Source: Gammaproteobacteria bacterium
Lineage (GTDB): Bacteria > Pseudomonadota > Gammaproteobacteria > GCA-2400775
Direction: 5' to 3'
DNA length: 64,000 bases
Assembly (NCBI GenBank): GCA_015492075.1
Contig: WGFU01000037.1
Location: 74,941-138,940 of the forward strand
Under the pieces are notes generated by a model. It searched no databases. It was given only the letters and a program-made list of their open reading frames with translations, and had not been told where the DNA came from. Positions 1-64,000 of this stretch are shown here, in pieces (the stretch's first letter is position 1; every line of letters begins with the position of its first letter). The position numbers were made by a program, and so were the translations under genes.

Positions 1-1967
1 AAATACGCAGAATTGTCGCGCCATTGGCTAAGCTCACTCATGCCACCCAGCGTTTGGCCAAACAAAATTTTTATGAGCCCCTGCATATCGACAGCAATGA
101 TGAGATTGGGCAATTGGCCAAATCGTTTAACAGCATGTCGGAAAAACTAGGCACACAATTTCGCACACTGGAAGGCCTTACCATTATCGACGATTCTATT
201 CTGACAGGTGAAGACATTCGCAGTACCAGCGAACTCATATTACGTGAGATCTGCGGTATTTTTAATTGCCAACAAAGCATGCTGTGCCTGATACCGGAAA
301 AACACGGCCAACAGATACAAAGCCTAAGATACGATTCGGCGGCCGCAAGCATTACAAAACTTGAACTGCTCAAACCTGCTATTTTGAATGACAGCACCCT
401 TCCCACACGACAGCAGACCAAATGTTATGAGCTTAGCGAAGGCTTTCCGAAGCTATTCCACAAGCTCTCGGATGCCAATATTGCACAAATACTAATATGC
501 CCAGTCGTATCCAATAAATTACCGATAGCCTATATTGCGGTAGGGTTCGCTGAATCACGAAACAATATCGACTTGCTTATCGCTCCTCTCGAAAGTTTTA
601 GCCGTCGCATAGGCGTCGCTATACGCGCCACCCGGGACACGCAAAAGCTTTATCGTCGCGCCAACTATGATCCGCTTACCAACTTACACAATCGAGCACA
701 CTTTATCGAACAACTGAACGCTGGCATCAGCAAAGCTGAAAAAGATGGAAAATCCTTTGTCCTCATGTTTATTGATCTCGATCGCTTCAAGCATGTCAAC
801 GATGTACAAGGTCATGAAGCCGGTGACAAACTGCTCAAATATGTTGCTAAAAAACTCGTCGACAGCGTCATCGACGACGCCATAACTGCCCGTTTTGGCG
901 GCGATGAGTTCCTTATCATCTTGCCGGAAGTCAGCTCGCTAAAGTATGCGCAAATCATCGCCAGAACAATTATCGACACTCTCTCGCAACCTATAGTCAT
1001 CGATTTCCACGAACACTTCATCAACGCCAGTATTGGCATCGCCATGTATCCCGACCACGGCAAAAGCGCAGAAATATTAATCAAGAATACCGACATCGCC
1101 ATGTATCGTGCCAAACGTAGCGGTGGCGGCAACCACCGGGTCTTTGACAGCCAGATGAATGCTCAAGCAATGAAACGTATCGCACTGGAAAGCGCGCTAT
1201 ACCGCGCCATCGAACGCAACGAGCTGTTTCTGGTTTACCAACCCAAGCTTTGCCTGCAAAGCGGACAAGTATGCGGAGCTGAAGCACTGATTCGCTGGCA
1301 ACACCCTATTCACGGCCTAATAGCCCCCGATCAATTTATCACCATAGCAGAGGAAACAGGGCAAATCCTGCCGATTGGAAAATGGGTTGTTCGCTCTGTC
1401 ATACAGCAAATCGCCGCCTGGAACAAACAAGGGATGGTGCTTGAACATATCGCAATCAATGCCTCGGTAAGGCAGATCAAATCAGAAGGTTTCGCCGATG
1501 AGCTCAAACTGAGCCTTGAAGAATATGCTGTAGATCCAAAACACATAGAGATAGAAATCACTGAAACCATGTTCATCGACGATATGGAAAATTCCATCAA
1601 GGTATTGAAAAAACTGCGCCAGATCGGAGTAAGCATCGCCATTGATGATTTCGGTACCGGCTATTCGTCGCTCAACTACCTGTCGCGACTGCCCTTTGAT
1701 ACGCTCAAGATTGACCGCTCCTTCCTTGAGCGGGTGCACCAGGACGACAATGCTGCCTCGCTCACCAGTGCCATTATTGCGCTCGCGCACTCGCTCGACA
1801 AAATGGTTGTCGCTGAGGGTGTTGAAACCCGGGAGCAGCTACAGTTCTTGCATGACCGTCATTGCGACCAGGCACAAGGTTTTTATTACACTAAACCACT
1901 ATTAGCTGATGATTTCGAGCGCTACGCCGACAACGCTAGCGCCAGCGGCAACATTCTACTTGGCTAA
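1..1967 (+). CDS. HAMP + GAF-like + GGDEF + EAL c-di-GMP signalling protein (5' end outside window)
   Basis: Frame is open from the window edge (IRRIVAPLAKL..DEIGQLAKSFNSM, HAMP). Motifs YDPLTNLHNR, ARFGGDEF, GAEALIRW, DDFGTGYSSL, EGVET. No RxxD I-site. Confidence 0.93.
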   Translation, partial: IRRIVAPLAKLTHATQRLAKQNFYEPLHIDSNDEIGQLAKSFNSMSEKLGTQFRTLEGLTIIDDSILTGEDIRSTSELILREICGIFNCQQSMLCLIPEKHGQQIQSLRYDSAAASITKLELLKPAILNDSTLPTRQQTKCYELSEGFPKLFHKLSDANIAQILICPVVSNKLPIAYIAVGFAESRNNIDLLIAPLESFSRRIGVAIRATRDTQKLYRRANYDPLTNLHNRAHFIEQLNAGISKAEKDGKSFVLMFIDLDRFKHVNDVQGHEAGDKLLKYVAKKLVDSVIDDAITARFGGDEFLIILPEVSSLKYAQIIARTIIDTLSQPIVIDFHEHFINASIGIAMYPDHGKSAEILIKNTDIAMYRAKRSGGGNHRVFDSQMNAQAMKRIALESALYRAIERNELFLVYQPKLCLQSGQVCGAEALIRWQHPIHGLIAPDQFITIAEETGQILPIGKWVVRSVIQQIAAWNKQGMVLEHIAINASVRQIKSEGFADELKLSLEEYAVDPKHIEIEITETMFIDDMENSIKVLKKLRQIGVSIAIDDFGTGYSSLNYLSRLPFDTLKIDRSFLERVHQDDNAASLTSAIIALAHSLDKMVVAEGVETREQLQFLHDRHCDQAQGFYYTKPLLADDFERYADNASASGNILLG

Positions 1968-2064
1968 ATCACACCCAGCAGATAAAGCAACAAAAAAATC
2001 ATCGCTGCACCGGAGCCAAGCAACATCGCCAATACCAATAATGCCATAAACGCACGCATAACAA

Positions 2065-2487
2065 TTATTCGATACCTTCCTCAATCTTCTGCACACTGAT
2101 ATCGGCAAGCAAATGCAAAGAGCTGTTACATTGCGGGCAATACACCCAGGTCGGCGGCCACTGGCGAGGGGTCAGGCAAATATCGACCTCACCCCGATGC
2201 ACCGGACAGATACCGCGGGCGCGCACGACCTGCGTTTTGGTACGCAGCTGCTGAACAAATAGCACAATACCACCAATCAGAAAAGCCGGAATGGTCAATA
2301 AATGAATAATAGGGATCAGTGCCGCCGGCACGCCGATCAACCAGCAATAAACAAGGCTTAACAACGCTCGATTAACGCGATTACCACGATTGAATACACG
2401 GTAATATAATACCCCTTCACCGCGACCATGTTTCTCATTATCAAAGTGCAGCGCCAATTCCGCCGCTTTGCCCTTGGGCAGCGCCAT
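2065..2487 (-). CDS. Hypothetical two-TM membrane protein with a C-terminal CxxH/CxxC zinc-ribbon-like motif
   Basis: 140-aa ATG ORF filling the gap. Two hydrophobic segments, then CPVH...CPQC. Confidence 0.7.
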   Translation of the reverse strand: MALPKGKAAELALHFDNEKHGRGEGVLYYRVFNRGNRVNRALLSLVYCWLIGVPAALIPIIHLLTIPAFLIGGIVLFVQQLRTKTQVVRARGICPVHRGEVDICLTPRQWPPTWVYCPQCNSSLHLLADISVQKIEEGIE

Positions 2488-2644
2488 GTCAAAATTCCGC
2501 TAATTTTTGCAACTTGGGATTATATCGTGAATTGGGCCAAGGTATAGCAGCATCTATACGTACGCTAAATTAGCAAGTGCTATACTTTGGCAAAATGTCT
2601 TGCGCATAACTTTCTTCAATTCAAAAATAGACACGGAGACCTTC

Positions 2645-4864
2645 ATGAGCAAATTGGTCAAGCGCTTATTGTTAGCATTCTTTGCCATTATCGCCTTAAT
2701 CGTAGTCACTCTGGTTACCGCCTATTTTTTGATCGATGCCAATTCTTTCAAACAAAAAATTATTACCGAAGTCCATGACGCTACTGGTCGTGAACTCACT
2801 ATCGACGGTGAGCTCGATATCTCGCTCTTTCCCTGGCTCGGTCTTCGCGCCAACAATATCAGCCTCAGCAACGCGGCCGGATTCAGCGACCAACCGTTTG
2901 CCAGCATTGAGCGTGTCGAGTTCGGTATCAAGCTGGCGCCCGTATTCCGTAAAGAGATCGAAGCCGATACCATTACCCTACACGGGTTAAAACTTTATCT
3001 TGGCATCAACGAGCAAGGCATTAGCAACTGGGCCGATTTGCTCGGTGAACAGACCAAAAAAGAAACGCCGCAATCTAGCAATAGCGCAGCGCTTACCGGT
3101 CTAGCCGCCTTCAGCATTGGCGGTATTGACGTGCGCGATGCTGACATTGTTTGGCATGACCAGCAGGCCTCTCAGCAATGGTTTATCCGCAACTTTAATT
3201 TTAACAGTGGCGCAATTTTACCTGGCAAACCGATCTCGCTAAAAATGGCTTTTGATATTGATAGCCAGCCAACGCTAATCAACGGGCATATCAAGCTAAG
3301 CGGCATCGCCAGTATTGACCTCACCAATCAACTGCTTGCCATTGGCAACCTTAAACTTATCTCTTTGCTCGATGGTCCAGCGTTGCCGACGCAGACAATG
3401 GAAGCAAAATTGAGCAGTGACCTCAGTCTGGATATGGCTAATGATTCCCTGTCCATGCAGAACCTTGCCTTCAATGTGCTGGGGCTAAGTGCCAGCGGAC
3501 AATTGAACGCCCATCAATTGAGCAACAAGCCAAGCTTTAGAGGGCAGCTCGATGTTAGCGAATTTTCCTTGCGCGACTTGCTAGCAAAACTTGGTATGGC
3601 TGTTGATACTGTCGACCCCACGGCCTTAACCAAAACCAGTCTCAATATCGATTTCGAAGGCAATACCACCCGCTTGGCACTGACCAGTCTCGGCGCCATA
3701 ATCGATGACACCCAGCTCAGCGGCAATGTCAGTATTGCTGAATTCAACAAGCCCTCTATCACGGCCAAACTTAAATTGGACAAGATCGATCTTGATCGCT
3801 ATCTACCACCGACTGCAGAAGAAAATAAATTTACTCCTGTAGGGACTGTAAGTAGTGACACTACAGCAAACGTGACTGACACCACTACTAAGGCGCCAAT
3901 AGATAATAGCTGGATGCATCCCTTGCGCACAATGATCGCCAAGGTACAGTTTGATGTCGATTCGCTTAAGATCAATAATCTAACACTGACGCAACTGGCC
4001 ACCACCTTAACCGCGAAAGGGGGCTTATTAACCCTACATCCGCTCACGGCCTCTCTCTACAATGGCAGTTACCAGGGCAATATTCAGCTCAATGCCAACC
4101 TTGACACCCCCATTATCTCTGTCAACGAGACACTCAAGGATGTTGCCGCCGGGCCATTATTAAAAGACTTGACCGGCGATGATAAAATTCTTGGCACCGT
4201 CAGCTCCAATGCCAAACTCACCATGCGCGGCACAACGCCTGATCAAATCAAGAAAACCGCTAACGGGGATATTCGGTTCGCCTTTATCCATGGCGCAATA
4301 AAAGGCGTCAATATTGCCAAAGTGGTTCGCGATGCCAAGGCAAAGCTATCTGGCCAGCCAGTCGGCAAGAACGACGAACCCGCACAAACTGACTTTGCAG
4401 AGCTCAGTGGCACCATCAACATCAAAAGCGGGCTATTGCAAAACCATGACCTTTTGATGAAATCGCCCTTTTTTCGTATTGTCGGTCGCGGCAAGGTTGA
4501 CCTTCTCAATGAGTCCATCGACTACCTGACCGAAGTCAATATTGTTGAAACCTCAAAAGGACAGGGCGGTAAAGACCTCGCGCAGCTAAGAGGTTTGACC
4601 ATCCCCGTTAAAATTAGCGGCACCTTTACTGAGCCCAAGTTTACACCAGACCTCACATCAATGATCGGTGATCAAACCAAGCAAAAGGCCAAAGAAAAAA
4701 TTGACAAGAAAAAAAACCAGCTCAAGGGTAAACTGCTGGAAAAGTTAGGTGTTAAGCAAGACAATGCTGTCAATGATAGTAGCGAAGCCACCAACGCAAC
4801 GCAAGAAAGTCCTCAAGAGAAACTGGAAGATAAACTGAAGAGTAAACTCAAAGGTTTATTCTAG
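2645..4864 (+). CDS. asmA: AsmA family protein
   Basis: N-terminal TM, TGRELTIDG.L.S.FPWLG motif, C-terminal GLTIPVKISG..P. Lies upstream of mutY, as is typical. ATG at 2645 follows GGAG. Confidence 0.9.
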   Translation: MSKLVKRLLLAFFAIIALIVVTLVTAYFLIDANSFKQKIITEVHDATGRELTIDGELDISLFPWLGLRANNISLSNAAGFSDQPFASIERVEFGIKLAPVFRKEIEADTITLHGLKLYLGINEQGISNWADLLGEQTKKETPQSSNSAALTGLAAFSIGGIDVRDADIVWHDQQASQQWFIRNFNFNSGAILPGKPISLKMAFDIDSQPTLINGHIKLSGIASIDLTNQLLAIGNLKLISLLDGPALPTQTMEAKLSSDLSLDMANDSLSMQNLAFNVLGLSASGQLNAHQLSNKPSFRGQLDVSEFSLRDLLAKLGMAVDTVDPTALTKTSLNIDFEGNTTRLALTSLGAIIDDTQLSGNVSIAEFNKPSITAKLKLDKIDLDRYLPPTAEENKFTPVGTVSSDTTANVTDTTTKAPIDNSWMHPLRTMIAKVQFDVDSLKINNLTLTQLATTLTAKGGLLTLHPLTASLYNGSYQGNIQLNANLDTPIISVNETLKDVAAGPLLKDLTGDDKILGTVSSNAKLTMRGTTPDQIKKTANGDIRFAFIHGAIKGVNIAKVVRDAKAKLSGQPVGKNDEPAQTDFAELSGTINIKSGLLQNHDLLMKSPFFRIVGRGKVDLLNESIDYLTEVNIVETSKGQGGKDLAQLRGLTIPVKISGTFTEPKFTPDLTSMIGDQTKQKAKEKIDKKKNQLKGKLLEKLGVKQDNAVNDSSEATNATQESPQEKLEDKLKSKLKGLF

Positions 4865-5003
4865 AAAACTTGCCATCGATACCAGTGGAAAATATTGCGA
4901 TTAAAAATACGCGAATTGATGGCGCCAGCCACTGCATCAGCACAATTGTGTATTTCTGAGTTCAAGATGGTTGCTCACAATTTGCGTCAGCAGTTCTATA
5001 TAA

Positions 5004-6071
5004 ATGCTTATTGATTCATTTAGCGACCGCTTACTAAGCTGGTTTGACCAACACGGGCGCAAAAACCTACCATGGCAACAACAATCTCCCTACCATGTTT
5101 GGGTATCGGAGATTATGCTGCAACAAACTCAGGTAAAAACCGTCATTCCCTATTATCAGCGCTTTATCCAGCGCTTTCCCGACCTTCAGCAATTGGCGGC
5201 CGCCCCGATTGATGAGGTACTGCATCTCTGGAGCGGACTCGGTTATTATGCCCGTGGCCGTAATCTGCACCGTGCCGCCCAGCAAATGTGTTGGCGCCAC
5301 CAGGCTGAACTGCCGGCCTCACTGGATGAATTGATTAAGCTTCCTGGCATTGGTCGATCGACGGCTGGGGCGATCCTATCGCTATCGAAAAATCAACGCC
5401 AACCCATACTCGATGGTAATGTCAGACGTGTGCTCGCTCGCTGCTTTGCCATCGCCGGCTGGCCGGGTAGACGCACCGTCGAACAGCAGCTTTGGGATTT
5501 ATCAGAACAAGTCACCCCGCATCAGCGCATCGCTGATTACACGCAGGCGATTATGGATCTCGGTGCAACCGTTTGCACACGCAGCAAACCCGTATGCAAC
5601 ACTTGCCCCATGAGCGGTCATTGTATTGCACAAAAAACAGGCTCGATAGAGTGCTATCCCGCTAAAAAGCCCAAACGTAGCCTGCCCGAACAGCACACTA
5701 CAATGTTATTACTACAAAATGAGCAAGATGAAATATTGCTACAACAACGCCCGCCGAGCGGGCTTTGGGGTGGACTCTGGTGTTTGCCCCAATGCGAGAC
5801 AGAGACAGCTATCGCACCCTGGTGCCAACAGCAGCTCGGGCTGAATATCAGCCAGGTCGCTACAGGTAAGCGCTTTTGTCATACCTTTTCTCATTATCGC
5901 CTGCATATCACACCTGTCTATGCGCGCGCCAAACCCAGTACACACACCGTCATGGAGAGCACCCCTCGGCTTTGGTACAATCGACAACAACCACCCTCAC
6001 TGGGGCTCGCTGCCCCAGTCAGTAAATTATTGCAAGAACTTGATCAAGCCCTATATGAGAGAACTCTATGA
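5004..6071 (+). CDS. mutY: A/G-specific adenine glycosylase
   Basis: [12 protein letters not shown], Hh[17 protein letters not shown], Fe-[19 protein letters not shown]-terminal NUDIX-like domain. Confidence 0.97.
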
Positions 6072-6340
6072 GCCGTACTGTCCAATGTGTACATCTAAAA
6101 CGTGAAGCCGAAGGACTGAAAGCCGCTCCCTACCCCGGCGCTCTCGGCCAGCGTATCTTTGAAAACGTATCGGCAGAAGGCTGGAAAGCGTGGCTGAGCC
6201 ATCAAACAATGTTGATCAATGAAAACCGCCTCAGCGCGCTGGATCCCAAGGCACGTCAATTTCTTGAAGAAGAAATGGAAAAATTCTTTTTTGGTGATGG
6301 CTCGGACAAGCCGGAAGGCTATATAGCACAAGAATCCTAG
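6068..6340 (+). CDS. yggX: Fe(II)-trafficking / oxidative damage protection protein
   Basis: MSRTVQC...YPG.LG.RI...[11 protein letters not shown]. Overlaps the mutY stop (ATGA). Confidence 0.96.
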
Positions 6341-6348
6341 TTTCCAGC

Positions 6349-6377
6349 TTGACGTCTGCGCCCCAAACGCGTTTAAT
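6349..6377 (+). promoter_or_regulatory. Sigma70 promoter for the tRNA locus
   Basis: TTGACG-N17-TTTAAT followed by the GC-rich discriminator AGCCGGC. Confidence 0.7.
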
Positions 6378-6392
6378 AGCCGGCTTCGCGAT

Positions 6393-6474
6393 GGCCTGAC
6401 AAGCGCAGCGACAGGGTAGGTAAGGATTGAAAATGTCTTATTTTTCGATAATTCATTCCTGCACTGGAAAACCA
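6393..6474 (+). pseudogene. Degenerate tandem copy of tRNA-Phe
   Basis: Colinear remnants GGCC, AGCGCAG, GGTAG, GGATTGAAAAT (11 nt identical to the anticodon arm), TTCATTCC, CTGG, ACCA. The acceptor and T stems no longer pair. Confidence 0.6.
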
Positions 6475-6486
6475 AAAGTATAAAAT

Positions 6487-6562
6487 GGCCAGGTAGCTCA
6501 GTCGGTAGAGCAGGGGATTGAAAATCCCCGTGTCGGCGGTTCGATTCCGTCCCTGGCCACCA
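6487..6562 (+). tRNA. tRNA-Phe(GAA)
   Basis: 76 nt GGCCAGG...CCTGGCCACCA. Anticodon arm GGGGA-TTGAAAA-TCCCC, T loop GGTTCGATTCC, encoded CCA. Confidence 0.99.
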
Positions 6563-6622
6563 TTTCCCGTATTACACTGCTTTACTGTCGAATACCACAC
6601 GACTTCCGGGGCCTGCGCTAAG

Positions 6623-7027
6623 ATGAAAACATTTCGCTATCTGTTGCTCAGCTTCGTCCTCGTCTGCGCGGCTTTCATCGGCTGGGGCTGGTGGATAGGT
6701 GAGCAAACAAAGCTCTATCAAGTAGAACTTGCCCCCCAAATCGAAGCGGCCTACGGCTTTACTGCCAGCACTCCGCAAATACGGGTTCATGACAAACGCA
6801 GACAAGTCTTCGCTATCCATCCGGATGAAAAAGGCTTGTTATACGCTGCCGGCTTTCGTGATCACGACATCATCCTGTCCCATCAAATAACCGCTTTTTA
6901 TAAAGCGCTCTACCATCAAGGAGAGAGGACACTGTCATTCAAGATCATCGACGGCGGTGACGGACCGCCTCTGAATCAACGCGAGCTACGAACGATAACG
7001 CTACCCCCGCCGGCGCACCAACCTTGA
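6623..7027 (+). CDS. Membrane-anchored protein with a degenerate PDZ-like domain
   Basis: ATG at 6623, N-terminal TM. VFAIHPD..GLLYAAGFRDHDIILS resembles the PDZ V.P.S.A..AGL..GD.I motif. Confidence 0.6.
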   Translation: MKTFRYLLLSFVLVCAAFIGWGWWIGEQTKLYQVELAPQIEAAYGFTASTPQIRVHDKRRQVFAIHPDEKGLLYAAGFRDHDIILSHQITAFYKALYHQGERTLSFKIIDGGDGPPLNQRELRTITLPPPAHQP

Positions 7028-7107
7028 TTCTGCTCCAAGGCTGCGGGCAATGACACGCCGCCGCCCTCTGATGCAGCCCCCTTTTGCCTTGCAACCGCTC
7101 GGTGAGG

Positions 7108-9834
7108 TCATCCGATAAGCCTCTGCGGGAATTGCCGGCAGCCAATGTTGGCAATGGCTTGCGGCTTGCCAATGGCCCAGCCCTGGGCAAAATCCACCCC
7201 TATTTCGTTAAGCGCATGACGCGTCATTCTGTGCTCAACAAATTCTGCAATGGTTTTCATGTTCAAAGCGTGCCCGACATCATTGAACGCCTTGACCATG
7301 GCAAAGTCCTGTGGATTGCTGAGGATATCCTTGACAAACTGGCCGTCAATCTTCAGGTAATCCACCGCCAGGTGGCGCAGGTAAAAAAACGATGACAGAC
7401 CGCTACCAAAATCATCCAGCGAGAACTTGCAACCGTCGTGCTGCAATTCGCTAATCAATTCCTGTGCCTTTTTCATATTCGCAACCGCAGCGGTTTCAGT
7501 AATTTCAAAACAGACCAGTTCCGCTGCCACCCCGGTTTCCCTGAATTGCTGGCGGATAAATGCCAGCAAGCCACTATCATAAATCGAGCAGCCTGACAAG
7601 TTGATGGACAACATAACCTCCTGCTCGTTGGCCTCCATCCACTGCAAGGTATGCCTGATCACCCAGCGGTCAATATCGGCCGCCAGGTTGTAGCGTTCCG
7701 CGGCCGGAAAAAACAGGCCCGGTGAAATATATCCGCCATCGTCATCGACGTAGCGCAACAACACTTCGTAGTGCCGCACTATGGTCGGCGCCCGCAAGGC
7801 CTCAATCGGTTGCACAAAAAGCTCGAAGCGATCATTTTCCAGCGCCTTGTGCAGGCGTGACATCCAGTGCATGGAACCGCGCAGCGCATGACTGTCATTG
7901 TCGGCTTCGGGCCTGAACACATGGATCAGATTTGAGCCCTGACTTTTGGCAAGATAACAGGCCGTATCGGCCTGGCTCAGGATTTCCGGAATCGATAAGG
8001 TGTCTGCGCTGAAACAGCACAGGCCGACGCTCACCCCGACAGAAAACACCTTGTCATCCCAGACAAAGCGGAACTGCTTCACCATGTCGCGGATTTTGCC
8101 GACTATGCGCAGGGCATGTTCCTCGTCACAGTTTTGGAAAATAATCCCGAACTCATCACCGCCAAGCCGGGCCAGCGTGTCGCCACGGCGGATGCTTTGC
8201 CGCAACTGCCCGGTCAGCTGCTGCAACAGCATGTCACCCGCTTCATGACCGCAAGTATCGTTAACCACCTTGAATTGGTCCAGATCCATGAAGGCCAACA
8301 CATGCTGACCGGTGCCGCCACCCTGTAATACCGTGTTGAGCTGCCGCTCAAACTCGTAACGGTTGACCAATCCGGTCAGGGCATCGTGGCTGGCCTCATA
8401 GGCCAGCTGCCGTCTGAGCTCTCGGTCCTGCGTAACATCTTGAAATATAAGCACCGCGCCAATGACTTTCGTACCGTCATGCATCGGGGTGCTTGCATAT
8501 TCCAGTTCAAGTATTTCGCCATTCTCTTTATGTAAAAAAGCGTGCCCCTGGAACATTTTTCTGTTTCGCCAGAACTCAGCGGGGCGGGTCAACTCCAGTG
8601 GCCGGCCACAGAAGGGGTCATTGCTGCGCAGGTTCAGTGTGCGCGAAACCGGCAATCCACGCAGCTCATCGAAACTGCGGCCGAATATTTCCTCGGCCTT
8701 GGGATTCATATACTGGATCCTGCCGCCGGCATCAAAAGTAATGACACCGTTGATAATCGAGGCCAGGGTAATATCGGAAAACTCTTTTTCTTTTTTCAAC
8801 AACTGCTCGGCTTGCGTCTTTTCCCGTGTCTGCTCCTCCAACGACTCAACCATTTTGTTAAAAGCCAGAATAGGCATGGCAAGTTCGCTTTGCGCTGCGC
8901 CGGTCTCGACCCGCGTGAAGACCCCCTCTATCATTTTCTGCGAGGCGATCTGTAACTGCCCAAGCGGTTGAAACGTCCGTTTTAGCCAGAAATACACCAG
9001 CACCAGCAATAAAATCAGCGAAGCAAACACCAAGCCGAGGATCATATTGCGTGTCTGCACCAGTTGCCGGCCCAGCGCGGATTGATCCATCAGCGCTTTC
9101 AAGCGGACCACCGGCACACCCTTGATATCGTTCAGCTGCACTGCCGCAATCAGAAAGTTGGGATCATCTGTATTGCGCCAATCCTGAGACTGGTATTCGA
9201 CAACATGATCCATGGTCTCGATCAGCACCGGCGCTCCAAGTTGGCTCTCAAGCGCTTTGAGTTTATACGCCACATTGGATATCACGAGTATATAGCCTTG
9301 CAGGCGCAGACCGCCTATGGGCGCGAGTACAGCGAAGTGACTGCTCTGACTGCCACGACAAAGTGTCGACAGGGTTTTCAACCGTTCGCCACCCTTGCGC
9401 ACTGCGGCAGCTTGCAGCAGCGCACTGCAAGTGCCGGTACTATCTGCTTCCGCAGCGGCCACCTGATTTAGTGACTTGTCGTAGATGACAATATTGTGCA
9501 AATCCACTATATGGGCGGTTGCGAAATATCTATTAAAGGATTGTTGCAGCCAGAGATGAAGATTTTCCCGGTCTTTCTTTGTAAATGCCTGACGGAACGA
9601 TTTTTCCTGCTGCAGCTTAAGTGCCTGTGCTCCTTGCAACTGCAACAGCTCCTGCACAATCCCATCCGCCCTGATCTTCAATATTGACTCAAAACCCTCC
9701 AGCTGATGCTGGTTAGCCTGGCGCTGATAAATAGTCGTAGTAATAAACTCGACCACAGCCGCGACCACGCCCACCACCATGATCACCATCATGAGCTGCA
9801 AGCGAAGGCTCGACTTGTTGGGGGTTGTATTCAC
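7108..9834 (-). CDS. Membrane sensor-HAMP-PAS-GGDEF-EAL protein
   Basis: Two TMs flank a periplasmic domain. HAMP, PAS (ASIINGVITFD..GRIQYMNPKAE), HDALTGLVNR, RRGD I-site, RLGGDEF, EVL, DDFGSG. Confidence 0.93.
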   Translation of the reverse strand: MNTTPNKSSLRLQLMMVIMVVGVVAAVVEFITTTIYQRQANQHQLEGFESILKIRADGIVQELLQLQGAQALKLQQEKSFRQAFTKKDRENLHLWLQQSFNRYFATAHIVDLHNIVIYDKSLNQVAAAEADSTGTCSALLQAAAVRKGGERLKTLSTLCRGSQSSHFAVLAPIGGLRLQGYILVISNVAYKLKALESQLGAPVLIETMDHVVEYQSQDWRNTDDPNFLIAAVQLNDIKGVPVVRLKALMDQSALGRQLVQTRNMILGLVFASLILLLVLVYFWLKRTFQPLGQLQIASQKMIEGVFTRVETGAAQSELAMPILAFNKMVESLEEQTREKTQAEQLLKKEKEFSDITLASIINGVITFDAGGRIQYMNPKAEEIFGRSFDELRGLPVSRTLNLRSNDPFCGRPLELTRPAEFWRNRKMFQGHAFLHKENGEILELEYASTPMHDGTKVIGAVLIFQDVTQDRELRRQLAYEASHDALTGLVNRYEFERQLNTVLQGGGTGQHVLAFMDLDQFKVVNDTCGHEAGDMLLQQLTGQLRQSIRRGDTLARLGGDEFGIIFQNCDEEHALRIVGKIRDMVKQFRFVWDDKVFSVGVSVGLCCFSADTLSIPEILSQADTACYLAKSQGSNLIHVFRPEADNDSHALRGSMHWMSRLHKALENDRFELFVQPIEALRAPTIVRHYEVLLRYVDDDGGYISPGLFFPAAERYNLAADIDRWVIRHTLQWMEANEQEVMLSINLSGCSIYDSGLLAFIRQQFRETGVAAELVCFEITETAAVANMKKAQELISELQHDGCKFSLDDFGSGLSSFFYLRHLAVDYLKIDGQFVKDILSNPQDFAMVKAFNDVGHALNMKTIAEFVEHRMTRHALNEIGVDFAQGWAIGKPQAIANIGCRQFPQRLIG

Positions 9835-9840
9835 GGCGTG

Positions 9841-10284
9841 CTATTCAATAACCAGAGGATAACCTTTCAGTTTCCATTCCTCGATACCGCCCCTAAACCA
9901 CCATAACCGTTTGTAACCACAGGACAGTGCCGCCTTGGCACCACGAACACTACGCCCGCAATTAATCCCATTGCAGTAAAATACTGTCGGTGTCATACGG
10001 CTTGGCACTATTTGCGCCAGCGTCTGACAACGTGTCTCGCTGCCTAACAGTGAAATGGACCCTTCTATATATCCGTTCTTGCGATCGTCGCTTATACGCG
10101 AGTCGATAATTACCAGATTTTCGAACTCATCGGCCAGAGAGATCAGTGCTTCAGCATCGACAGTGATTACGCCAGCAATATGGTCAGGTGCCTTGACCAT
10201 TGATTTACCGGCATACACTGGCAAAAATACACATACTGTGAGTATCCCAGCTACAAAGCAGCTTGTACGAACAATGAATTTCAT
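9841..10284 (-). CDS. Exported rhodanese-like domain protein
   Basis: Signal peptide (..VYA|G), IIDSR...GYIEGSI, active loop FYCNGINCGRS, WFRGGIEEW...GYP. Confidence 0.88.
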   Translation of the reverse strand: MKFIVRTSCFVAGILTVCVFLPVYAGKSMVKAPDHIAGVITVDAEALISLADEFENLVIIDSRISDDRKNGYIEGSISLLGSETRCQTLAQIVPSRMTPTVFYCNGINCGRSVRGAKAALSCGYKRLWWFRGGIEEWKLKGYPLVIE

Positions 10285-10312
10285 TAAATATCTACCGCTG
10301 AACCTAAGTAAA

Positions 10313-10339
10313 TTATCGGCCTGGCCAAGAATAATATTA
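10313..10339 (-). promoter_or_regulatory. Putative sigma28 (FliA) promoter of the rhodanese-GGDEF/EAL operon
   Basis: Minus strand TAAT-N15-GCCGATAA, about 28 nt before the ATG. Confidence 0.55.
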
Positions 10340-10643
10340 AGATAAGCGCCGTAACTCTCGATTCTTTCTCAAAATAGGCTTTTGCCTTACCAGCTTGCCT
10401 TAAGCGACGACTTGCTATTCGGTCTTTGAAGTAAAGGCTAATCCCCGCGATACAGCGGGACATATAGTTTTGCCGCAACCGGCCTCGACTCGCCAAAGGT
10501 TGCCCCCAGGCCGAGATAACAACAATCACCTCGGGTGCTGTCAATCAACCGCTTGAAGCGCAGCAGTCGCCAAACTATGCGAACTCTCGTACACTTGTGA
10601 AACTTAATACTTTCACTCAAAATTATCGGAGCGGTTTTTATTA

Positions 10644-11714
10644 ATGTGTCGTCATTTGTTTTTAGTCGCCTCTTTGCTGGCGCTTTCCACTGCATGCCTG
10701 GCCGATGTCAAGGGAACTACTTCAGCCCAACCACGATTAACAGATCCGCGTGAAATGCGTCTGGCCAATGTCAAGCAATTAACCTTCGGCGGCCAAAATG
10801 CTGAGGCCTATTTCTCCTTCGACGACAAAAAACTGGTCTTTCAATCCACACCACGCGATTCAGAAAAACAATGTGATCAAATTTATGTCATGAACGTCGA
10901 TGGCAGCAATAAACAATTGCTGAGTAGCGGCAATGGCGTTACCACTTGCTCGTTCTTTTACCCTGATGGCAAGCACTTTCTGTATGCCTCTACCCACGAT
11001 GGCAAGACTGGCTGCCCCCCACCCGCCGATTTCAGCGAGGGCTATACCTGGCGCCTGGAAAAAGAATACGACATCTACAAAGCTGATCTTAATGGCAACA
11101 TTGTCGCCAGACTCACCAACGAACCCGGCTACGATGCCGAGGCCGTTATCTCCCCAACTGGAGACAAAATCGTATTTACCAGTGTACGCAGCGGCGATTT
11201 AGAACTGTGGACTATGGATCTCGATGGCAGCAACTTAAAACAAATCACCGACGAAATCGGATATGACGGTGGCGCGTTCTTCTCACCCGATGGCAAAAAA
11301 ATCGTTTGGCGTGCCAGTCGCTTCGACAATGACGCCAAAGGCTTAGCTGAGTATCAGCGTTTATTAGATAAAGGATTAATCCGGCCTTCGTCGCTCGACC
11401 TCTATATTATGGATACTGACGGCTCAAATAAACAGCGCATAACAAATTTTAACAAGGCCAGCTTTGGCCCGTATTTCCACCCTTCAGGTGACAGAATTAT
11501 TTTTTCGTCTAATCTTGATGATCCGCAAGGTCGCGAGTTTGATTTATATTTGATCGATATAGACGGAAAAAACCTGGAACGAGTCACTTACAGTGACGAC
11601 TTTGACGGTTTTCCCATGTTTTCCCATGACGGCAAAAAACTCGTTTGGGGTTCTAACCGTCATAACGAAAAACCACGAGAGACGAATGTCTTCATCGCTG
11701 ACTGGATTGAATAA
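10644..11714 (+). CDS. Exported PD40/TolB-like beta-propeller protein
   Basis: Signal peptide. Repeated FSPDGKKIV/FSHDGKKLV and MDLDGSNLKQIT units. Confidence 0.85.
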   Translation: MCRHLFLVASLLALSTACLADVKGTTSAQPRLTDPREMRLANVKQLTFGGQNAEAYFSFDDKKLVFQSTPRDSEKQCDQIYVMNVDGSNKQLLSSGNGVTTCSFFYPDGKHFLYASTHDGKTGCPPPADFSEGYTWRLEKEYDIYKADLNGNIVARLTNEPGYDAEAVISPTGDKIVFTSVRSGDLELWTMDLDGSNLKQITDEIGYDGGAFFSPDGKKIVWRASRFDNDAKGLAEYQRLLDKGLIRPSSLDLYIMDTDGSNKQRITNFNKASFGPYFHPSGDRIIFSSNLDDPQGREFDLYLIDIDGKNLERVTYSDDFDGFPMFSHDGKKLVWGSNRHNEKPRETNVFIADWIE

Positions 11715-11739
11715 CAACTATTAACCGGATATATAAAAT

Positions 11740-12744
11740 ATGTTAGAGGCACTTGCAGAATATGGTCTTTTCTTTGCCAAGACCGCCACCTTATTGATCG
11801 CACTGATTATTGCACTGTCAATTATTATGTCGCTAAGCCGGCGCGACAAAACGGCAGAACGTCTCATGGTACGTAATATCAATCACAAATATGACACCAT
11901 GATGCAGGTATTGGAGCACGAGGTGCTCGACAAAAAATCCTTAAAAAAGAGGCTCAAGGCACACAAAAAAGAACACAAGGCCAAGAAGAAAGAGGGGTCA
12001 GAAAAGGCTAAACATCGCGTTTTTGTCTTGAATTTTAAAGGCGACATACGTGCTAGTGCCGTAGCATCATTACGCGAGGAGGTTACTGCGCTACTCACCA
12101 TCGCCAATAAAGACGATGAAGTCTTACTCTGCCTTGAAAACTCCGGCGGCACGGTACATGAACATGGCCTTGCCGCATCGCAATTGCTGCGTATTCGTCA
12201 GCGCGATATCCCTTTGATCGTCGCCGTTGATAAGGTGGCCGCCAGCGGCGGTTATCTTATGGCGGCTACGGCAAACAAGATCATTGCCGCGCCTTTTGCC
12301 ATTATCGGCTCTATTGGCGTGCTGGCGCAAATCCCCAATTTCAATCGGGTACTGGAAAACCATGGCGTCGATTTTGAACAAATCTCGGCGGGCAAGTACA
12401 AACGCACCGTCACTATGTTCGGTAAAAATACCGACCAGGATCGCGCCAAACTGAAGCAAGAACTCGAAGAAATACATAATCTCTTTAAGGCCAGCGTCAG
12501 CGAGCATCGTGAGCAACTGGATATAGAAAAAGTCGCTACTGGCGAACACTGGTATGGTCAGCAAGCGCTGGAATTAAAACTCGTCGACGAGCTGATGACC
12601 AGCGACGATTACCTGCTGGAAAAAAGCAAAGAAACTGATTTGTTTGAAATTACCTATCAACAGAAAAAAAAGATAGGTAAAAAACTGGGCGCCGCGGCGA
12701 GCAGCGCCTGGGATGAGTTCAGGGGAAACGCCTTGTTCAGGTAG
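11740..12744 (+). CDS. sohB: S49 family protease SohB
   Basis: EYGLFFAK, FKGDIRASAVASLREEVTA, VDKVAASGGY, GSIGV, AGKYKRT. Confidence 0.95.
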   Translation: MLEALAEYGLFFAKTATLLIALIIALSIIMSLSRRDKTAERLMVRNINHKYDTMMQVLEHEVLDKKSLKKRLKAHKKEHKAKKKEGSEKAKHRVFVLNFKGDIRASAVASLREEVTALLTIANKDDEVLLCLENSGGTVHEHGLAASQLLRIRQRDIPLIVAVDKVAASGGYLMAATANKIIAAPFAIIGSIGVLAQIPNFNRVLENHGVDFEQISAGKYKRTVTMFGKNTDQDRAKLKQELEEIHNLFKASVSEHREQLDIEKVATGEHWYGQQALELKLVDELMTSDDYLLEKSKETDLFEITYQQKKKIGKKLGAAASSAWDEFRGNALFR

Positions 12745-12909
12745 CTGCCAGCCAATCTCTTACTTGATGACCAAGCCCTGAAAATTACTGCATTATTACC
12801 AAATCCCAGGACCAGTCAAAACATACAAGGCGTCAGACAGGGGGCCTGCAAGAATGATTCTGCCAATAGAAACCCATGCTGGCGAGCACGCCAATCAAAT
12901 TCTTCATGG

Positions 12910-13734
12910 TTAAGCCTTCTTGTTCTCGGGGAGGTACTGGCGCCAGTCGATATCACGGTCACCGGTAACAATAAACCAGGGATTCAATAATGAACCCTTG
13001 GTATTATAGCGTATTGGTTCCAGGCACATGTTGGTCAAGCGGCCACCTGCCTCTTCCACGATACACTGCGCTGCAGCAGTATCCCATTCTGAGGTAGGGC
13101 CGAAGCGTGGATAGATGTGTACGCTACCTTCGGCCACCAGACAGGATTTCAGAGAACTGCCCATGCTGATAACTTCACAATCACCGATTTTTTCCAGCAT
13201 ACCATCGAGTGAATCGCCACGATGTGAGCGACTCCCCGCAACCCTCAGCGCACCGCCGCGCCAGGCTTGTGTAGTTATCTTGCTGGCGGCTTCGCCATCA
13301 GCCTGTTTGTAGGCACCATAGCCGCGCGCGGCGAAATAGCACACACCTTGTGTCGGCGCATAGATAACACCGAGCACGGAGTCATGGCCGTCGATCAAGG
13401 CGATGTTTACGCTGAATTCGCCATTACGTTTGATAAATTCTCGCGTACCATCCAGTGGATCTACCAGCCAGTAACGCTGCCAGCCTTGACGCTCTTCAAA
13501 AGCAACGTTGGCAGATTCTTCAGACAAGACAGGAATATCCGGCGTCAGGTTTTTTAGGCCGGCAACGATACAATGATGGGCTGCCATATCAGCCTCGGTC
13601 AGCGGTGTATGATCTTCTTTTTCCATGACTTCAAACTCGCGGTTGTAGACCACGAGTATATTTTCACCGGCGCGCTTTGAGATTGCGATTACCCCGGCCA
13701 ACAGACTCTGAATTTCTTCGTCGGACATACTCAT
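12910..13734 (-). CDS. cysQ: 3'(2'),5'-bisphosphate nucleotidase
   Basis: PLTEADMAAH, LSEES, WLVDPLDGTREF, GSSLK, GPTSEWDTAAAQ. Confidence 0.96.
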   Translation of the reverse strand: MSMSDEEIQSLLAGVIAISKRAGENILVVYNREFEVMEKEDHTPLTEADMAAHHCIVAGLKNLTPDIPVLSEESANVAFEERQGWQRYWLVDPLDGTREFIKRNGEFSVNIALIDGHDSVLGVIYAPTQGVCYFAARGYGAYKQADGEAASKITTQAWRGGALRVAGSRSHRGDSLDGMLEKIGDCEVISMGSSLKSCLVAEGSVHIYPRFGPTSEWDTAAAQCIVEEAGGRLTNMCLEPIRYNTKGSLLNPWFIVTGDRDIDWRQYLPENKKA

Positions 13735-14279
13735 CGTTCCTTCAGTTTTTCCCGCACCAGATAAAGGGCGGCAATGCTTCGCGCCTCACTCATCTCACCA
13801 CCAGCCAGCAGGCGATCGATTTCGCTCAACTTCCATGGTACCACCTCAAGCTCTTCAGGCTCGTCTCCTTGCAGACGGCTTTCATAAAGGTCTTGCGCGA
13901 GGACGATTTGTGTTTCGTGACCCAGATAACCAGGCGCAATAGTCACTGAGCGTAGATGCTTCAGCGAGCGGGCAGCATAACCAATCTCCTCTCTTATTTC
14001 TCTATTAGCGGCGTCCAGCCAGTCCTCCTCGGCTTCGACCCGACCCTTGGGCAACGCCAGTTCGTAGCGGTGAACACCGGCATGGTATTCGCGGATAAGC
14101 AATACTGTATCGTTATCGAGCATCGGCACGATTAATACTGCACCTGCATAGCTGCTCAACAAGCGCTCGTAGTTGACCACTACGCCATTACTAAATTCAA
14201 GCTCTAATGCCTCGATCTTGAATAGCCGGGATTTCGCTATGGTCTTTTTTTTGATGATACGCGGCAGTGTCTTCGACAT
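13731..14279 (-). CDS. nudE: ADP compounds hydrolase NudE
   Basis: SRLFKIE.L.L.FSNG, YERL, Nudix box PKG.....E....AANREIREEIGY, SEARSIAAL. Coupled to cysQ. Confidence 0.93.
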   Translation of the reverse strand: MSKTLPRIIKKKTIAKSRLFKIEALELEFSNGVVVNYERLLSSYAGAVLIVPMLDNDTVLLIREYHAGVHRYELALPKGRVEAEEDWLDAANREIREEIGYAARSLKHLRSVTIAPGYLGHETQIVLAQDLYESRLQGDEPEELEVVPWKLSEIDRLLAGGEMSEARSIAALYLVREKLKER

Positions 14280-14322
14280 AATGCTTGCGCTATCCTGTCT
14301 CATGTTTCACGCTGAATTGTAA

Positions 14323-15000
14323 ATGAGTTTAACAGTAATGATTAACTGGCATGAGATCGACACGGTTCTGCTCGACCTTGATGGAACCTTGCTCGATCTA
14401 CATTTTGACAATTATTTTTGGTGCGAGCATCTACCGCTCTGTTACGCACAAAAACATGGGGTCGCGCTGCCCAAGGCGCGTGATTATCTAATGAAAGAGC
14501 TAAGCTTGCATCGCGGCAAGCTTAGCTGGTATTTAACCAATCATTGGAGTGAAACACTGAAACTGGACATTGTTGAATTGAAACAACAGGTCGCACATAA
14601 AATCAAAGTGCGCCCCTCGGTGAGGCCGTTTTTGCATTTTTTAGCCAAAAAAAACAAGCAACGCATCATCGCCACCAATGCCGACCTGAACAGTTTGAGA
14701 TTGAAGTTTGACCGCACTAAAATAGATTTGCTCGTCGATGCGGTATATAGCTCGGAAAATTTTGGCAGACCTAAAGAAGAACTCGGTTACTGGCAGGATT
14801 TGAAGACTGAAACGGCATTCGATCCCAGGCGGACACTGTTAATTGATGACAATATATCGGTGCTCAATTGTGCCAGGGACTTTGGCATTCGCCATCTGCT
14901 CGCTATCAACAAACCCGATTCGCAACAACCGGCAAGGGAAATTACAGAACACCAGCACACCGAATATTTCGATGGCTTACATTCGCCTGGTGCCTGCTAG
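14323..15000 (+). CDS. yrfG: GMP/IMP nucleotidase (HAD)
   Basis: WHEIDTVLLDLDGTLLDLHFDNYFW, PKE, IDDN. Divergent from nudE. Confidence 0.92.
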   Translation: MSLTVMINWHEIDTVLLDLDGTLLDLHFDNYFWCEHLPLCYAQKHGVALPKARDYLMKELSLHRGKLSWYLTNHWSETLKLDIVELKQQVAHKIKVRPSVRPFLHFLAKKNKQRIIATNADLNSLRLKFDRTKIDLLVDAVYSSENFGRPKEELGYWQDLKTETAFDPRRTLLIDDNISVLNCARDFGIRHLLAINKPDSQQPAREITEHQHTEYFDGLHSPGAC

Positions 15001-15443
15001 CCGGCCTTTTTCTTCGCCCACTGCTGGTGGCGCTTGTCCCAGTTCTTGAAACGCTTGCGGCAATAATTATCGAGCTCTTTATCATTACGAAAGTATAATT
15101 CAAAGCCCTCTTCCGCCGGCTGATCATATTCGCAGTAATCGTTAGTGTAGTCGCGGCAAATTTGTGGTCGCGTTTCGTAAACACCGCAACGCCCATCAGG
15201 CAACAGATGATTGCATTTCCCGGAAATCAGCAAATACCAGCCGTCGTCGTCTTTATATGCCTGCAAATTATCATGTGACACGACCCACATCAGGTGATCA
15301 AAATCCTTTTTTGATTTTGGTCTATCGATTTCCTGCGTTACATAGCTGCAACATTTACTGCCTTCACAAAAACTACATTTGTTTTCAGATGTAATCTCAG
15401 GCTTGATCGGAATGATCTTTGCCGCCTTAGCTTTTCTCGCCAT
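14997..15443 (-). CDS. YkgJ family cysteine-cluster protein
   Basis: CSFC...KCC, C.HL..DGRC.VYETRP.ICR.Y. Confidence 0.88.
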   Translation of the reverse strand: MARKAKAAKIIPIKPEITSENKCSFCEGSKCCSYVTQEIDRPKSKKDFDHLMWVVSHDNLQAYKDDDGWYLLISGKCNHLLPDGRCGVYETRPQICRDYTNDYCEYDQPAEEGFELYFRNDKELDNYCRKRFKNWDKRHQQWAKKKAG

Positions 15444-15451
15444 GCTGATTT

Positions 15452-17356
<1,905 letters not shown>

Positions 17357-17407
17357 TCAAAACAGGGGGCATGACAGAGAAAGGAGTCGGGCAAATAGCC
17401 GACTGGC

Positions 17408-17492
17408 TGCTTCCCTCCGCTAGTCTTACCCAGGTCAGGTTCAATGGGTCTTTCTCAGCCCGGCCTAAGCCAATGGCACCCCCGCAACAATG
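17408..17492 (-). ncRNA. TPP riboswitch
   Basis: Minus strand GGGGGTGCC...GGCTGAGA.AGACCC.TTGAACCTGA.CTGGGTAA.ACTAGCGGAGGGAAGC, upstream of thiC. Confidence 0.96.
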
Positions 17493-17604
17493 ATGACTGT
17501 ATAGGATGCACCCAGTCATTGCAACCAGGCCGCGCCTGCCACATAAACTGGCATGATGGCGCCAGGCTAGCTAGAATGGAAGGGTTTAGCTCGTTACTGA
17601 ATCG

Positions 17605-18270
17605 GTGAACATGATGGAACTCGCGCAAGCTCGCTTTAACATGATTGAACAACAAATCCGTCCGTGGGAGGTGCTAGATCAACGCGTGCTGGATCTTTTG
17701 GAGACATTGCCGCGCGACAGCTTTGTCAGCGACGCCGATAAATCACTGGCCTATGCCGATGTCAGCATCGCACTGGATCACGGCGAAGTGATGATGATGC
17801 CGAAAGTCGAAGCACGCTTGGTGCAAGCACTGAATGTCAGCAACACTGACCGCATACTTGAAATCGGCACCGGCAGCGGTTATGTCACTGGCTTGCTGGC
17901 CAGCATGGGCCAACACGTCACCAGTGTCGACATTTATACAGATTTCTTGGAACAGGCCAAAAGCCGTCTTGACCACCATACTATTAGTAATATTACGCTT
18001 GAGCATGGCGATGCTTCGCATGGCTGGAAAGTCGGTGAAGAAAGCTACGATGTCATCGCAGTCACCGGTTCTCTGCCGGTATACATCGATGCTTTTCAAA
18101 ACAGTCTCAATGTCGGTGGTCGTTTGTTTGTGATTGTTGGTCAGGCACCCCTCATGGAGGCCCTGCTAGTCACCCGAGTCACCGAGGACGAATGGATCAA
18201 ACAAAGCCTGTTTGAAACAGACCTGCCGCCACTGCGAAACGCCGAAACCCCCTCAAGTTTCGTATTTTAG
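17605..18270 (+). CDS. pcm: Protein-L-isoaspartate O-methyltransferase
   Basis: ARFNMIEQQIRPWEV, LEIGTGSGY, LFETDLPPL. Confidence 0.93.
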   Translation: MNMMELAQARFNMIEQQIRPWEVLDQRVLDLLETLPRDSFVSDADKSLAYADVSIALDHGEVMMMPKVEARLVQALNVSNTDRILEIGTGSGYVTGLLASMGQHVTSVDIYTDFLEQAKSRLDHHTISNITLEHGDASHGWKVGEESYDVIAVTGSLPVYIDAFQNSLNVGGRLFVIVGQAPLMEALLVTRVTEDEWIKQSLFETDLPPLRNAETPSSFVF

Positions 18271-18292
18271 GCAGCTAGCCAGGATCCAGGGA

Positions 18293-19615
18293 GTGAAAAT
18301 ACCCATTCACTTGCTCTGCTTGCTTGCTACACTTAGTCTGTCGTTCAGCACTAGTGCCGCTGATCTTGAAGAAATTCTCAGCCTTGCTTTGGAGAACGAC
18401 CCGCAAATCAACCAAGCCAAGGCCGCTTACCATGCCGCCTTGGAATCGCGACCGCAGGCGCGCGCCAACTTCCTGCCCCATATCAACCTTAGCGCTGACA
18501 CCACCGATAATACACAAGACCGAAGATTTGATAACGGTTTGTTTGGCGGCAACGAAAGTTTCAACTCACATCGCTATACGCTAAGCCTGACGCAACCTGT
18601 GTATAACCGTGATGCGATTGTACAGCGGCGACAAACCGATGCCATCGTCGGCGAAGCCGAAGTCAGGCTTGGCAGCGCTGAGCAAGCGCTGATCGTACGT
18701 GCCGCCGAAGGCTATTTCGATGTGCTAGCAGCGAAAGACAATGTCAGCTTTGCCAATGCCGAAAAAGAAGCCATCGCTCGTCAACTCGACCAAACCAATG
18801 AGCGCTTTGAAGTCGGCCTCATTCCGATTACCGACGTTAACGAAGCCCAAGCCAGCTACGATCTGTCTATCGCCGACGAGATCGATGCCAACAACACCTT
18901 GCTCAACGCACTGGAAGGCTTGCGTGAGATCACCGGGCGCTATCATGAGGAGCTAACACCCTTGATCGCAAACACACCGCTGCCCTCACCTGACCCCCCT
19001 AATATCGAACGTTGGACCGAAGTGGCGCTCAATGAAAACCTCGCTGTCAAAGCCGCCGCTTTCGCTAGCGAAAATTCACGTCATGCCATTGAGCGGGCAA
19101 AATCCGGTCATTATCCCACTATCGACATTGTCGCCAGCCAATCCAATGCCGTTTCTGGGGGGGGCAGTTTAGGTGGTAGCGAAATCGACAGCAGAGCGCT
19201 AAGTTTGCAGTTGAATGTCCCTATCTATCAAGGCGGTCAAATTCAATCACGGGCCCGTGAGGCACAAGCGCGCCTGGATGAAGCAAACCAGCGGCTAGAG
19301 CAACAACGCCGCAGTACCGTGCGTCAGGTCAGAGAGTCATACTTAGGAGTGCTCGCTAGCATTAGCCGCATTAAGGCATTAAAGCAGGCCGAAAAATCGA
19401 GCCAGAGCGCCTTGGAAGCCAATGAAGTGGGGCTGGAAGTTGGTACTCGCACCACAGTTGATGTGCTCGTCGCGCGGCGTCTTTTGTTTCGCGCCAAACG
19501 CGATTTGGCGCGGGCGCGCTATGACTATATTCTCAACACGCTGCGCTTAAAACAAGCCGCCGGTACACTCACCTTCAACGATATACGCGAGATCAATCGT
19601 TGGTTACACCGATAA
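18293..19615 (+). CDS. tolC: TolC family outer membrane channel
   Basis: Signal peptide after the GTG at 18293, SGHYPT, VPIYQGG, VGTRTTVDVL, ARYDYIL. pcm-tolC/waaA context. Confidence 0.93.
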   Translation: MKIPIHLLCLLATLSLSFSTSAADLEEILSLALENDPQINQAKAAYHAALESRPQARANFLPHINLSADTTDNTQDRRFDNGLFGGNESFNSHRYTLSLTQPVYNRDAIVQRRQTDAIVGEAEVRLGSAEQALIVRAAEGYFDVLAAKDNVSFANAEKEAIARQLDQTNERFEVGLIPITDVNEAQASYDLSIADEIDANNTLLNALEGLREITGRYHEELTPLIANTPLPSPDPPNIERWTEVALNENLAVKAAAFASENSRHAIERAKSGHYPTIDIVASQSNAVSGGGSLGGSEIDSRALSLQLNVPIYQGGQIQSRAREAQARLDEANQRLEQQRRSTVRQVRESYLGVLASISRIKALKQAEKSSQSALEANEVGLEVGTRTTVDVLVARRLLFRAKRDLARARYDYILNTLRLKQAAGTLTFNDIREINRWLHR

Positions 19616-19627
19616 TCTATTTGTCGC

Positions 19628-20902
19628 TTATCCGTCAATCAAGGTATCAAGGTGTTTGACAACCAATGCCTTGACGGCATCTACAGCACCGCGATTTTCT
19701 GCTACCACGCGGCGCCCTTGCTCACCGGCGTCATCACGTAAATTGGCTTCCTGCAGATACTCGATGATTGCCGAGCCAAGCTCCTCGGCATCCATCACTC
19801 GCCGCGCTGCGCCCTTGTCCAATAACAACTCACTGATATATTCAAAGTTGTGAGTATAAGGACCGATGACGACAGGTAAACCGACAGCCGCCGGCTCCAA
19901 CAAATTATGGCCGCCTACTGGCACCAGGCTACCGCCGACAAAGGCAACATCTGCCGCCGCATAAAACATGGCCAACTCACCCATGCTATCGCCGAGAAAA
20001 ACATCCGTTGCGTCCGTGCACATAACATCGCTACTACGCCGAACCACCGATAAACCCTGACCAAGGCATAGCGCCTCGACCTTATCAAACCGCTCGGGAT
20101 GGCGCGGCACTAATACCAATAAGGCTGTAGGAACGCTCTTCTTGACCAAATTAAAGGCCTGCAATACCTGTTCTTCTTCGCCATCGTGAGTACTGGCGGC
20201 AATCCATACCGAACGGCTGCTACCCCACACGCGGCGCAGCGCTTCTGCCTCCTCGAGCTGGCTCGATACGATACTAATATCAAATTTAACGTTGCCGGTT
20301 ATAAACACACGCTCTGGCGGTATACCTAACGAGATGAATCTTTCAGCATCAACAGGCGTTTGTGCTGCAACCACATCGAGACAACGTAGTGTCTGCTTAA
20401 CTAAGCCTTGGAAACGGCGGTAAACGCGCGCCGAGCGGTGTGATAAGCGAGCGTTTACCAACATCAGCGGTATCGACTCGCATGCGGCATAGTGATACAG
20501 ATTAGGCCAGATTTCCGTTTCCATGATCAAGCCAATGCACGGGTTACTACGTTTCAAAAACTGTTTTACCGCAAAGGGCAAGTCATAGGGAAGATAGGAA
20601 TGAGTAACTTGGCCACCCAAACTCAGCTTAAGATGATCAGCACCTGTCGAGGTCATTGTCGTCACCAATACCGGCGTATCAGGATAACGATTGATGATAG
20701 CCTTTAACAAAGGGACGACTGCCTGCACCTCACCCACTGATACGGCATGCAACCAGATAGGCGCAACGGAAAAAACTGGCGTCTTGCCAAAGCGCTGCTG
20801 CCACGCATGATTGCCCTGCTTAGAACAGAGCGCTCGCCAGCACAAATGAAGCTCAAAAAAAATGGCCACTGGCAGGGCAAGTAAGGTATAGAGATAACGC
20901 AT
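19628..20902 (-). CDS. waaA: Kdo transferase
   Basis: IWLHAVSVGE, YLPYD, METEIWPN, VNARLS, ASTH.GEE, VPRHPER, GGHNLLEP. Confidence 0.96.
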   Translation of the reverse strand: MRYLYTLLALPVAIFFELHLCWRALCSKQGNHAWQQRFGKTPVFSVAPIWLHAVSVGEVQAVVPLLKAIINRYPDTPVLVTTMTSTGADHLKLSLGGQVTHSYLPYDLPFAVKQFLKRSNPCIGLIMETEIWPNLYHYAACESIPLMLVNARLSHRSARVYRRFQGLVKQTLRCLDVVAAQTPVDAERFISLGIPPERVFITGNVKFDISIVSSQLEEAEALRRVWGSSRSVWIAASTHDGEEEQVLQAFNLVKKSVPTALLVLVPRHPERFDKVEALCLGQGLSVVRRSSDVMCTDATDVFLGDSMGELAMFYAAADVAFVGGSLVPVGGHNLLEPAAVGLPVVIGPYTHNFEYISELLLDKGAARRVMDAEELGSAIIEYLQEANLRDDAGEQGRRVVAENRGAVDAVKALVVKHLDTLIDG

Positions 20903-21025
20903 TCGTTGTCTGCCTGGCCAAGCTAATAAGCAGCAGCTTATAGTGGTACAGTGCATTGCGAGTCATTAGAGAAGGTATGGTAGCATAGTACAATTGGCTT
21001 TAAAGCCACCAAAGCACGCAGACAC

Positions 21026-21925
21026 GTGATTCAATATCAACTTTACCATCCTCGTCATTGGCCATCGTGGCTAGCCGTAGCAGTCATACGCCTGGTTGCC
21101 CTTCTTCCCTCTAGAACGCTTATGCGCCTCGGACCGCCACTTGGACGTTTACTCTACCGTTTCGTTGGCCGACGTAGAACTATTGCGCGAAACAATCTGC
21201 AACGCGCTTTCCCTGAAAAAGACTTGAACAACATTGACGCACTGGTCCGAGACCACTTCCAGGCGCTTGGAATTATGGTGATGGAAATGCTTATCACCTG
21301 GTGGAAGCGTAGCGATCAAATTCCCGCAAAGATCGTAGTAACAGGACAACAACATTTGCAAGCAGCCTTGGCCAAGGGTAAGGGTGTACTATTACTCAGC
21401 GCACACTTCACTTCCTTAGAGATCGGTGGCGCCTTGTTGCAGCGTGAAACCCAACTTACTATTCATGGCATGTATCGACCTCACGAAAACCCGGTTTTCG
21501 AGGCCGCTGTTAAAAAAGGACGCCAGCATTGGTTTAGCCAGATGATCGCACGTGATAACGTCAAACAAATGCTGCGCAGCCTAAAAAAGGGACTCATCGT
21601 TTGGTATGCGCCGGATCAAGCTTATGGCGGGCGCAACAGCGTTCAAGCGCCCTTTTTTGGCCACAATGTAGCGACAAATCCGGGCACTTCGCGTATCGCC
21701 AAGCTAAGCGGCGCTCCTGTAGTGCCTTATTTCCCTATCCGCAAATCGAACGGTCTTGATTACGAACTGCGGCTATTGCCGGCACTAGAGAATTTCCCTA
21801 GCGGGGACATATCTGACGACGCCACAGTGATCAACCAACTAATAGAAAATATCGCTCGCGAATACCCGGAACAATATTACTGGGTGCATCGCCGCTTTAA
21901 ATACTCGAGCGACCCCATCAAGTAG
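21026..21925 (+). CDS. lpxL: Lipid A acyltransferase (LpxL/LpxP family)
   Basis: HPRHWPSW, AHFTSLE, WYAPDQ, PFFG, PEQYYWVHRRFK. Confidence 0.92.
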   Translation: MIQYQLYHPRHWPSWLAVAVIRLVALLPSRTLMRLGPPLGRLLYRFVGRRRTIARNNLQRAFPEKDLNNIDALVRDHFQALGIMVMEMLITWWKRSDQIPAKIVVTGQQHLQAALAKGKGVLLLSAHFTSLEIGGALLQRETQLTIHGMYRPHENPVFEAAVKKGRQHWFSQMIARDNVKQMLRSLKKGLIVWYAPDQAYGGRNSVQAPFFGHNVATNPGTSRIAKLSGAPVVPYFPIRKSNGLDYELRLLPALENFPSGDISDDATVINQLIENIAREYPEQYYWVHRRFKYSSDPIK

Positions 21926-21947
21926 TGTGCTTGCCAATCACTGCAGG

Positions 21948-22649
21948 CTAGGAATGGATATACGCCTGTATCAAGTGGTTCCAATCATCCTGATTAAAAT
22001 CAAACGCTGGGTTTTTTCGTTTCAATTTATGTAGTGAGCGCTGCAGTCGTTCCAGGTTATTCACTTTCCAAGCTTCACCCGTTTTTATAGCGCCCTTATC
22101 AAAATCGAGTATAAACAATTCTTGCCGCTGATTAATCAGGATATTGCTGGCATTAAGGTCTGCATGGTAAACACCATGCGTATGAAAGCGTTTAATACAC
22201 ACACCGATCGCTTGCCAGCCATCTCGTTCAAGACTTGAATCGGACAAATATTCTGCAAGTGTCTTGGCGTTGTCAATTTGCACCGTGACTAGGCTCGCTT
22301 GGTAAAAACAAGCCTTGATCACGACACGTGCGGCGACGGGGTCAGGAACCGGCAACCCTTTGCTTCTCATTGTCGCCAATAACCGCCACTCTTTAAATGC
22401 TCGCGTTGCCTCCGCATGACAGCCAAAGTATCGGTCTCGTACAAACCGCGCCAGAACCCCCCCGCGTAGATAATATTTGGCGACCAGAAAATGTTTTCCG
22501 TACTGAAAAAAACTCCCACACCCACGCTTTTGCCGAGTCATACTGTCAGCGACCAAACCGGTAGCAAACAGCTGCGTGCAATCCTCGCCACTCATATACG
22601 CTTCATCAAATAAGATATACTGGCCTAGAGATTGAATGACCTGACTCAA
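21948..22649 (-). CDS. kdkA: Kdo kinase
   Basis: Y.RGG, TRAFKE..LL, GLPVP.PVAA, YHADLNASNIL, LDFDKG, NLERLQRSL. Confidence 0.9.
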   Translation of the reverse strand: MSQVIQSLGQYILFDEAYMSGEDCTQLFATGLVADSMTRQKRGCGSFFQYGKHFLVAKYYLRGGVLARFVRDRYFGCHAEATRAFKEWRLLATMRSKGLPVPDPVAARVVIKACFYQASLVTVQIDNAKTLAEYLSDSSLERDGWQAIGVCIKRFHTHGVYHADLNASNILINQRQELFILDFDKGAIKTGEAWKVNNLERLQRSLHKLKRKNPAFDFNQDDWNHLIQAYIHS

Positions 22650-22723
22650 ATTTAGCCCTTAAAAACCGCCATCTTTATGGCCACCTTAGCACAACCAACA
22701 TACCGGAATAAAAGCGAGGCACG

Positions 22724-23149
22724 ATGATTATGAACGAGGTAATGATACCGATCTCTTTTGGTGAATTGATCGATAAAATCACCATTCTCGAAATCAAGTC
22801 TGAACGTATTTCCAACCAAGACAAACTGAAAAACGTACGCCACGAACTCGACCTACTGAGCGAGATATGGCAACAACACTGCGTTGAACAAGCTGACATT
22901 TCCCAACAATGGGATTCCTTGCGCAAAATCAACGCCAGGCTATGGGACATCGAAGACGATATTCGCAAATTGGAACGCGAAGCCCGCTTTGATGAAGAGT
23001 TTATCGCCTTAGCACGCGCCGTCTATATCACCAATGATGAACGCGCAAAGCTAAAACGCAAAATCAATACTACACTAGGCTCAAGTGTAGTCGAAGAGAA
23101 ATCCTACGCTGATTACACATGCCTCGACAGAGACTCATCTACCATCTGA
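22724..23149 (+). CDS. DUF6165-like protein
   Basis: PIS.GELIDKITILEIK, LWDIEDDIR, ARAVY..NDERA..KR.IN, EEKSY. Confidence 0.8.
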   Translation: MIMNEVMIPISFGELIDKITILEIKSERISNQDKLKNVRHELDLLSEIWQQHCVEQADISQQWDSLRKINARLWDIEDDIRKLEREARFDEEFIALARAVYITNDERAKLKRKINTTLGSSVVEEKSYADYTCLDRDSSTI

Positions 23150-24174
23150 TCAACCCGGGCAATCACCTCATCTATTTTTATTAGAGACATAACGCCCGGT
23201 ACTTCTATCTTTTTGCCCCATTTCAACTCGGACGACTGCTTGCCCAAGAATTTTTGCGCCGCCTTGGCATAAACATCAACGCACCGATGACGGCTATGGT
23301 AGGGACCCGAACGCCAGGGGTCAGTCGCCGCATACAAACCTAGCACTGGTGTGCCAACTGCATTAGCGATATGAACAGGACCAGAATCTGGGCTAACTAA
23401 AAATAGCGCCTTATCAAGTATCGCCACCATCTGCATCAAGGTGTCCCTACCAATAAGGTTGAGCGGTTTCTCCTTCATCTGCCGTTCAATAGCAACACCC
23501 ATATTTCTTTCAAGATCACTTTTGCCACCGCAAAAAACTACTACCAAGCCATGCGTACGGATAAGGTGGTCGGCCACCGACGCATAGCCTTCGATACTCC
23601 AATTACGTAGGGCATGACTAGAGGCCGGGCTAATTACTACATATGGCTTCCTGCCAGGTATTAATTTGGCCGCCTGCGCGGCAGCCAAATCCGATATTGG
23701 CATAGCATGATCAATCTCAATGTCGTGCAAACCCAAAGGCTGTAAAAAACTGATAAACGCTTCCAGCACATGCTGCTGTGCAACATATCCAATACGTTCG
23801 TTGATCACCAACGAATGCCCTTCTTTTGATCTTTGCCTATCGAAACCAATTTTTAATGGCGAATTGACCATGGACGCAATTAGGTTTGCGCGTAGGGACA
23901 GCTGCATGTGCAATAAAACATCAAATTGACGCTGTCGCAGAATAGAAAACAACTGGCGATACGCAGACAAGCCGGCTTTCTTGTTAAAGGTAAGAAATTC
24001 TACGCCAGCCAGATCACCAAACAGTTTCCTCTCGAATTCACCAATAATCCAGCTAATCTGGCAATTTGGCCACTCCTTTCGTAGCGCATTCAGCACGGGC
24101 AGCACATGGGTCACATCACCCAGGGCTGACAATCTGAGCAAACATATGCGCTTAGGTGTATTTTCGACAGACAT
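23113..24174 (-). CDS. Glycosyltransferase family 9 (heptosyltransferase-like)
   Basis: LRLSALGDV.H, HMQ.SLRA, RNW, SPDSGPVH.A, GP. Start moved to MSVENTPK. Confidence 0.92.
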   Translation of the reverse strand: MSVENTPKRICLLRLSALGDVTHVLPVLNALRKEWPNCQISWIIGEFERKLFGDLAGVEFLTFNKKAGLSAYRQLFSILRQRQFDVLLHMQLSLRANLIASMVNSPLKIGFDRQRSKEGHSLVINERIGYVAQQHVLEAFISFLQPLGLHDIEIDHAMPISDLAAAQAAKLIPGRKPYVVISPASSHALRNWSIEGYASVADHLIRTHGLVVVFCGGKSDLERNMGVAIERQMKEKPLNLIGRDTLMQMVAILDKALFLVSPDSGPVHIANAVGTPVLGLYAATDPWRSGPYHSRHRCVDVYAKAAQKFLGKQSSELKWGKKIEVPGVMSLIKIDEVIARVDQMVDESLSRHV

Positions 24175-24334
24175 TAGACAAAGAGCGCGATTAGTGAATT
24201 GAGAAACTATTACCCGTATAGCAGCATTGTACCCTTCATCGCTCGAGCAAACATAGCGCTCAAATACGGGCTCATATTGAGCGACTGAATTCACGTATAC
24301 TCTATACTGAAATTCAACAAGTCTAGTCGTTAAC

Positions 24335-25366
24335 ATGCGCGCCCAACGTCACCTATTTTTTATAACACAAACCTATTCCTATTCAATACTGCGCCCCTTG
24401 CAAGCGGCGATTCTAGCGCGAGGCGGTGAAGTGGCTTGGTTTTTGTCAGGCACAGAACTTAATTACGATTATCTGCGAGAAGACGAACAGCGTATCCATA
24501 GCATGGAAGCAGCCATACAGTTTGCTCCAGACGCTTGCTACGCGCCAGGTGATGTTATCCCTGACATGTTACCAGGTATCAAGGTAAGTATATTTCACGG
24601 CTTTAACGTTGCTGGCAAACGAAATAAATTCAAAATTCGGGGGCTTTTTGATCTGTATTGCACACAGGGCCCAGATACCACGAACCCGTTTCAACAACTC
24701 GCAAAACAACATCATCACTTCAGGGTCGTTGAGACTGGCTGGCCAAAACTGGACCCTCTATTCAACACGCCTCAGCAAAACACTCCCAACGATAAGCCTG
24801 TCATACTCTACGCATCAACATTTTCAGAGCGTTTAACCTCAGCGCCGTACCTTATTGACACCATCAAAACCTTATCAAGGAACTCAGATTGGCAATGGTT
24901 GGTCACCCTTCACCCTAAAATGGCACCTGACGTTATATCGGCCTATAAGGCGATCCAGCATGACAACTTGGAATATATCGAAAGTGATAATCTCATCCCT
25001 GTTTTACTAAAAGCTGACGTCATGCTTTGCGACACGTCATCGATCATGTATGAATTTCTGCTCACCCAGAAGCCTGTTGTCACCTATAAAAATACCGCCA
25101 AAAACCCTTGTTTTCTTAATACAAATAATGCAGATAATATACAGCAACTTCTTACACACGCTCTGTCTCGGCCTAAAGAGCTACTACAAACAATCAAACA
25201 TTACTCAGAGACCATTCACCCTTATACAGATGGAAAGTCGAGCGAGCGGGTGCTCGATGCGGTAGATTGGTTTATAAATGACGGCTGTCGTGGCTTAAAG
25301 AAAAAACCACTGAATCTCATAAGACGTTATAAAATACGCAAAAAACTTGGCTACTATAAGTGGTAA
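24335..25366 (+). CDS. CDP-glycerol glycerophosphotransferase (TagF-like) family protein
   Basis: YSYSILRPLQ, FHG, IRGLFDLYCTQGP, ETGWPKLD, HPK, CDTSS, DGKSSERV. Confidence 0.88.
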   Translation: MRAQRHLFFITQTYSYSILRPLQAAILARGGEVAWFLSGTELNYDYLREDEQRIHSMEAAIQFAPDACYAPGDVIPDMLPGIKVSIFHGFNVAGKRNKFKIRGLFDLYCTQGPDTTNPFQQLAKQHHHFRVVETGWPKLDPLFNTPQQNTPNDKPVILYASTFSERLTSAPYLIDTIKTLSRNSDWQWLVTLHPKMAPDVISAYKAIQHDNLEYIESDNLIPVLLKADVMLCDTSSIMYEFLLTQKPVVTYKNTAKNPCFLNTNNADNIQQLLTHALSRPKELLQTIKHYSETIHPYTDGKSSERVLDAVDWFINDGCRGLKKKPLNLIRRYKIRKKLGYYKW

Positions 25367-25411
25367 ATCACCAAGCTTATTGGCAAACCTAAAGGCCTAC
25401 TTCGGCCAACC

Positions 25412-27313
25412 CTAGCGCTGAGAAACAAGCCTTTGAAAGTACTCAACAAACTGATCAACCGTTTTCTCTAACGATACGTCTTTATTTATTTTTTCTTTAC
25501 AACGCTGCGACATGGCGGCCACCAATCGGGGATTGTTATACAGTTTACGCACGCGATCAGCAATAGCATCTGCATCTTTAACTGGGACCACATAGCCCGT
25601 CACTCCGTCCTCGACGACTTCTTTACCGCCACCAGTATCGGTGATTATCGGTGGTACCCCAGAACTCATCGCCTCCATCATCGCTCGCGGCAGACCCTCG
25701 CCACTGACTGATGGTTGCACCAACAAATTGCTTGCAGCGATAAGCTGCGGCGCATCATAACGATAGCCAGCAAGGTGTATTCTGTCTCGCATTGCATTGT
25801 TAGCAATTTTTTCGGTGTAAGGTTCTTTACAAATATTTTTCCCGACCAGAAGCAAATGCATATTAGAAATATCTGCCAATCTATTCGCCGCCTCCAGCAT
25901 CACGTCAAGCCCTTTACTAGGCCGCGCATTGACGGCACAAATCACTGTAAAATCGTCAGCTTCAATACCAAATTCAGACAAATCTCCCGGTGGCTGATCA
26001 TACCACTCAAGCTTATGACCCTTATGTATAGCCACGACATTGTGCTTGTTTTTCCATACCCGCTTTACGACATCCTGACGCACAGCATCTGATACACATA
26101 TAACACCATCAACACGCGGGTGCAGATGGGTGAGGTAGGCGCTGGGGTCATGACGGTAAAGGCCACCCGTGGTACCACGGTAAGTCACCAGCTTGACTTT
26201 CGCCCCCTTGGCAGCAAAGGCAGCATTGGGTATCGATTTTGAATTGGTCGCTAACAAAATATCATATGACTTTCTTGCTAATTCATTTTTCACCAAAGCA
26301 ATTGAACTACGACATATTTTCTTCTTTGGCGTGCCATTTATAACTTTAATCCCTTGTTCCATATAGCGCCTGCCATATTCAGTCTCTGAATTGGTAATGA
26401 TCGTTACCTGATGTCCGCGCTTGGCTAATTCAATAAATATCTCCGCTTCCGGGCGCAAACTATTGAAAGAACTATCAGACGAAGTGAATACCAATATATT
26501 CATTGTTTTATCAATGCCTATTGCAGGGGTGACACTGTTCTTCTCCTCCTCTCGCATTGCCCATGCTCCGGCATACTTGTTAAACGTGTATTGCGCATAG
26601 ATCACTGCCATTAAAAAGCCATGACCACCATCAAGAACGCCTAAGCGCAATACATATATTTGGAAAAACACCCAGGCGGCCCTTAACAGCGCCACGAAAA
26701 GACCTCCACCATAACGACCGGCATGGTGGCGCTTTTCAGCGCCAAGAGAAGCATACAAACTTGTCTTATCAAGTAAATGCTTAAAGTCACGATTTGAGTA
26801 ATGCAACAAACGATGCCTTAGCTTAGACGTTTTACCTTGAGGTAAAAGTACTTTTTCGTGCACCAAGTCATCGCTGAAACGCGCTTCTTCGCGTCGAAAC
26901 AGTCGCTCAACATAACGTGCACTGCGGCCATGATCTAAACGCTTGCCGAATAACATCACTGCCCATTGCATCTTGAATGATATTTCTTGCGGTGAACTAG
27001 CAAGAACCGCTTTAATTTCTTCAGCAAGCTGAGGACTTAAAGCCTCGTCTGCATCAAGCGACAAGACCCATTTATGGCTGGCGCACTCTAAAGCGCGTTG
27101 CTTTTGTGGCCCATAACCCGGCCAATCGGTAACATATACTTTATCTGTATATCTTTTTGCAATTGCCACCGTGTCGTCATCACTGCCACTATCAAGCACA
27201 ATAATTTCATCAGCAATACCAACCACCGAGTCCAAGCATCCTGGCAGCCTGTCTTGCTCATTTTTGGCAATGACAATAACGGACAAATCAAGTGGCTTGT
27301 TTTTTTTTGGCAT
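25412..27313 (-). CDS. Fused GT2 (WaaE/KdtX-like) + GT4 glycosyltransferase
   Basis: N-half: DSGSDDDT, WPGYGPQKQ, LDADE, VHE. C-half starts at MNILVF and has RPSKG, EGLPRAMMEAM. Confidence 0.88.
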   Translation of the reverse strand: MPKKNKPLDLSVIVIAKNEQDRLPGCLDSVVGIADEIIVLDSGSDDDTVAIAKRYTDKVYVTDWPGYGPQKQRALECASHKWVLSLDADEALSPQLAEEIKAVLASSPQEISFKMQWAVMLFGKRLDHGRSARYVERLFRREEARFSDDLVHEKVLLPQGKTSKLRHRLLHYSNRDFKHLLDKTSLYASLGAEKRHHAGRYGGGLFVALLRAAWVFFQIYVLRLGVLDGGHGFLMAVIYAQYTFNKYAGAWAMREEEKNSVTPAIGIDKTMNILVFTSSDSSFNSLRPEAEIFIELAKRGHQVTIITNSETEYGRRYMEQGIKVINGTPKKKICRSSIALVKNELARKSYDILLATNSKSIPNAAFAAKGAKVKLVTYRGTTGGLYRHDPSAYLTHLHPRVDGVICVSDAVRQDVVKRVWKNKHNVVAIHKGHKLEWYDQPPGDLSEFGIEADDFTVICAVNARPSKGLDVMLEAANRLADISNMHLLLVGKNICKEPYTEKIANNAMRDRIHLAGYRYDAPQLIAASNLLVQPSVSGEGLPRAMMEAMSSGVPPIITDTGGGKEVVEDGVTGYVVPVKDADAIADRVRKLYNNPRLVAAMSQRCKEKINKDVSLEKTVDQFVEYFQRLVSQR

Positions 27314-27349
27314 TATGTCTCAGCAATCACTCTGAGCAACATGGCTTGT

Positions 27350-28171
27350 TTACGGTAAATATTTATCCAAGCCATTTGTACAGACCGGGTTGACTAGCGC
27401 CATCTTTTTCATGAATATTTGTTCGCTAATATTCCAGGAATCTTTTCTGCTGCCCGTATCGTGGTAAAGATGGTATTGCAATGCAGCAAAACGCGAACAT
27501 TTTAATTTAACACCCGCCAACTTTAATCGCCTTTCTACATCTGTGTCTTCTCCGAAATACGGTTCACAAAAGTCTTCATCAAAGCCGTTAATAGCGAGCA
27601 AGTCTGCCTTAGTCAAACAAAAACTATGGCCTCGCAAGCCATGGGTTTTCCGTGACTTCAGCAGCGGAAAACGAATAGATTCTTCTTTATGGCGACTGCG
27701 AGAAAACAATATTCTCAACATACTTAACTTGACACCATTGCCAGCAGAAAGCAATCGTTTGCTTAGTTGTTGATCAAGCATGACACGGCGACCAAATACG
27801 CATATACCTTTTTTGACATGCCGTAGCATCGTTGCAATATAGTCTTTGTGCAGAATGCAGTCGCCGTCAATAAATAGCAAAACCTGCCCTTTGCTTGCAC
27901 AAACGGCCTGGTTCAAAATCTTGTTTTTACGAAACCCATTGTCTTCCTGAGTCAGGTGCTTGACCGGTAACTTGCATTGCAAAGAGAACTCATTTATCAC
28001 TCTTGCTACGGCATCGTGCTGGCTATCCTGAGCAACAATCAATTCAAAATCTTGATAAGATTGCTTTGCAATCGATTCAAGTACGAGGCGTAGAAAATCT
28101 TCCCGGTTATAGACCGAGATAATAAGCGACACCAATGGTCTATTGTTTTTTTCAATCTTTGGCTTTGTCAC
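27350..28171 (-). CDS. Glycosyltransferase family 2
   Basis: SLIISVYN, QEDNGFRK..ILN, FIDGDC, INGFDE.F...GED.D, QYHLYH. Confidence 0.9.
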   Translation of the reverse strand: MTKPKIEKNNRPLVSLIISVYNREDFLRLVLESIAKQSYQDFELIVAQDSQHDAVARVINEFSLQCKLPVKHLTQEDNGFRKNKILNQAVCASKGQVLLFIDGDCILHKDYIATMLRHVKKGICVFGRRVMLDQQLSKRLLSAGNGVKLSMLRILFSRSRHKEESIRFPLLKSRKTHGLRGHSFCLTKADLLAINGFDEDFCEPYFGEDTDVERRLKLAGVKLKCSRFAALQYHLYHDTGSRKDSWNISEQIFMKKMALVNPVCTNGLDKYLP

Positions 28172-29444
28172 GCAAGTCTCCCTTCACATTTCCGCTCGGC
28201 CAACGCCATGCTGTCAACCCGGCCGTGAGCAACAACAGATAGAGAGTTGTCCCATAAGAATATAACTCGCCATGGAAAAACTGTGTGGCCAGATATCCTG
28301 TCGATACAGCGATGGCTGCATGAACATAAGCCTTGTACTCAAGTGCCACTTTTGCCAAGGATTGATAGAGGTGGTAAAACAGTAATGCCCCACAAACAAC
28401 CAAAACCATAAACCATATCGCACCCCATTCTATCAATATCTGCAGATAACTATTGTGAAAGTCTCCTGGATAGAGCGTAGCCAAAGCATAGTTCTGCTGA
28501 TATTCAGCGGGCTGGCCCTCCAAATAGCCAATAAATAACTGCTTCAGTGCTAAACGCCCAGTGCCTAACCAAAACTGATTTTTCGAAAAGTCCCAACCAG
28601 ACTGCCAAAGCTGTATGCGCGCGCTATTAGAATGATTGTTATTCATGTCAGAAATGGATCTGGCTTCATCCATTACTTTGCTTTCGTTAGCAAACAAAAA
28701 AACCGCTATTACAACAATGAAAACTACCAGCAAAAACTTACGGCAAAACACCAGGCCATAGGTCAGCGCGCCGATAAAACAGCCCAGCCACGCCCCACGA
28801 ATACCACTCATCAAAAGGCCATAACTGCATATCAAGATCGACGGTAGCAGTAACCAAACCCATTTTTTATACCGCGACCGAAAATCCTTATCGAATAACA
28901 ATATTGTCATCGTCAATATTACGATCAGCAACATATCGGCATTGCGCCCGATAAACATCATGCCATTAAATGCGCCCAGACTTCTCTGCTCAGCATGACT
29001 GACACCATAAATCGTAGCAACCAATGCGGACACCCACACGGCGACAAATAAGCCGAGAAAGGTCTTCTCGTTTCGCGCCACGATAATCATCGCAAGGGGT
29101 AGCAGGAAAAATTTAAATCTTGCCAAAAACTGGCCAATTTCTTCAACACCGGCTGACACCGTCAACGATGATGTCAATACCCCAAGCGCCAAGGGCAACA
29201 CAAAAAAAATCCACCAGGGATGTGCTCGCAGCGTACCAAACCCATCACGCCATAAAAAGACGAGGGCGGCGAGATAAGCGACACCGCTAAAAACATTAAT
29301 AGCCGCTTTTGATATAAAGCTACAGAGAAACACGGCAATCAGGGAAAAATAAATCGCTTTAGCCAAGCGCGGGAAGGTCACCGCAGGGCCATCACCAACA
29401 GAGACAGCCAAAGGGTCGAGCGCAACACGAGACTTGATTGACAT
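28152..29444 (-). CDS. waaL: O-antigen ligase family protein
   Basis: Polytopic membrane protein with RGAWLG, S.SARIQLW, LGTG, FHNSYLQ...E.G. Confidence 0.85.
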   Translation of the reverse strand: MSIKSRVALDPLAVSVGDGPAVTFPRLAKAIYFSLIAVFLCSFISKAAINVFSGVAYLAALVFLWRDGFGTLRAHPWWIFFVLPLALGVLTSSLTVSAGVEEIGQFLARFKFFLLPLAMIIVARNEKTFLGLFVAVWVSALVATIYGVSHAEQRSLGAFNGMMFIGRNADMLLIVILTMTILLFDKDFRSRYKKWVWLLLPSILICSYGLLMSGIRGAWLGCFIGALTYGLVFCRKFLLVVFIVVIAVFLFANESKVMDEARSISDMNNNHSNSARIQLWQSGWDFSKNQFWLGTGRLALKQLFIGYLEGQPAEYQQNYALATLYPGDFHNSYLQILIEWGAIWFMVLVVCGALLFYHLYQSLAKVALEYKAYVHAAIAVSTGYLATQFFHGELYSYGTTLYLLLLTAGLTAWRWPSGNVKGDLRDKAKD

Positions 29445-29567
29445 AGCTATGCAATACACCAAGACAATGAATATCGCAAAATCAATATGTGCCGGTTTAA
29501 TGGATGATGCGTATAGAACAAATCAGGCAACGGTTAATCCACAACCAAACAAACAATAAGGGATGAT

Positions 29568-29783
29568 TTAGCTTTGATTTATCAGTACGTAGTCAGCACC
29601 ACAGTACGGGCACTTCACTTTGCCGTGCGCTTCGATCTCCAGAAACACTCGCGGATGTGAGTTCCACAGACTCATACCCGGCATAGGGCAATGCAAGGGA
29701 AGATCTGCTTTGGTCACCTCATAGCGATTTTCCGCATTCGGCTCAATAAGATCCGTATTACCCGAAGTATTCATTTGCGCCAA
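29568..29783 (-). CDS. zf-CHCC zinc-finger protein
   Basis: DLPLHCP....LWNSHPRVFL....KCPYCG. Follows ilvE. Confidence 0.9.
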   Translation of the reverse strand: MAQMNTSGNTDLIEPNAENRYEVTKADLPLHCPMPGMSLWNSHPRVFLEIEAHGKVKCPYCGADYVLINQS

Positions 29784-29824
29784 ATCACTCTCTCCAATCT
29801 ATTTGCCCAATTGATAACACTAGG

Positions 29825-30751
29825 CTACTTGTGGACGTAACTCAACCAGTCATCATGTTCGGTACGACGACCATGAACCTGATCAAAATACAGCGCTTGT
29901 AGCTGCTCCGTGACCGGGCCACGGCCACCGTTGCCAATAGCACGACCGTCGAGCTCACGAATCGGTGTCACTTCGGCCGCGCTGCCGGTAAAAAAGGCCT
30001 CATCAGCGATATAGACCTCGTCGCGAGTGATACGTTTTTCAACTATTTCATACCCTGCCTCACGCGCCAATGTAAACATGGTATCGCGCGTGATACCAGC
30101 CAGGGCGGAGCCAAGATCCGGAGTATAGAGAATATTGTTTTTCACTATGAAAACATTCTCGCCACTGCCCTCGGCGACAAAACCATCCACATCAAGCAAC
30201 AAGGCTTCATCGCATCCGGCCGCTAATGCCTCGGTCAGCGCCATCATTGAATTAACATAATTGCCGTTTGTCTTAGCACGGCACATGGTGATATTAGTGC
30301 GATGACGCGTGTACGAGGAAGTGCAAACGCGAATTCCGCGCGCCATGTTCTCTTCACCCATATACGAACCCCACTCCCAGGCCGCTACAATCACGTGTGT
30401 TTTCAGGTTGTCAGCGCGCAGACCCATGCCTTCCGAGCCGTAAAAACACATCGGCCGTATATAGCCAGAATCAAGATTATTTTCGGCCACGGCCTGTATC
30501 GTCGCGGCGTTAATCTCCTCTTTGCTGTATGGCATAGTCATATTGAGTATATGCGCCGAATCAAACAAGCGATCGGTATGCGCTTCTAGGCGAAAAACTG
30601 CCGCACCCTTTGCTGTTTTATAGGCGCGCAAGCCTTCAAATACACCCAAACCATAGTGCAGGGTATGAGTCAGTACATGTACCTTGGCATCGCGCCAAGG
30701 TACCAGCTCGCCGTCAAACCAAATGACGCCGTCGCGGTCATCCATCATCAC
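29825..30751 (-). CDS. ilvE: Branched-chain amino acid aminotransferase
   Basis: HVLTHTLHYG.GVFEG.R, EGSGEN, GITR, FFTGSAAEVTPI. Exact start uncertain. Confidence 0.96.
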   Translation of the reverse strand: MMMDDRDGVIWFDGELVPWRDAKVHVLTHTLHYGLGVFEGLRAYKTAKGAAVFRLEAHTDRLFDSAHILNMTMPYSKEEINAATIQAVAENNLDSGYIRPMCFYGSEGMGLRADNLKTHVIVAAWEWGSYMGEENMARGIRVCTSSYTRHRTNITMCRAKTNGNYVNSMMALTEALAAGCDEALLLDVDGFVAEGSGENVFIVKNNILYTPDLGSALAGITRDTMFTLAREAGYEIVEKRITRDEVYIADEAFFTGSAAEVTPIRELDGRAIGNGGRGPVTEQLQALYFDQVHGRRTEHDDWLSYVHK

Positions 30752-30900
30752 GGATAAATCCTCGTATTCTGCTTGCAAAAACACAAGCTATTGATAAAAA
30801 AGCACTCTTTTGCACCCACTTTATGATGGACTTCAAGTTTTAGCGCTCAAATTCTGCCTATTCTACCTGTAAAACGTGCTTAATTTTAGTTTTTCCATAT

Positions 30901-30928
30901 TAAAGCAAAGGTAAAATGGCGCCGATAA
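30901..30928 (+). promoter_or_regulatory. Putative sigma28 promoter upstream of pilU
   Basis: TAAAG...GCCGATAA (TAAA-N16-GCCGATAA). Confidence 0.45.
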
Positions 30929-30969
30929 CCTCGGTCACAAGCTTCAATACAATATTCGGTACCCAAAGC

Positions 30970-32142
30970 ATGGAATTTAAAGATTATCTTAAGATATTGG
31001 TCATCAAAGAGGGTTCCGACCTGTATTTAACTACAGGCGCCCATCCCAGCATTAAAACGCAGGGAGTGTTAACGCCTATCGAGAGCTCACCACTACCACC
31101 TGGTCGTGTCAGAGCGATGGCGATGACCTTAATGGACGAGGAACAACAAACAGCCTTTGAGACCTCTCCAGAAATGAACCTTGCTATATCAGAACACGGT
31201 ATCGGCCGTTTTCGCGTCAACATCTTTCAGCAACGCCACGAAGTCGGCATGGTGGTACGCTCTATCAAGACTGAAATCCCCAGCCTTGACAGCCTGGGAT
31301 TGCCACAAATACTTAAAAAACAAATTATGGAGAAACGTGGCCTAATTCTGTTTGTCGGCGGTACCGGCTCAGGTAAATCCACCTCACTGGCTTCGTTAAT
31401 CGATTACCGCAATACTCACAGCGGTGGTCATATCATTACCATTGAAGACCCGGTTGAATTCGTCCACAGCCATAAGAAATCCATTGTCAATCAGCGCGAG
31501 GTCGGCTTTGATACTAATAGCTACGCTGAAGCACTAAAAAATACGCTACGACAAGCGCCGGATGTCATTCTGATTGGTGAAATTCGTGATCGGGAGACTA
31601 TGGAGCACGCCATTGCCTTCGCCGAGACAGGTCATCTGGTGCTGTCGACCCTGCATGCCAATAGCGCCAACCAGGCCTTTGGCCGTATTATTAATTTCTT
31701 CCCCGAAGAGCGTCGCCAACAATTACTGTCAGACCTCTCGTTAAATATGCGCGCTTTTATCTCACAACGACTGGTCCAAACATTAGACGCTAAACGCGCT
31801 GCTGCCATTGAGATCCTGCTTGGCACGCCTATCGTCAAAGATCTCATTCTCAAAGGCGAAATCGAGCAAATCAAAGACGTTATGACTAAGTCGGAAAACT
31901 TAGGCATGCAGACCTTTGATGCTGCGCTTTATAAACTTTATAAGGCTGGTAAAATTTCGTTGGAAGAAGCCTTGCGCAATGCCGACTCGCAAAATAACCT
32001 GCGCCTGCGTATCAGCCTTGAAGAGACCGAAGCGGACACTCAAGAATCCGGGGGCAGCCGTTTGTCACTACAAGATCACGATGAGGAACCTGCTCAAATG
32101 GGCTCTCTTGATGCACGTATGACCAGCCAACTCGCACGCTAA
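30970..32142 (+). CDS. pilU: PilT/PilU family type IV pilus retraction ATPase (PilU-like)
   Basis: GSDLYL, RFRVNIF, GGTGSGKST, TIEDPVE, LRQAPDVILIGEIRD, TLHANSANQ, GMQTFD. Confidence 0.92.
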   Translation: MEFKDYLKILVIKEGSDLYLTTGAHPSIKTQGVLTPIESSPLPPGRVRAMAMTLMDEEQQTAFETSPEMNLAISEHGIGRFRVNIFQQRHEVGMVVRSIKTEIPSLDSLGLPQILKKQIMEKRGLILFVGGTGSGKSTSLASLIDYRNTHSGGHIITIEDPVEFVHSHKKSIVNQREVGFDTNSYAEALKNTLRQAPDVILIGEIRDRETMEHAIAFAETGHLVLSTLHANSANQAFGRIINFFPEERRQQLLSDLSLNMRAFISQRLVQTLDAKRAAAIEILLGTPIVKDLILKGEIEQIKDVMTKSENLGMQTFDAALYKLYKAGKISLEEALRNADSQNNLRLRISLEETEADTQESGGSRLSLQDHDEEPAQMGSLDARMTSQLAR

Positions 32143-32288
32143 AATAAAAAGGCGTGACGTCGACTAAAACCAAGCCACACCTCTAGATAAAACTACTGTC
32201 CGAATAAAAACCTAGTGATGCCTTAACCCATGATAATGCATGCCATCTCATGATGAATACATACCCCAAGAGTACTTCTTCGGCAACG

Positions 32289-32531
32289 CTATCGCACTCC
32301 CTCAGGGCGCATTTCCCAATTACCGCACTTGGGACAGCGGTGCGAATGAAACGTAAACAAATGCCATACCGTAACGATCGGGCCTATTACCGCCAGATAA
32401 ATATTGGCAGTAATCAGAGCCACAATCAGACCAAAACCCCACGCGAACACATCCAGCATGATACTGCTATATTCATCATGTGAAGGTTTACCCACATAGC
32501 CACAATGACCACATTCTTTCGTGCGCATCAC
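32289..32531 (-). CDS. Small LITAF-like zinc-ribbon membrane protein
   Basis: Strong RBS GAGGAGG. CGHCG, then a hydrophobic hairpin, then HRCPKCG. Confidence 0.7.
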   Translation of the reverse strand: MMRTKECGHCGYVGKPSHDEYSSIMLDVFAWGFGLIVALITANIYLAVIGPIVTVWHLFTFHSHRCPKCGNWEMRPEGVR

Positions 32532-32681
32532 ACACCTCCTCGCCTACACCGCCTTCAAGCCAAACCACCTTGTTTTAATAAAGATAGCAACGGCTCCAAT
32601 ATAGTGCCGCTGGCCTGATCAGTCTGTGACATGATCACACCTGTCATCGCTGCGCACGGCGAAGAACTCACATAGCACGGC

Positions 32682-32713
32682 AAAAAAAAGCCCTGCCGAT
32701 TTCTCGGCAGGGC
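32682..32713 (-). terminator. Rho-independent terminator of groESL
   Basis: 10-bp stem GCCCTGCCGA/TCGGCAGGGC, GAAA loop and T8 on the minus strand. Confidence 0.92.
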
Positions 32714-32743
32714 CTCATGATAACCAGCGTTTAAGCGCTAGTA

Positions 32744-34390
<1,647 letters not shown>

Positions 34391-34449
34391 TTAAAATTCT
34401 GGTTTGTACCGCAAGGGTACGGTGGCATCAATTTGCTATTTAAACGGCC

Positions 34450-34740
34450 TTAGCCTTCGATCACACCCATGATGTCTTCTTCACGCATCACAAGCAGCTC
34501 TTCACCGTCAATCTTGACTTCGTTACCGGAATATTTGCCAAATATGATCTTGTCGCCAACCTTGACATCCATCGCACGGACATCGCCATTTTCCAAGATC
34601 TTACCGTTACCAACAGCCAGCACTTCACCTTGTGAAGGTTTTTCAGCTGCATTACCAGGAATGACGATTCCGCCAGCGCTTTTCAGCTCTTCTTCGGAAC
34701 GACGAACCAAAACTCGGTCATGTAATGGGCGAATGTTCAT
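34450..34740 (-). CDS. groS: Co-chaperonin GroES
   Basis: [27 protein letters not shown]. Confidence 0.99.
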
Positions 34741-34820
34741 TTTTTTCTCCTAAAAATACCGTTAACAATCAAACAGTTAGGCCCCGCGCTAGAACAACCG
34801 CTATTTTTCACCAGCAATTG

Positions 34821-34847
34821 TTAGCACTCACCCTCTTTGAGTGCTAA
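34821..34847. promoter_or_regulatory. CIRCE element (HrcA operator)
   Basis: Exact TTAGCACTC-N9-GAGTGCTAA upstream of groES. Confidence 0.97.
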
Positions 34848-34852
34848 CAATC

Positions 34853-34878
34853 ATAGGGGCGAAACAAGCAGAGTCAAG
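34853..34878 (-). promoter_or_regulatory. Sigma32-like promoter of groESL
   Basis: Minus strand CTTGAC-N13-CCCCTAT, immediately upstream of the CIRCE. Confidence 0.65.
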
Positions 34879-34923
34879 GCTTACGAGAAATTTTTTTTGA
34901 TTTATTTTATGAAGGTCAAGCAA

Positions 34924-35385
34924 TTAAAGCTCGTCATCTTCCCGACGAAACTCGCCTTCAATAGTGGCCGGGCCAGAATGATTCGCCTTAGCGCCCGCAG
35001 CAGCATTGGACACTGGTTTAATCGTAACGCCAAAATGGCGAATCAGTGCCATAATCAAACCACGCCGCAGCGGTGTAATTAGACACAAGAAACCCAAGCT
35101 GTCGGTAAAAAACCCTGGGGTCAGTAGCAACGCACCGCAAAACAACAACACCACGCCTTCCATCATCTCCAAGGCTGGCAACCGTCCCGCCGCAAAACTT
35201 GACCGCACACGGCCCAATGTCGCCAAGCCCTGCGAGCGTAGCAATAGTGTGCCCAACACTGCAGTAAACACCACCAACGCTATTGTTGGCAAAGCGCCAA
35301 TCCAGCTGCCAACCTTGACTAACAGATAAATCTCGATCAGCGGAACGATAATGAAGAGACCCAGCAGGAATCTAAATGGAATCAT
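34924..35385 (-). CDS. fxsA: FxsA family membrane protein
   Basis: PLIEIYLL..VG..IG, GALLLTPGFFTD.LG, TIEGEF. Confidence 0.93.
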   Translation of the reverse strand: MIPFRFLLGLFIIVPLIEIYLLVKVGSWIGALPTIALVVFTAVLGTLLLRSQGLATLGRVRSSFAAGRLPALEMMEGVVLLFCGALLLTPGFFTDSLGFLCLITPLRRGLIMALIRHFGVTIKPVSNAAAGAKANHSGPATIEGEFRREDDEL

Positions 35386-35676
35386 ATTTAAGGCGGCTCA
35401 GAGTAATTTGCCTGATGATGAATCATACACAAAATCGCTTATTTAAGAGAATCTAATGTAATGTTGTAATAATTTCGGCCACTGCTTAATCAAGCCAGAT
35501 TGGTCACGTCATTAATTCCATGCCTGTCATTCAAACACATTGCTTGGTATTGACCCCCGATGCTAACCTACGGCACCGACTTTCACTGCAGACCGTTTAA
35601 GATTCTCTTAATCTCCAAACTGTAGACTTCTCTTGCCAAGATCAAAAAAAGTGACCCCACAGCTAATCGAGCAACA

Positions 35677-36903
35677 ATGATGATTAAAGAACTCTCGTAT
35701 GCCATGCTCGTCCTATTCATGCTAGCAAGCACGGTAACGGTTGCTGAAACCGTGCTCACCACACCAACATTGCAAACGATTATAGAAGCGACTTATCAGC
35801 GTTATCCCGACGCAGCCCTGCCGAACGCAATACGGCAACAGAGCAATGCCATTCGCCTGCAAGCATCCAGTCTGTTGGCGGGTAACCCGACGCTGGTTGC
35901 GCGCCACGAAAATGATGAATTGACGGACAACTTCGGCTTCAGAGACTGGGGCGGCAGTGTCCAAATGCCACTTTGGCTCCCCGGTCAGCGCAAACGCCGT
36001 TTCGATGTAGCCGATGCAACTGAGCAGGAAGCAGCCGCTCTGATCCCATTCTACAAATGGCGCGTCAGTGGCGAAGTAAGGGAATTGCTCTGGTCGATCA
36101 AACTTGCCGCAGCAGAAACCCGTCTAGCACAGACTGCCATCGACAGCGCCAATGCTCTGGCAACCGATATCAACAAGCGGGTACAAGCCGGTGAACTTGC
36201 GGTGACCGACCAAATACTGGCACACAAAGAAGCCTTGGCGCGAAAAATCGAACTGGCTACAGTCACCGCAAATCTTGCAGCGCTGCGCAGTAAATATCAC
36301 ATACTGACCGGCTTTAACACCATGCCACACACCATTCTGGAACCAGACATTCAGGACGACACCCTTCTCGCTCAACATCCCGCACTTATCGCCGCCAGCC
36401 AAAGCACTGACCGCGCACGCACTGTACGTGATCGTGCCCAGCATGAAAAACGCGCCAACCCGACACTGGCAGTAGGAGCCAGAAATGAGCGCGCTGGTAG
36501 CGGCCAACCCTATGACACCATTCTGGCACTGGAATTGAATCTGCCACTGGGCCTGAAGAGTCATTCAGCACCGGTAATCGCCAACGCACAAAGACAGCTG
36601 ACGGAACAGCAAGTCAACTACGCCCGTGTTCAGCGTGAGCTCGAAAAACAACGGATTATTGCCAGCAACGAAAAGCAACGCACAGCCCATGCCCTTAAGC
36701 TGACGCGGCAACAACAATTACTGGCGGCGGAAGGGCTGCGCCTGGCCCGCCGTGCTTTTGAACTGGGCGAAAGCGACTTATTTACGCTGCTACAGGCGCG
36801 CACACAAGCGCTGGCGGCCGAACGAGATTTACAGCTACGGCAACTCGAACAAGGACGTGCTATTGCGCGCTATAACCAGGCACTGGGAGTCATACCTGAA
36901 TGA
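35677..36903 (+). CDS. Heavy-metal efflux outer membrane factor (CzcC-like)
   Basis: Signal peptide, PLWLPGQR, AGEL, AFELGE.DL..LL. First gene of the CBA operon. Confidence 0.85.
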   Translation: MMIKELSYAMLVLFMLASTVTVAETVLTTPTLQTIIEATYQRYPDAALPNAIRQQSNAIRLQASSLLAGNPTLVARHENDELTDNFGFRDWGGSVQMPLWLPGQRKRRFDVADATEQEAAALIPFYKWRVSGEVRELLWSIKLAAAETRLAQTAIDSANALATDINKRVQAGELAVTDQILAHKEALARKIELATVTANLAALRSKYHILTGFNTMPHTILEPDIQDDTLLAQHPALIAASQSTDRARTVRDRAQHEKRANPTLAVGARNERAGSGQPYDTILALELNLPLGLKSHSAPVIANAQRQLTEQQVNYARVQRELEKQRIIASNEKQRTAHALKLTRQQQLLAAEGLRLARRAFELGESDLFTLLQARTQALAAERDLQLRQLEQGRAIARYNQALGVIPE

Positions 36904-37979
36904 AAACACTTTGCTCGATTCTATTATTCACCTATACGCTGCCCGTTATAGCTGCTGAATTGATTCCCTTTACAACAAGCCAGCGTCAGGCTATGCAAAT
37001 AGAGACCAAACCGCTGCAAGCGGCTAACAGCAGCACCAGCGGCCGACTACCCGGCAAGGTGAGCGTACCCAATGCGCAGTTGCATATTGTCACTGCGCCC
37101 CAGGAAGGCCTGGTTGAAACGCTGCTGGTGGCCGGAGGTGAAGCCGTCACACGGGGTCAGGCGCTAGCAAAGATTCAAAGCCCGGCATTGCTGGCACTAC
37201 AAAGCGAGTACCTGGAAGCACAAACTCGCTATCAACTGGCAAAAAGTATCTATGACCGTGATCAGCAACTAAACGATGAGGGCATTATTGCCGAGCGCCG
37301 CCTGCTGGAGTCAAGGGCACAGTATCAGGGGTTACGCACCACCCTGGCTCGGATAAAGCGCATGCTCAAACTTGCCGGCATGGATGAGCAGTCTCTCACC
37401 ACGCTAAGAGTCCAACGCAAACTCGACAGCACTCTGGTCATCACGGCGCCGTTTGACGGCGTCATACTCGAACAGATGACCACTGCCGGCAACCGGATCA
37501 AAGCCGCCGACCCCTTGTACCAAATAGCCAAACTCAAACCACTGTGGCTGGAAATCCACATGCCACTCGAGCAGTTAGCAAATATAGAGCTGGGGCAAAC
37601 CGTCATCGTGCCGGCCATGAACGTATCCGGCCGCATTATCACCATCGGCAAGATGGTGCATGGTGTAGACCAAAGCGTGCTGGTACGCGCCGAAATTCAT
37701 GACGGTGCTGAAAAACTGCGCCCTGGCCAGTTCGTGCAAGTACAGCTCGCGCTTGTCTCTAAACAAAAAAATTACCGCGTCCCGCGCAATGCAGTGATCC
37801 ACTCCGCAGGCCTGAGCTACGTCTTCGTGGCTCAGGCCGATGGCTTCATACCGGTAGCAGTCAAAAGGATCGGCGAGCAAACCAACGTGCTGATTATCGA
37901 GGCCGAATTGCCGCTCCAAACCGAGATTGCCGTTGCCGGCACCTCTGCTATTAAATCCGCCTGGCTCGGTGGCCAGTAA
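36900..37979 (+). CDS. RND periplasmic adaptor (CzcB-like)
   Basis: AP..G.V, QSEYL, EGIIAERR, APFDGVI, LRPGQFV. Confidence 0.88.
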   Translation: MKTLCSILLFTYTLPVIAAELIPFTTSQRQAMQIETKPLQAANSSTSGRLPGKVSVPNAQLHIVTAPQEGLVETLLVAGGEAVTRGQALAKIQSPALLALQSEYLEAQTRYQLAKSIYDRDQQLNDEGIIAERRLLESRAQYQGLRTTLARIKRMLKLAGMDEQSLTTLRVQRKLDSTLVITAPFDGVILEQMTTAGNRIKAADPLYQIAKLKPLWLEIHMPLEQLANIELGQTVIVPAMNVSGRIITIGKMVHGVDQSVLVRAEIHDGAEKLRPGQFVQVQLALVSKQKNYRVPRNAVIHSAGLSYVFVAQADGFIPVAVKRIGEQTNVLIIEAELPLQTEIAVAGTSAIKSAWLGGQ

Positions 37980-40900
37980 TGTTGGCACAGTTGATCCAGT
38001 TTGCGCTGACCCAGCGCATGTTAATGCTGCTAGCAGCTGTGTTGATTGTCGGCAGTGGTTGGTTTGCGTTTGAACATACACCGATTGATGCCTTCCCCGA
38101 TATATCCACTACCCAGGTAAAAATCATCGTCAAGGCGCCGGGCATGACCCCGGAAGAGGTCGAAACACGCATTACCGCGCAGATTGAAGTCGAAATGCTC
38201 GGCATTCCGCGCCAATCTATTTTGCGTTCGGTCACCAAGTATGCCTTGACCGACATCACCGTAGACTTTGAAGAAGGCACGGATATTTACTGGGCCCGGC
38301 AGCAAGTTGCCGAACGCCTTAGTGCCGTCTGGGCCGACTTGCCGGCAGACATCTCCGGTGGCATCGCACCGATGACGACGCCGCTGGGCGAGATGTTCAT
38401 GTTTACCGTAGAAGGCGGCGGACTGAACAATATGGAGCACCGTGACCTGCTCGACTGGGTGATTCGCCCGGCCCTGCGCAGTGTCACCGGGGTCGCCGAC
38501 GTCAACACTTTGGGCGGGCTGGTGCGCAGTTACGAGGTGATTCCTGACAACGCGCGCATGTATGCACTGGGTATTACGCTTGACGATATTCGCACTGCAC
38601 TGCAAGAAAACAACCGCAATGATGGCGCCGGCCGACTTAACGACGGCGAAGAAGCCTTGCTCGTACGCACCGAAGGCAGCATAAAAACGTTGGATGACGT
38701 CCGCCGTATTGTGGTGCGTGCACATGCCCAGGAACCCATTCGTATTGCTGACGTGGCCAAAGTTCGCACCGGCGCGCTCACCCGCTATGGCGCGGTTACC
38801 CACAACGGCCAGGGTGAAGCAGTACAGGGACTAGTACTCGGCCTGCGTGGCGCTAATGCCCGCGAGGTGGTTGAAGGCGTGCGCAGCAAGCTCGACGAGC
38901 TTAAACCAGGCTTACCCGAAGGTGTCGAGATCAATGTATTTTATGACCGCGGGCAACTGGTTGACAAAGCCGTTGGCACGGTCACCAAAGCACTGACCGA
39001 AGCCACCGTGTTGGTCGTTATTTTACTGGTATTGTTTCTTGGTAATATCCGAGCGGCATTGACGGTTGCCCTGATTCTACCGTTGGCGGCGTTGGCGACC
39101 TTTATCCTGATGTATCAGTTCGGCATGTCTGCCAACCTGATGTCACTCGGCGGTCTGGCCATTGCCATCGGCATGCTGGTGGATGGCGCCGTCGTGGTGG
39201 TTGAAAATGTGGTCACCCATCTCGCTCATCGTAAAAACAAGCACCTGCCCAAATTGCATCTTATTTACCGCGCAGCTCGTGAAGTCGCCGCGCCGGTGAC
39301 GTCTGGCATTCTTATTATTATTATTGTGTTTTTACCCTTGCTGACACTGCAAGGACTCGAAGGCAAGCTGTTTATACCTGTCGCCCTGACTATTGTCTTT
39401 GCCCTCAGTGCCTCGCTATTGCTCTCTTTGACAGTGATCCCGGTGTTGGCTTCTTTTCTGATTAGCAAGGTCTCACACAAGGAACCGTTCGCAGTGAGAC
39501 TGCTGCAAAGGCTTTACACACCGGCTTTGCGCTGGTCACTCAATCATTCGCGCACAGTGGTTCTGTGCGCACTGGCTTCGCTGGTACTGGCGGCTGTTAT
39601 CTACACTCAAATTGGCAAATCCTTTATCCCGACCATGGATGAAGGCGACATCATCGTGCAACTGGAAAAACTGCCCTCCATTAACTTGCAAGAATCGATC
39701 AATATCGATATGCGGGTGCAGCGCGCTATTCTCGCCCAGGTACCGGATGTCATCGGCATCGTCGCACGTGCGGGTTCCGATGAACTCGGACTCGACCCGA
39801 TGGGCTTAAACGAAACAGATAGTTTTCTTATTCTTAAACCACGTGATGCCTGGCAAAGCGAGAGCAAAGCAGCCTTGATAGCTTCGATCCGCAATGTTTT
39901 AGCTGATTTTCCCGGCGTCGGTTATGCGTTTACCCAGCCAATAGAAATGCGCGTTTCTGAAATGCTTACCGGCGTGCGCGGCGATCTGGCGATAAAGATC
40001 TTCGGCGAAGACCAACAACAGCTTAGCGCCAGCGCAGAACTCATTGTCGCTATCCTCAAAAACGTCAGTGGCGCTGAAGACGTCTACACCCCACGTAATG
40101 AGGGCGCGCAATATTACCGACTCGCGGTCGACCGCCTGGAAGCGGGGCGTTTGGGCATTTCCATAGACACACTGGGCCGCAATTTGCGCACACAGGTAGA
40201 AGGAGTTCGTACCGGCACCATCTATCAAGGCTCACGTCGCATTCCTTTACTCTTACGCGGGCCGGAACAATTACGTGATTCCGCTGCGGTATTTTCCGCT
40301 CAGCGTTTCTCATTACCGCAAGGTGAAACCACTGCACTTACCAACCTGGTGACGCTGGAACGCACAGAGGGGCCTGTTGCCATCAAGCGCGAAGGCGGTA
40401 ATCGTATGGCAGTAGTGGTAGCCAATGTTTCGGGGCGCGATCTGGTTAGTTTTGTCGAAGAAGCCAAACAGGCAGTCGCCGACAAGGTGTCATTGCCTGC
40501 AGGCTATTATCTAAAATGGGGGGGGCAGTTCGAAAATCAGCAACGTGCCGCAAAACGACTGTCAGTGGTAGTGCCGGTGTCACTTGGCCTGATTTTTCTG
40601 ACATTATTCTCTACCTTCCGCTCAGTGCGCCAATCGGTACTGGTACTGGCGAACATTCCCTTTGCCTTGATCGGTGGCGTAGTCGGTCTGTGGCTGACAG
40701 GTGAGTATCTGTCTGTGCCGGCGTCGGTTGGCTTTATCGCCCTGCTCGGTATCGCCGTCCTTAATGGTGTCGTCATGGTCACCTATTTTAATCAACTACA
40801 TGCGCTCGGCAGACCAATCTACGAAGTAGTGACCGAAGGCGCATTACGGCGCTTGCGTCCCGTACTCATGACGGCATCGATTGCAGCGCTTGGCCTGGCG

Positions 40901-41050
40901 CCCTTGTTATTTGCAGAGGGTCCTGGTTCGGAAATCCAACGGCCACTGGCGATAGTGGTAATTGGCGGACTCACGTCATCAACATTACTCACGCTGTTTC
41001 TATTACCCTTGCTCTATCGCCGCTTTGGCATAAAACCCACCGGAGCCTGA
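37979..41050 (+). CDS. Heavy-metal efflux RND permease (CusA/CzcA family)
   Basis: IDAFPDI, ANLMSLGGLAIAIGMLVDGAVVVVEN, GIAVLNG, RLRPVLMTA, GSEIQRPLA. Confidence 0.95.
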   Translation: MLAQLIQFALTQRMLMLLAAVLIVGSGWFAFEHTPIDAFPDISTTQVKIIVKAPGMTPEEVETRITAQIEVEMLGIPRQSILRSVTKYALTDITVDFEEGTDIYWARQQVAERLSAVWADLPADISGGIAPMTTPLGEMFMFTVEGGGLNNMEHRDLLDWVIRPALRSVTGVADVNTLGGLVRSYEVIPDNARMYALGITLDDIRTALQENNRNDGAGRLNDGEEALLVRTEGSIKTLDDVRRIVVRAHAQEPIRIADVAKVRTGALTRYGAVTHNGQGEAVQGLVLGLRGANAREVVEGVRSKLDELKPGLPEGVEINVFYDRGQLVDKAVGTVTKALTEATVLVVILLVLFLGNIRAALTVALILPLAALATFILMYQFGMSANLMSLGGLAIAIGMLVDGAVVVVENVVTHLAHRKNKHLPKLHLIYRAAREVAAPVTSGILIIIIVFLPLLTLQGLEGKLFIPVALTIVFALSASLLLSLTVIPVLASFLISKVSHKEPFAVRLLQRLYTPALRWSLNHSRTVVLCALASLVLAAVIYTQIGKSFIPTMDEGDIIVQLEKLPSINLQESINIDMRVQRAILAQVPDVIGIVARAGSDELGLDPMGLNETDSFLILKPRDAWQSESKAALIASIRNVLADFPGVGYAFTQPIEMRVSEMLTGVRGDLAIKIFGEDQQQLSASAELIVAILKNVSGAEDVYTPRNEGAQYYRLAVDRLEAGRLGISIDTLGRNLRTQVEGVRTGTIYQGSRRIPLLLRGPEQLRDSAAVFSAQRFSLPQGETTALTNLVTLERTEGPVAIKREGGNRMAVVVANVSGRDLVSFVEEAKQAVADKVSLPAGYYLKWGGQFENQQRAAKRLSVVVPVSLGLIFLTLFSTFRSVRQSVLVLANIPFALIGGVVGLWLTGEYLSVPASVGFIALLGIAVLNGVVMVTYFNQLHALGRPIYEVVTEGALRRLRPVLMTASIAALGLAPLLFAEGPGSEIQRPLAIVVIGGLTSSTLLTLFLLPLLYRRFGIKPTGA

Positions 41051-41051
41051 T

Positions 41052-41354
41052 ATGCAACAATGTCTATTGGTATTGATCGTCACTCCAACTATCGAGAACG
41101 AGCTGATTGACTGGATACTTGATCGCGAAGACATTAGTGGTTTCAGCAGTCTGGTTATCAGCGGCCATGGTGTGTCCGCACACGCATTGACGGCGGCAGA
41201 ACAGGTGGCGGGTAAACAAAAGCAACTCATGTTCCAGATGCTGTTACCCGAAGCGGCCGCACGCGATGTTCTTGCTGCCGCGCAACAATCATTTAGTGGC
41301 AGCGGCATGCACTATTGGCTGTTACCTGCCCTGGCTGGCGGCCATATCGAGTAG
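41052..41354 (+). CDS. DUF3240 / PII-like protein
   Basis: E.ELIDW, SGF....GHG, L..AEQV.G, YWLLP. Typical last gene of such RND operons. Confidence 0.8.
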   Translation: MQQCLLVLIVTPTIENELIDWILDREDISGFSSLVISGHGVSAHALTAAEQVAGKQKQLMFQMLLPEAAARDVLAAAQQSFSGSGMHYWLLPALAGGHIE

Positions 41355-41803
41355 CCCGCTCGACAAATGGCGGTAACGCCTTAAGGTACATCTGATTCTC
41401 TGCAACAGCAATAGTACATTGGTAAAATTATTCGGATTAAGGCGCGCATTGCCACGCAAGGGTTCTTCACGCGGGGCGTATAAAATAGTAGTCCTATTTG
41501 TTAACGAACAACGATAAGCTGAATAATTTTAATCTTCACAAGCTTTGTCATAAATTAATCAGGAGCTCCCTTAAACAAGGCACCCTTGCAACTACGTGCA
41601 ATAGCAAACACATGGGTTCGGCCACATATGCCTGTGCGTTAGATAAAATGTAACAAAGTGGCTTTGGGCTGACACAATGACGCACCAGCATGTGATGCTG
41701 CAGCAAGTTTTACACCGCAACCTTTGCAGTGGCCTCAGCTTTGTGTCATCTTGCCGGTCAATGAAAATCTGTAAAGACGCCATTGCAACCAAGCGTGATA
41801 AAA

Positions 41804-42148
41804 ATGATAGGCACTGATAACCAATACATCATGGTTCATGTCACCTGTCCGGCCGAGCACGCTGTAGGGATGGCGCAGCTATTCGTCACCAAAAAAGCCG
41901 CCGCCTGTGTGAACATTATTGACAACGTGCACTCTATATATCGCTGGCAAGGCGAAATCCAAAATGACAATGAAAGTATGATGGTGATTAAAACCACGGC
42001 TTCGGCACTGGACAAACTTAGCCAGTTAATCGAGCAGCATCATCCTTACAAACTGCCAGAGATCATTGCCACACCCATCGTGGCTGGGCTGCCCGAATAC
42101 CTGAACTGGGTGGGCACTTCAACTGACCAAAATGAATCCGAACCATAA
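41804..42148 (+). CDS. cutA: Divalent-cation tolerance protein CutA
   Basis: TCP, AACVNI, SIYRWQG, IKTT, HPY.LPEII, YLNW. Confidence 0.93.
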   Translation: MIGTDNQYIMVHVTCPAEHAVGMAQLFVTKKAAACVNIIDNVHSIYRWQGEIQNDNESMMVIKTTASALDKLSQLIEQHHPYKLPEIIATPIVAGLPEYLNWVGTSTDQNESEP

Positions 42149-42151
42149 GCA

Positions 42152-44044
42152 ATGAAGCCTTTATACCGAATCTGTCATCTTATTTTAGTCCTGTTTTTCT
42201 GCGTCGTACCCATGCAGTACGCCGGCGCTGTCGCCGATTCCATCGACAGCGATCTTGCTGACCGTCTCAAAGCCCTCAGCAACGAGCTCGGCCTCAGCAA
42301 AGCCGAGCAAATCGTGCTGTCACCCGATGAGGCCTTTATTTTCGATGCCAAGGCCATCGACGCTAAAACCATCGAAGCCAGCTGGCAAATCGCAGATAAC
42401 ATCTATATGTACCGCGACAAATTTCGCTTTGAAGTAATCGAGGGCGATGTCAGCCTCGGCCAGCCGCTATCGCCACCGGGCAAGAAAAAGTTCGATGAAA
42501 GCTTTGGCGACTCTGAGGTTTACTTCCATGAGGTCGCTATCACCCTCCCGGTTATTCGCGATAGCGGACCAGCGCAGACCATCCGCCTGCAAGCCTATTA
42601 CCAAGGCTGCGTCGTAGACAGTTTCTGCTATCCACCTATAAAAAAAATCATCCGCGTCGACCTGCCAAAACTCAGCACAGTAGCACTCAACAGCATTGAC
42701 ACCACAGCGAGTGCTGGCAGCGCCGGCAATGAATTCGTCTCAGAACAAGAGCAGTTCGCCGCCACCATTGCCGGCGGAAATCTCTGGTTAATTATTATTT
42801 CGTTCTTTGGTATCGGCCTGTTACTGGCTTTTACCCCCTGCGTCTTTCCGATGATTCCCATTCTGTCCGGCATTCTCATCGGACAAGGCAAGCAACTCAC
42901 CACCTCTCATGCCTTCCTCCTGTCGCTGGTCTACGTCCTCGCCATGGCGCTGACTTATACCGTCGCTGGCGTCCTCGCCGGTTTGTTTGGCGCCAACCTG
43001 CAAGCCGCCTTTCAAAACCCATGGGCCATCTCTGCTTTTGCTTTGATTTTTATTGCGTTATCACTCTCCATGTTCGGCTTTTACGAATTGCAAATGCCCA
43101 GCGCCATACAGAGTAAGCTAACAAAAATCAGTAACTCCAGAAAAGGTGGTAGTTTCGCCAGTGTCGCCATCATGGGGGTCTTGTCAGCATTAATTGTCGG
43201 CCCCTGTGTCGCTGCACCCTTGGCCGGCGCCTTGATATATATTGGTAGCAGTGGCGATGCCGTGCTCGGCGGCCTGGCCTTATTCGCCATGAGTCTCGGC
43301 ATGGGCGCACCACTATTGGCCGTTGGCGCTTCCGCCGGAAAACTGCTACCCAAGGCTGGCGCCTGGATGGATGGAGTTAAAGCCGTGTTCGGCGTTATGT
43401 TGCTTGCCGTTGCAGTGTGGATGCTTGAACGCATCTTACCCGGCACTGTATCTATGCTGTTGTGGTCCTTGCTATTTATATTCAGCGCCGTCTATCTCGG
43501 CGCATTCGACCGTGTCAGCGACATCGGTGGCTGGCAGCGCTTTCGCAAGGCCTGCGGTATCGCATTTTTCATCTACGGAATTTTTGTCATGCTAGGAGCT
43601 GTCAGTGGCGGCGGCGATGTGACGCGGCCACTGCACGGTACCAGCCTGCTTGTCACCAAGGCCCCGTCCAATCACGAGCTGACATTTAAACCGATTAAAA
43701 GCATTGCAGATCTACAACATGAAGTGTCTGTAGCCAGCCAAAATGGCACTCCTGTCATGCTCGACTTTTATGCCGACTGGTGTGTCTCTTGTAAAGAAAT
43801 GGAAAAATATACCTTCGCTGATTCCGCAGTACGGCAAGCTCTCGACAACGTGGTGTTATTGCAGGCCGATGTCACTGCCAATGATGATGTCGACCAGGCA
43901 TTATTAAAACACTTTAATATCTATGGTCCACCGTCCATCATATTTTACGATGCGCAGGGTAATGAACGTAAATCCTATCGCGTGGTTGGCTTTATGAAAC
44001 CCAACCGCTTTAAACAACACCTGGATCAGATCCTGCAATTATGA
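42152..44044 (+). CDS. dsbD: Thiol:disulfide interchange protein DsbD
   Basis: YQGC....CYPP, FTPCVFPMIPI, GPCVAAPL, DFYADWCVSCK. Confidence 0.96.
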   Translation: MKPLYRICHLILVLFFCVVPMQYAGAVADSIDSDLADRLKALSNELGLSKAEQIVLSPDEAFIFDAKAIDAKTIEASWQIADNIYMYRDKFRFEVIEGDVSLGQPLSPPGKKKFDESFGDSEVYFHEVAITLPVIRDSGPAQTIRLQAYYQGCVVDSFCYPPIKKIIRVDLPKLSTVALNSIDTTASAGSAGNEFVSEQEQFAATIAGGNLWLIIISFFGIGLLLAFTPCVFPMIPILSGILIGQGKQLTTSHAFLLSLVYVLAMALTYTVAGVLAGLFGANLQAAFQNPWAISAFALIFIALSLSMFGFYELQMPSAIQSKLTKISNSRKGGSFASVAIMGVLSALIVGPCVAAPLAGALIYIGSSGDAVLGGLALFAMSLGMGAPLLAVGASAGKLLPKAGAWMDGVKAVFGVMLLAVAVWMLERILPGTVSMLLWSLLFIFSAVYLGAFDRVSDIGGWQRFRKACGIAFFIYGIFVMLGAVSGGGDVTRPLHGTSLLVTKAPSNHELTFKPIKSIADLQHEVSVASQNGTPVMLDFYADWCVSCKEMEKYTFADSAVRQALDNVVLLQADVTANDDVDQALLKHFNIYGPPSIIFYDAQGNERKSYRVVGFMKPNRFKQHLDQILQL

Positions 44045-44634
44045 GCACTTCATCCTGGCGCAATCGCGCTATCAATATTGCTATCGCCATTTTACTAATT
44101 GCCGGCGCGACAGCCGTCGCCATCAATCATTTTTACCGATCATCGCTTGAGCCGCGCCATCTCAGCAAGGTTTCCGGCGCCGAGACCAATGAAACAAGTG
44201 ATCTTAGCGCAACCAAAGTTGTCAGACGTCCCGACTTCACCTTGGCAGACATTGATGGCATCAAGCGCACTGTCAGTACTTGGGATGGCAAGGTCCTAGT
44301 GCTCAATTTTTGGGCCTCATGGTGCCAGCCATGCCTGCGCGAAATACCCGCCTTTGTCGACCTGCAAAGGACCTACGGCGAACAAGGCCTACAGTTCGTC
44401 GGCATCGCGGTCGATGACATTGAGCCCGTACGCCAATTCCTCGATGTTATTCCACTCAATTATCCTGTTCTCGTTCATCCTAGAGACACTATTACTGTGG
44501 CAGAATCCTACGGCAATGAATATGGCATATTACCCTATACCGTGGTCATCAATCGTAACAGCGAAATCGTCCATACACAGCTGGGGGAAATCAGCTTCGA
44601 CGAGGCCGAGGCAATTATCAAGTCATTACTCTAA
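44041..44634 (+). CDS. TlpA family disulfide reductase
   Basis: N-terminal TM, PDFTL.D, NFWASWCQPCLREIP, LPYTV. Confidence 0.9.
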   Translation: MSTSSWRNRAINIAIAILLIAGATAVAINHFYRSSLEPRHLSKVSGAETNETSDLSATKVVRRPDFTLADIDGIKRTVSTWDGKVLVLNFWASWCQPCLREIPAFVDLQRTYGEQGLQFVGIAVDDIEPVRQFLDVIPLNYPVLVHPRDTITVAESYGNEYGILPYTVVINRNSEIVHTQLGEISFDEAEAIIKSLL

Positions 44635-44847
44635 CCCGTCGTAGTTAGATAGCTGGCCTGTTTTACCGGCAATTCGCTTGTACCGCGCCGATCTTCGGCG
44701 AAATAAGCTTAATTTATCAAGAATATACTGGACAAGCCGATAAATAGAAGGCACACTCCGTCTCATTTAGCTAATTGCGAGATGACGGATTTTTAAAGCA
44801 ATTAGCCTCCAGTTGGCGATAGTAATCAAAAACAAGCAGTAACGACT

Positions 44848-45318
44848 ATGGCACGCATTTTGGTCATCAATGGCCCTAATCTCAACCTACTCGGTAATCG
44901 CGAGCCGGGAATCTATGGCCACAGGCCCCTGCCTGAAATTATTATCGAATTGCAGCTTAGCGCTGCTGACCTCGGTCATCAGCTCGATGCCTGCCAAAGC
45001 AATGCGGAACATGAACTCATCGAGCGCATTCATCAAGCCAGTACTGAGAAGGTCGACTTTCTGATTATTAATCCGGCCGCGTTGACGCATACCAGTGTCG
45101 CCCTGGCCGATGCCATCAGCGCAGTCAACATACCGTTTATTGAAGTGCATATATCGAATATTTTTGCCCGCGAGCCATTTCGCCATCACTCTTATTTCTC
45201 TGCCATTGCCCTTGGCACCATCTGCGGCCTTGGCGTACAAGGTTATGAGTTGGCCTTGCGTGCGGCGCACCACTATTTGGATACGGTGTCCACGGCACCT
45301 CCCACCCGACAGGCATAA
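44848..45318 (+). CDS. aroQ: Type II 3-dehydroquinate dehydratase
   Basis: [40 protein letters not shown]. Confidence 0.97.
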
Positions 45319-45323
45319 GCACT

Positions 45324-45791
45324 ATGGATATTAGAAAAGTAAAAAAACTCATCGAGTTGCTCGAGGACTCCGGGATCAACGAGATCGAAATTCACGAAGG
45401 TGAAGAGTCCGTCCGCATCAGCCGTAGCAGCGCTGCTGCAAGTGCTGTTATGGCGGCGCCTAATATGCCGATACAGCAGCACTTTGCAGCCCCTGTAGCA
45501 GCTCCGCTGCCCGCGGCCGCACCCGTGCAGGACACCAATACTGAAACCACAATTAGTGGTCACATTATGCGCGCGCCCATGGTTGGCACCTTTTATCGCT
45601 CGCCGTCACCCGGCGCCAAGGCCTTTTGTGATGTTGGCAGCCAGGTTAAAGCCGGTGACACCTTGTGTATTATCGAAGCCATGAAAATGCTTAACCAGAT
45701 CGAAGCCGACGTCAGCGGCACCATTAAAGAAATTCTTGGCGAGAATGGACAACCGGTGGAATACGACCAGCCGCTGTTTATCATTGAATAG
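45324..45791 (+). CDS. accB: Biotin carboxyl carrier protein
   Basis: [23 protein letters not shown]. Confidence 0.98.
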
Positions 45792-45809
45792 GTTGCAGCG
45801 AAGACTGAT

Positions 45810-47153
45810 ATGTTTGACAAAGTCCTGATTGCCAACCGCGGCGAAATCGCGCTGCGCGTGCTACGCGCCTGCCGCGAACTGGGTATTCGCACCGTTGCCG
45901 TTCATTCCACCGCTGACCGTGACCTGAAACACGTACGCCTGGCCGACGAGTCGGTCTGTATCGGTGGCCCAAATTCCATTGACAGCTATCTCAATGTGCC
46001 TGCGCTCATTAGTGCAGCCGAAGTTACTGACGCCATAGCCATCCATCCCGGTTATGGCTTTTTGTCCGAGAACGCCGACTTTGCCGAGAGGGTGGAACAA
46101 AGTGGTTTCACTTTTATCGGGCCACGCGCCGACACCATTCGCGCTATGGGTGACAAGGTATCTGCCATTCATTGCATGAGAAAAGCCGGTATCCCCTGTG
46201 TCCCGGGTTCGGATGGTCCGCTTGGGAGTCATGCCGAGACGAATTTACGCATTGCCCGCGAGATTGGCTACCCCGTCATCATCAAAGCCGCCGGCGGTGG
46301 CGGTGGCCGTGGTATGCGTGCCGTCCATACTGAAGCCAGCCTGCTGACGGCCATTTCCTTGACCCGTACCGAAGCAGCCAGCGCCTTCGGCAATGACATG
46401 GTCTATATGGAAAAATATCTGGAGAATCCGCGTCATATCGAAATCCAGGTATTAGCGGATGAGCACGGTAACGCCATCCATCTAGGTGAACGCGACTGCT
46501 CTATGCAGCGCCGCCATCAAAAAGTCATGGAAGAAGCGCCGGCCCCAGGAATTAGCGCCAAAACACGCAAAAAAATCGGCGCACTGTGTTCTAAAGCATG
46601 CCGCGACATTGGCTATCGCGGCGTCGGCACCTTCGAATTTCTCTACGAAAACGACGAGTTCTACTTCATAGAAATGAATACACGCCTGCAGGTAGAACAT
46701 TGCGTAACCGAAATGGTTACCGGTATCGACCTGGTCAAACAGCAACTGCTGGTTGCGGCAGGAGAGAAACTGAGCCTGCGCCAGGACGATATCCACATCA
46801 CCGGACACGCCATTGAATGCCGCCTTAACGCCGAAGACCCAGAAAATTTTATGCCCTCACCGGGAACCATAAAACGGTTTCATGTCCCAGGTGGCCCAGG
46901 CATACGTATCGATTCACATTTATATAGTGGCTATGTAGTGCCACCTTACTACGATTCCATGGTTGGCAAGCTGATTGCCCATGGCGAAGATCGGGCATCG
47001 GCCTTGGCACGCATGCGCACAGCGCTCAACGAGATTGTTATCGACGGCATCAAAACCAATGTTCCCTTACATCAAAGTCTGATTGATGACAGTAATTTCG
47101 CCGCCGGCGGCACCAGCATTCATTATCTCGAACGCAAACTGGGCCTGGCTTAA
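45810..47153 (+). CDS. accC: Biotin carboxylase
   Basis: [46 protein letters not shown]. Confidence 0.98.
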
Positions 47154-47184
47154 AACACGGCCGGGCTGAGCGGGCACCGCGTTA

Positions 47185-48075
47185 ATGCAAAACACCACCC
47201 AGTGGCTGCAGATTATCGTCAACACCAGCGCCGACAACAGCGACATCGTTTCCGGGCACCTAGAATCCCTGGGCGCTCTCGCCGTCACCTTGCAAGACGG
47301 CGCTGACGAAGCACTCTTCGAGACCGTGCCACACAGTGAAAGTCGGTGGCAAACTACTAAGGTCATCGGTTTGTTTGATAATGACCGAACCCTAGAAACC
47401 CTAGGAGAGCAGTTCGCCCAGCAGTATGGTGGCAATTGTCCCAGCTTCGAAATCGAGCTGCTGGAGGATGATGCCTGGGAACGACGCTATCTCGAACACG
47501 TTAAACCGATGAAATTTGGCCAACGCCTGTGGATCTGCCCCAGCTGGATTGACGCCACACCCGCACCAGATGCGCGCATCGTCAGTCTCGATCCCGGCCT
47601 GGCCTTCGGCACCGGTACCCATGCCACCACATCACTATGTCTGGAATGGATCGATCGCTGTGACTTTACCGATAAAACCGTCATCGATTATGGTTGCGGC
47701 TCAGGCATTCTTGCCGTCGCAGCGATCAAATGCGGCGCCCGCCACGTCGATGCCGTTGACCATGACGAACAGGCATTGCTCGCCACCGCCAACAATGCCG
47801 AGAAAAACCGATGTCGAGATCAAATTGAAGTATTCCTGCCCGACCAGTTTAACGGTGATAGCGCTGACATTGTTTTCGCTAACATCCTTGCTGGTCCGTT
47901 AATTGACCTTGCCGAGACTCTGGCCGCTGTCTGCAACAGCGGCGCAAATCTGATATTGTCAGGACTGTTATCATACCAATACCCTGCCTTGCACAATGCT
48001 TACTCGCCGTGGTTTGAGCTCGGGCCGGGGCAAGAGAAAGAGGGTTGGATTTTGATAGAATGTCAAAAGCGCTGA
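47185..48075 (+). CDS. prmA: Ribosomal protein L11 methyltransferase
   Basis: LDPGLAFGTGTH.TT, DYGCGSGILA, ANILA, LSGLL. Confidence 0.96.
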   Translation: MQNTTQWLQIIVNTSADNSDIVSGHLESLGALAVTLQDGADEALFETVPHSESRWQTTKVIGLFDNDRTLETLGEQFAQQYGGNCPSFEIELLEDDAWERRYLEHVKPMKFGQRLWICPSWIDATPAPDARIVSLDPGLAFGTGTHATTSLCLEWIDRCDFTDKTVIDYGCGSGILAVAAIKCGARHVDAVDHDEQALLATANNAEKNRCRDQIEVFLPDQFNGDSADIVFANILAGPLIDLAETLAAVCNSGANLILSGLLSYQYPALHNAYSPWFELGPGQEKEGWILIECQKR

Positions 48076-48078
48076 ACT

Positions 48079-48639
48079 ATGAACAAACCTGCTGAACCCA
48101 AACGCGGAGCTGAAGAGGCACTGCGCGAGCAGACGCTACACTATCAGAGCCAGCTTCATCTGCCACGGCGCTCCTTCTGGTGGCTGGTCATTATCCTGAC
48201 ACTCATTGTATTACTTGCTATACAGCTTAGCTTTTACTTTCAACAGCATCTACGCACCCATCCCATTGCCCAGCCCTGGCTGGGGCTGCTCTGTCAGTGG
48301 CTACCCTGTGAAGACAATGCCGGCAACCCATACCAGACGCTCCGCATTGTCAGCCGCGAAGTGATCGCCCATCCAACAGTCGCCAAGGCGGTACAGGTTA
48401 ATGCCACGCTTATCAATCAAGGCGAGCAGGCCCTGGCTTTGCCAAGGCTGGGTTTGAGTTTTAAAAATATTGACGGTCAGATTATTGCCCAGCGCCGATT
48501 CAGCCCGGAAGAATATCTGGCCGACGATCTCGACATTGGCGCCGGCATGCCACCACAACAATTGGTACGCGTATCTCTCGACCTGGTCGACCCTGGCGAC
48601 AGTGCCGTCGCTTTTGAATTTGAATTTCTCACCCCGTAG
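48079..48639 (+). CDS. DUF3426-like membrane protein
   Basis: TM, then C..L.C, R.F.P.EYL, DPG..A. Sits between prmA and dusB. No N-terminal zinc ribbon. Confidence 0.78.
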   Translation: MNKPAEPKRGAEEALREQTLHYQSQLHLPRRSFWWLVIILTLIVLLAIQLSFYFQQHLRTHPIAQPWLGLLCQWLPCEDNAGNPYQTLRIVSREVIAHPTVAKAVQVNATLINQGEQALALPRLGLSFKNIDGQIIAQRRFSPEEYLADDLDIGAGMPPQQLVRVSLDLVDPGDSAVAFEFEFLTP

Positions 48640-48739
48640 CCATAAACAATACTTCCATAAGCTGCATAAAGTTTAGTATTATGCCTTCCCTTTTTTTGAT
48701 TTAGCACGGTAGCGAATCAGCGCCACCAGCAGAAAACCC

Positions 48740-49729
48740 ATGTTCCAGATTGGCCCTTATACACTGCGCAACAATGTCGTGCTAGCCCCTATGGCTGGGG
48801 TCACAGATCGACCGTTTCGACAGTTGTGCAAAAAACTCGGCGCTGGCATGGCCGTATCCGAAATGGTGTCGTCGAACTCCCTGTTATGGGGCAGCGAAAA
48901 AACCAAACGTCGCGCCAATCACGATGGCGAAGTTGAACCACGTTCGATACAGATTGCCGGCACGGAACCGAAGTTGATGGCTGCAGCCGCCAAGCATAAT
49001 GTCGATAATGGCGCGCAAATTATTGATATCAACATGGGCTGCCCAGCAAAAAAAGTCTGCAATGTAATGGCGGGCTCAGCTTTATTGCAACACGAAGATA
49101 AAGTCGCCACCATTCTCAAGGCGGTAGTAAATGCAGTCAATGTACCGGTGACATTAAAAATTCGCACCGGCTGGGATACTGATCATCGCAATGGCGTCAA
49201 CATCGCGCGCATAGCCGAAGACTGCGGCGTGCAAGCACTGGCGGTTCATGGCCGTACACGTGCTTGCGCTTATAAGGGCGAAGCGGAATATGACACCATC
49301 GCCGCGATAAAAAATGCCATAAAAATTCCTGTCATCGCCAATGGCGATATCACCACACCACAAAAAGCACGTGCGGTGCTTGACTATACCAAAGCCGATG
49401 CCGTCATGATTGGCCGTGCAGCGCAAGGACGCCCATGGCTGTTAGGAATTATCGATCACTATCTGCGACACGATGAATTATTAGATGACCCACCTGCGCA
49501 TGAAATCCGTGATATCATGCTTGCGCACCTCGAAAATCTTTATGCTTTTTATGGCGAGTACAGCGGGGTGCGCATCGCGCGCAAACACATCTCTTGGTAC
49601 AGTAGGGGTCAACGAGATGGCGCCGCTTTTCGACATGCAATGAGCCGCGTCGAAAGTTGTGACGCTCAACTGAATATGGCGCGTACGTTTTTTGATCAAC
49701 TAGAAAACAAAATAGGTCAAGCTGCGTGA
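48740..49729 (+). CDS. dusB: tRNA-dihydrouridine synthase B
   Basis: LAPMAGVTDRPFR, DINMGCPAKKV, KIRTGW, HGRTR, ANGDI, RIARKH. Confidence 0.97.
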   Translation: MFQIGPYTLRNNVVLAPMAGVTDRPFRQLCKKLGAGMAVSEMVSSNSLLWGSEKTKRRANHDGEVEPRSIQIAGTEPKLMAAAAKHNVDNGAQIIDINMGCPAKKVCNVMAGSALLQHEDKVATILKAVVNAVNVPVTLKIRTGWDTDHRNGVNIARIAEDCGVQALAVHGRTRACAYKGEAEYDTIAAIKNAIKIPVIANGDITTPQKARAVLDYTKADAVMIGRAAQGRPWLLGIIDHYLRHDELLDDPPAHEIRDIMLAHLENLYAFYGEYSGVRIARKHISWYSRGQRDGAAFRHAMSRVESCDAQLNMARTFFDQLENKIGQAA

Positions 49730-50013
49730 GTGCATTACCTGAAAACGTAATAAAAATAAACGAATTTTCCAATAAAGAAACACCGTTACCCTTAAATGGC
49801 CACGTCAGGGCGGCGGTAGAACATTATTTTAGCGATCTTGACGGCCATATGCCGGAAGACCTTTACCGCATGGTATTAAGCGAAGTAGAGCGCCCACTGT
49901 TTGAAACTGTCTTACAACAGTGTGGCGGCAATCTTAGTCAGGCCGCGCGCCTGCTGGGTATAAATCGCGCCACTCTGCGTAAAAAACTGTGTCACTACGG
50001 CATCTCACACTAA
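49726..50013 (+). CDS. fis: Fis DNA-binding protein
   Basis: LY.MVL.EVERPL, GN..QAA..LGINR.TLRKKL. Coupled to dusB. Confidence 0.92.
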   Translation: MSALPENVIKINEFSNKETPLPLNGHVRAAVEHYFSDLDGHMPEDLYRMVLSEVERPLFETVLQQCGGNLSQAARLLGINRATLRKKLCHYGISH

Positions 50014-50052
50014 CCTATATTTTACCCTTACGGGGTCAAGCCCTTAACAACC

Positions 50053-51615
50053 ATGAATATTCGTCGCGCCCTAATCAGTGTTTCTGACAAACGTGGCGTC
50101 ATCGAGTTTGCTCGTGAACTGAGCCGACTTGGTGTCAGCCTGTTATCCACCGGCGGTACCGCCAAACTGTTGCAAGAAAACGGCCTCGATGTTACCGAGG
50201 TGTCGGAGCATACTGGCTTCCCGGAAATCATGGGTGGGCGCGTCAAGACCCTGCACCCCAAAATCCACGGTGGCATCTTGGGGCGTCGCCAAATCGATGA
50301 CAAGGTTGCACAAGAGCATGACATCGACTACATCGATTTGGTTTGCGTTAATCTCTATCCGTTTGCCGCGACGATCGCTAAAGAAAATTGCTCTTTCGAC
50401 GATGCCATCGAGAATATCGATATCGGTGGCCCCACCATGGTGCGTGCGGCGGCAAAAAACCATACCTCGGTAGCTATTGTGACCGACCCTGATGACTATA
50501 GCGCCCTGCTCGAAGAGCTGAAAAACAACAGTGGTAATATTAGTAATGCGCGCCGACTGCAATTAGCGCAAAAGGCCTTTGCCCATACTGCAAACTATGA
50601 TGGCGCCGTGTCAAACTATCTTGGCAGCCTCAATCAAAAGCCGGAAGACCCTTTCCCGGTCAGTTACAGCGTCCAGTTCAGAAAAGCCCAGTCGCTACGT
50701 TATGGTGAAAACCCGCATCAACGCGCGGCGTTTTACCAAGATCTTGGTGCCGCAACGGGTAATATTGCTCATGCCACGCAAATTCAAGGCAAGGCCTTGT
50801 CATTTAATAATATTGCCGATGCCGATGCCGCGCTCGAATGCGTTAAAGCAATGGGGGATGCGCCCGCATGCGTCATAGTCAAGCATGCCAACCCCTGCGG
50901 TGTCGCCCATGGCGCAGACCTGGCCAGCGCCTACCAGCGTGCCTTCAGCTGTGATCCGACATCGGCCTTTGGTGGCATTATCGCCGTCAACCAAACACTT
51001 GATGAGCAAACTGCACGTGCCATCATTGAGCGCCAATTCGTCGAGGTCATCATCGCGCCAAGCATCAGCGATGGTGCTCGCACCGTATTGGCCGAAAAAA
51101 ACAATGTCAGGGTGCTGGCCTGTGGCAAATGGCTGACCACTGTCAATTACCAATATGATTACAAGCGTATTAATGGCGGCTTGCTGGTGCAGGACAGTGA
51201 TTGTGGCCTACTCAGCGATGACATGATTAAAATCGTCAGCCAGCGCGCGCCCAGTGATGATGAAATGCGCGATCTGCGTTTTGCCTGGTCGGTGGCCAAA
51301 TACGTCAAGTCCAACGCCATTGTCTATGCCCGCGACCAATTGACAGTGGGTGTGGGCGCCGGCCAAATGAGCCGCATCGACAGCGCTCGTATCGCAGCCA
51401 GCAAAGCGCAGGACGCCGGCTTTGATGTCAGCGGCAGTGTAATGGCGTCAGATGCCTTTTTTCCTTTTCGTGATGGGCTTGATAGCGCCGCTAAAGTCGG
51501 GGTCAGCGCCGTCATTCAACCAGGCGGCTCTATTCGTGACGATGAAGTAATCGAAGCTGCCAACGAACACAATATCGCCATGGTATTTACCGGCATGCGT
51601 CACTTCCGTCACTAG
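50053..51615 (+). CDS. purH: Bifunctional AICAR transformylase/IMP cyclohydrolase
   Basis: [46 protein letters not shown]. Confidence 0.98.
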
Positions 51616-51623
51616 CGCTCATT

Positions 51624-52904
51624 ATGAAGGTACTTGTCATAGGCAGTGGTGGCCGCGAACACGCACTGGCCTGGAAAGCCGCACAATCGCCCAAAGTCGA
51701 CATCGTCTATGTTGCCCCCGGCAATGCCGGCACGGCGATGGAACCTGGTTTGCAAAACCTCGATATCAGCGCTGACGATTATCCAGCACTCTTGGCCTTT
51801 GCCCAAGACAATAATATTGAACTCACCATCGTTGGACCCGAAGCACCGTTGGTCGCAGGCATCGTCGATCTGTTTCAGGCGCAAGGACTGGCCTGTTTCG
51901 GCCCCTCACAAAAGGCCGCACAGCTGGAGGCATCCAAGGCCTACAGCAAAGATTTTTTACAGCGTCACAATATCCCCAGCGCATTTTATGCCAGTTTCAG
52001 CGACGCCGGTAACGCTATCGAGTATTTGCGCCAGCAAAGCCTGCCCGCTGTGATCAAGGCCGATGGCCTGGCCGCGGGCAAGGGCGTGGTAATTGTTGAA
52101 GACCTGCAGCACGGCATTGACACCATTGACAGCATGATGCAGGCCGGCAAATTTGGCCGCGCTGGTGAACGTATTGTGATCGAAGAATTCCTCCACGGTG
52201 AAGAAGTCAGCTTCATCGCCATGGTCGACGGTGAACATATTCTGCCCCTGGCCACCTCGCAAGACCATAAGGCACGCGATGAAGGGGATAAAGGCCCAAA
52301 TACCGGCGGCATGGGCGCCTATTCACCAGCACCCATCGTTGATGCTGCTTTGCATCAACGCATCATGAGCGAGGTCATGATTCCGACCGTTAAAGGAATG
52401 GCGGCTGAAGGTGCACCATACACCGGCTTTCTTTATGCCGGCATCATGGTCACTGCCGACGGCACGCCCAAAGTGCTGGAATTCAACTGCCGTTTCGGCG
52501 ACCCCGAAACGCAACCGATAATGATGCGCTTACAAAGTGATCTGGTTGATCTTTGTCTCGCTGCGCTCAATAAAAACCTCGGCAGCGCGTCAACCAAGTG
52601 GGACCCTCGCGTTGCCCTTGGCGTGGTGCTCGCTGCTGGCGGCTATCCCGGTGATTACCGTAAAGGCGATGTCATCCACGGCCTTGACGCGGTGCAAAAC
52701 GCCAAGGTGTTTCATGCCGGCACGGCAAGCGACCATGGCAATATTGTCACCCATGGCGGTCGTGTCCTCTGTGTTTGCGCACTGGGTGATGATACGCTGC
52801 AGGCCCAGCAAGCCGCTTACTCCGCTGTTGCCTTCATTGATTGGCCGGATATGCAGTACCGCAAGGATATCGGCCACCGCGCCATAGCGCGCTTGTCAAC
52901 ATAG
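51624..52904 (+). CDS. purD: Phosphoribosylamine-glycine ligase
   Basis: GSGGREHA, KADGLAAGKGV, GPNTGGMG, EFNCRFGDPE. Confidence 0.98.
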   Translation: MKVLVIGSGGREHALAWKAAQSPKVDIVYVAPGNAGTAMEPGLQNLDISADDYPALLAFAQDNNIELTIVGPEAPLVAGIVDLFQAQGLACFGPSQKAAQLEASKAYSKDFLQRHNIPSAFYASFSDAGNAIEYLRQQSLPAVIKADGLAAGKGVVIVEDLQHGIDTIDSMMQAGKFGRAGERIVIEEFLHGEEVSFIAMVDGEHILPLATSQDHKARDEGDKGPNTGGMGAYSPAPIVDAALHQRIMSEVMIPTVKGMAAEGAPYTGFLYAGIMVTADGTPKVLEFNCRFGDPETQPIMMRLQSDLVDLCLAALNKNLGSASTKWDPRVALGVVLAAGGYPGDYRKGDVIHGLDAVQNAKVFHAGTASDHGNIVTHGGRVLCVCALGDDTLQAQQAAYSAVAFIDWPDMQYRKDIGHRAIARLST

Positions 52905-52910
52905 TGCGCC

Positions 52911-54399
<1,489 letters not shown>

Positions 54400-54439
54400 A
54401 AGGCTGTTTGAAACCGGTACACTGCTGCATTATTTCTTA

Positions 54440-54580
54440 GAACCTGTTCATAATCTTGATCAAGGGATGCAGCGCAAGGCAAAAGTGATTGAGAAAACGC
54501 AGCATACACGAAGTATGTGAGTATTTTGAAAGCACTTTTAACACCGCGAAGCGCCCTTCAGCGAGATTATGAGCAGGTTC
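54440..54580. mobile_element. 141-bp palindromic MITE with 17-bp TIRs and a TTA target duplication
   Basis: GAACCTGTTCATAATCT ... AGATTATGAGCAGGTTC (16/17 match). TTA flanks both ends. Nested internal stems. Confidence 0.8.
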
Positions 54581-54625
54581 TTAACGGCTTTCTGGCCAAG
54601 CCGCCACTAAACTAGGTAAATAACA

Positions 54626-55126
54626 ATGGACAACGACATCAGCATCCAGAAAAATCGCGTTGCTTATTTCCAATTCACACTCAAAGACGACGACGATAAT
54701 ATTTTAATGGAAGTCACCGAGGACAGAAGCTATGTCCATGGTCATGGCACGCTGATAGCCGGGCTGGAAAAAGCCCTGGAAAACCGTAAAAATGGTGATG
54801 AATTTTCAGTATCCATACCACCTGCCGACGCCTACGGCGAACACAGCCCGGAGCTGCTGCGCGTATTCGGAATCGACAAATTCGATATGGGTGATGATGA
54901 GCCCGAGATCGGCATGACCTTTGATCTGCCCAGCAATACCGGTTTTCACCGTTTTCGCGTTGTCGGCATTGAAGGCGACAACATCGCCGCCGACGGTAAC
55001 CATCCTTGGGCTGGAATGACCTTGCATTACGATATCAAAGTCACCGGTGTGCGCGATGCCAAGGCCGAAGAGATCGAGAAAAAGTCACCCATCGAACTTG
55101 AAATACCCGGCATCATCGGCGCCTAG
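54626..55126 (+). CDS. slyD: FKBP-type peptidyl-prolyl isomerase (SlyD-like, no His tail)
   Basis: YVHG.G.LI.GLE.AL, P.DAYG, DGNHP.AG.TL, VRDA..EEI. Confidence 0.85.
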   Translation: MDNDISIQKNRVAYFQFTLKDDDDNILMEVTEDRSYVHGHGTLIAGLEKALENRKNGDEFSVSIPPADAYGEHSPELLRVFGIDKFDMGDDEPEIGMTFDLPSNTGFHRFRVVGIEGDNIAADGNHPWAGMTLHYDIKVTGVRDAKAEEIEKKSPIELEIPGIIGA

Positions 55127-55161
55127 CACCCTACTGACAACTGGCACTTAAACCCCAAAGC

Positions 55162-55962
55162 TTAACTAGGGCGGCGCGGTCTCGAGATTTTTTTCAGCTG
55201 CGCGAGAATATCTCCATAGCTTCCGGTAATGACTTGTCGCAGGTCTTCGCGCGCAGATTCATGCGTGCGACCCGAAGTGGCCATTTGTGCCACCAGACGA
55301 TCAAACTGCTCTCGGCATTCGCTGGCCAGGTCACTATTGCCTCGCCGGCTGTGAACCGGGCTCATGAGCGTTGATCCGCACTGGCAATGGCGGAACAGCT
55401 CGACAATAGCTTGCTCATCGTCGCTAAAACCCTGTTTGAGTCCAGTCCCTGCTGAAGTAGAAACGGTATCGCGAATGAACTCCTCTAGCGTTTGATAGCT
55501 GCGCCCACAATTACGGCAAGTCTTGGGGAAGTCACCATCGACAACAGAGCGCAAACCAACTAGACTCATTTTCGGCCTCGCTCTTTCGGTATCAACACCT
55601 TCTTCAAGTAGTGTCCGAACCGCGTTCACCATCACAGACGATTTGCCCAGGTGCGCTGTCATCACAATCTCACTGCCGCTATGACGTTCACGCGCCGCTG
55701 CAATCAGTGCCGGAATATCTTCGTTGACATGCCGCCCGGCGCCAAGAAAATACGGCAATATAACAATTCGCGCAGCCCCGGCAGCGACAGCTTGATCAAT
55801 AGCATCGGCAAGACTGGGCTGCGCCAACTCAAGAAAGGCCGCACTGACTGCTGCAAAGTTCACTGATCCTGTCAAACGCTGACACAGTTGCAATACTTCT
55901 TGGTTCGCTTGTTGGCGCCGGCTGCCGTGGGCAACAAGCAATAAATGAGAATGATCTAACAT
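55162..55962 (-). CDS. CbiX/SirB-type chelatase domain fused to a Cys-rich (CxxC...CxC) domain
   Basis: AHGSR, AFLELA.PS, PYFL..GRHV..DIP, followed by FPKTCRNCG...ELFRHCQCGSTLM. Confidence 0.8.
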   Translation of the reverse strand: MLDHSHLLLVAHGSRRQQANQEVLQLCQRLTGSVNFAAVSAAFLELAQPSLADAIDQAVAAGAARIVILPYFLGAGRHVNEDIPALIAAARERHSGSEIVMTAHLGKSSVMVNAVRTLLEEGVDTERARPKMSLVGLRSVVDGDFPKTCRNCGRSYQTLEEFIRDTVSTSAGTGLKQGFSDDEQAIVELFRHCQCGSTLMSPVHSRRGNSDLASECREQFDRLVAQMATSGRTHESAREDLRQVITGSYGDILAQLKKISRPRRPS

Positions 55963-56039
55963 GGGCTCCCCGCCAAAAATGCGGCCATTGTGGATAACGA
56001 CAGTGTCGCCTTATGCATGACTAGACGTATCAGCACACA

Positions 56040-56504
56040 CTACGGCTCGAAACAAATTTCCACGAAAAACTCACCGGCATCGGTAGAAAACGGCAAAATC
56101 AGTTTCGGCCCACTCGATTTATGGACAATGCAATGATTCTTGCCAGCTACCACTGTCGGAATTGCCATATCAAAATCATAGCCTTTTTGCTCAAACAATG
56201 CCTTGGCGCCGCCTGTGGCCATATTAGTGATCTCGCCCACCAGATCCGTCACCGACTCATCCACCTCGGTCGGATGATCACCCAGCATCTTGCTGGCAAT
56301 ATTAAAAATCGCTCGCTCGGTAAAGGTGATAGCAAAGGAGCCCTTGGTTTGCTGGCCGGTCATACCAATCAAACCGGTGACATCGCCTTTTGCGACGTCA
56401 TCTGTCTTCAATGATGGCGTGCCCGCCGTCACTGTCATAGAAGCCATGGTCGATAACACATTGACTACTGATTCCAGGAACGGATTGACAAAATCTGCCT
56501 TCAC
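56040..56504 (-). CDS. cheX: Chemotaxis phosphatase CheX
   Basis: FVNPFL, GDVTGLIG, D.VGEITNM..G, P.VV.G..H, F.VE. RBS GGAGG. Confidence 0.92.
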   Translation of the reverse strand: MKADFVNPFLESVVNVLSTMASMTVTAGTPSLKTDDVAKGDVTGLIGMTGQQTKGSFAITFTERAIFNIASKMLGDHPTEVDESVTDLVGEITNMATGGAKALFEQKGYDFDMAIPTVVAGKNHCIVHKSSGPKLILPFSTDAGEFFVEICFEP

Positions 56505-56577
56505 TCAGGCCTCCTTGCATATTACACACCGAAACTGAGGGCCACGGCGTAACTTAACACTCGCGCTATTACTAAAG

Positions 56578-56602
56578 ATCGGCAATAAAGTGAATAACTT
56601 GA
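56578..56602 (-). promoter_or_regulatory. Putative sigma28 promoter of cheX
   Basis: Minus strand TCAAG-N14-GCCGAT. Confidence 0.55.
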
Positions 56603-56631
56603 CGCAAGAACCCGGGGCAAGGCTGACCATT

Positions 56632-57213
56632 CTATTTCAGCACAGACTGCAAACTTTTTCGTAGCTCGGGCACCACATCACGTTCAAACCAAGGGTTCTT
56701 TTTCATCCACAAGCGATTGCGTGGCGAAGGGTGCGGCAAGGGCCAGTAATACGGTGCGTATTGCTGCCATTTCTTGACAGTATCTGCCAATGTTTGGCCT
56801 TTGACATCGAGATAATGCCGTTGCGCATACTGGCCAATCAGCAAAACAGATTGAAGATTCGGCAATTGCTTTAAAACTCGCTGATGCCATTGCTCCGCGC
56901 ATTCTTTGCGCGGCGGCAAATCACCCGAGCTGCCGGTGCCAGGATAGCAAAAACCCATCGGCATAATGGCTATCGCCGGGTGAGAATAAAAGAGTTGGCG
57001 CTCAACAGCCAGCCACTGGCGCAAACGGTCACCGCTGGGGTCGTTCCAGGGAATGCCAGTTGCGTGCACCTTACGTCCCGGCGCCTGACCAATAATAAGC
57101 AAGCGCGCTGTTTTACGTGCAACCAGCACCGGTCGCGGCGCATTCGGCAAATGTGCGGCACATATCTGGCAGGCCTGCACTTCGCGCAATAGCTGTTGTA
57201 ATGTTTGCTTCAT
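56632..57213 (-). CDS. Uracil-DNA glycosylase superfamily protein
   Basis: C..C, IGQAPG..VH.TG.PWND.SG.RLR.W, MGFCYPG, LPHPSPRN. Confidence 0.9.
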   Translation of the reverse strand: MKQTLQQLLREVQACQICAAHLPNAPRPVLVARKTARLLIIGQAPGRKVHATGIPWNDPSGDRLRQWLAVERQLFYSHPAIAIMPMGFCYPGTGSSGDLPPRKECAEQWHQRVLKQLPNLQSVLLIGQYAQRHYLDVKGQTLADTVKKWQQYAPYYWPLPHPSPRNRLWMKKNPWFERDVVPELRKSLQSVLK

Positions 57214-57343
57214 GAAAAGCGATTTAAGAGACTGTATGCTAAATCTGGTAGTTTAGCCCCTCTTTATCAAGTATGGGAAAAATGCCCAGCCTCCTGTCAT
57301 GACGCGCAGCAGCCAAGGCACCGTTCGCTCAAGGCCCCCATCG

Positions 57344-58396
57344 CTATATCGTTTTTTGCCAGCCTATGTGAAACACACTATCCACCTCCAATTGCGGACC
57401 CTCCAGATTTTGCTGAATCGGGCGCGAATACTCGACAGCGAGTCGATGCCCTTTAAAATAACCGCTACGCACCAGGTAATTGATAGCAATCCCCAAATCG
57501 GTGCGGCGCCCCGCACGTAGATCTGCTCTCGCCGTCGGCACAACACCAATGCCATTCATTGGATTGGTCACTAATAAATCTGGGTCAGCGCCATCAATAT
57601 TGGCCCATTTTGACCAAGCCAAACGGGCACTGACGCTGAAGCTGGAATTGATGCGTTGCGCCAGCCAAGCCGTCGCCTGATATTGATCACCCAGCGTATA
57701 GTCCCGGCTGTTCTCGCCCAGGCGCAGGGTGGCCATGCCCTGCGCACCCCATGACCAGACGCCTGAGGACTGGCCCAAATAAGTGATCCCCGGCATGATG
57801 TCATAAGTACCCGAACCCAAACGCATGGGGTAGGGCAGCAAACTGTTCGCGCCCATCGGGGTCGCGTCCCTGGTATCGATATCCCCGGTCGGTACACTGA
57901 GGCCAAAATTGGCGTGCCAGCGCTGGCCGTCACGATCAAAAAACTTGTACATGCCACCGACGCGAATATCACCAATGCCTTCTGATTCGGTGGTAAAACT
58001 AACGCCCGTACGGGTCACATGATCCATGCTTAGCTTGATGTAAGGCAGCATGCCCATTAAGGTCAATTTGTCATTAACCGCATACATGGCGCCAAACATA
58101 TGCATTTCCATGGTCATACTCAGTGGCGTCACAAGAAAACCATCTGTGCCCGCAGACGAGCCATCAGGGCCGTTCAATACCTGCTCGGCGCTGAGGCGAT
58201 TACTACCATCGCGGTTGCCTTCCATATCCATGTTCATGTAGCGGTATGACAGCATGAGTTCGCCGGTTTTATGGGTATGATCCCCCATCACGCCGATCGG
58301 TGCATGGCTGTCCGGCGCGGCCAGATCCCAATCATGCGCCTGCGCCAGCGATGATAGGCTGAGCAAGGAAATAAGCAGCAGTTTTGCTCTTAGCAT
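57344..58396 (-). CDS. Putative outer-membrane beta-barrel 'transporter' with His/Met-rich N-terminus
   Basis: Signal peptide, DSHAPIGVMGDHTH, MTMEMHMFGAM, GIGDI, PYPMRLGSGT.D, amphipathic strands, C-terminal GWQ. Confidence 0.75.
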   Translation of the reverse strand: MLRAKLLLISLLSLSSLAQAHDWDLAAPDSHAPIGVMGDHTHKTGELMLSYRYMNMDMEGNRDGSNRLSAEQVLNGPDGSSAGTDGFLVTPLSMTMEMHMFGAMYAVNDKLTLMGMLPYIKLSMDHVTRTGVSFTTESEGIGDIRVGGMYKFFDRDGQRWHANFGLSVPTGDIDTRDATPMGANSLLPYPMRLGSGTYDIMPGITYLGQSSGVWSWGAQGMATLRLGENSRDYTLGDQYQATAWLAQRINSSFSVSARLAWSKWANIDGADPDLLVTNPMNGIGVVPTARADLRAGRRTDLGIAINYLVRSGYFKGHRLAVEYSRPIQQNLEGPQLEVDSVFHIGWQKTI

Positions 58397-58462
58397 TGAA
58401 GTCCCCTAAGGTCTGTTTAACGTTGGCGCATTTTAGGAGCGAGCATGCAAGACAAGTGAAAA

Positions 58463-58481
58463 CTGCGACAATTTGCCGCAG
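58463..58481. promoter_or_regulatory. RegA/PrrA(RoxR)-like binding palindrome
   Basis: CTGCGACAATTTGCCGCAG matches GCGRC-N5-GNCGC, about 66 nt upstream of the beta-barrel gene. Confidence 0.55.
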
Positions 58482-58532
58482 CGCGTCAACCATCGTTTGG
58501 TAGCGGCCGCGACCGGTCTGGCCGCCCGAGTA

Positions 58533-59342
58533 TTACAGGCCTTCGACGCTGATCAGGCGATTCGTACCATCAAGCGGCAACGCACTGAGCTTGCCACCCC
58601 AGACACAACCCGTATCCAGGGCAACCACGCCGTTGCCTATATAACCGCCAATGGTCGACCAATGACCAAAGACGATGGACAGATCGCGGCTGGCTCGATC
58701 GGCCAGCGCAAACCAGGGCTGGAGTCCTGGCGCCTGGCTGCCAAAGGTGCCCTTTTCCTCCAGCGCCAATGCGCCGTCTTTGTCACAATAACGCAGGCGC
58801 GTAAAACAATTGATAATGAAACGGCGGCGCGCTGTCGCCGTCATGGCGCTATCCCAGCGATTAGGCTCATTGCCGTACATGGTGCCCAGGAAACGGCCAT
58901 AATCGTCGGCCTGCAAACAGGCCTCGACCTCGCGCGCGCAGCGTTGCGCCAGCGCTAGATCCCACTGCGGTGGCAACCCGGCGTGGAGCATGGTGACACC
59001 AAGCGCTGCATCATGATGCAGCAGGGGCCGGCAGCGCAGCCAGTCAATCAACTCATCACGATCATGCGCCTCAAGCACATCATGAAAGGTATCTTTTTTG
59101 TGATAACGTAAATGACCATTGGCAACCGCCAGCAGATGCAGGTCATGATTGCCCAGGACACAAATCGCCTGCTCACCCAGGCCTTTGATAAAACGTAGTA
59201 CGGCCAAAGAGTCAGGCCCGCGATTGACCAGGTCTCCCGCAAACCAAAGCATGTCCTGTCCAGGGCTAAATGCAATTCGCTCAAGCAGGCGCTGCAAAGG
59301 CTCGTAGCAGCCCTGTATGTCACCGATCGCATATGTTGTCAT
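58533..59342 (-). CDS. apaH: Symmetrical Ap4A hydrolase
   Basis: YAIGDIQGC, GDLVNRGP.S, LGNHDLHLL, HAG, FGHW, LDTGCVWGG.L. Confidence 0.97.
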   Translation of the reverse strand: MTTYAIGDIQGCYEPLQRLLERIAFSPGQDMLWFAGDLVNRGPDSLAVLRFIKGLGEQAICVLGNHDLHLLAVANGHLRYHKKDTFHDVLEAHDRDELIDWLRCRPLLHHDAALGVTMLHAGLPPQWDLALAQRCAREVEACLQADDYGRFLGTMYGNEPNRWDSAMTATARRRFIINCFTRLRYCDKDGALALEEKGTFGSQAPGLQPWFALADRASRDLSIVFGHWSTIGGYIGNGVVALDTGCVWGGKLSALPLDGTNRLISVEGL

Positions 59343-59432
59343 AGAATATTTTATTGCATCCTGATGCTTGCACCTGACTCAGGCAACGGTGATAATAGCT
59401 TGCTTATACAGCTGATAAAAAGTGTTAATCCT

Positions 59433-60044
59433 GTGAAAATATTTTTGCTAGCTCGTCCCCGTTCTGCTTGCCTGGTATTATTGTTTAGCACCCTGCTGGC
59501 GCTGACCGGCTGTTCTACGATCAATAAATTAAACCCGTTCTCTAAAGATGGCGATGAAGCAGCAGCGCCGGTTGCCAGTGGCGAATTTACCGGGCGTGGC
59601 CCGGTGGCACTGGAAACCAACCCGCCTGGCGCTAGCGTTATTACCTTGGGGCGCATTCTGGGCAAAACCCCGTTGCGAGTAGAAGAAAGAGATATTTTCC
59701 CCCTGATTTATGCCAACGAGCTAAAACCCATTTACGGTAAGGTACGTTTTAAGCTCAAAGGGTGTAAAACTGTCACGCGCCAGATCACACCGGAAGATAT
59801 CGCCGCTGGCGTTAAGGTTGATCTGGAATGCGGTGCAGCGGCTACACGCAAACAGGCTGCTTCTGACAACAATCGCACTAGCAGCGATAGCTTTGATACC
59901 TCCATTAATGCGCCACTATATAGCGGCGACAATAACATTAAGGTACGCTTGCTACGCGTCAAGAACTTACTTGAAGAAGGCTTGATCACGCAGGATGAAG
60001 CCGATGCTATTCGCAAACGTATTTTGCAAGACCCCAGCCTTTAA
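59433..60044 (+). CDS. PEGA-domain lipoprotein with a SHOCT-like C-terminus
   Basis: Lipobox LTGC, ETNPPGA.V....LGKTP, C-terminal L..LLEEGLIT..E....RKRIL. Confidence 0.72.
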   Translation: MKIFLLARPRSACLVLLFSTLLALTGCSTINKLNPFSKDGDEAAAPVASGEFTGRGPVALETNPPGASVITLGRILGKTPLRVEERDIFPLIYANELKPIYGKVRFKLKGCKTVTRQITPEDIAAGVKVDLECGAAATRKQAASDNNRTSSDSFDTSINAPLYSGDNNIKVRLLRVKNLLEEGLITQDEADAIRKRILQDPSL

Positions 60045-60481
60045 GTCGTACGCAAATAAAAGGTAGCAGGCCCATCGTTAACCAGATGGACCTGCATATC
60101 TGCGCCAAAAACACCACTTTCAACACACTCATGCTTACGCTGCGCATAAGCGAGCGCATGTTGAAGCAATTCTCTGCCTAGCTCAGGGCTCGCAGCCTGA
60201 GTAAAACTAGGACGCAAACCCTTGTTGGTATCCGCAGCCAAGGTAAATTGCGGCACCAGCAATAAACCACCATCGGTCTCTATTAGGCTGCAATTCATGC
60301 GCCCGTTATTATCGGAAAATAAGCGGTATGCCAAAACACGATCAATCATCCACTCAACACGAGCTTGTGTGTCATCACGCTCTACAGCGGCGAATACGAG
60401 CAGCCCACTCTCGATCTGCGCCACACGCTTATTGTCTATTTCAACGGCTGCCGACCTAACGCGCTGTAATAAAGTGATCAT
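60041..60481 (-). CDS. dtd: D-aminoacyl-tRNA deacylase
   Basis: LLQRV..A.V, R.F....G.MN, PQFTL..D..KG.RPSF, FGA.M.V...NDGP. RBS AGGAGG. Confidence 0.95.
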   Translation of the reverse strand: MITLLQRVRSAAVEIDNKRVAQIESGLLVFAAVERDDTQARVEWMIDRVLAYRLFSDNNGRMNCSLIETDGGLLLVPQFTLAADTNKGLRPSFTQAASPELGRELLQHALAYAQRKHECVESGVFGADMQVHLVNDGPATFYLRTT

Positions 60482-60979
60482 CTATAGCCACCCCTCCTAA
60501 ATAGGCCAACAAAGACATCTGACCCGCGCACCAGAGCACTGGCGATGTCTTTCTCGATGCTAGCCGGCCTGATTACTGCCCGCCAAGACATAACATCATA
60601 ACGGCGAAACAGCTCAATCACAGCAAAATACCCTGCAAAACATGCCCAAAATATACGGGAAAATCGTGACGCTTACAGCCATGGCACGGAATACGCGCCT
60701 GGTTACAACAAGATCGTTATTCCATAAAGAGCGCGCTATCGATTGCCTACGCTTATATGACGGCGAATCCGCTCAATATCCTGTACCAGTAACCACATTG
60801 TGTTGTTTTTAATACAGACATATAGTGTCCAGCGGACACAGTCACGTTGATCAAATCAAGCAATGCGGGTCACCTTGCGAATAATATAAAGTGCTTCTCA
60901 TGCACAGCCTCAAGGCTCACATGTGGTCAAACACCTACAAGAAATACTTCCTTAAGCGGACAGACTTTATAATCTGATC

Positions 60980-61780
60980 CGCCGATACTACAATCACTGG
61001 ATGTCATGCAGGGTTCAGGGATGAGCCCAATCTCCATATCACGCATCATCAAGCCCACCTTCAACTTTTCGCAGAATCAGCTGTTATGAAATCACGTACC
61101 AACAATGGCTGGCCAGATTGCTCCTCTGGCAAACCTTGCCCAACTAGTGTTGAAATATTTTGTGTAGGTAATTTACCTACACAAAATACTGATCTACGCC
61201 GACATCAGCTTCAATGGCTACTGTCGATACAATGAGTCAGGAGTATGGCACTCGGTTCATGGACGAACCTTACTATCGGATCAGCCAAATCTGGTTTGAA
61301 CAGGAAAAAATCCGCTCAGGAGAGCTATTTTATGGATTTTCTTACAAACGTGTCGGCAATATCCTACATAAAATTGATTGGAAATCTGCGATAGTAGTCT
61401 TCGCTGATCGGAATCGGCCCAGGACGGTGGTTCACGGATGAACCCTTCACTCTTTCCACCCCTCGCTGTCTTTTATAAAATCCCAAGATATATCTTCGAT
61501 GCGGTCACGTACGCAAACTGTCTACTTTGTCCTACAGCCAAATCAATCTGAATTTGGCATGATGGTGTTCCGACGGAGCGGAAGATTATTCGTTCAAGGA
61601 TGAACGACTTCTCTTCCCTCCCCCGGCCATAACTGACAAACATTCGCTTAGCAATGAACCAAGGGGATACAAAACGGCGCCGCATAGTGTAATAAAACAC
61701 CCAAAATACGCTCCGCCCCCATCTAACCTGCACTTCTCTTTTTTGTCTTGTCATCCTCCACTTAGCGCATGGATGCAGCA
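60980..61780 (+). ncRNA. Putative CsrB/Rsm-type CsrA-sequestering sRNA(s), tandem modules
   Basis: Four hairpins share GTTCANGGANGARC with an ANGGAN hexaloop (61011, 61254, 61429, 61590). Extra GGA sites at 61314 and 61767, and 10 GGA in 61240-61440. Boundaries approximate. Confidence 0.72.
61156..61188. promoter_or_regulatory. Perfect 33-bp palindrome containing a GacA/UvrY-like box
   Basis: TATTTTGTGTAGGTAA-T-TTACCTACACAAAATA; core TGTAGG-N7-CCTACA. Confidence 0.6.
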
Positions 61781-61785
61781 GCGTC

Positions 61786-64000
61786 CTAGTCGGGTTCGTA
61801 GCCAAGGTTTGGCGCCAACCAGCGCTCCGCCGCTGCCATCGTCATGCCTTTGCGTTGCGCATAGTCTTCAACCTGGTCGCGGTTAATCACCCCCAAGCCA
61901 AAATAACGTGCATCGGGATGACTGATATACCAGCCGCTGACCGCTGCTGTCGGCACCATGGCAAAGCTTTCCGTAATCTCGATACCAGCATGCGTCAGAG
62001 GATCAATCAACTGCCATAGTAAGGTCTTTTCGGTATGGTCGGGGCAGGCAGGATAACCGGGGGCCGGCCGAATACCTTGATAGTGCTCCGCAATCAGTTG
62101 TTCATTGTCCAAGCGCTCATCACTGGCATAGCCCCAGTACTCCTTACGCACACGCTCATGCAGGTATTCCGCATAGGCTTCTGCCAAGCGGTCAGCCAGT
62201 GCCTTAAGCAAAATATCGGAATAATCATCGTGTGCGGCGGCAAAACGTTGTAATTGTTGCTCGATACCCGTACCTGCGGTAACAGCAAAGCCTCCAATAT
62301 AGTCGGCCACGCCCGTTTCCTTGGGTGCGATATAGTCCGCCAGACATTGATTCGGTCGCCCAGGTGGCTTTTGCAATTGCTGACGCAGCTGATGCAGGGT
62401 CAGCAACACCTCGGTGCGAGATTCATCGGTGTAAACTTCAATGTCATCGTCATTGACTGAATTGGCAGGGAATAAGCCAAATACTGCCCGTGCATGCAGC
62501 CATTTCTCATCAATAAGTTTATCAAGCATGGCCTGTGCATCAGCAAACAAAGCACGAGCCGTCTCTCCGACTAGCTCATCATCAAGTAGCTTCGGGTAAC
62601 TGCCCGCCAGCTCCCACGCCTTAAAGAAGGGTGTCCAATCGATATAATCGCGTAATAGCGACAGATCTTGGTCTTCAATCACCGTCAAACCCTGTCGCTT
62701 CGGGATCGCCGGCTTGTAAGTCGACCAATCGATCTTTACCTTATTCGCACGCGCATCAGCCAGACTGAGCCAGTTCGTTTTTGCTTGCTTGCCCGTATGT
62801 CGCTCGCGTACCTGCCCGTATTCCTTATCTATTTGTTTTAAATATGGTGCACGCAAATCTTCGCTGACAAGGTTTTGGGCAACGCCCACGGCACGCGAAG
62901 CATCCTTGACGTAGATCGTTGCTCCCTCGTAGCCAGGGGCAATTTTAACCGCAGTATGCACGCGTGACGTGGTCGCGCCACCAATCAATAGGGGGACATT
63001 CAGACCAAGACGTTGCATCTCTTTAGCCACATGGCTCATCTCTTCTAGAGATGGTGTAATCAGGCCGGACAAGCCAATAATATCGACTTGCTCTTTCACC
63101 GCAGTATCAAGAATTTTTGCGGCAGGGACCATCACCCCAAGATCAATAATCTCAAAGTTATTGCACTGCAATACGACACTAACAATATTCTTGCCAATAT
63201 CATGAACATCACCTTTAACGGTCGCCATTAAAATCTTGCCGTTACTGCTTACTTCAGTCTTGCCTGCTTCTATAAAGGGTAACAAATAAGCCACCGCCTG
63301 CTTCATGACGCGCGCGCTTTTCACCACCTGGGGCAAAAACATTTTGCCCTCACCAAAAAGGTCGCCAACGATATTCATGCCATCCATCAGCGGCCCTTCA
63401 ATTACTTCAATAGGGCGTTCAAAACCTTGTCTGGCTTCTTCGGTATCCTCGTCAATAAAGGTATTGATACCTTTTACCAGGGCATGCGCCAAACGTTCTC
63501 TGACCGCAAGCTTGCGCCATTCCATATCATTAGCATTGGCCTTTTTGGCACCATCACCGCGATAATCATCGGCGATTTCCAGCAAACGTTCAGTCGCGTC
63601 ATCACGACGATTCAGAATGACGTCTTCTACGCGTTTGCGTAGCTCCTCTGGCAGATCATCGTAGACGGCGAGCTGGCCGGCGTTGACAATGCCCATATCC
63701 ATGCCAGCTTTGATCGCATGATAGAGAAATACGGAGTGGATCGCTTCGCGCACCAAATTATTGCCGCGAAACGAAAACGACACATTACTGACACCGCCGG
63801 ATATTTTTGCATACGGCAAAGTGTTTTTTATTTCTCGTGTTGCCTCAATAAAATCAACCGCGTAGTTATTGTGTTCTTGAATACCAGTAGCAACTGCAAA
63901 AATATTGGGGTCAAAAATAATGTCTTCGGGCGGGAACCCTATTTCGTCGACTAATATTCGATAGGCACGGGTACAAATTTCAACCTTTCGCGCCCTGGTA
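61786..64000 (-). CDS. metH: B12-dependent methionine synthase (5' end outside window)
   Basis: [56 protein letters not shown]. Frame is open to the window edge. Confidence 0.98.

What the first reader, a model, noticed from the sequence alone, without database searches (positions are those of the whole stretch)
60922..61780. Tandem array of box-plus-GGA-hairpin modules: candidate cluster of miniature CsrA/RsmA sponge RNAs
Seen: four hairpins GGGTTC-AGGGAT-GAGCCC (61011), GGTTC-ATGGAC-GAACC (61254), GGTTC-ACGGAT-GAACC (61429) and TCGTTC-AAGGAT-GAACGA (61590), plus a weak fifth GC-ATGGAT-GC (61767). They are spaced 160-245 bp apart, all on the + strand, and stem differences preserve pairing. 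Each strong hairpin has a second GGA 14-21 nt upstream, most have a pyrimidine-rich tail, and each lies 53-72 bp after a TGT...CCTACA box. Known: (A/U)CANGGANG(U/A) hexaloop hairpins are the high-affinity CsrA/RsmA site, and a CsrA dimer binds two GGA sites. Inference: instead of one CsrB, this could be a serial array of separately activated short sponges giving graded titration. One long CsrB-like RNA is the alternative, because clear terminators are missing.
Basis: partly seen in the sequence, partly recalled or inferred. Interest (0 to 1): 0.85.

Follow-up and report, generated by a model that had tools for sequence, protein, structure and literature searches.

The report
Tandem Gac-box small RNA genes
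Four small RNA genes in a row, each with its own regulator-binding box and a hairpin that looks like a binding site for the global regulator CsrA, probably act as decoys that soak up CsrA; this is a new family of a well-known kind of regulator.

Summary
Four box-plus-GGA-hairpin modules lie on the + strand at window 60922-61630, between dtd and the 3' end of metH. The proposed fifth hairpin (61767) has no box and no counterpart in relatives.

The modules form four orthologous families (A-D), kept in 7 of 8 other genomes of the same genus. Within each family the box-to-hairpin spacing is rigid, a -10 element is conserved, and the hairpin stem shows compensatory changes. Conservation falls off 10-20 nt after the hairpin.

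The box fits the published UvrY/GacA box TGTAAGN6CTTACA. The genome encodes csrA, a UvrY/GacA equivalog and a BarA-like kinase. In another family of the same class, the same box variant at the same pip-dtd locus drives a canonical ~190-nt, 9-11-GGA, terminator-bearing RNA.

Best reading: four separately promoted, Gac-activated CsrA-titrating sRNAs with 2-3 GGA sites each. No Rfam model detects them.

Not shown: transcription, RNA ends (there are no clear terminators), CsrA binding, graded titration. Multi-copy and tandem Rsm genes are already known in Pseudomonas and Azotobacter. I therefore rate this a new member of a known kind; the very small unit size would be the unusual part if confirmed.

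The parts
60922..60939 (+). Box A (TGTGGTCAAACACCTACA), a GacA/UvrY-type box. Its centre lies about -65.5 from the predicted start.
   Evidence: Orthologous boxes in 8 of 8 genus genomes read TGTAAG/TGTAGG/TGTAAT...CYTACA.
60984..60989 (+). Predicted -10 of module A (GATACT), 44 nt after the box end.
   Evidence: The ATA core is invariant in alignment A4; spacing. The promoter itself is inferred.
60996..61035 (+). Predicted RNA A core. It has a 5' GGA (60999-61001) and hairpin GGGTTCA-GGGA-TGAGCCC (61011-61028). The 5' end (+/-2 nt) and the 3' end are inferred.
   Evidence: 7-pair consensus hairpin, 3 pairs with double changes; identity 0.91 at the hairpin, 0.49 from about 12 nt after it.
61163..61181 (+). 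Box B, a perfect palindrome TGTAGGTAAtTTACCTACA with a 7-nt spacer.
   Evidence: (I2). The same box is in G004 and G002; G006 has a variant box (TGTAGGGTAGTGCCTACA).
61226..61231 (+). Predicted -10 of module B (GATACA), 44 nt after the box end.
   Evidence: Inferred.
61238..61345 (+). Predicted RNA B. Its conserved core is AGGA at the 5' end plus hairpin 61254-61269. In this genome a non-conserved extension follows, with 4 more GGA, a GCTC-AGGA-GAGC hairpin (61314-61325) and a weak AAAATCC/GGATTTT terminator-like stem (61307-61340).
   Evidence: MFE -26.6 kcal/mol, z = -1.5. The extension is not conserved in G004 or G002.
61341..61346 (+). Extra half-site (CTTACA; CCTACA in 4 of the 6 genomes) 4 nt upstream of box C.
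   Evidence: Seen in 6 of 6 C modules. Role unknown.
61351..61368 (+). Box C (TGTCGGCAATATCCTACA). Its centre lies about -42.5.
   Evidence: The right half-site and spacer are invariant in 6 of 6 genomes.
61390..61395 (+). Predicted -10 of module C (GATAGT), 21 nt after the box end.
   Evidence: Inferred.
61402..61465 (+). Predicted RNA C. Parts: 5' hairpin GCTGAT-CGGA-ATCGGC (61403-61418), linker CCAGGACGG, hairpin GGTTCA-CGGA-TGAACC (61429-61444), then a T/C-rich tail.
   Evidence: 17 consensus pairs; identity 0.95-0.97 over the RNA, 0.6 after it; model R2: 83-97 bits in 6 genus genomes only. The single-sequence fold is no better than shuffles (z = 0.02).
61519..61536 (+). Box D (TGTCTACTTTGTCCTACA). 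Its centre lies about -42.5.
   Evidence: Present in 8 of 8 genomes.
61558..61563 (+). Predicted -10 of module D (CATGAT), 21 nt after the box end.
   Evidence: Inferred.
61570..61628 (+). Predicted RNA D. Two 5' GGAs (GACGGAGCGGAAG) come first, then hairpin TCGTTCA-AGGA-TGAACGA (61590-61607), then a CTTCTCTTCCCTCC tail. The tail can pair back on the 5' GGAs to form one long hairpin.
   Evidence: flagged terminator-like; 18 consensus pairs; model R1: 64-91 bits in 8 genus genomes only; -26.1 kcal/mol, z = -4.15. The outer stem has no significant covariation.
61767..61776 (+). I do not count it as part of the system.
   Evidence: No box, not conserved, 10 nt from the metH stop.
60041..60481 (-). 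dtd (D-Tyr-tRNA deacylase), the left flank.
   Evidence: PF02580, E = 1.6e-48.
60748..60867 (-). Remnant of the alpha/beta-hydrolase (pip-like) gene that is intact next to the array in relatives. It carries an in-frame stop.
   Evidence: tblastn 18/40 identities, E = 1e-7; blastn hits fall inside the relatives' hydrolase ORFs.
61786..63999 (-). metH 3' part (convergent with the array), the right flank.
   Evidence: PF02965, PF02607, PF02310, PF00809.

Best explanation
The stretch 60922-61630 holds four paralogous small-RNA genes (A, B, C, D) on the + strand. Each has its own promoter activated by the GacA/UvrY response regulator bound to a TGTNNN-N6/7-CCTACA box. The box is centred near -65 in A and B and near -42 in C and D.

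Each transcript starts a few nucleotides before its first GGA. It carries 2-3 GGA motifs, one of them in the tetraloop of a 6-7-bp hairpin whose core CANGGAYG resembles the SELEX optimum for CsrA. The RNAs bind CsrA dimers and so relieve CsrA-mediated control of mRNAs, as CsrB/RsmX/Y/Z do.

Shown here: the anatomy, its conservation, stem covariation, the match to the published box, the presence of csrA, gacA and a barA-like gene, and synteny with a canonical Csr-type RNA in another family.

Inferred: transcription, start sites, 3' ends, GacA dependence and CsrA binding. The 3' ends could lie just after the hairpin, by weak intrinsic or Rho-dependent termination.
For: 1. Conservation. Seven of 8 other genus genomes carry the locus. 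Families: A in 8 of 8 array-bearing genomes, B in 5 of 8, C in 6 of 8, D in 8 of 8.
2. Fixed geometry. Box end to hairpin is 74 nt in A (72 once), 74-77 in B, 62 in C (61 once) and 56-57 in D. A conserved -10-like hexamer lies 44 nt (A, B) or 21 nt (C, D) after the box.
3. Footprint. Column identity is 0.9-0.97 over box, -10 and RNA core, and about 0.5 from 10-20 nt after the hairpin. Spacers vary in length, and modules are lost singly.
4. Hairpin covariation. 4 of 7 pairs have double changes and 0 of 500 shuffles reach the score.
5. GGA bias. There are 75 GGA against 3 TCC in 1132 nt of predicted cores, against 7.3 GGA per kb in the window. CANGGAYG is present in 24 of 27 loops. Part of this enrichment is by selection, because the loop GGA defines a module.
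6. Literature. The box matches TGTAAGN6CTTACA (PMC3171408). The SELEX consensus is RUACARGGAUGU, and a CsrA dimer bridges sites 10-63 nt apart (PMC7652899).
7. Partner genes. Two csrA loci score 119 bits against cut-off 73. UvrY/GacA equivalog NF007018 scores 280.2-281.9 bits against cut-off 280, and the next family scores 166. A 910-aa BarA-like kinase matches full length at 601 bits.
8. A box-plus-hairpin pattern scan of 401 genomes of the class found 2 hits outside the genus. Both are multi-GGA RNAs with a terminator.
9. One of these RNAs recurs in 7 of 12 genomes of its family. It is always divergent from dtd (7 of 7 loci) and pip (5 of 7), the same neighbours as here.
10. Modules are confined to this locus. 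22 of 24 genus-wide pattern hits lie in the array and reversed-pattern controls gave 0.
Against: - No expression evidence of any kind; no RNA run was listed.
- No convincing intrinsic terminator. Only weak hairpin-plus-T-rich-tail matches were found in G000 D, G004 D, G007 C and G001 D.
- No Rfam family matched at E <= 1. The clear multi-GGA RNAs of other families are missed too, so this weighs little.
- Only 2-3 GGA per conserved unit, fewer than known sponges.
- Predicted RNAs A and C fold no better than shuffles (z = -0.31 and 0.02).
- In D the two upstream GGAs are predicted to be paired in a very stable stem (z = -4.15).
- The GacA call sits right at the curated cut-off, and the BarA-like protein is below its cut-off (601 against 890).
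- uvrC is not next to gacA; miaA is.
- One of the two csrA loci lies at a contig end beside an IS and a tRNA, and may be a strain duplicate in a MAG.
- Three of 27 modules have a damaged loop or stem: B in G006 has AGA, D in G007 has GGT, and B in G007 has no box.
Confidence: 0.62

Rival explanations
1. One long or nested CsrB-like RNA. Transcription from box A, and from the internal promoters, reads through all modules. The functional molecules would then be about 150-650 nt RNAs with up to about 16 GGA, ending after the strong D hairpin.
For: No clear terminator lies between the modules. The D extended hairpin is exceptionally stable (z = -4.15) and sits at the array's end. The array holds 16 GGA in 719 nt. 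Related lineages use one long multi-GGA RNA at the same locus.
Against: Every module keeps its own box and -10 at fixed spacing in up to 8 genomes. Inter-module spacers are unconserved, vary from about 60 to about 300 nt, and are G-poor. Modules are lost one at a time. G004 has a lone module on another contig. In G001 D and G007 C a T-run directly follows the hairpin; G004 D has a weaker T/C-rich tail.
Confidence: 0.2
2. Gac-dependent small RNAs whose main job is base pairing. The C/U-rich tails (CTCTTCCCTCC and the like) would act as anti-Shine-Dalgarno seeds on mRNAs, with the GGA hairpin serving as a structural or CsrA-recruiting element.
For: Tails are pyrimidine-rich and G-poor in all families. 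The D tail is partly conserved.
Against: The tails are the least conserved part in A, B and C. In D the tail is predicted to be paired inside the RNA's own stem. No target search was done.
Confidence: 0.08
3. Not RNA genes. The boxes would be regulator sites acting on the flanking genes (pip-dtd or metH), or the modules would be decaying repeats with no present function.
For: Box A lies about 45 nt from the pip start in relatives. A palindromic box could act in both directions. No expression data exist.
Against: Stem covariation and strand-specific GGA bias (75 against 3) point to selection on a + strand RNA. Boxes B-D are far from any start codon. The elements are not dispersed in the genome.
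Confidence: 0.05

Closest known systems
Tandem rsmX-1/rsmX-2 of Pseudomonas brassicacearum, P. fluorescens F113 and P. stutzeri, and up to five rsmX copies in P. syringae (PMC7911923, passages read)
   Same: Gac-dependent sponge sRNA genes duplicated head to tail. Each has its own GacA upstream activating sequence and GGA motifs in hairpin loops. The copies differ in UAS quality and expression level.
   Different: rsmX RNAs are about 110 nt with at least 3 exposed GGA and defined ends, and their copies are 75-81% identical. Here there are four diverged paralogues with only 2-3 conserved GGA, no clear terminator, two promoter geometries, and no Rfam RsmX match.
RsmZ1-7 plus RsmY of Azotobacter vinelandii (PMC4824345, passages read)
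   Same: Many GacA-activated RsmA-binding RNAs in one genome, expressed to different levels.
   Different: Those belong to the RsmZ/RsmY families. Whether they are arrayed was not checked here. The present RNAs are unrelated in sequence by Rfam search.
CsrB/CsrC of E. coli and CsrB1/CsrB2 of Shewanella and Vibrio (PMC3171408, PMC1488887, PMC7652899, passages read)
   Same: A UvrY box upstream, repeated GGA hairpins resembling the SELEX site, and titration of CsrA dimers.
   Different: Those are single RNAs of about 250-450 nt with many GGA (16 binding motifs in the 360-nt E. coli CsrB, PMC1488887) and a strong terminator. Here a similar total (about 12-16 GGA) is spread over four promoters.
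Unnamed Csr-type sRNA of another family of the same class (G128, G407-G414; loci L179, L216-L223)
   Same: Same box variant TGTAGG-N6-CCTACA. Same position divergent from pip-dtd. An extra upstream half-site. A TTCAAGGATGAAC-like hairpin in one copy. Tandem duplication in G407.
   Different: About 190 nt, 9-11 GGA, a conserved 3' domain and a strong GC-rich terminator. BLAST detected no similarity to modules A-D.

Membership tests
Gac/UvrY-dependent Csr/Rsm sponge sRNAs (functional class) | 18-bp palindromic UvrY/GacA box (TGTAAGN6CTTACA) upstream of the gene | tested here: met
   Four boxes in the window, 26 boxes for 27 modules in 8 genomes. Halves read TGTAAG/TGTAGG...CTTACA/CCTACA. Consensus taken from PMC3171408. 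Left halves of C and D are degenerate (TGTCNG, TGTCTN). Seven boxes (4 of 8 in A, 3 of 4 in B) have a 7-nt spacer.
Gac/UvrY-dependent Csr/Rsm sponge sRNAs (functional class) | Several GGA/ANGGA motifs, mostly in hairpin loops or single-stranded stretches | tested here: inconclusive
   2-3 conserved GGA per unit and 6 in B of this genome. One lies in a covarying hairpin loop, and C has a second loop GGA. In D two GGAs are predicted to be paired. The number per RNA is below that of known members.
Gac/UvrY-dependent Csr/Rsm sponge sRNAs (functional class) | Defined transcript with a Rho-independent terminator | tested here: not met
   Only weak hairpin-plus-T-rich-tail matches. In 20 kb of the same window, terminator-like sites are barely above chance: 31 against 23.2 +/- 3.8.
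Gac/UvrY-dependent Csr/Rsm sponge sRNAs (functional class) | Cognate csrA and gacS/gacA in the genome | tested here: met
   csrA at 2 loci (119 bits, cut-off 73). UvrY/GacA NF007018 scores 280.2 bits (cut-off 280). The BarA-like 910-aa protein scores 601 bits, below its cut-off of 890.
Gac/UvrY-dependent Csr/Rsm sponge sRNAs (functional class) | GacA-dependent transcription and direct CsrA binding | not testable with these tools
   No RNA run was listed.
Rfam CsrB, CsrC, RsmX, RsmY, RsmZ and other curated families (homology) | Covariance-model match | tested here: not met
   No match at E <= 1 in window 58000-64000. Clear multi-GGA RNAs of other families of the class are not matched either.
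REP-like dispersed repeat | Many copies spread over the genome | tested here: not met
   Box and loop motifs are essentially confined to this locus in G000 and in the genus.

The most novel reading that the evidence does not exclude
In this lineage the Csr sponge has been broken into single-dimer quanta. An ancestral single CsrB-like gene next to pip-dtd was replaced by four 40-60-nt RNAs. Each offers one SELEX-like hairpin plus one or two weaker GGA sites 14-26 nt away, enough for one CsrA dimer. The CsrA-binding hairpin doubles as the transcript's 3' end. The four promoters differ in box quality and position (-42 against -65), so rising GacA~P would switch them on in steps.
Probability: 0.25. 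Interest if true: 0.6.

Novelty: new member of a known kind. Interest (0 to 1): 0.42.

Why it matters
The finding would extend the Gac-Csr cascade to an uncultured lineage of small-genome Gammaproteobacteria; one record's title (L055) calls it an uncultured Thiotrichales bacterium. It would also add sRNA families that Rfam does not hold.

If the units really are about 50 nt with 2-3 sites each, they would be the smallest dedicated CsrA decoys. They would offer a natural test of how sponge valency and promoter hierarchy shape titration.

The comparison with the single long RNA at the same pip-dtd locus in another family gives a concrete case of how sponge architecture evolves.

Tried and rejected
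- Rfam at E <= 1 on the locus gave nothing. Rfam on weak outside-genus hits of my models gave nothing. Rfam on the outside-genus multi-GGA RNAs gave nothing relevant: a tRNA, and sub-threshold SorX-like hits at a terminator.
- Covariance models R1 (D) and R2 (C) were run over 101 genomes each. Strong hits came only from the genus. The 17-24-bit hits elsewhere lie in GC-rich, coding-looking sequence without a box, and I rejected them as chance.
- The genome-contig scan used a pattern that turned out too loose. Only L055 is a true module locus; it is the same sequence as the G001 locus.
- The metagenome-contig scan with a D-specific pattern gave 6 stretches, none of them a module.
- The look-up of sequencing runs (kind rna): no RNA holder was listed.
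- The outer stem of D is 89.6% paired, but its covariation is no better than shuffles (127/500 and 65/500). I leave it as thermodynamically plausible only.
- gacA-uvrC synteny is not present; miaA lies downstream.
- A CRP-type site was considered and rejected on spacing. TGT and ACA are 12-13 nt apart here, as in the GacA box, against 10 in TGTGA-N6-TCACA. The CRP consensus is recalled, not taken from a call.
- The second perfect box, at G000 C3:757, has no GGA-rich RNA downstream.
- Supplementary files of the papers were closed and not seen. They could hold lists of predicted Csr sRNAs in other taxa (for example List L1 of PMC1488887).
- A statement that these RNAs are not in print rests only on searches. 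None of them listed a paper on Csr sRNAs of Thiotrichales; all 10 listed papers had 0 occurrences of 'Thiotrichales'.
Full report
**What is there**

Window 60482-61785 is a 1.3-kb gap between dtd (60041-60481, - strand; PF02580) and the 3' end of metH (61786 onward, - strand). Its left part (60748-60867, - strand) is a decayed piece of an alpha/beta-hydrolase (pip-like) gene. That gene is intact at this position in relatives.

Each module has three elements:
- a box TGT-N9/10-CCTACA (60922, 61163, 61351, 61519);
- a conserved -10-like hexamer (60984, 61226, 61390, 61558);
- a 6-7-bp hairpin with an NGGA tetraloop (61011, 61254, 61429, 61590), preceded by one or two further GGA 14-23 nt upstream.

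The box is far more frequent here than chance allows: 3 found against 0.22 expected, with 0 of 100 shuffles reaching 3. It is rare elsewhere, with 9 copies in the 1.65-Mb assembly, 3 of them here. The hairpin motif occurs outside the locus only twice, both times inside coding sequence. The refuting condition 'a genome-wide REP-like repeat' is therefore not met.

I drop it.

**Comparative evidence**

Seven of the 8 other genomes of the same genus carry the locus. The eighth is 75% complete. The array always abuts the 3' end of metH, while the other neighbour varies.

The modules sort into four orthologous families. A is present in 8 of 8 array-bearing genomes, B in 5 of 8, C in 6 of 8 and D in 8 of 8. 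Some copies are damaged. B of G006 has AGA in place of GGA. B of G007 has lost its box. D of G007 reads GGT.

Spacing from box end to hairpin is almost invariant within a family:

| Family | Box end to hairpin (nt) | Box end to -10 (nt) | Approx. box centre |
|---|---|---|---|
| A | 74 (72 once) | 44 | -65.5 |
| B | 74-77 | 44 | -65.5 |
| C | 62 (61 once) | 21 | -42.5 |
| D | 56-57 | 21 | -42.5 |

The promoter assignments and box centres are my inference from conserved hexamers, not measurements.

Column identity is 0.9-0.97 over box, -10 and RNA core. It falls to about 0.5 within 10-20 nt after the hairpin. Spacers between modules differ in length from about 60 to about 300 nt, and single modules are missing in some genomes. 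That pattern is what independent short genes would leave. It is not what one long structured RNA would leave.

**RNA-level signals**

- Over all 27 modules the hairpin is 89.9% paired. Four of its 7 pairs show changes on both sides (for example GGGTTC/GAGCCC, GGACTC/GAGTCC, CGTTC/GAACG, CGCTC/GAGCG). No shuffle of 500 reaches the covariation score, and slid registers pair only 19-45%. The sequences are related, so the shuffle count overstates significance, but the slid control holds.
- The loop core CANGGAYG is present in 24 of 27 modules. It overlaps the SELEX consensus RUACARGGAUGU quoted in PMC7652899.
- The predicted cores hold 75 GGA against 3 TCC in 1132 nt, compared with 7.3 GGA per kb in the window. 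The 25 loop GGAs are there by selection. The other 50 are not.
- Upstream GGAs sit 14-26 nt from the loop GGA, inside the 10-63 nt range a CsrA dimer can bridge (PMC7652899).
- C has a second conserved hairpin with a CGGA loop.
- D can fold into one long hairpin in which its two 5' GGAs pair with the pyrimidine tail. This fold is unusually stable (-26.1 kcal/mol, z = -4.15), but its outer stem shows no significant covariation.
- RNAs A and C fold no better than shuffles.

**The regulator link**

The box has the spacing and half-sites of the UvrY/GacA box TGTAAGN6CTTACA (PMC3171408; also PMC1488887). Relatives carry exact TGTAAG or CTTACA halves.

The genome encodes the following partners:
- CsrA at two loci, one after lysC and one at a contig end that may be a strain duplicate.
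- A response regulator that reaches the UvrY/SirA/GacA equivalog cut-off (280.2 bits against 280). The next family scores 166 bits.
- A 910-aa BarA-like hybrid kinase with a full-length match that stays below the curated cut-off.

A scan of 401 genomes of the class for 'box, 54-78 nt, TCANGGAYGA' found hits in the genus plus two outside it, against one hit of the reversed control. Both outside hits are obvious Csr-type genes: a box, then 9-12 GGA, then a strong terminator.

One of them (G128) has relatives in 7 of 12 genomes of its family. They have the same TGTAGG-N6-CCTACA box, a length of about 190 nt and 9-11 GGA. One genome (G407) has two copies in tandem. In all 7 loci the RNA gene is divergent from dtd, and in 5 of 7 also from pip. 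This is the same neighbourhood as the array here, where box A lies about 45 nt from the pip start in relatives. The array is thus the positional counterpart of a conventional Csr sponge gene. Rfam matches neither kind, so its silence says little.

**How it most likely works**

GacS/GacA activates four promoters. Each gives a short RNA with one high-affinity hairpin and one or two accessory GGA sites, and the RNAs titrate CsrA. Together the four supply about 12-16 sites, similar to one CsrB.

The left half-sites of C and D are degenerate but conserved as such, and box position differs between A/B and C/D. Unequal activation is therefore plausible but untested.

The 3' ends are the weakest point:
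- Only weak terminator-like matches exist. In several of them the GGA hairpin itself is followed by a T-rich tail: G000 D, G004 D, G007 C and G001 D.
- The 40 nt after the hairpins are C-rich and G-poor (320 C against 106 G). This would suit Rho loading, but that is inference.
- Canonical terminators are barely enriched in 20 kb of this window: 31 against 23.2 +/- 3.8.

Read-through into longer, nested RNAs therefore remains a live rival. I give about 0.62 to separate short sponges, 0.20 to long or nested transcripts, and about 0.8 to the broader statement that this is a Gac-Csr sRNA locus.

**Comparison with the known**

Multi-copy and tandem Gac-dependent sponge genes are established. Examples are rsmX-1/rsmX-2 in tandem, up to five rsmX in P. 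syringae (PMC7911923), and RsmZ1-7 plus RsmY in A. vinelandii (PMC4824345).

The new points are a family unknown to Rfam in an uncultured lineage, four diverged paralogues kept as an array across a genus, two promoter geometries, few sites per unit and no clear terminator. I classify it as a new member of a known kind. The 'single-dimer quanta' reading is the bolder possibility, at about 0.25.

**Limits**

Everything here is computational. The assembly is an 80%-complete MAG. Kinship labels are anonymous. The papers were read only as search listings and the passages returned by 'find'.

Noticed in passing
window 60748-60867 (- strand): Remnant of an alpha/beta-hydrolase (pip-like) gene with an in-frame stop. 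The gene is intact between dtd (or its equivalent) and the array in relatives. This explains the left 440 nt of the large gap.
   Followed up: yes
L179, L216-L223 (G128, G407-G414): A family of about 190-nt Csr-type sRNA genes with a TGTAGG-N6-CCTACA box, 9-11 GGA, a conserved 3' domain and a strong terminator. It lies divergent from pip-dtd in another family of the class. Rfam did not match the one copy tested (L179, G128). It is duplicated in tandem in G407.
   Followed up: partly
L026 (G004:C29:20839-20941): An unlinked fifth, A/B-type module (perfect box TGTAGGTAATTTACCTACA plus a GGCTCACGGATGAGC hairpin) on another contig, about 650 nt downstream of a tRNA gene.
   Followed up: partly
G000:C3:757-774 (outside the window): A second perfect palindrome, TGTAGGATATAACCTACA, in the intergenic region upstream of a ubiG-like ORF. 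No GGA-rich RNA is evident on either side. It may be a direct GacA target.
   Followed up: partly
window 61341-61346, and the equivalent in L012-L017: An extra CCTACA/CTTACA half-site 4 nt upstream of box C in 6 of 6 genomes. A similar extra half-site lies roughly 6-16 nt upstream of the boxes of the other family's sRNA genes.
   Followed up: no
window 61163-61181; L012, L013, L016, L018: Seven boxes (3 of 4 in B, 4 of 8 in A) have a 7-nt spacer instead of the canonical 6-nt one, yet they are the best palindromes.
   Followed up: no
L001 (G000:C35:8251-8406) and L002 (G000:C8:33052-33207): Two nearly identical csrA genes. One follows lysC. The other sits at a contig end next to an IS-type transposase fragment and a tRNA-like stretch. 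It may be a true paralogue or a strain duplicate in the MAG.
   Followed up: partly
L180 (G107:C280:206-500): Another box-driven RNA with about 15 GGA and a terminator, next to thyA, in a further family of the class. Its terminator region gives a sub-threshold Rfam SorX match (33.5 bits against 46.6).
   Followed up: no
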